A stretch of 20,000 bases of DNA from an uncultured virus (IMG/VR IMGVR_UViG_3300032320_001919) (taxonomy: Duplodnaviria; Heunggongvirae; Uroviricota; Caudoviricetes): the IMG/VR virus record IMGVR_UViG_3300032320_001919, one strand, 5' to 3'. Position numbers and translations under genes: made by a program. A model generated the notes under the pieces. The model was not told the origin of the DNA and did not search any database. It saw only the letters and a list, made by a program, of their open reading frames with translations. Shown here one piece after another: positions 1 to 20,000 of the stretch; the first letter of the stretch is position 1; each line of letters starts with the position of its first letter.

Positions 1-124
1 CATCGAGTAAACGATGCGCAGTACAAAGAAGTTGCGCAGACTCAAGGATCATTTTGACAACATGCTTGTCAACCATCCACTGAGCAGCTTGTACTGGATC
101 TTTATCAATGTAGAAAATGTTCAT
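1..124 (-). CDS. Pyrimidine-dimer DNA glycosylase (DenV/Pyr_excise-like), 5' portion, runs off the window
   Basis: Not in the ORF track. Manual translation from ATG at 124 gives MNIFYIDKDPVQAAQWMVDKHVVKMILESAQLLCTAH, matching the recalled MNIF..D....AA....DKH..KM..E.AQ.L N-terminus. The start overlaps the deformylase stop (ATGA). Confidence 0.75.
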   Translation of the reverse strand, partial: MNIFYIDKDPVQAAQWMVDKHVVKMILESAQLLCTAHRLLD

Positions 125-627
125 GCAGATACTTTCATTTCAAATTTATCGCCACGTTTCCATTTCTTCAATGCTTGGTCGCGGTGATAGCGGTTTGCTC
201 TGTTGTAGAAAAGGATTCCATCCAAATGATCTAGTTCATGTTGAAATATTCTAGCAGTTATTCCCGTAAACTGTTTCGTTAACACATCACCATTAGGAGT
301 GCTGAATCTAACACGAATATGCTGCGGTCTAGTAATCTTAACTAATAACCCATTATAAGTCAAGCATCCTTCTTCAAGTTCTACTTTAGCTTCCGACTTC
401 CAAACAATTTTTGGATTGATGCAAACAAAGTTTTCAGGAGCTCCTCTCATAGCAAAAATTCTATATGGGATACCAACTTGATTGGCAGCAATACCTATCC
501 CGTTGTTATCGTACATAAACTTGACAAGATCTTTAGCAAACTGCACAGGATCAAATGGAGCACTTAAAAAATTAAATGTTTTACAAGGAGTGGTTAATAT
601 TGGGTCATTATGATTTACTAACTGCAT
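121..627 (-). CDS. def: Peptide deformylase
   Basis: All three PDF motifs are present: GIGIAANQ, EGCLT, HELDH. Confidence 0.95.
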   Translation of the reverse strand: MQLVNHNDPILTTPCKTFNFLSAPFDPVQFAKDLVKFMYDNNGIGIAANQVGIPYRIFAMRGAPENFVCINPKIVWKSEAKVELEEGCLTYNGLLVKITRPQHIRVRFSTPNGDVLTKQFTGITARIFQHELDHLDGILFYNRANRYHRDQALKKWKRGDKFEMKVSA

Positions 628-2333
628 TACACTATCCTACTAAAATTTTTATGCTTTTCAAACCGTAATACTTTCTCAAACTTATCGTAAAGCTGATCAG
701 TTTTATGACTTATTATAAACGTGTTTGTATCTGAAGTCAAGCTGTTTATTATCTTGAGGAACTCTTCTGTTCCATTAGAGTCTAAAGAACTGTCAAACAC
801 TTCGTCCATGATAAGAATGTTCGTATTGATAGAGTTTCTCAATTTAGCAATAGCTCTCCAAGTGAAAAGAATAGCAAGATTGATACGCATCTTTTCACCT
901 TCAGAAAAAGAAGCATAACTGAAAACGTCTCTATATCTTGATTTAATAGTTTCATTGAACTCTTCATCAAGTTCAAACTGGCACATGAATTCCATTGAAG
1001 AAAGATATTTGTTAATCAGCTTATTGATTACGGGAATATACTGCTTGATAATCTTAGCTTTAATGCCGCCGTCTTTCAATAAGTTAGATGCGATAGAAAG
1101 AATGTTTTTTTCTTCTAACAAGTCATAATACTTTTTCTCTAGATCTTTAAGGTTTTTTTCTAGTTCTGGAACTTTATTATCTTCTTCATGTGCAGACCTG
1201 TTGTCTATCTTTTGTATTTCTTTTTCTAACGATCTACGATAATCAAGTAATGAAGATATTTTTGTTTTTACTCTACTGATTTCAAGCTTGTTATGGTTAA
1301 TTTCATTATGAATGTCCATCATCTCATTAATACGGTTGTTGACCTTTTCATATTCTTCACTGAGCCTCTCAAGACCTTCCTGTATATTTCTGATCTCAGT
1401 TTCTTTTGATGTGATGGTTTCGCTTTTAAATTGCTCATCGATCTGCTGCTTACAAGTAGGACAGTTGTCATACTTGTGAAAAAACCCAACTTCTTTATTC
1501 AAAACGTTTAAGTTTGCTTCGATCTGATGTTTTAGCTGACTAAGCTTTTTCATCTTTTTAGAAACAGCTTCTTCATCGATTAAAGAATCTTCAAGTTCTT
1601 TTCGAGCCTTTTCATAACCACAATACTCATCACTGAGTTTTTGTATTTGTTCATTCGTCTCAGTTATTCTAGATTGCTTTTCTTCAATGAGCTTTTCATT
1701 ATTACTTTGAATTTCTTTTAAATGTTCTTTAACGAGAGCTATCTTTTCTTCGATAAGATTTTTCTCCGAACTAGAAGACTGTATCTGACCAGAGTTAAGA
1801 AGAACTTTATCTTTTAGTAATAAATTCATCTTAGTAAAAATTTGTAAATCCAATAAGTCTTCAATGATTTCTCTACGCTGATACGCAGTAAGCTGCATGA
1901 AGGGTTGAAATGTCGCAGAACCCAATACAACAACTTGACAGAACGACTTATGATTTACTTTGATGATCTGCTTTTCTAAAATATCTTGGTAGTCTTTCAT
2001 CTCAGCAGACTGATTCATCAGTTTGTCGTTTTGGTAAACTTCAAAGATGTTCGGCTTTATTCCACGGATAATTTTATATTCGTTAGAACCAATAGAAAAC
2101 TCAACCTCTACAACCATTTGCTTTTGGGTTATGGTATTAAGAAGTTGCGGCTTGTTAATTTTTCTGAATGGTTTACCAAACAAAACAAAAGAAAGGGCGT
2201 CCAGTAAAGTTGATTTACCAGCACCGTTTTCACCCACAATTAATGTGGTACTGTTAGAACTTAACTGTATTTCTGTGAACAAATTTCCAGTAGATAGAAA
2301 GTTTTTCCATTTTATCTTTTTAAATAAAATCAT
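627..2333 (-). CDS. gp46: gp46 recombination endonuclease ATPase subunit (Rad50/SbcC-like)
   Basis: Walker A GENGAGKST, long coiled coil with CPTC zinc hook, signature FSEGE, Walker B/D-loop ILIMDEVFDSSLD, ISH motif. Confidence 0.97.
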   Translation of the reverse strand: MILFKKIKWKNFLSTGNLFTEIQLSSNSTTLIVGENGAGKSTLLDALSFVLFGKPFRKINKPQLLNTITQKQMVVEVEFSIGSNEYKIIRGIKPNIFEVYQNDKLMNQSAEMKDYQDILEKQIIKVNHKSFCQVVVLGSATFQPFMQLTAYQRREIIEDLLDLQIFTKMNLLLKDKVLLNSGQIQSSSSEKNLIEEKIALVKEHLKEIQSNNEKLIEEKQSRITETNEQIQKLSDEYCGYEKARKELEDSLIDEEAVSKKMKKLSQLKHQIEANLNVLNKEVGFFHKYDNCPTCKQQIDEQFKSETITSKETEIRNIQEGLERLSEEYEKVNNRINEMMDIHNEINHNKLEISRVKTKISSLLDYRRSLEKEIQKIDNRSAHEEDNKVPELEKNLKDLEKKYYDLLEEKNILSIASNLLKDGGIKAKIIKQYIPVINKLINKYLSSMEFMCQFELDEEFNETIKSRYRDVFSYASFSEGEKMRINLAILFTWRAIAKLRNSINTNILIMDEVFDSSLDSNGTEEFLKIINSLTSDTNTFIISHKTDQLYDKFEKVLRFEKHKNFSRIV

Positions 2334-3397
2334 ACTATACTAACAGCCTCATTATACAAGTCAAATATCTTCTTAGTCAACTTGTCTTTGTTGACATTTT
2401 TCAATTCATAAGCATCAATATACTTCTTGAATATGTCGATAGTCGACTCTGCTTCGTTAACAATATCTTGATCGTTTTCCATATTCAAATTGAGATGATC
2501 TTCTACGATTTGGATATCTATAGGATTTTCGCTCTCTAAATTTTCGATAAACTTATCAAACCAATAATGATTTGTTTTATTTGTTACAATAACTTTAATC
2601 AAGCTTCCGGCATACTGTTTGTAATCTATTTTCTTTTGTAAGAAAGAATCGTCGGCGTCATTGTACCAAACCTTTTTGAACATTTTGAAAGAATTTTCGA
2701 CGAATGTCAATTCCCTAGTATCAGTATCAAAAATATGGAAGCCACGAGGATCATCAAAATCCGACCATGTAAACTCGCCATGGCTACCCAAATAGTAAAT
2801 ATGACCATCAGTGGAGCGGTGATGATAGTGACCAGACATAACAATATCAAACTGATCAAAAATATCCCGATTATCGCCATGAGAAACAATAGACCCTCGA
2901 TACATCTCGAAACCTTGTATTTCAAGGTGTCCCATCGCGATCTGCGCAGGTGTGGATTGTATGGCATTTATAATCTGCTTGCGATTATCGTCGCAAATCC
3001 AAGGGATGAATAGAATAGGTACTCCACCAAAAGTGACAGATTCGGCATGCTTGGTGTAAGTTTTGAAAGAAGGGTATGCATTTTCAACAAGCTCCTTGAT
3101 AGCGTTAACTTCGTTTGTATTTTTATAATGAGTGTCGTGATTGCCAGCGATAAGATGAACTTCGAGATTGCGATCTTTAAGTTTTTCAAGAAAGTCGACC
3201 CTCATTCTACGAGCAGTGTTTATGTTAATATACTTACGCCTATCGACAAGATCACCAAGATGAACAACAGTGTTAATACTGTTACTGTCAATATAGGGAA
3301 AAAAGATTTCATCAAGAAACTTTTTATTGTTGTCAAGGAATGCCACATTGTCGTTTCTTACACCCCAGTGTGTGTCTGCTAAAAGAGCTATTTTCAT
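2330..3397 (-). CDS. gp47: gp47 recombination endonuclease nuclease subunit (Mre11/SbcD-like)
   Basis: Metallophosphoesterase motifs DTHWG, GDLVD, GNHD, GHLE, SGHYH. Adjacent to gp46. Confidence 0.97.
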   Translation of the reverse strand: MKIALLADTHWGVRNDNVAFLDNNKKFLDEIFFPYIDSNSINTVVHLGDLVDRRKYININTARRMRVDFLEKLKDRNLEVHLIAGNHDTHYKNTNEVNAIKELVENAYPSFKTYTKHAESVTFGGVPILFIPWICDDNRKQIINAIQSTPAQIAMGHLEIQGFEMYRGSIVSHGDNRDIFDQFDIVMSGHYHHRSTDGHIYYLGSHGEFTWSDFDDPRGFHIFDTDTRELTFVENSFKMFKKVWYNDADDSFLQKKIDYKQYAGSLIKVIVTNKTNHYWFDKFIENLESENPIDIQIVEDHLNLNMENDQDIVNEAESTIDIFKKYIDAYELKNVNKDKLTKKIFDLYNEAVSIV

Positions 3398-4026
3398 TTA
3401 TTGCCTTTACAATTATCAAAATGATACCTCATCATCGCTGGTTTACCTCCACTTTTATTACAAATCGGACAAGTGACTTTTTGTTTAGGGTTTCGATTTG
3501 CCGAAACAGACATTTTCTTTTTAGTTTCTTCAGACACTTTTTGAACACCCTTTTTGCCTTTGTTCCATGGACCTTCTAACCTATTTTTTAATATCATAGT
3601 GTTTACGTTTTCAAAAACGATTGAAGGAACTTTGTGTCCATATGCAGGATGGTCTTGTCCAAATTTACCTAACATGTTACGACTATGATTTTCAGCAATT
3701 TTTTGTCTTGTTTCTAAAGTTTGTGGATGCCCTCTGAAGTTAATGTTAGCCTTTCCAAAAAGCTTGTTTCCATCCTCTTCTGTCAAATTCGCAAATTGTT
3801 TATCGTTTACTACATTCCACAATTTAGAATAGTGTTGGCCAACACGAGAAATATCTTCTATGTTTTCGGATGCAAACAGAACCGTAGTTTCTACGTTATA
3901 TCCATGCTCCGATATATGTTTTTTCCAATACAAACCAGAACCTCTGTATTTTTCTGGATCGTTTTTCGTATAACCTAGATACTTTAAGCCCGTTACATTA
4001 TGTTTTTTTAAATACAAATAGAACAT
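3394..4026 (-). CDS. Free-standing GIY-YIG (Seg-like) homing endonuclease with NUMOD3-type repeats and C-terminal zinc ribbon
   Basis: YLYLKKHNVTGLKYLG...YRGSG N-terminus, ETRQKIAE and SEETKKKMS repeats, PWNKG, CPIC..HFDNC. GGAGGAGG SD and TATAAATA upstream. Confidence 0.88.
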   Translation of the reverse strand: MFYLYLKKHNVTGLKYLGYTKNDPEKYRGSGLYWKKHISEHGYNVETTVLFASENIEDISRVGQHYSKLWNVVNDKQFANLTEEDGNKLFGKANINFRGHPQTLETRQKIAENHSRNMLGKFGQDHPAYGHKVPSIVFENVNTMILKNRLEGPWNKGKKGVQKVSEETKKKMSVSANRNPKQKVTCPICNKSGGKPAMMRYHFDNCKGNK

Positions 4027-4047
4027 CAGTAAATCCTCCTCCAGTTC

Positions 4048-4055
4048 TATTTATA
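4048..4055 (-). promoter_or_regulatory. T4-type late promoter TATAAATA upstream of the endonuclease
   Basis: Exact gp55 consensus 22 nt upstream of the ATG at 4026. Confidence 0.8.
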
Positions 4056-4059
4056 TAAT

Positions 4060-4086
4060 CTAGTCAGTTATTAATGCTATCTTCAT
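4060..4086 (-). pseudogene. Orphan stub of the gene 47 N-terminus (MKIALITD-stop)
   Basis: ATG AAG ATA GCA TTA ATA ACT GAC TAG overlaps the gp55 end. Compare the intact gp47 start MKIALLAD at 3397. Confidence 0.7.
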
Positions 4087-4612
4087 CATTCAACTTTTCT
4101 GAAAACACTTCAATCCCACTAAGTTTACTAGGTTTTTTAGTTTTAGTCAACTTATTTTCAAAGTTTCTAACCACTTCATCTGAGTATTCATTTGTTTTTA
4201 ATTGGCCTGTAGAATGCTCCCAATGTTCTTCTAACAAAACACTGTTCTCGTAATTCTTATGCTTAATATAAGTTTGTTTCTTTTCTTTGTGTATTCTTCT
4301 AATAAAAGCATTCCAAGCAATCTGTGTAAAGTAAGCGAATGGATTATTCGTCTTGTCAGGATTAAAATTATCAACTGCAGCAACACAATCAATTATACCA
4401 TCTGAAATCATATCTTGCTTATATGTGTATCCAGAAAAGTTTGGTTTCTTTGCCAGATTATTACAAATTAAAAGAATTGATTGACCGATGTACTCTGAAA
4501 CCTTTGGTTTCTGTCTGTTTTCCTTAACTGCTTCTTCAACTGAGTTTTTATATTGAATCATTGCAGAATAAAGTGTCTTGTTATTGATATAATTTATTAC
4601 TCGCTTTGCCAT
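4064..4612 (-). CDS. gp55: gp55 late-transcription sigma factor
   Basis: YINNK.L, PNFSGYTYKQDMISDGI and NPFAYFTQIAWNAFIRRI.KEKKQ are hallmark gp55 segments. Syntenic before gp47. Confidence 0.96.
   Translation of the reverse strand: MAKRVINYINNKTLYSAMIQYKNSVEEAVKENRQKPKVSEYIGQSILLICNNLAKKPNFSGYTYKQDMISDGIIDCVAAVDNFNPDKTNNPFAYFTQIAWNAFIRRIHKEKKQTYIKHKNYENSVLLEEHWEHSTGQLKTNEYSDEVVRNFENKLTKTKKPSKLSGIEVFSEKLNDEDSINN
4122..4150 (-). promoter_or_regulatory. Sigma70-like promoter inside the 3' end of gp55
   Basis: TTGACT-N17-TAAACT on the minus strand, pointing to the endonuclease/gp47/gp46 cluster. Confidence 0.55.
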
Positions 4613-4672
4613 AAAATAGTCCTTTACTTAAATTCAAATTTGCGTATAATCACATGTGTCAATATGAATGCA

Positions 4673-6217
4673 TTAGAACGTTAATGCTACTTTGTAGATC
4701 TTGTAGTCGAACTTCTCTTCGTTGTAAATCTTAATTCTCTCCATGAAGTGGAGCAACGTATAGTTCTTTTTAGTTTTCCAAGAAATATCGTCAGCGATAT
4801 CGAAAAGAGTAGCTTCTGATTTGGTCTCGGACTTTCTAAGTCCACGTCCAATAGACTGAAGATTTCGAATGCGAGACTTCGAAGGCGAAGCAAATATCAC
4901 ATTGTTTATATTAGGAATATTGATACCAGTTGAGAAAGTTCCATAAGAAGCAATAATGATATTACCCGTTCCTTGGTTTACAATTTTACGAATCTCTTCG
5001 CGTTCACTACCATCTATTCCGCCATGAACAAAATATACTTTGTCTTTTACATCTGCTTTGATTGAATCATAGAGCACTTGACCGTGTTTCTCTACAAACT
5101 GAAACAACATTAATGTATTTCCTTCAAGAGAAAGAGCAAGGTTCTTTATGAAATTGTTTCTTGCAGCTAGCTTTACAATGTAATCCATTTCTGCTTGATA
5201 GTCAGAAGAACGAGAGATCATCTGACGAATCTCGTCTGGGTAAGAAAGCACGATAGCCTTGATCCTGAAATCGGCAAGGTGCTTCTGCTCGATAAGTTCT
5301 GCCGTTGTAGTTACTTTACGGACAGGACCAAACAAACCTTCAAGTACGAGCTTATGAGTTTGAGTGCCATCAAGTGTACCAGTAAAGCCAAATCTATATT
5401 GACAGTTTTCCAGTTTGGTCAAAATAGATGTTAGTGATTTGGCTTTGAAGTTATGAGCCTCATCGCCAATCACTACATCATATTGATCGAACCACTCTTT
5501 AGATTCTTTGTATATGCTTTGCCAAGTCGTTATCGTGACTTGGGCTTGCGACCTCTTTTCTTGCCCTGCGTAGATTTTGTGGATCCCGCTGGTCCAGCTG
5601 GACCGTTCATTGCTGGAGGAGTTTTCGGAACCGCTTCCGACCCTACGGCTCCCTGAGTCACTGCGTCTGTGATCTGATTGTTCACTGCAGTATCCGTACT
5701 CTTCGAAGTCGGATGCGAGTTGGTGAACCAAAGTCGTCGTAGGAACGATAATAAGCGTTTTAGCATTGTAATACCTCATTAATAGATAGATAATAAATGA
5801 CTTGCCTGAGGCAGTCGGTGATAATAATAAAGCCCGACGTTCTCGTACTGCATGTACGAAAGCATCGAGCTGGTAATCTCTTGGTTTAAATTTATTTGGT
5901 ATACTTAAAGTTTCGATAAACTTTTTAGCTTCAATCAAAGAAAATTCATCAGAACTAAAATCTGTTTCGTATTCTATTTCATAATTTCTAGACTTGCAAA
6001 ATTCTTCAACGTAACGATTTAATCCACCGTATAAAGTGCAAGTCATTAAATTGAAAAGTCTTATTTTGCCATCCCAAACTTTGTTTCGAACGGCTGGCAT
6101 AAACTTAGCTCCTGGAACATCAAACGTAAAATACGTATTTAATTCCATAGCTATAGAAGGTTCACAATCAATCTTATTATAAACTTCGTTAAGTTTTCTT
6201 ATTCTTACAGTTTCCAT
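4673..6217 (-). CDS. uvsW: UvsW SF2 RNA-DNA/DNA-DNA helicase, with a Ser/Arg-rich insertion
   Basis: WDGKIRLF, PRDYQ, SPTASGKS, DEAH, TGT, QSIGRGLR motifs. Confidence 0.96.
   Translation of the reverse strand: METVRIRKLNEVYNKIDCEPSIAMELNTYFTFDVPGAKFMPAVRNKVWDGKIRLFNLMTCTLYGGLNRYVEEFCKSRNYEIEYETDFSSDEFSLIEAKKFIETLSIPNKFKPRDYQLDAFVHAVRERRALLLSPTASGKSFIIYLLMRYYNAKTLIIVPTTTLVHQLASDFEEYGYCSEQSDHRRSDSGSRRVGSGSENSSSNERSSWTSGIHKIYAGQEKRSQAQVTITTWQSIYKESKEWFDQYDVVIGDEAHNFKAKSLTSILTKLENCQYRFGFTGTLDGTQTHKLVLEGLFGPVRKVTTTAELIEQKHLADFRIKAIVLSYPDEIRQMISRSSDYQAEMDYIVKLAARNNFIKNLALSLEGNTLMLFQFVEKHGQVLYDSIKADVKDKVYFVHGGIDGSEREEIRKIVNQGTGNIIIASYGTFSTGINIPNINNVIFASPSKSRIRNLQSIGRGLRKSETKSEATLFDIADDISWKTKKNYTLLHFMERIKIYNEEKFDYKIYKVALTF
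5530..5766 (-). CDS. Putative overprinted 78-aa protein nested in uvsW (alternative frame, same strand)
   Basis: SD TGAGGT (5773-5778) 6 nt before the ATG. Amphipathic N-terminus MLKRLLSFLRRLWF, Pro/Ala/Thr linker and basic tail KKRGRKPKSR. Spans the UvsW insertion. Confidence 0.6.
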   Translation of the reverse strand: MLKRLLSFLRRLWFTNSHPTSKSTDTAVNNQITDAVTQGAVGSEAVPKTPPAMNGPAGPAGSTKSTQGKKRGRKPKSR

Positions 6218-6651
6218 TATGAACCATTTGTAAATTTAACCCATTCAACATACACTTTGAGGTTGTAACCTCTATTCATTATAGTCTTGATTATTGACTC
6301 TAGAAGTTCTATTTTTTCTTGTTGCAATCCAATTCTAAGAGAAAGGTTTATTATATTTTCGTCTGCTTCCATATACATTGGAATGTCAGCTTTAAGTATA
6401 AGACCTTTAGAAGGAAGCTTCCAACCCTTTTCTTGAGTTTCTTCGTTTGGACCCTGAGTGTAAAACTCGTACTTGTCTAACCTAAGCTTCTTTAAATCAG
6501 ACTCGAATTTTCTAAGCGAAAGTCTTTCTGAAGAAAGAATCTGAAAGTATTTATGATGAAGCTTGGCTATTTTAAGAGCCTCTTCTCCAGGCTCGGTCTT
6601 GTCGATTTCAGCATCAACTTTCCAAAGCTCGTGTATTTCTTCAATTTTCAT
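6217..6651 (-). CDS. uvsY: UvsY recombination mediator
   Basis: W..D.EID, E.LKIAKLHHKY, ILKADIPMYMEAD, I.NRGYN pattern. Position between gp3 and uvsW. Confidence 0.9.
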   Translation of the reverse strand: MKIEEIHELWKVDAEIDKTEPGEEALKIAKLHHKYFQILSSERLSLRKFESDLKKLRLDKYEFYTQGPNEETQEKGWKLPSKGLILKADIPMYMEADENIINLSLRIGLQQEKIELLESIIKTIMNRGYNLKVYVEWVKFTNGS

Positions 6652-6681
6652 TTCAAGATCTCTAAATTATTAATAGAGTAT

Positions 6682-6711
6682 ATAATACTGCAGTAACGAA
6701 TAAAAGTAAAG
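6682..6711 (-). promoter_or_regulatory. Early/middle-type promoter for uvsY-uvsW
   Basis: Minus strand (C)TTTACT-N17-TATTAT in the intergenic gap. Confidence 0.5.
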
Positions 6712-7233
6712 TTAAATATTAGTAATTGTATAGTAGCTATACTTAAAAGTTGAAGAAGTTTCGATATAGTTTACGCTGTTATCAGTTGTATTAAAAACAA
6801 GTTGACTGAGATCTACAGGAAATGCATCAACAAAAGTAATATCATAATTTGGCATTTTTGTACTTGATAAAATCATTAATGAAATATCAGAGTAAATACC
6901 ATCACCCGAAGTTATAGGTTGATCTTGGATAGTTTTATATTGTTCAAAGTTTTCTGGTTTACCAAGGGCGATCAACCAGTTATAAATTTCAAGGTAATTC
7001 TTTAGCTCTTCATCAACTTTAAATGTAATTGTGAGATCGCCAAAATTAACGTGCTCGCCAGGAATTGGTGTTTTTACAAATGGGTTGTTTGGTTGTGGCG
7101 GAGGGATAGAAATAGAGGGGATGTTAACTTTCTGTATAAAGAAGTTAACGTGCGGAGCCTTCTTAATTTGAAACTTAAAATTAAGAGGAGAAAGAAAGTT
7201 GCGGTTTGATGGTGTATTATCTATTGCTGACAT
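6712..7233 (-). CDS. gp3: gp3 tail completion / sheath stabilizer
   Basis: NFLSP..FKF, FF.QKVNIP, F.VDEEL.NY.EIYNW, F.DAFP.L pattern. Conserved position downstream of gp23. Confidence 0.88.
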   Translation of the reverse strand: MSAIDNTPSNRNFLSPLNFKFQIKKAPHVNFFIQKVNIPSISIPPPQPNNPFVKTPIPGEHVNFGDLTITFKVDEELKNYLEIYNWLIALGKPENFEQYKTIQDQPITSGDGIYSDISLMILSSTKMPNYDITFVDAFPVDLSQLVFNTTDNSVNYIETSSTFKYSYYTITNI

Positions 7234-8264
7234 TATTTACCTACATAGTTCCCATATTGATCGTATTTTGCTCCTATAATTTTATCAACAACTTTATCAG
7301 CAATTGATCTTTTAGGAACATCATCCCAACGATTCGAATAAGAAGGTTGTGTTTTAGATCTTGTTGCAGCAACAGCTTGTCTTAAATACGGATTTTCATC
7401 TGCACCTCCTGTTCTAAGTCTTGCTCTTGCTTTTGCTGCAGTGTCAATAGTATTAATTGTTTCACCTTTATTATTTATTTTTGGTTCAAAACCAGGTTTT
7501 GGATCATTATCAACTCTAGGTCTAAAATCTTTTTTTCCTGGATCATATTTTAGAGTTGGATCTCTAACTTTGTCCCAAGTTTCTTTACCAAAAGTTTCTT
7601 TGCCATACTGATTGACGTTCATTCTATCAGTAGTAAATTGTATTCTTTTATCTGTAGGATTATTTCTTTTTAAAGAATCAACTATTCTTTTTTGAACTGC
7701 AGGATCATTTTCCATATGTTGCCCTAATGACCACATTGTATGTTTAGTTTTTGGATTTGCTAAATCTTTATCTAATAAAGCATTTCCCTGTGGTGTATCA
7801 GGATATCTAGCTTTTATATCTGCGTGTATATTATCTCTAGGAATGTTTAATCTTCCTGCTTCTTGATCTTTTGCTAACCATTTTCCTAAAGTTTTTGCAG
7901 TTTGTCTTTCGCCGACTTTTGCAACAGTTTTTATTATACCACCAACACCAGTAGCCATCGATGCAACATCGGCTGTATATCCGCCATATTTGTATGCATC
8001 AGGACTTCTAGTTTGAGCTATGGTATCTTTTTCTATTTCGTCATTTACTTCATCTTTATATGTAGTTCCTTTACCATAACCAACAGCAGCACCTAGATTT
8101 TTTATACCATAATCTACGGCAGCTCGACCATATTTACCAAGATCCATTGTTTGAGAGTTATAAGCACCTCTAGCAAAATCACTAACAGTGTTATCAATTT
8201 TTTTATTTTCTTTTGAAGGTGCTCGTGGCGCTGCTTCTTTAATAAACTGCTTAAAAGATTTCAT
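7233..8264 (-). CDS. Hypothetical protein, putative capsid-internal protein; C-terminal part DUF6624-like
   Basis: N-terminus MKSFKQFIKE resembles the T4 internal protein targeting sequence. Long ORF abutting gp3. Confidence 0.6.
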   Translation of the reverse strand: MKSFKQFIKEAAPRAPSKENKKIDNTVSDFARGAYNSQTMDLGKYGRAAVDYGIKNLGAAVGYGKGTTYKDEVNDEIEKDTIAQTRSPDAYKYGGYTADVASMATGVGGIIKTVAKVGERQTAKTLGKWLAKDQEAGRLNIPRDNIHADIKARYPDTPQGNALLDKDLANPKTKHTMWSLGQHMENDPAVQKRIVDSLKRNNPTDKRIQFTTDRMNVNQYGKETFGKETWDKVRDPTLKYDPGKKDFRPRVDNDPKPGFEPKINNKGETINTIDTAAKARARLRTGGADENPYLRQAVAATRSKTQPSYSNRWDDVPKRSIADKVVDKIIGAKYDQYGNYVGK

Positions 8265-8266
8265 TG

Positions 8267-8686
8267 TTATCTACCTATAATTGTTCTTAATCCTTTTGCA
8301 ACAGCTGCTGTTTTAGCTCCTGCTTCATTAGCTTTCATTGCTTTATCAGCTAAACTTAATCTTAAATAAGGCATTCCTATCATGGTAGCATACGCAGCAA
8401 TATCACCTATAGCTGATGCTCTTGGCGATTCTTTTTCTGCTTTGGCTAGCTTTTCATATTCTTGCTTTCTTTCTTTTTCAAACGTAGTACCCTTACCATA
8501 ACCAGCAAGTTTCATAGTATTTTTTGCCGCATAATCAATGCCTGGTCTTATGAAATCTTTATATGTTCCACCTGAAATAGTATCTGCATAATTTAAACCA
8601 GTGGCGTAAACATCATTCATAGAAGGCATTGAAGGAAGATAATCTTTCCAACCTTCGTCAAGAGTAAATTGCTTAAATGTTTTCAT
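8267..8686 (-). CDS. Hypothetical protein, putative capsid-internal protein, paralogue of 7233-8264
   Basis: N-terminus MKTFKQFTLDE, SD AAGGTG and late promoter upstream, shared DY..KN....GYGKGTT block. Confidence 0.6.
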   Translation of the reverse strand: MKTFKQFTLDEGWKDYLPSMPSMNDVYATGLNYADTISGGTYKDFIRPGIDYAAKNTMKLAGYGKGTTFEKERKQEYEKLAKAEKESPRASAIGDIAAYATMIGMPYLRLSLADKAMKANEAGAKTAAVAKGLRTIIGR

Positions 8687-8704
8687 GACGCACCTTTTTA
8701 TTAC

Positions 8705-8712
8705 TATTTATA
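8705..8712 (-). promoter_or_regulatory. T4-type late promoter TATAAATA
   Basis: Exact consensus 19 nt upstream of the ATG at 8686. Confidence 0.8.
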
Positions 8713-8713
8713 T

Positions 8714-8738
8714 AAAAAAGGGGAGCCGAAGCTCCCCT
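8714..8738 (-). terminator. Rho-independent terminator with C(UUCG)G tetraloop
   Basis: Minus strand AGGGGAGC-TTCG-GCTCCCCT followed by a T run, the classic T4-type hairpin. Confidence 0.92.
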
Positions 8739-8763
8739 TAGTAGTTCGGTTAACCCGAATTTT

Positions 8764-9441
8764 TTAATTATTTATAAGTTCTCTTCTTTTAGCCCAAGAT
8801 TCTTTAAGTTTAGTTCTTTGATTCGCTGCCCAAACAGGATCTGCCCATCTAAATTTTAACTGTTGAGAACACAACTTATCCTGTTCTTTACGAGTCATCG
8901 TTTTCTTTGGCGCAGCTCTTTTTCTGGAACCATCAGACCATTGAGCTTTCATACGCTCTGAGTTTTGTTGTTTCCATTCCTCAGTATGAGGTTTCTTTTT
9001 AATTCCTTTTAATGCTGCTTTATGATCTTCGGTGAGAGCTTTCCCTTTTTTAGCAGCTGAAATTTTAGCGCCTCGTTTTTCAGGAGCAGGAACACTTTTG
9101 CCTGTTTTTGAATAGGATATTTTTTGCCCTACAGTTTTGACAGATTCAGGGTATTGATGCCATGGGTTTCCGTTTTTTGTATTTAAATTATAATAACGTA
9201 TTTTTTTCTCTTCTGGTTTTTGCATATCAAGATATCGTTGTTCTTCAATGTACATCTGTTCTCTTGATAAATTTGTTTTTAAAATACGTCTTCTAAAATT
9301 TTCAGGACGGCGATTATATGCATCTCTCATCCAATTAGAAGAACAGATATATCCATCAGTTGTTAACCCCCAATGACATCCTACGTAATAACGCTTATGT
9401 TTAACATCATACCAAAGATAAACAAACCCATATTTTTCCAT
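8764..9441 (-). CDS. Free-standing GIY-YIG (Seg-like) homing endonuclease with NUMOD3-type repeats
   Basis: GFVYLW...YYVGCH.G...DGYICSS, RRIL, E, YYNL catalytic pattern and KISAAKKGK/HTEEWK repeats. Start moved to ATG 9441 because GGAGG lies just upstream. Confidence 0.88.
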   Translation of the reverse strand: MEKYGFVYLWYDVKHKRYYVGCHWGLTTDGYICSSNWMRDAYNRRPENFRRRILKTNLSREQMYIEEQRYLDMQKPEEKKIRYYNLNTKNGNPWHQYPESVKTVGQKISYSKTGKSVPAPEKRGAKISAAKKGKALTEDHKAALKGIKKKPHTEEWKQQNSERMKAQWSDGSRKRAAPKKTMTRKEQDKLCSQQLKFRWADPVWAANQRTKLKESWAKRRELINN

Positions 9442-9457
9442 TATAGCCTCCAAAATG

Positions 9458-9531
9458 ATAACTCCGAGAGTTTCCCCTCGGAGTTATTTAGTCATATTAC
9501 TGACCTTTTTTAGTGATTAACACTAAAAAAG
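9458..9531. repeat. Cluster of inverted repeats between gp23 and the endonuclease
   Basis: ATAACTCCGAG/CTCGGAGTTAT (9458-9487), GTCA/TGAC (9491-9504), CTTTTTTAGTG/CACTAAAAAAG (9505-9531). Confidence 0.85.
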
Positions 9532-9539
9532 TATAGTGA

Positions 9540-10919
9540 CTACATCAAGTTATTGACGATAACGCGACGATAGTACTTGTTAGTGCTAATTACGTTAGCA
9601 CGACCATTACCCTTGGTTAGACCTTCAGCGAATGGATTTGCTACCATGCCGTAACGAGTTTTAAAGCCGATCTTTGGCTGGAAACTATTCTGATCAACTG
9701 CACGCACCATCTGTAGAGGAACGTATGGGCAGTAGAACAAGCCAGCGTCAAAGGCAGAAGAACCCTTGTAGCCAACAGTTAGATAGTTACCACCTAGAGC
9801 ATATGGGTCGATGTAAACACGTAGGCGACCATTTAGAACACCAGCGAATGTCTGGCCAGTATCGTCTACCTGTAGATTGTTACCGTTAAGAGCAGGAGCG
9901 TAGTCAAGAACACCAGCCATCTGTAGAGCAGAAGCAACGTCTGAAGAACAGATAACGATGTTACCCTTACCACGACGAGTTTGCTTGGCGATCTGGTTAG
10001 CTTCACGTTCCAACTGGAACATCAAGCCCTTGAACTTTTCAACTGACCAACGACCGTTTGAGTCAGTGTCAAGATCGAACACACCAGCAGTAGTTGTATT
10101 TTCCTGAGCACCAGCTTCAGCAGTGATGTTGATAGTACGAACAACTTCACGGTTGATTTCTGCAAGAATTTCTGTTGAAAGAATATTTGCAAGCTCAGTT
10201 TCTGCGTCTAGACCATGGATTGCCTTTAGATCCTGGGCAAGTTCCATAGTGTACTCAGCCTTTAGAGCACGAGTGTTAGCAGTTACAGTAACCTTCTCGA
10301 TTGAGAAAGCCATCTGTGGGAATGCTGTGTTAGTAGCAAAATAACCAGAAGAGTTGGCAGTGAAATCACCAAGAGCTTCTGACTGAGCAGTAGACATACC
10401 AGCACCAGTGTTATAAGTGTTAACAGCTGTTAGTGGTGTTGTGTTAGTTGCGCCTGGAATAGTACCAGTAAACTTGTTACCGAAGGTGTTAGCACCAGAA
10501 GTAACAGAAGAGAATGTAGTATCAACTTCGTTGTAGAATGTTTCTGAACCAGTCTGGTTGCTATAGCGTGAACGCATAGCGAAAATTAAACCAGTTGGAC
10601 CAGTCATTGGCTGAACGCCGCAGATGTCATAGGCCATTAGATTTGGCATTGCACGACGAACAAGTGAAATAAGCACTGGATCGAAAGTGTCAATACCACC
10701 AGCACCTGCAGTTGAGCTTGAAGAGCCCATGAAGTTTACTGGAACTGTTTCGTTTAGTGTCTGGTACTGGCCATGTGCAGATGATTCAACGAGAGCTTTC
10801 TCGGTGTTTTCTAGCATCATAGCAGTTACAGAACGGCGGTGCTGGTCCTTAATTGGTGACAAAGCGTCGTGGTCAAGGACTGGAGCCCACTTGTTTTGAA
10901 TTTCCTCAGATAGATACAT
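9540..10919 (-). CDS. gp23: Major capsid protein gp23
   Basis: DPVLISLVRRAMPNL, GVQPMTGPTGLIFAMR, RALKAEYTMELAQDLKAIHGLDAE, FYCPYVPL, FQPKIGFKTRYG. Confidence 0.99.
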   Translation of the reverse strand: MYLSEEIQNKWAPVLDHDALSPIKDQHRRSVTAMMLENTEKALVESSAHGQYQTLNETVPVNFMGSSSSTAGAGGIDTFDPVLISLVRRAMPNLMAYDICGVQPMTGPTGLIFAMRSRYSNQTGSETFYNEVDTTFSSVTSGANTFGNKFTGTIPGATNTTPLTAVNTYNTGAGMSTAQSEALGDFTANSSGYFATNTAFPQMAFSIEKVTVTANTRALKAEYTMELAQDLKAIHGLDAETELANILSTEILAEINREVVRTINITAEAGAQENTTTAGVFDLDTDSNGRWSVEKFKGLMFQLEREANQIAKQTRRGKGNIVICSSDVASALQMAGVLDYAPALNGNNLQVDDTGQTFAGVLNGRLRVYIDPYALGGNYLTVGYKGSSAFDAGLFYCPYVPLQMVRAVDQNSFQPKIGFKTRYGMVANPFAEGLTKGNGRANVISTNKYYRRVIVNNLM

Positions 10920-10955
10920 TTATTTTCCTTTCTTAGAGAAATATAATCTTGTAAT

Positions 10956-10963
10956 TATTTATA
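10956..10963 (-). promoter_or_regulatory. Late promoter TATAAATA for gp23
   Basis: Exact consensus in the gp22-gp23 gap. Confidence 0.85.
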
Positions 10964-10968
10964 CAATC

Positions 10969-11973
10969 TTACTTTTTAATAGTTCTTGCAATTGCCTGAA
11001 CGTAGCGATTAACCTGTGGGTCCAGATTTACTGATTCAGCAATTTGGCCTTCGAAAGTTTCTTCTTCAATATTTGAAGAATACTGTGATTCGCCGCCAAA
11101 ATAGTTTTCTTTAATAATAGAAAGCTTCTTTGCGTAAATTTCTAGATCGCCGTCAAATTCTATTCCTTCAGCAAGAGCAGCAAACTTTTCCTGCTGGGAA
11201 ACAACTAAGTCAGAAGCTAGTTCTGAGAAAATTTTGTTTGCGGCTTCAACTACTAACAAACCACGAAGTTCGTTGTTATTGTCAATAGATTCATCTAGTT
11301 TTGCCTGTAACTGATTTACTTTATCGGCTAAAGATTCTAGAACATTAACCTGCTCTTGTGGAACAGAAATGTAATGCTCAGCGAATAAATTTCTTAGACC
11401 TTCAATGAATTCTTCCATCAACTCGTTTCTTAGAGTTGACTCGATAGCTACTTCATTATCATTCATCCAGTTTTCAACTGTATAAGTTAGATATGAATCA
11501 AGCTTGTTAGTTAATTCTTCAGAAATTTCTGCAACTTGTTCTTCAAGCTTAACAGCATATTCTTCTTCTAGAAGAGTTGTCTCAACGATGATTCTAGCAT
11601 TAAGAGCAGCTTCAAAAAGAATAGTTGTCTTTTCAACAAACTCTTCAGATAGTTCTTCGCCATTAAAAATAACCTGCAAATCTTCGCTCATTCCTGAAGC
11701 AGCAGATGGCTTCATAGCCACAGAAGCTCTCATCTGTTCTGAATTATCGCCAACGCCATAATCCTTGTTTGGACCAAACTGAGTCATAGTGGCCACAAAC
11801 TTGTTTATGTCATCGCCTGACATCTTGCTCATTAGATCCATAACTGCATTCATGCTAGCAGCTTTGCCCTTTGGAGCAATAGACTTAGCAGCTAATGTTT
11901 CTTCTTCTACAGTTTCAACATTATCAGCAATTTCTAGCTCTTCTTGATCTAGAATTTCTTCTCTATTTGACAT
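10969..11973 (-). CDS. gp22: Prohead core scaffold protein gp22
   Basis: Acidic coiled coil with LSEEF..K...LFEAA, YL.Y.VE.WM..NE.AIE, F.EHYI.VP. Lies between gp21 and gp23. Confidence 0.94.
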   Translation of the reverse strand: MSNREEILDQEELEIADNVETVEEETLAAKSIAPKGKAASMNAVMDLMSKMSGDDINKFVATMTQFGPNKDYGVGDNSEQMRASVAMKPSAASGMSEDLQVIFNGEELSEEFVEKTTILFEAALNARIIVETTLLEEEYAVKLEEQVAEISEELTNKLDSYLTYTVENWMNDNEVAIESTLRNELMEEFIEGLRNLFAEHYISVPQEQVNVLESLADKVNQLQAKLDESIDNNNELRGLLVVEAANKIFSELASDLVVSQQEKFAALAEGIEFDGDLEIYAKKLSIIKENYFGGESQYSSNIEEETFEGQIAESVNLDPQVNRYVQAIARTIKK

Positions 11974-12000
11974 AAGAAAATTCTCCTTTGTGATTTTAAT

Positions 12001-12008
12001 TATTTATA
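12001..12008 (-). promoter_or_regulatory. Late promoter TATAAATA for gp22
   Basis: Exact consensus in the gp21-gp22 gap. Confidence 0.85.
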
Positions 12009-12013
12009 TAATT

Positions 12014-12679
12014 TTAAATTTTTACAGCTAGTGAAGCAATGTAGTCTTCTAGGATAGCCATTCTCTGTTCTTCTAACTTTGATTTTGTCATGTTATGGAT
12101 TTTTTTCTTGGTGTCATGTAGTTTTTGTTCTAACCAAGTATCTTTAATTGGGTCATATAACCATTCAACTCCTTCCATAATACCATTAACAAAAGCGTCT
12201 GGAGCAGAAGGATCAGCAACGATATCAGCTGCTGTTGAAAGGCGAAGATCGCTTTGAACAACCATCATGCCTTTTTCTTCTTTCAAAGAACCCATGGCTC
12301 TAGAGGAAACGCCTAATTGACCGCCTGATTCCATAATACCGCGAGCAATTTCACCCATTGGAGTTTTAGAAAGTTTAGCTCTTCCAATAAAATTTGGCCC
12401 ATCGCGGTTTAATTCTGTAATGATATGAGAAACGCGATCTAAATTAATGGAAGGTCCAGATGGATGACCTAGCTCGCCAAAAGCTCTGTTCTTATCAACT
12501 ACTTCTTTAACATACCTCTTTACTTCAGTCTCTAACACTTCAATTGGATACATTCTTCCGTTACGGTTTTTGATATTTGCTTGTAGAAAAATACCTTCAA
12601 TATAGTAGTCTTTTCCGCCGCTTTCTTTAGCTTCGGAAATTAATTGAACGTCTTCTACTAACTCAGTAAAAAGTTTCAT
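12014..12679 (-). CDS. gp21: Prohead protease gp21
   Basis: IEGIFLQ, NRNGRMYP, GELGHP, GVSSRAMGS, DIVADPSAPDAFV. Confidence 0.98.
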   Translation of the reverse strand: MKLFTELVEDVQLISEAKESGGKDYYIEGIFLQANIKNRNGRMYPIEVLETEVKRYVKEVVDKNRAFGELGHPSGPSINLDRVSHIITELNRDGPNFIGRAKLSKTPMGEIARGIMESGGQLGVSSRAMGSLKEEKGMMVVQSDLRLSTAADIVADPSAPDAFVNGIMEGVEWLYDPIKDTWLEQKLHDTKKKIHNMTKSKLEEQRMAILEDYIASLAVKI

Positions 12680-12680
12680 T

Positions 12681-12926
12681 TTAGTACCTGTATGCTACGG
12701 GTGATGCGAAAACACCACTTCCCTGAACTCTATTAGTTGGTCCTTTTTCAATCACTATCTCCGAATTACCAAGTATACTAAAAGAATATAAGTTGGCAGA
12801 GGAGTTAACTGAAATAGTAACATTAACAACCGCTGTAGTTGGATTAGTCAGTCTTATAAGCGGATTGTCATAAACTGTGTTTGCTGTTGTAACAACAATT
12901 TCTGTATTTGAAAATTTATAAATCAT
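12681..12926 (-). CDS. Small beta-rich hypothetical protein in the head module
   Basis: Fills the gap exactly, with a TAATG overlap upstream and 1 nt to the gp21 start. Confidence 0.75.
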   Translation of the reverse strand: MIYKFSNTEIVVTTANTVYDNPLIRLTNPTTAVVNVTISVNSSANLYSFSILGNSEIVIEKGPTNRVQGSGVFASPVAYRY

Positions 12927-14284
12927 TATACTCTTCCTGTATCTCCAACTTCACCACTTGGCATTCTTATAACTGTTTCGGCAGGAGCAGATTGTTCCAT
13001 TTTCATTTTAGCTAACTTTCTTTTTTCTAAAGCAGCGGTAATTTTTTCTCTTGCTTTTTCAGAAGCAGTTGCTTTTGCTGAACGCTGATCAGAAAGTGAC
13101 TCTACAACTTTATCAGGAGCGCCTTTTTTAGCTTTAGTATAATCGTGTAATTGCTTTTCTGACATGCCCATCATTGAGTAAGAAGCAGTTCCCTTTGGAG
13201 GCATAGTTCCTTCGCGCTTATGCTGTAAAGCAATACGAGCAGCGATTGCCTGATTTTGTGAAGCTGCCATTTCTTGAAGCTTCTTATCAGTGATTAGCTG
13301 ACGACCTTCTTTTTTCTTACCATTATAACGTGGTTCTTTGTCCGAAGCTGATTCATTGTCTTCTTTTGTACAAGCCTTCATACCATGAACTTCACACATC
13401 TTACCTGCTTCAGTCATGTTGCACTTTGCTTCATCAAGCTCTTCAACTTCTTCACCAAGCTTAGTCTTTGCTTTTGCAATATATTTGTTGCTTCTAGATT
13501 TTACATCTTTACCTAGCTGATCTCCAACAGTTTCGCCCTTCTTATTGTATCTTCTGATAGAATCTTCGTCGCCAAAATCTTTAAGCTCTTCTTTTCTTTT
13601 CTTGACATAGTTAGCCAAAGGCTTTTTAATTTCATCAAGGGCTTCTTCATTCATTTCTGACATTAGATAATCGTGAGCAGTCGAGATATAATCTTCAGCC
13701 TTAGTAATCTTTGACTGCACCCACTCTGGCAAATCAGTGTCAGGTTTCATCATCTTCATTAAGTGTTCGGCATTACGACAAATTGTTTTTAGCTGAGTGA
13801 TGGCCATATCGCCTTCGTAGCCATATTCTCTTTCGTCCTTGGCTTCCTTAAGCGCCCAACGCTTAGTACCCGATCCACACTTTGAACAATGTAAAACACC
13901 TTTCATGTCGTCGTGCTGAGATGTTTCTACATATTTGCCTTTTTTGCATTTCTTACAAGTTTTGCCAGACATATCTTCTTTTTCTTCAGAAACCTGCTGG
14001 GTCTTGTTATAAACCTGAATGTCCTTTGGCTTTGGTTCATGGCCATGACGTTCCATCTCGGCTTTCTTAGTTGAACCTTTAAATACATCATCGCCGTTTC
14101 CGTTACGATCAGGATGCTTTTCAACTGAATGTTGAGCAATGAAGTCGCGACCATCCTTCATCTTATCTGCATAATCAACTCCTGGATTTTCGCCAGTAGT
14201 TAATGATTCGATTTTTGAAGGCGGTAGTTTGCCTGAAATAACGTCGCTATAACGTTGTAAAATATCGTTAAGACTCTTCGCCAT
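12926..14284 (-). CDS. Modular hypothetical head-associated protein (putative protease-processed polyprotein)
   Basis: Long ORF with GAGGA SD, located in the gp67/gp68 slot. Repeated acidic LDE/LKE/LQE linkers separate small modules. Confidence 0.7.
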   Translation of the reverse strand: MAKSLNDILQRYSDVISGKLPPSKIESLTTGENPGVDYADKMKDGRDFIAQHSVEKHPDRNGNGDDVFKGSTKKAEMERHGHEPKPKDIQVYNKTQQVSEEKEDMSGKTCKKCKKGKYVETSQHDDMKGVLHCSKCGSGTKRWALKEAKDEREYGYEGDMAITQLKTICRNAEHLMKMMKPDTDLPEWVQSKITKAEDYISTAHDYLMSEMNEEALDEIKKPLANYVKKRKEELKDFGDEDSIRRYNKKGETVGDQLGKDVKSRSNKYIAKAKTKLGEEVEELDEAKCNMTEAGKMCEVHGMKACTKEDNESASDKEPRYNGKKKEGRQLITDKKLQEMAASQNQAIAARIALQHKREGTMPPKGTASYSMMGMSEKQLHDYTKAKKGAPDKVVESLSDQRSAKATASEKAREKITAALEKRKLAKMKMEQSAPAETVIRMPSGEVGDTGRV

Positions 14285-14516
14285 TAAATTCTTCCTCTGA
14301 ATTATCTTCTATATCTTCTTCTGTTTCGGCGTCATCATACTGTTCTTCAGGCTCATATCCATACATCTGCTGAGCTATATCAATTTTCTTTTGTTCAACA
14401 GCGTCACGAATTTTATCAATAATAATATCGTTGAATGCTGATTCAAAATCTAATGGCTTCTGTTCAATTGCAGAAACAACTAAATCGGTCAAATCATATT
14501 TATTATCTTCTACCAT
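14268..14516 (-). CDS. gp67-like prohead core protein
   Basis: About 80 aa, helical N-terminus, very acidic tail, immediately after the portal as in T4. Confidence 0.65.
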   Translation of the reverse strand: MVEDNKYDLTDLVVSAIEQKPLDFESAFNDIIIDKIRDAVEQKKIDIAQQMYGYEPEEQYDDAETEEDIEDNSEEEFNGEES

Positions 14517-14528
14517 TTATATCATCCT

Positions 14529-16277
14529 TTACTTAACTGCGCCTATACGTTGAGCGATTTCAGGGTTCTTAGCAACCAACTGTACTGCAGCCTTATATGC
14601 TGACTGTTCTTGAGTTGATCTGTTTTGTACACCCTTTTCTTTCATTTGTTCAACAGTAATCATAGCCTGTCTAACTTGTTCCATTTTTTGTCTTGTTTCA
14701 TCATCTTCAGGCTGTTGTTCGCCTTGTTGGTCTTGCGCACCAGCTTGATCTTGCTGCAACATTTGTTCGTTTTGCATAACTAACGGATTAATCCAACGTG
14801 GATCGCCAGATTGCATTTCGTCATTAATATATGCATCTTGCATTTCTATTTCTTCTTCAGACTGCTGCATAACGTTCTTACGAATCCAGTTATGAGAAAC
14901 GTATTTACCAGCCATATCTTGCAAATCACGAGTTTGAGAAATGCGGTTTTGAAGAATTTCAGCTTTCTTAAGCTCGGCAAAGTAATTGTCCTTAGCAAAA
15001 TCAAAACGAATTTGATTTTGTATTACTTGCCATTCCTCAACAGTTAAGATGCCTTTTAAAATCAATTGCTTTTCTAACATCTTTACAAACAGATGCGAGA
15101 AACGAGATCTTAAACGAGTGATGAAACGTTCAAATTTCAATTCGTCACGAGTAATTTCTGTAGCACGACCAATAGAAAATAGTGCGTCAGAATTTAATCT
15201 GCTTACTGGAACGTTTAGTGTTTGTAAAAATTTCTTTTGGAAATATAGTACGTCGTCCATCTGGCCAAGGTTCTGACCTCCCGGAAGGGTAGTGACTTCT
15301 GTGCCACGACCACCTTCGCGGCGAGGAAGCCAATAATCTTCCAACATAGTCATGAACTTACGATCGTCTCTAACTTGACCAGTAGCAGCATCATAGATCA
15401 AACGGTTTTTATGCTTAACCATAATTTCGCGAACGTACTGCTCAGCCTTCATTTTTGGTAAGTTACCAACATCGATGTACCAAATTCTGCGCTCGGGCGC
15501 ACGTGCGAGGCGGTAAATAACCAAAGCGTCTTCAAGAGTGCTCAGCTGATTTAAAGCTTTAATTGCTTTATGTAAATAAGAAAGAACCATTGTGCCTTGG
15601 TTATCAGTTAAACCAGATACAACATGTACAATAGAGTCTCTAGAAATTTTTAAACCAGTGGTATTAGGACCAACTGTTTTGTTTCCGTAATTGAAACCTT
15701 TATCATTGAAAATGTAGTATTCGTTAACTACTTTAGTGACAGCAATTTCAGTAGTATTTTGCGCTGATCTTTTCTTCTGTACTTCTCGCACTTTACGGAT
15801 TTTACGAGGGTCAATATATCTTAATTCTTTAATGCCGTCTTTTGGATTTTTGTCGTCAATCAACACATGATAATATAAACGACCATCGATGTACCAACGA
15901 CGATAAATTTCGTATGCATACTTGTTAAATTCAATGATCTTTAAACAGTTATCAAATTCTTCTCTAATAATTTTCTTTAACTGATCTGAAACTTTTAAAT
16001 CATCAACAATAATTTTTACTAAGTTTTTGTCATCAATAGCTATTGATTCGTTGACAATTTCATCAATTGCTGAATCACATTCTGGATTTAAAGCCATTTC
16101 ACGATATTTGGTAACTAAATCTGCTTCCGATCTTACTGTACCATCAAGGTCGACATAAGTGCCATAAGCACCACCAGCCGAAATTACTAATGCGCCATCA
16201 TCAGTATCTTTCGTTGCCGAAAAAGAAACTAACGGTTTTTCTTCTTTTCTTTTAAACTCGAATCCAAATAATTCCAT
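14529..16277 (-). CDS. gp20: Portal vertex protein gp20
   Basis: WYIDGR, LEDALVIYRLARAPERR, YIDVGNLPK.KAEQY, EDYWLPRREGGRGTEVTTLPGG, ITRDE.KF. Confidence 0.98.
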   Translation of the reverse strand: MELFGFEFKRKEEKPLVSFSATKDTDDGALVISAGGAYGTYVDLDGTVRSEADLVTKYREMALNPECDSAIDEIVNESIAIDDKNLVKIIVDDLKVSDQLKKIIREEFDNCLKIIEFNKYAYEIYRRWYIDGRLYYHVLIDDKNPKDGIKELRYIDPRKIRKVREVQKKRSAQNTTEIAVTKVVNEYYIFNDKGFNYGNKTVGPNTTGLKISRDSIVHVVSGLTDNQGTMVLSYLHKAIKALNQLSTLEDALVIYRLARAPERRIWYIDVGNLPKMKAEQYVREIMVKHKNRLIYDAATGQVRDDRKFMTMLEDYWLPRREGGRGTEVTTLPGGQNLGQMDDVLYFQKKFLQTLNVPVSRLNSDALFSIGRATEITRDELKFERFITRLRSRFSHLFVKMLEKQLILKGILTVEEWQVIQNQIRFDFAKDNYFAELKKAEILQNRISQTRDLQDMAGKYVSHNWIRKNVMQQSEEEIEMQDAYINDEMQSGDPRWINPLVMQNEQMLQQDQAGAQDQQGEQQPEDDETRQKMEQVRQAMITVEQMKEKGVQNRSTQEQSAYKAAVQLVAKNPEIAQRIGAVK

Positions 16278-16292
16278 TTATTTCTCCAAATT

Positions 16293-16314
16293 GGGGGGAA
16301 ATTGAGTTCCCCCC
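16293..16314 (-). terminator. GC-rich hairpin between gp19 and gp20 (attenuator or stability element)
   Basis: GGGGGGAA-CTCAAT-TTCCCCCC followed by only AATTT, so the U tract is weak. Confidence 0.55.
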
Positions 16315-16337
16315 TTATCATTATTCAATTGAATAGA

Positions 16338-16952
16338 TTACGTTGGACCGTTAGGACCATCTTGCTGAGCAGCATCACCATAAGTGTTAACGCCACCAGC
16401 TTTCTTATCAGAAGTTTCTACGAGCGGAACCCAATAATCGTAAGCAAAGTTTACGCTGAACTCTTCGATAGCATTAGCAGAGTCCCAGTTGAGACCAATA
16501 GCACCAATTCCTGTTGGGAAAGCACCGATAAGCTGATAAGATCTGATTGTTGAACCATCCTTACCATACTGAATGATATCAAGGTCAACCTTGTAGTTTT
16601 CAGTCGCAATTGCTGGGTCACGAACGTTAGAAACTAAACGATTGATAGCATTTGACCAAGTTTCGAACATCGAACGCACTGAGAAGTCTTCATCGTTTAA
16701 CACCGAAACAGACCAATCAGCAAACGCTCTTTCTCCAGCTACCTTGATTTTACGTCCAAAATAAGGAACTTCAATTACAGCAACTGAAGATTCAGGAATT
16801 TCCGCTGTTCTACAAACAAAACGGAACTTATCCTTTGACACATTATCAATACCGATTCCAGGTGGGACAGACATGAACACATTGAATAGAGATGGTCTGG
16901 CACCACCGTATACCAGACCGTTTGACTTGAATGCGCTAATATTAAATGGCAT
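16338..16952 (-). CDS. gp19: Tail tube protein gp19
   Basis: GGARPSLF, IEVPYFGRKIKVAGER.F.DW, NDEDF..R..FE.W, IEEF.V.F.YDYW. Confidence 0.96.
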   Translation of the reverse strand: MPFNISAFKSNGLVYGGARPSLFNVFMSVPPGIGIDNVSKDKFRFVCRTAEIPESSVAVIEVPYFGRKIKVAGERAFADWSVSVLNDEDFSVRSMFETWSNAINRLVSNVRDPAIATENYKVDLDIIQYGKDGSTIRSYQLIGAFPTGIGAIGLNWDSANAIEEFSVNFAYDYWVPLVETSDKKAGGVNTYGDAAQQDGPNGPT

Positions 16953-16980
16953 CTATTTTTACTCCTTTTGAGCTTTCATC

Positions 16981-16988
16981 TATTTATT
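16981..16988 (-). promoter_or_regulatory. Late promoter variant AATAAATA for gp19
   Basis: One mismatch to consensus, overlapping the gp18 stop. Confidence 0.6.
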
Positions 16989-19581
16989 AGAACTTGCCGA
17001 CAACTTCGGAGAATTGAACGCCAGTTCCAACAGCGACGAAGTTCAACTGGATAAAGTTGATGCTTCTTGCTGGCTTAATGTAGATATCACCAACAAACTG
17101 GTTCGAATCAATAATCGCTGGAGTATTATTAGTGTCATCGCAAACTACCAAGAAATCAGTAATACCGCGACGACCCTGAATGTTACGTAGGTAAGGAGTT
17201 ACAAGGTTCTTGAACTGTGCTCTAGTGAACGCATCGTTGAACTCGAATAGAGAGAACTTAGCGGCAGTAGAGATAGCTTTTTCTAGAACAATGAACAATC
17301 TACGAACGTTTATTCTGTCAAAGGCAGAAGGCTTGGCTTGTAATGTCTTGTCACCAAACAACACAGTTCCCTGACCTGGGAATGTTACAACTGGGTTAAT
17401 TCCATTGCTATAAAGAACATCACGTTCAGCTTTACGAGGATTCCAAGAAAGCTTTACAACATTCTTAATATTACCACGGTTGAAACCAGCTGGAGACCAC
17501 CATGCGTCGTTAGTGCTATCAGTGCGTACACATAGACCAGCAATATCACCATTCAAAGGAATCCAACGATAAATGTCGTTGTAACGATCGTATTGGTACT
17601 TATATCCAGAATCAAGAACCGCATAAGAGGTGTTACGGATAGCGCCTCTCCAGTTCTTCAAGCTCAATGCTTCGTTACCAACGTTATTAAGAACCTTTGA
17701 CTTATCTGGCGAGATAAGAGCGATACAATCCTTACGAACTTCGCAGATATTATCGATAATGTAATTTGCAAGTAGGAAGTTATTGATTGTTTCTCCACCA
17801 ACAACAGTTGTTCCGCCGATTGGGCGACCCTGCAATACTAGAGAAATGTCAATGTCTTCTGGAGAAATAAAGAGGTCTAATGCGCTTCCAAGAATTGGAA
17901 GTGTTGCATTTTCTTCACTTAATCCATCTGCACCCAATGACATATTCATATATAGCGGAGCATTATTACTTTCATTTACTAAATTCAAAGCAGTATTTGA
18001 AGGACCAGATGATCTATCTTTTGCAAACCATATGTAGTTTGAGTTTTCATTTATTACTGTTTTGTAGTAATTTGTTGAACCATCATTATTTGTAGCATCT
18101 GTAGCGCGAGATACACCGTTATAAATTTCTAAGATAGTTCCTGGAGTACCTGTGAACAATCCATCTTCATCGGAAACAACAACGTGAAGTTCGTCGCTAG
18201 CTGAAGTGTTACCGTTTAAGCGAACATAGTCGGACTGACCAGGAGGAGTGTCAACAACATTGAAGAATCCCCAATAACGTTGGATAGTGTTTGAAGCAAT
18301 ATCACTGCTTAGTCTGTAAGGCTCTTCAAAAGTTATACTCAATTTTTTTTGGTCTAGAGTAAATGTGTGGCTATTTCCTGCTCCGCTAGCATTAGCAGTA
18401 ACTGCTGAAGTACCAGTTAAGAACTTTGCGTAGTCGGCAGCAATTTTGACGCCTGTACTGTTTGCTTCGAAGATAATGTAACGGCTTCCACCACCCAATC
18501 CACCAGTAGCAGTATTTCCTCCAGAATTTGCATAAACTACTGTGTCGCCATAATTAAAGATCAAATTTCCATTTGAAAAATTGTTAATGGAAATAAATCC
18601 AGTAAACGCATTAATGCTTCCGTTAGAAGAAGAATTACCAAACGTAAGGCTTAAAGATGTGTTTTGTACAACAGAAGAAATAGTTTTAACAGTTAAATAC
18701 TGCTGGTTGTTCAAGCTGTTTCCAGCAATAATAAAATCACCTACTGAAAGTGAAGGTATCACAGTGTTAGCAAAAGTGTTACTTGAAGCATTAGTAGTTA
18801 ATGTCGCAACGGTTGAACCTACATTCAATACTAATTGACTGTCTGTCAATGTGATGTTAGAATTGAATTGATTTGCAGAACTACAAACCGAAACTTTTAA
18901 AGAGTTTCCGATAGAACCAGGATACTTAGCAATATATAAAATATCCGGATCAAATGTACCGTCTAGTGAACTGTACTCGTTTTCATTCTTTACAATTTGC
19001 GAAGCAATATTTGCGACAACGGCATTGTTTTCAGTTGCAACAGCTGTATAAGCTGTATCAGAACGAGCAAATACTACGTTAGAGTTACCACTAGCTCCAG
19101 TGCCTTGAGAAAACACATTAGTAGATATTCTTACAGCTGTAGCGTTTATAATTTCTGTAATTTTAAGATTCTCAGAACCGTTTGGAACAGCTGATGTGTT
19201 ACTAGACTGTGTAACGTACATACCAACTGCTAGTTCAGCAGTGTTTGCAACTGTAAAAATGTTATTTGATGTACCAGTATTAGCTGCCAAATTTACTTCT
19301 AAACTTGGAGTAGAACCTGTAGTTTTAGCTGCACGAGAAACATAAAGGCGATTACCGTATGCTAAGAAGTTTGCAGCGGTAAAAAATGTTTCTGCGTTGA
19401 AGTTTGTTGGCTTTCCGAAACGAACTGCTAAATTGTTTTCAGAATCAACCAGAATTCTCTGGCCTATCGGACCCCAACGAAACACACCAGCAATAGCGCC
19501 GTCAGTAGTAGCTACTGTAGGAACAACTGTGGTTAAATCAATTTCGCTGATATTAACACCTGGACTTAGTTGAAATGGCAT
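16987..19581 (-). CDS. gp18: Tail sheath protein gp18, 864 aa with extra domains
   Basis: MPFQLSPGV..SEIDLT start after an AAGGAG SD, WWSPAGFNRG, FDRINVRRLF, FEFND.FTR, YIKPARSINFI.L.F. Confidence 0.97.
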   Translation of the reverse strand: MPFQLSPGVNISEIDLTTVVPTVATTDGAIAGVFRWGPIGQRILVDSENNLAVRFGKPTNFNAETFFTAANFLAYGNRLYVSRAAKTTGSTPSLEVNLAANTGTSNNIFTVANTAELAVGMYVTQSSNTSAVPNGSENLKITEIINATAVRISTNVFSQGTGASGNSNVVFARSDTAYTAVATENNAVVANIASQIVKNENEYSSLDGTFDPDILYIAKYPGSIGNSLKVSVCSSANQFNSNITLTDSQLVLNVGSTVATLTTNASSNTFANTVIPSLSVGDFIIAGNSLNNQQYLTVKTISSVVQNTSLSLTFGNSSSNGSINAFTGFISINNFSNGNLIFNYGDTVVYANSGGNTATGGLGGGSRYIIFEANSTGVKIAADYAKFLTGTSAVTANASGAGNSHTFTLDQKKLSITFEEPYRLSSDIASNTIQRYWGFFNVVDTPPGQSDYVRLNGNTSASDELHVVVSDEDGLFTGTPGTILEIYNGVSRATDATNNDGSTNYYKTVINENSNYIWFAKDRSSGPSNTALNLVNESNNAPLYMNMSLGADGLSEENATLPILGSALDLFISPEDIDISLVLQGRPIGGTTVVGGETINNFLLANYIIDNICEVRKDCIALISPDKSKVLNNVGNEALSLKNWRGAIRNTSYAVLDSGYKYQYDRYNDIYRWIPLNGDIAGLCVRTDSTNDAWWSPAGFNRGNIKNVVKLSWNPRKAERDVLYSNGINPVVTFPGQGTVLFGDKTLQAKPSAFDRINVRRLFIVLEKAISTAAKFSLFEFNDAFTRAQFKNLVTPYLRNIQGRRGITDFLVVCDDTNNTPAIIDSNQFVGDIYIKPARSINFIQLNFVAVGTGVQFSEVVGKF

Positions 19582-19621
19582 TTTTTTCTCCTTTTTGCGA
19601 GAATGTAGAACATATTTCAAT

Positions 19622-19629
19622 TATTTATT
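19622..19629 (-). promoter_or_regulatory. Late promoter variant AATAAATA for gp18
   Basis: In the gp17-gp18 gap, one mismatch to consensus. Confidence 0.6.
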
Positions 19630-19641
19630 AAAATTAGTTTT

Positions 19642-20000
19642 TTAGAAGTCTTGATTCGTCTGCCACATCCAACTTTCCGGAACTAACTTTTCAAACTCTT
19701 CTTGGTCTCCAAAATCTTCTCTGCCGTCGAAAACGAATCCAAAAGGCGATAAATCTTGATCCATATCTTCTTCAGTTTTTTCTCGGAGAGACATCAAAGT
19801 GTTTATGTTAGTATAGTCTTTAAAATATTGTTGCTCTGAAAGCCAAGCGAACAAAACAAGACACATTACTAAGTCGTCGTGTTTTCCAGACTCTGCTTCG
19901 TACGAGTTACCTTTTTTCGAGAAAGTTGATAATTCGTGAATGGTGTGGTAATCATTGACAACAAACTGGTTCTGTTCGATTAATAGTTTGAGCATAGAAC
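19642..20000 (-). CDS. gp17: Terminase large subunit gp17, C-terminal fragment (begins upstream of the window)
   Basis: LK.LIE, EL.TF, SYEAESG.HDDLVMCLVLFAW nuclease-domain end. Precedes gp18. Confidence 0.93.
   Translation of the reverse strand, partial: SMLKLLIEQNQFVVNDYHTIHELSTFSKKGNSYEAESGKHDDLVMCLVLFAWLSEQQYFKDYTNINTLMSLREKTEEDMDQDLSPFGFVFDGREDFGDQEEFEKLVPESWMWQTNQDF

Follow-up and report, generated by a model that had tools for sequence, protein, structure and literature searches.

That genes can be embedded out of frame in other genes is well established for small phages and for the spanins of lambda, and such genes are skipped by gene callers. In phiX174, gene B is nested out of frame in gene A and gene E in gene D, each with an internal ribosome binding site. 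To our knowledge, such genes have rarely been documented in core replication or recombination genes of large T4-like phages. The candidate described here, a small reading frame inside the helicase gene uvsW, resembles the phiX174 type in being nested out of frame behind a putative internal ribosome binding site. However, phages of that type have small single-stranded DNA genomes under size constraint, and since the present genome is that of a large T4-like double-stranded DNA phage, genome compaction is a weaker explanation here than it is for the small phages.

The lambda Rz/Rz1 pair is similar: the small gene is contained entirely in a larger one of the phage, reads the same strand in the +1 frame from its own start, and has a product in which disorder-promoting residues abound (PMC6139136). 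According to the same source, genes of the Rz1 type are routinely missed by gene callers, and out-of-frame embedded genes are enriched in disorder-promoting residues (Rancurel et al., via PMC6139136), a trend with which the disordered and basic product of the present frame agrees. Rz1 is a lipoprotein of the outer membrane and carries a lipobox Cys, whereas the product considered here is polybasic and lacks Cys in all 21 sequences. The host of Rz1 is a lysis gene and the host in this case is a replication/recombination helicase. A further difference is that part of the present overlap is a lineage-specific insertion of the helicase, whose evolution follows the embedded frame. Polyomavirus ALTO/Middle T offers another parallel, as a de novo ORF over a disordered part of the helicase-containing Large T, with two frames that constrain each other's codons (PMC4446436). 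The differences are that ALTO belongs to a eukaryotic virus, is expressed with splicing, has no sequence relationship to the frame in uvsW, and overlaps the N-terminal domain of Large T instead of a loop inside the helicase core. No gene nested in uvsW was found in the literature examined, in which few subscription journals were covered; the earlier note on this DNA likewise knew of none.

The uvsW gene, its insertion and the nested frame

The window, i.e. the whole stretch of 20,000 nucleotides that was analysed, carries sheath, tube, portal, major head, gp55, UvsY and gp46/47-like genes of a large T4-like double-stranded DNA phage, and homing-endonuclease-like genes lie close to uvsW. The uvsW product matches the Pfam families ResIII, DEAD, UvsW_N and Helicase_C, with profile E-values of 1.7e-13 (PF21241), 1.2e-21 (PF04851) and 2e-11 (PF00271), and it matches T4 UvsW (2oca) with E=1.3e-83. 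With UvsW_N, an SF2 core with an invariant GDEAH box and the likeness to T4, it is a UvsW helicase; its AF2 model has a pLDDT of 78.8.

Between DFEEYG and IHKIYAG this enzyme contains 36 inserted residues, the odd loop to which the earlier note had drawn attention and which is confirmed at the same place. Residues 179–209 are disordered in the AF2 model (pLDDT <50), the alignment to T4 UvsW consists of two stretches that skip query residues 179–220, and the GC content is 0.55–0.57 over 5550–5699 versus mostly 0.25–0.43 in the rest of uvsW. The insertion is present in 8 of 75 aligned related uvsW loci, being long in L001–5, L007 and L049 and shorter in L050, and in the remaining 67 the loop has about 5–7 residues. 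The site and frame of the insertion are always identical among insert-bearing genes. The uvsW gene is visibly mosaic among relatives, and the insert-bearing genes occupy two places on the tree of whole UvsW proteins. A 9-nt gap in the alignment marks the tandem duplication listed in Table 1 as specific to the window's subgroup (the window, L001 and L002); it adds the residues G-P-A to the nested product and lengthens the UvsW loop by three, and a 14-nt palindrome (5591–5604, by self-match) lies within it.

The nested ORF is located wholly within uvsW, on the same strand and in a different frame. Two +1-frame stops (TAA TGA) lie directly upstream, and six nucleotides (ATTACA) separate the GAGGT from the ATG, so that the 78-residue frame with its Shine-Dalgarno sequence and 6-nt spacer is present as had been claimed. 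The length of the frame carries little weight. In synonymous-codon shuffles of the window's gene the probability of a longest alternative-frame run at least as long as the observed 81 codons is 0.22, and the values per gene range from 0.04 to 0.30. Length is thus within chance and was dropped as evidence, and the case for a gene rests on comparative evidence. A search for an internal promoter gave sigma-70-like matches at chance level (5 vs 3.0±1.7), and of the five TATAAATA motifs in the window none lies within or just upstream of uvsW.

Table 1 Features of the uvsW locus in the window
Feature	Position	Strand	Basis
uvsW helicase, 514 aa, host of the overlap	4673..6217	-	ORF list, Pfam, T4 UvsW match
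Nested ORF, 78 aa + stop, ATG start, +1 frame of uvsW	5530..5766	-	ORF list
Shine-Dalgarno-like GAGGT, from uvsW codons (A/C)TG-AGG-TAT	5773..5777	-	Sequence, codon choice
Nested ATG, made by AAT-G of uvsW Asn-Ala	5764..5766	-	Sequence, codon choice
N-terminal overlap with UvsW motif I-Ia region; nested residues 1-25	5693..5766	-	Rates, stop avoidance, predicted helix
GC-rich 108-nt insertion, 36-residue UvsW loop Y176-G211	5585..5692	-	Alignment, GC, pLDDT
Best-conserved nested core, residues 37-57, TQGAVGSEAVPKTPPAMNGPA	5596..5658	-	dN/dS, codon-position differences
9-nt tandem duplication GGTCCAGCT/GGACCAGCG	5587..5604	-	Alignment gap; self-match
C-terminal overlap with UvsW IHKIYAGQEK..VTIT; polybasic tail STKSTQGKKRGRKPKSR + stop	5530..5584	-	Sequence, rates
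Antisense ORF, 67 aa, wobble position common with nested frame	5453..5656	+	ORF list

Start signals and frame-specific selection

The group of phages carrying the putative nested gene consists of uncultured aquatic T4-like phages, and all sequences of the nested ORF come from metagenomic contigs. The nested clade comprises 16 distinct sequences, derived from the window and 26 loci, of which 13 bear the insertion and three are close relatives without it. Both GAGGTAYTAYAATG and an open +1 frame are found in all 13 insert-bearing sequences and in the three insertion-less ones, so the expectation that insertion-bearing relatives would keep the Shine-Dalgarno sequence, the ATG and the open frame holds throughout. 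By sequence, the nested frame thus has conserved start signals of its own, with GAGGT-N6-ATG in 16/16 distinct sequences. The +1 frame is closed 3–4 codons upstream of the ATG in every member, and the ORF encodes 66–110 residues in each of the 16 despite widely differing insert lengths. A further five protein predictions, on short contigs from metagenomes, represent this nested ORF.

Codon usage at the start signals is biased. The Arg codon of the Shine-Dalgarno sequence is AGG in 14/14 nested-clade genes (gene-wide AGG use 13%) and in 22 of 26 genes of a much wider clade, which takes in uvsW of aquatic T4-like phages with 65–77% protein identity (gene-wide 10%), and the codon before it ends in G in 14/14 and 24/26, respectively. 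The Asn codon that supplies the ATG is AAT in 14/14 nested-clade genes (gene-wide 54%) and in 26/26 genes in which the next codon starts with G (gene-wide 54–63%). The Tyr codons of the spacer are variable, unlike these fixed codons. Judged from codon choice, the Shine-Dalgarno sequence and the ATG are held fixed at sites that are synonymous in uvsW. Between the ATG and the insertion (codons 151–176), no +1-frame stop occurs in 14 sequences where 26.8 are expected, and since observed and expected stops are about equal outside the ORF region, the null model of stop avoidance is calibrated. Variation at uvsW-synonymous sites is suppressed across the overlap, the relative rate at uvsW third positions being 0.12 at codons 145–152, which is the minimum of the gene, and 0.33–0.73 over codons 181–250.

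An overlap-aware test assigns the selection in the insertion to the embedded frame. There, dNN/dNS of the +1 frame is 0.37 (0.22–0.61; 0/1000 bootstraps at or above 1) versus a uvsW-frame dNN/dSN of 1.01, which looks unconstrained; this is purifying selection on the embedded frame beyond what the host frame explains. For the whole nested ORF the +1-frame value is 0.63 (0.40–0.89, bootstrap P=0.004), although the P-values of these tests are optimistic, because the bootstraps resample codons and not lineages, the sequences are related and uvsW is mosaic. In the N-terminal overlap the uvsW frame is dominant (dNN/dSN 0.16) and amino-acid-level selection on the +1 frame is absent by the same test (dNN/dNS 1.05), and in the C-terminal overlap the +1-frame value of 0.64 (0.29–1.18) is marginal. 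In the conserved core (21 codons, 11 sequences) the +1 frame has a dN/dS of 0.31, against 1.20 for the uvsW frame and 0.62 for the +2 frame, and the differences between sequence pairs number 278/220/501 at positions 1/2/3 of the +1-frame codons. Fitch parsimony gives 56/49/89 changes at these positions in the insert, dominated by the +1-frame wobble position (chi-square P=8.6e-4), and 12/49/13 in the N-terminal overlap, where the uvsW wobble position dominates. An alignment made from nucleotides only yields the same core register and the same switch of periodicity (112/102/210, then 18/34/18).

In the nested frame, the insertion encodes the conserved motifs NQITD(A/S)VT and QGAVGSE..P.TPPA.NGP, of which GAVG and NGP are invariant in the 11 core sequences while the overlapping uvsW-frame residues vary. 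The uvsW frame is nevertheless open through the insert in 10/10 lineages, for which the chance given the +1-frame protein is 0.08–0.32 per lineage, and the loop indels are multiples of three, as had been anticipated. The C-terminus is less regular. The stop of the window (5530–5532) arises from ATA-ACG, and most relatives have ATC-ACA and read about 20–25 residues further; the window's group and P0003 thus end about 20–25 residues before the others. The basic tail, which in the window falls some 20–25 residues short of that in most relatives, is inconstant in length. The earlier note had proposed that a nested overprinted gene accounts for the odd insertion, and had named stops in the alternative frame, loss of the start signals and normal synonymous variation in relatives as findings that would speak against it. 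All three sequence tests came out in favour of the proposal: insert-bearing relatives keep the frame and its start, the loop indels are multiples of three and leave uvsW open, and synonymous variation is suppressed, with selection in the insert acting on the +1 frame instead of uvsW.

Competing explanations and a proposed mechanism

On these comparisons, the locus probably contains a genuine, translated, overprinted gene, embedded in uvsW on the same strand and in the +1 frame. If the insertion were just a variable, Ser/Arg/Gly/Asn-rich, low-complexity loop of UvsW, with the +1 frame open by accident, most change should fall at the uvsW wobble position, yet this is the least variable position in the insert (49/194 changes). 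Such a loop also fits poorly with a uvsW-frame dN/dS in the insert of about 1.0–1.2, with +1-frame motifs that stay invariant in the 11 core sequences under changing uvsW residues, and with stop avoidance and a choice of start-signal codons that require selection at synonymous sites. An accidental frame is quite improbable on this account, even though 22% of synonymous shuffles contain an alternative-frame run of 81 codons and many insertion-less relatives also have an open +1 frame, which could reflect amino-acid constraint on uvsW. Alternatively, ribosomes might reach the +1 frame by a +1 shift between GAGGT and the insertion, giving a truncated UvsW N-terminus with a +1-frame tail. Internal Shine-Dalgarno-like sequences are able to stimulate +1 shifting, as in prfB, and selection on the +1 frame first becomes detectable at the insertion. 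A prfB-like site combines a shift-prone codon with a stop or hungry codon in frame directly behind the internal Shine-Dalgarno sequence; by inspection, no uvsW-frame stop follows GAGGT. Shifting near the insertion would need no stop avoidance from the ATG on, yet 0 stops are seen versus 26.8 expected, and it leaves unexplained both the fixation of the ATG where a change would be synonymous in uvsW (26/26 with AAT) and the +1 stops 3–4 codons before it in every nested-clade sequence. Frameshifting is an unlikely source of the signal.

It is also conceivable that the truly selected frame is the 67-residue antisense ORF, with the same periodicity arising through a common wobble position. The coordinates do place its wobble position together with that of the +1 frame, most lineages conserve its peptide ...VDFVD..GPF.AGG....DPTAP, and several keep the frame open for 69–116 codons. 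Against this, the antisense ORF is interrupted in L084 (13 aa) and in L092 (25 aa), lacks a Met in 6 of 16 listed sequences, and reads the conserved NQITDSVT as VTESVI-stop; furthermore, sites that are synonymous in the +1 frame and nonsynonymous in the antisense frame evolve at a rate of 0.76 and the converse sites at 0.29 (bootstrap P=0.009). On the broken frames, the missing Met and the site-class rates the antisense ORF was rejected, and as an explanation it is very unlikely. A conserved RNA or DNA element without +1-frame coding, such as a structured RNA or a regulatory or protein-binding site, would suit a GC-rich island in an AT-rich gene that contains a palindrome. But the palindrome belongs to the subgroup-specific 9-nt duplication, and a structural element predicts neither 3-periodic substitution nor two open frames. 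The RNAalifold consensus of -8.19 kcal/mol over 221 columns has a covariation term of +0.23 and a compensatory change in 1 of 14 pairs, so that no covariation-backed structure emerges, and Rfam gave no match at E<=1; we regard such an element as scarcely credible. Equally hard to credit is that the insertion was copied from a donor gene in the donor's frame, its likeness being kept by repeated insertion or gene conversion. The mosaic nature of uvsW, the nearby homing-endonuclease-like genes and the two places of insert-bearing genes on the whole-protein tree could be read in that way, but the site and frame of insertion never vary. Moreover, no second copy or similar peptide occurs within the 20-kb window to which the local search was confined (the nearest record, G001, is a 17-kb contig of L003), and no donor turned up in 50,697 phage records, 1.84 billion representative proteins or a word-indexed set of 5.8 billion.

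With an overprinted gene as the preferred explanation, expression may be pictured as follows. Ribosomes would start internally on the uvsW mRNA at GAGGT-N6-ATG (5777..5764), translation from the ATG at 5764..5766 being inferred only, and would make a small, basic, Cys-free, disordered protein of 78 residues here and 66–110 in relatives. It would be laid out as a short N-terminal helix, a conserved central block of motifs and a tail rich in Lys, Arg, Ser, Thr and Pro. The flanks of the overlap, at motifs I-Ia and in the IHKIY...TWQS strand region, would be governed by the helicase. The insertion would be a structurally tolerant, disordered surface loop of which UvsW needs only that it is open and in frame, its sequence being governed by the nested gene. 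An odd low-complexity insertion in a conserved enzyme would thereby be explained by a nested gene, and the locus would be a concrete and testable case of a de novo gene that gains sequence space without harm to its host gene. Other hidden genes could then be sought by way of unusual GC-rich insertions that keep the frame of AT-rich phage genes.

The putative nested protein and its relatives without the insertion

The predicted 78-residue protein of the window has a pI of 11.7 and a net charge of +11, contains no Cys and is mostly disordered; across relatives the pI is 10–12, and the absence of Cys from 21/21 nested proteins sets the product apart from lipobox o-spanins of the Rz1 type. Its AF2 model (pLDDT 59.9, low confidence) predicts a helix at residues 2–16, and the tail is rich in Lys, Arg, Ser, Thr and Pro. 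For three nested proteins no Pfam family, AT_hook included, was matched at E<=1. Four nested proteins gave weak PHROGs matches only, none of them shared among the four, the best being to a family of unknown function for one relative (8.3e-4), and the best ESM Atlas score of 0.83 is below the lead threshold. The tblastn search proposed by the earlier note matched none of 50,697 phage records. Profile searches gave five matches in 5.8 billion clusters (word-indexed) and three in 1.84 billion representative proteins, all being the same nested ORF. The lack of a homologue outside the uvsW locus fits a de novo origin, and the predicted product represents a new family of orphan proteins.

The core of an AT-hook is R-G-R-P, and RGR-type minor-groove binders include HMGA, H-NS and Lsr2. 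The Lys/Arg-rich tail with KKRGRKPK resembles these, and L097 has a canonical KKRGRPRK. The difference is that, besides the missing Pfam match, RGR occurs in 9/21 nested sequences and RGRP in 1/21, so the AT-hook-like tail that had been proposed is not a conserved feature of the family. Neither an AT-hook nor the membrane tethering that the earlier note suggested is supported. If the gene is real, its polybasic disordered product might bind nucleic acid, although this is rather doubtful; as it would be co-expressed with a recombination/replication helicase, DNA or RNA would be a reasonable target.

The two cultured relatives checked, Melnitz-1 and P-RSM4, lack the ORF and have many +1-frame stops in that region of uvsW, so that neither provides a cultured model. 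Across the wider clade, and there also in uvsW genes that have no insertion, GAGGT persists together with an ATG no more than two codons from that position and a +1 frame open for 65–124 codons. The ATG is kept in 23 of 26 wider-clade genes, and +1-frame stops at codons 151–176 number 1 versus 51.7 expected. Without the insertion, the corresponding product would be a hydrophobic peptide that resembles a transmembrane segment and carries a polar tail. It is possible, if somewhat short of probable, that the nested gene extends beyond the insert-bearing lineage, that uvsW has long been dual-coding, and that the nested protein changed in character and was enlarged in one lineage through expansion of a tolerant helicase loop. 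If true, this would be a de novo gene that reshapes its host protein, and the nested protein and UvsW may act together on DNA.

Start signals and spread of a nested reading frame in uvsW

The uvsW helicase gene of this T4-like phage quite probably contains a genuine, translated overprinted gene, as judged from comparison with related loci. The encoded UvsW is similar to T4 UvsW (2oca, E=1.3e-83), and the alignment of the two passes around a stretch of 36 residues that the earlier note had regarded as an insertion. This reading was borne out by 75 aligned related uvsW loci, of which 8 have the insertion in some form and the other 67 have a loop of about 5–7 residues. The GC content of the insertion is 0.55–0.57 vs mostly 0.25–0.43 elsewhere in uvsW, and AlphaFold predicts residues 179–209 as an unstructured loop (pLDDT <50) between a helix (161–173) and a strand (212–215).

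Coordinates of uvsW, the overlapping reading frames and neighbouring genes
Feature	Position	Strand	Remarks
uvsW	4673..6217	minus	514 aa; Pfam ResIII, DEAD, UvsW_N, Helicase_C
UvsW insertion	5585..5692	minus	Y176–G211, 36 residues; from alignment of related uvsW loci
Nested ORF	5530..5766	minus	78 aa, +1 frame of uvsW
Tandem duplication, 9 nt	5587..5604	minus	GGTCCAGCT GGACCAGCG; 14-nt palindrome; window subgroup only; in frame for both genes
Antisense ORF	5453..5656	plus	67 aa
Peptide deformylase gene	121..627	minus	phrog_2890, E=4.5e-43; adjoins gp46/gp47-like genes
Homing-endonuclease-like ORF 1	3394..4026	minus	phrog_314, E=1.6e-10
Homing-endonuclease-like ORF 2	8764..9453	minus	phrog_314, E=1.6e-20

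The nested ORF is present as previously described, with GAGGT (5773–5777), a 6-nt spacer and ATG; two +1-frame stops are found directly upstream. Its length alone is within chance, as an alternative frame stayed open for 81 codons or more in 22% of synonymous-codon shuffles of uvsW, and the question can therefore be settled only by comparison. Scanning of viral and metagenome contigs with UvsW, and then with an alignment of nested peptides, provided 16 distinct nested-region sequences including the window, 13 of them insert-bearing and 3 from close insert-free relatives (L046–48). The expected conservation of start signals and an open alternative frame was found throughout, with GAGGTAYTAYAATG and a +1 frame of 66–110 aa in 16 of 16 sequences. 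The insertion itself is highly variable in length, with a loop of 13 to 49 residues from Y-G to the conserved His in the 13 sequences. The nested ORF occurs in five more versions, as predicted proteins on short metagenome contigs. Since a HMMER search over 1.84 billion representative proteins gave three hits, all among these five, and tblastn gave no match in 50,697 phage records, the nested product is an orphan confined to the uvsW locus.

Codon choice at the start site is strongly biased in the nested clade, which comprises the insert-bearing sequences and their close insert-free relatives. The Arg codon that forms the Shine-Dalgarno-like (SD) sequence is AGG in 14/14 genes (gene-wide use 13%), the codon preceding it ends in G in every gene, and the Asn codon that forms the ATG is AAT in 14/14 (gene-wide use 54%); the two Tyr codons of the spacer are variable. 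Suppressed uvsW-synonymous variation, proposed earlier as a mark of overprinting, was also detected: the third-position rate is 0.12 of the gene mean at codons 145–152, the lowest of the gene, and 0.33–0.73 over codons 181–250, returning to about 1 where the nested ORFs of most relatives end. Because no T4-type late promoter motif was found in or directly before uvsW, all five TATAAATA matches in the window being elsewhere, and sigma-70-like promoter matches do not rise above the chance level, initiation within the uvsW message would be the simplest route of expression.

Selection on the two frames

In the insertion core, i.e. the 21 codons that could be aligned unambiguously in 11 sequences, the +1-frame peptide follows the pattern (T/I)(Q/V/K)GAVG(S/T)(E/D/K)....NGP and the uvsW-frame peptide shifts between the residues S, R, G and N. 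The corresponding dN/dS values are 0.31 for the +1 frame, 1.20 for the uvsW frame and 0.62 for the third frame. Parsimony changes on a 16-sequence tree, and ratios from an OLGenie-style test that takes the overlap into account, suggest that the parts of the nested ORF flanking the insertion (N- and C-overlap) are governed by the helicase and the insertion by the nested frame. The switch in periodicity was the same in a nucleotide-only alignment (112/102/210 in the insertion, 18/34/18 in the next uvsW block).

Changes per +1-frame codon position and overlap-aware selection ratios
Region	Changes at positions 1/2/3	+1 frame dNN/dNS	uvsW dNN/dSN
N-overlap	12/49/13; uvsW wobble dominant	1.05, no signal	0.16
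Insertion	56/49/89; +1 wobble dominant, chi-square P=8.6e-4	0.37 (0.22–0.61), 0/1000 bootstraps >=1	1.01
C-overlap	27/53/36	0.64 (0.29–1.18)	0.34
Whole nested ORF		0.63 (0.40–0.89), P=0.004	0.37

Both frames are also kept open. Through the insertion the uvsW frame is open in 10/10 lineages, where the probability of this would be 0.08–0.32 per lineage given the +1-frame protein, and from the ATG to the insertion (codons 151–176) 14 sequences have no +1-frame stops vs 26.8 expected given the UvsW protein. Outside the nested-ORF region observed and expected stops agree, e.g. 23 vs 24.2 for the related locus L007, and the null is therefore calibrated.

Alternative explanations and age of the nested frame

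A chance ORF is contradicted by the selection in the +1 frame, the maintenance of both frames and the codon choice at the start signals, and it is this combination of frame-specific selection, stop avoidance and codon bias that favours the overprinting proposed in the earlier note. The antisense ORF has its wobble positions on the same bases as the +1 frame, so that periodicity alone cannot tell the two apart; tests for overlapping genes that rely on periodicity can generally be misled by a wobble-sharing antisense ORF. It was rejected as the selected frame because it is broken in two related loci (L084 and L092), has no Met in 6 of the 16 listed sequences and hits a stop within the conserved NQITDSVT motif, and because the rate is 0.76 at +1-synonymous/antisense-nonsynonymous sites vs 0.29 at the converse sites (P=0.009). 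A conserved RNA element was likewise rejected, the consensus fold being weak, without covariation support and without an Rfam match. Derivation of the insertion from a donor gene, the +1 signal then reflecting the donor, is disfavoured, as no second copy was found in the window, the phage records or the protein collections searched. A +1 frameshift out of uvsW, instead of internal initiation, is an unlikely source of the +1-frame product; it would require neither a fixed ATG nor a stop-free run from there to the insertion.

Start signals and an open frame also occur in uvsW genes that lack the insertion, which suggests that the nested gene may predate it. Codons of the insert-free carriers (L006, L008, L015–L030, L045, L053, L057, L062–L078) were aligned to window codons 148–240. 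In a wider clade of 26 such genes with 65–77% identity, the SD-forming AGG (GAGG kept) is present in 22 and a +1-frame ATG at most 2 codons from the nested start position in 23, and codons 151–176 contain 1 +1-frame stop vs 51.7 expected. The open frames in this clade cover 65–124 codons and encode a Leu-rich, hydrophobic peptide; the 124-codon run of the L022 group, as the longest in any alternative frame, has P=0.008, and 0/1000 shuffles left the span open. More distant relatives and two cultured phages that were checked have many +1-frame stops across the same region.

The uvsW gene is mosaic. Window codons 1 to about 310 are near-identical to locus L002 (0–5 third-position differences per 30 codons), followed by sharp divergence that begins at about codon 311 (up to 23 per 30), which indicates a putative recombination breakpoint inside the gene. 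On the whole-protein UvsW tree insert-bearing genes occupy two places, with L084 and L090 on branches separate from the main clade of insert-bearing genes. This would be explained either by an old insertion with repeated losses or by recombination that moved the 5' half of uvsW.

The embedded +1-frame architecture is known already, lambda Rz1 being embedded in the same manner in Rz (PMC6139136), and the polyomavirus ALTO/MT frame on Large T likewise overlaps a disordered region in a protein that contains a helicase (PMC4446436). What appears to be new is the host gene and the orphan inside it, together with an insertion of the host protein that evolves under the nested frame. Literature searches, judged by titles and abstract starts and with most subscription journals outside coverage, yielded no account of a nested gene within uvsW.

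The nested product and the gene neighbourhood

All 21 versions of the nested protein are basic (pI 10.0–11.9, net charge +6 to +16), hydrophilic and Cys-free. AlphaFold predicts a helix at residues 2–16 (pLDDT about 83 for the first ten residues), a weak helix at 26–40 and disorder outside these (mean pLDDT 59.9). The conserved pieces are MLKRLLSFL, NQITD(S/A)VT, QGAVGSE..PETPPA.NGP.ESTKS and a Lys/Arg/Ser/Thr/Pro tail. The AT-hook suggested earlier did not hold as a family feature, RGR occurring in 9/21 versions and RGRP in 1/21, without a Pfam hit, and the functional proposals of the earlier note are in general not supported. Since the window version and P0003, from a short metagenome contig, end about 20–25 residues before most others, the far tail would be dispensable or lineage-specific. 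Our best guess is that the tail binds nucleic acid electrostatically and that the conserved centre is an interaction motif.

The window comes from the genome of a T4-like myovirus, and its minus strand carries all genes. PHROGs identified structural and assembly genes (tail sheath, tail tube, portal, prohead protease, scaffold, major head protein), UvsY, the gp55 late sigma factor, gp47/gp46-like nuclease subunits, one peptide deformylase, which as an auxiliary gene is typical of T4-like phages from aquatic habitats, and two homing-endonuclease-like genes. One of the latter, a single gene removed from uvsW, adjoins gp55. The uvsW gene of T4 is adjoined and targeted by SegE, a GIY-YIG endonuclease (PMC2988022), and the endonuclease-like genes of the window may be related to the mosaicism of its uvsW.

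The TATAAATA matches, at 4048, 8705, 8769, 10956 and 12001, are all on the coding (minus) strand; 1.76 are expected by chance, and 10/200 shuffles reach 5. At least three are directly upstream of gene starts (endonuclease, major head protein, scaffold protein). The late-promoter-like match at 4048–4055 directly precedes endonuclease-like ORF 1; ORF 2 starts with TTG, and the match at 8769–8776 is upstream of its internal ATG.
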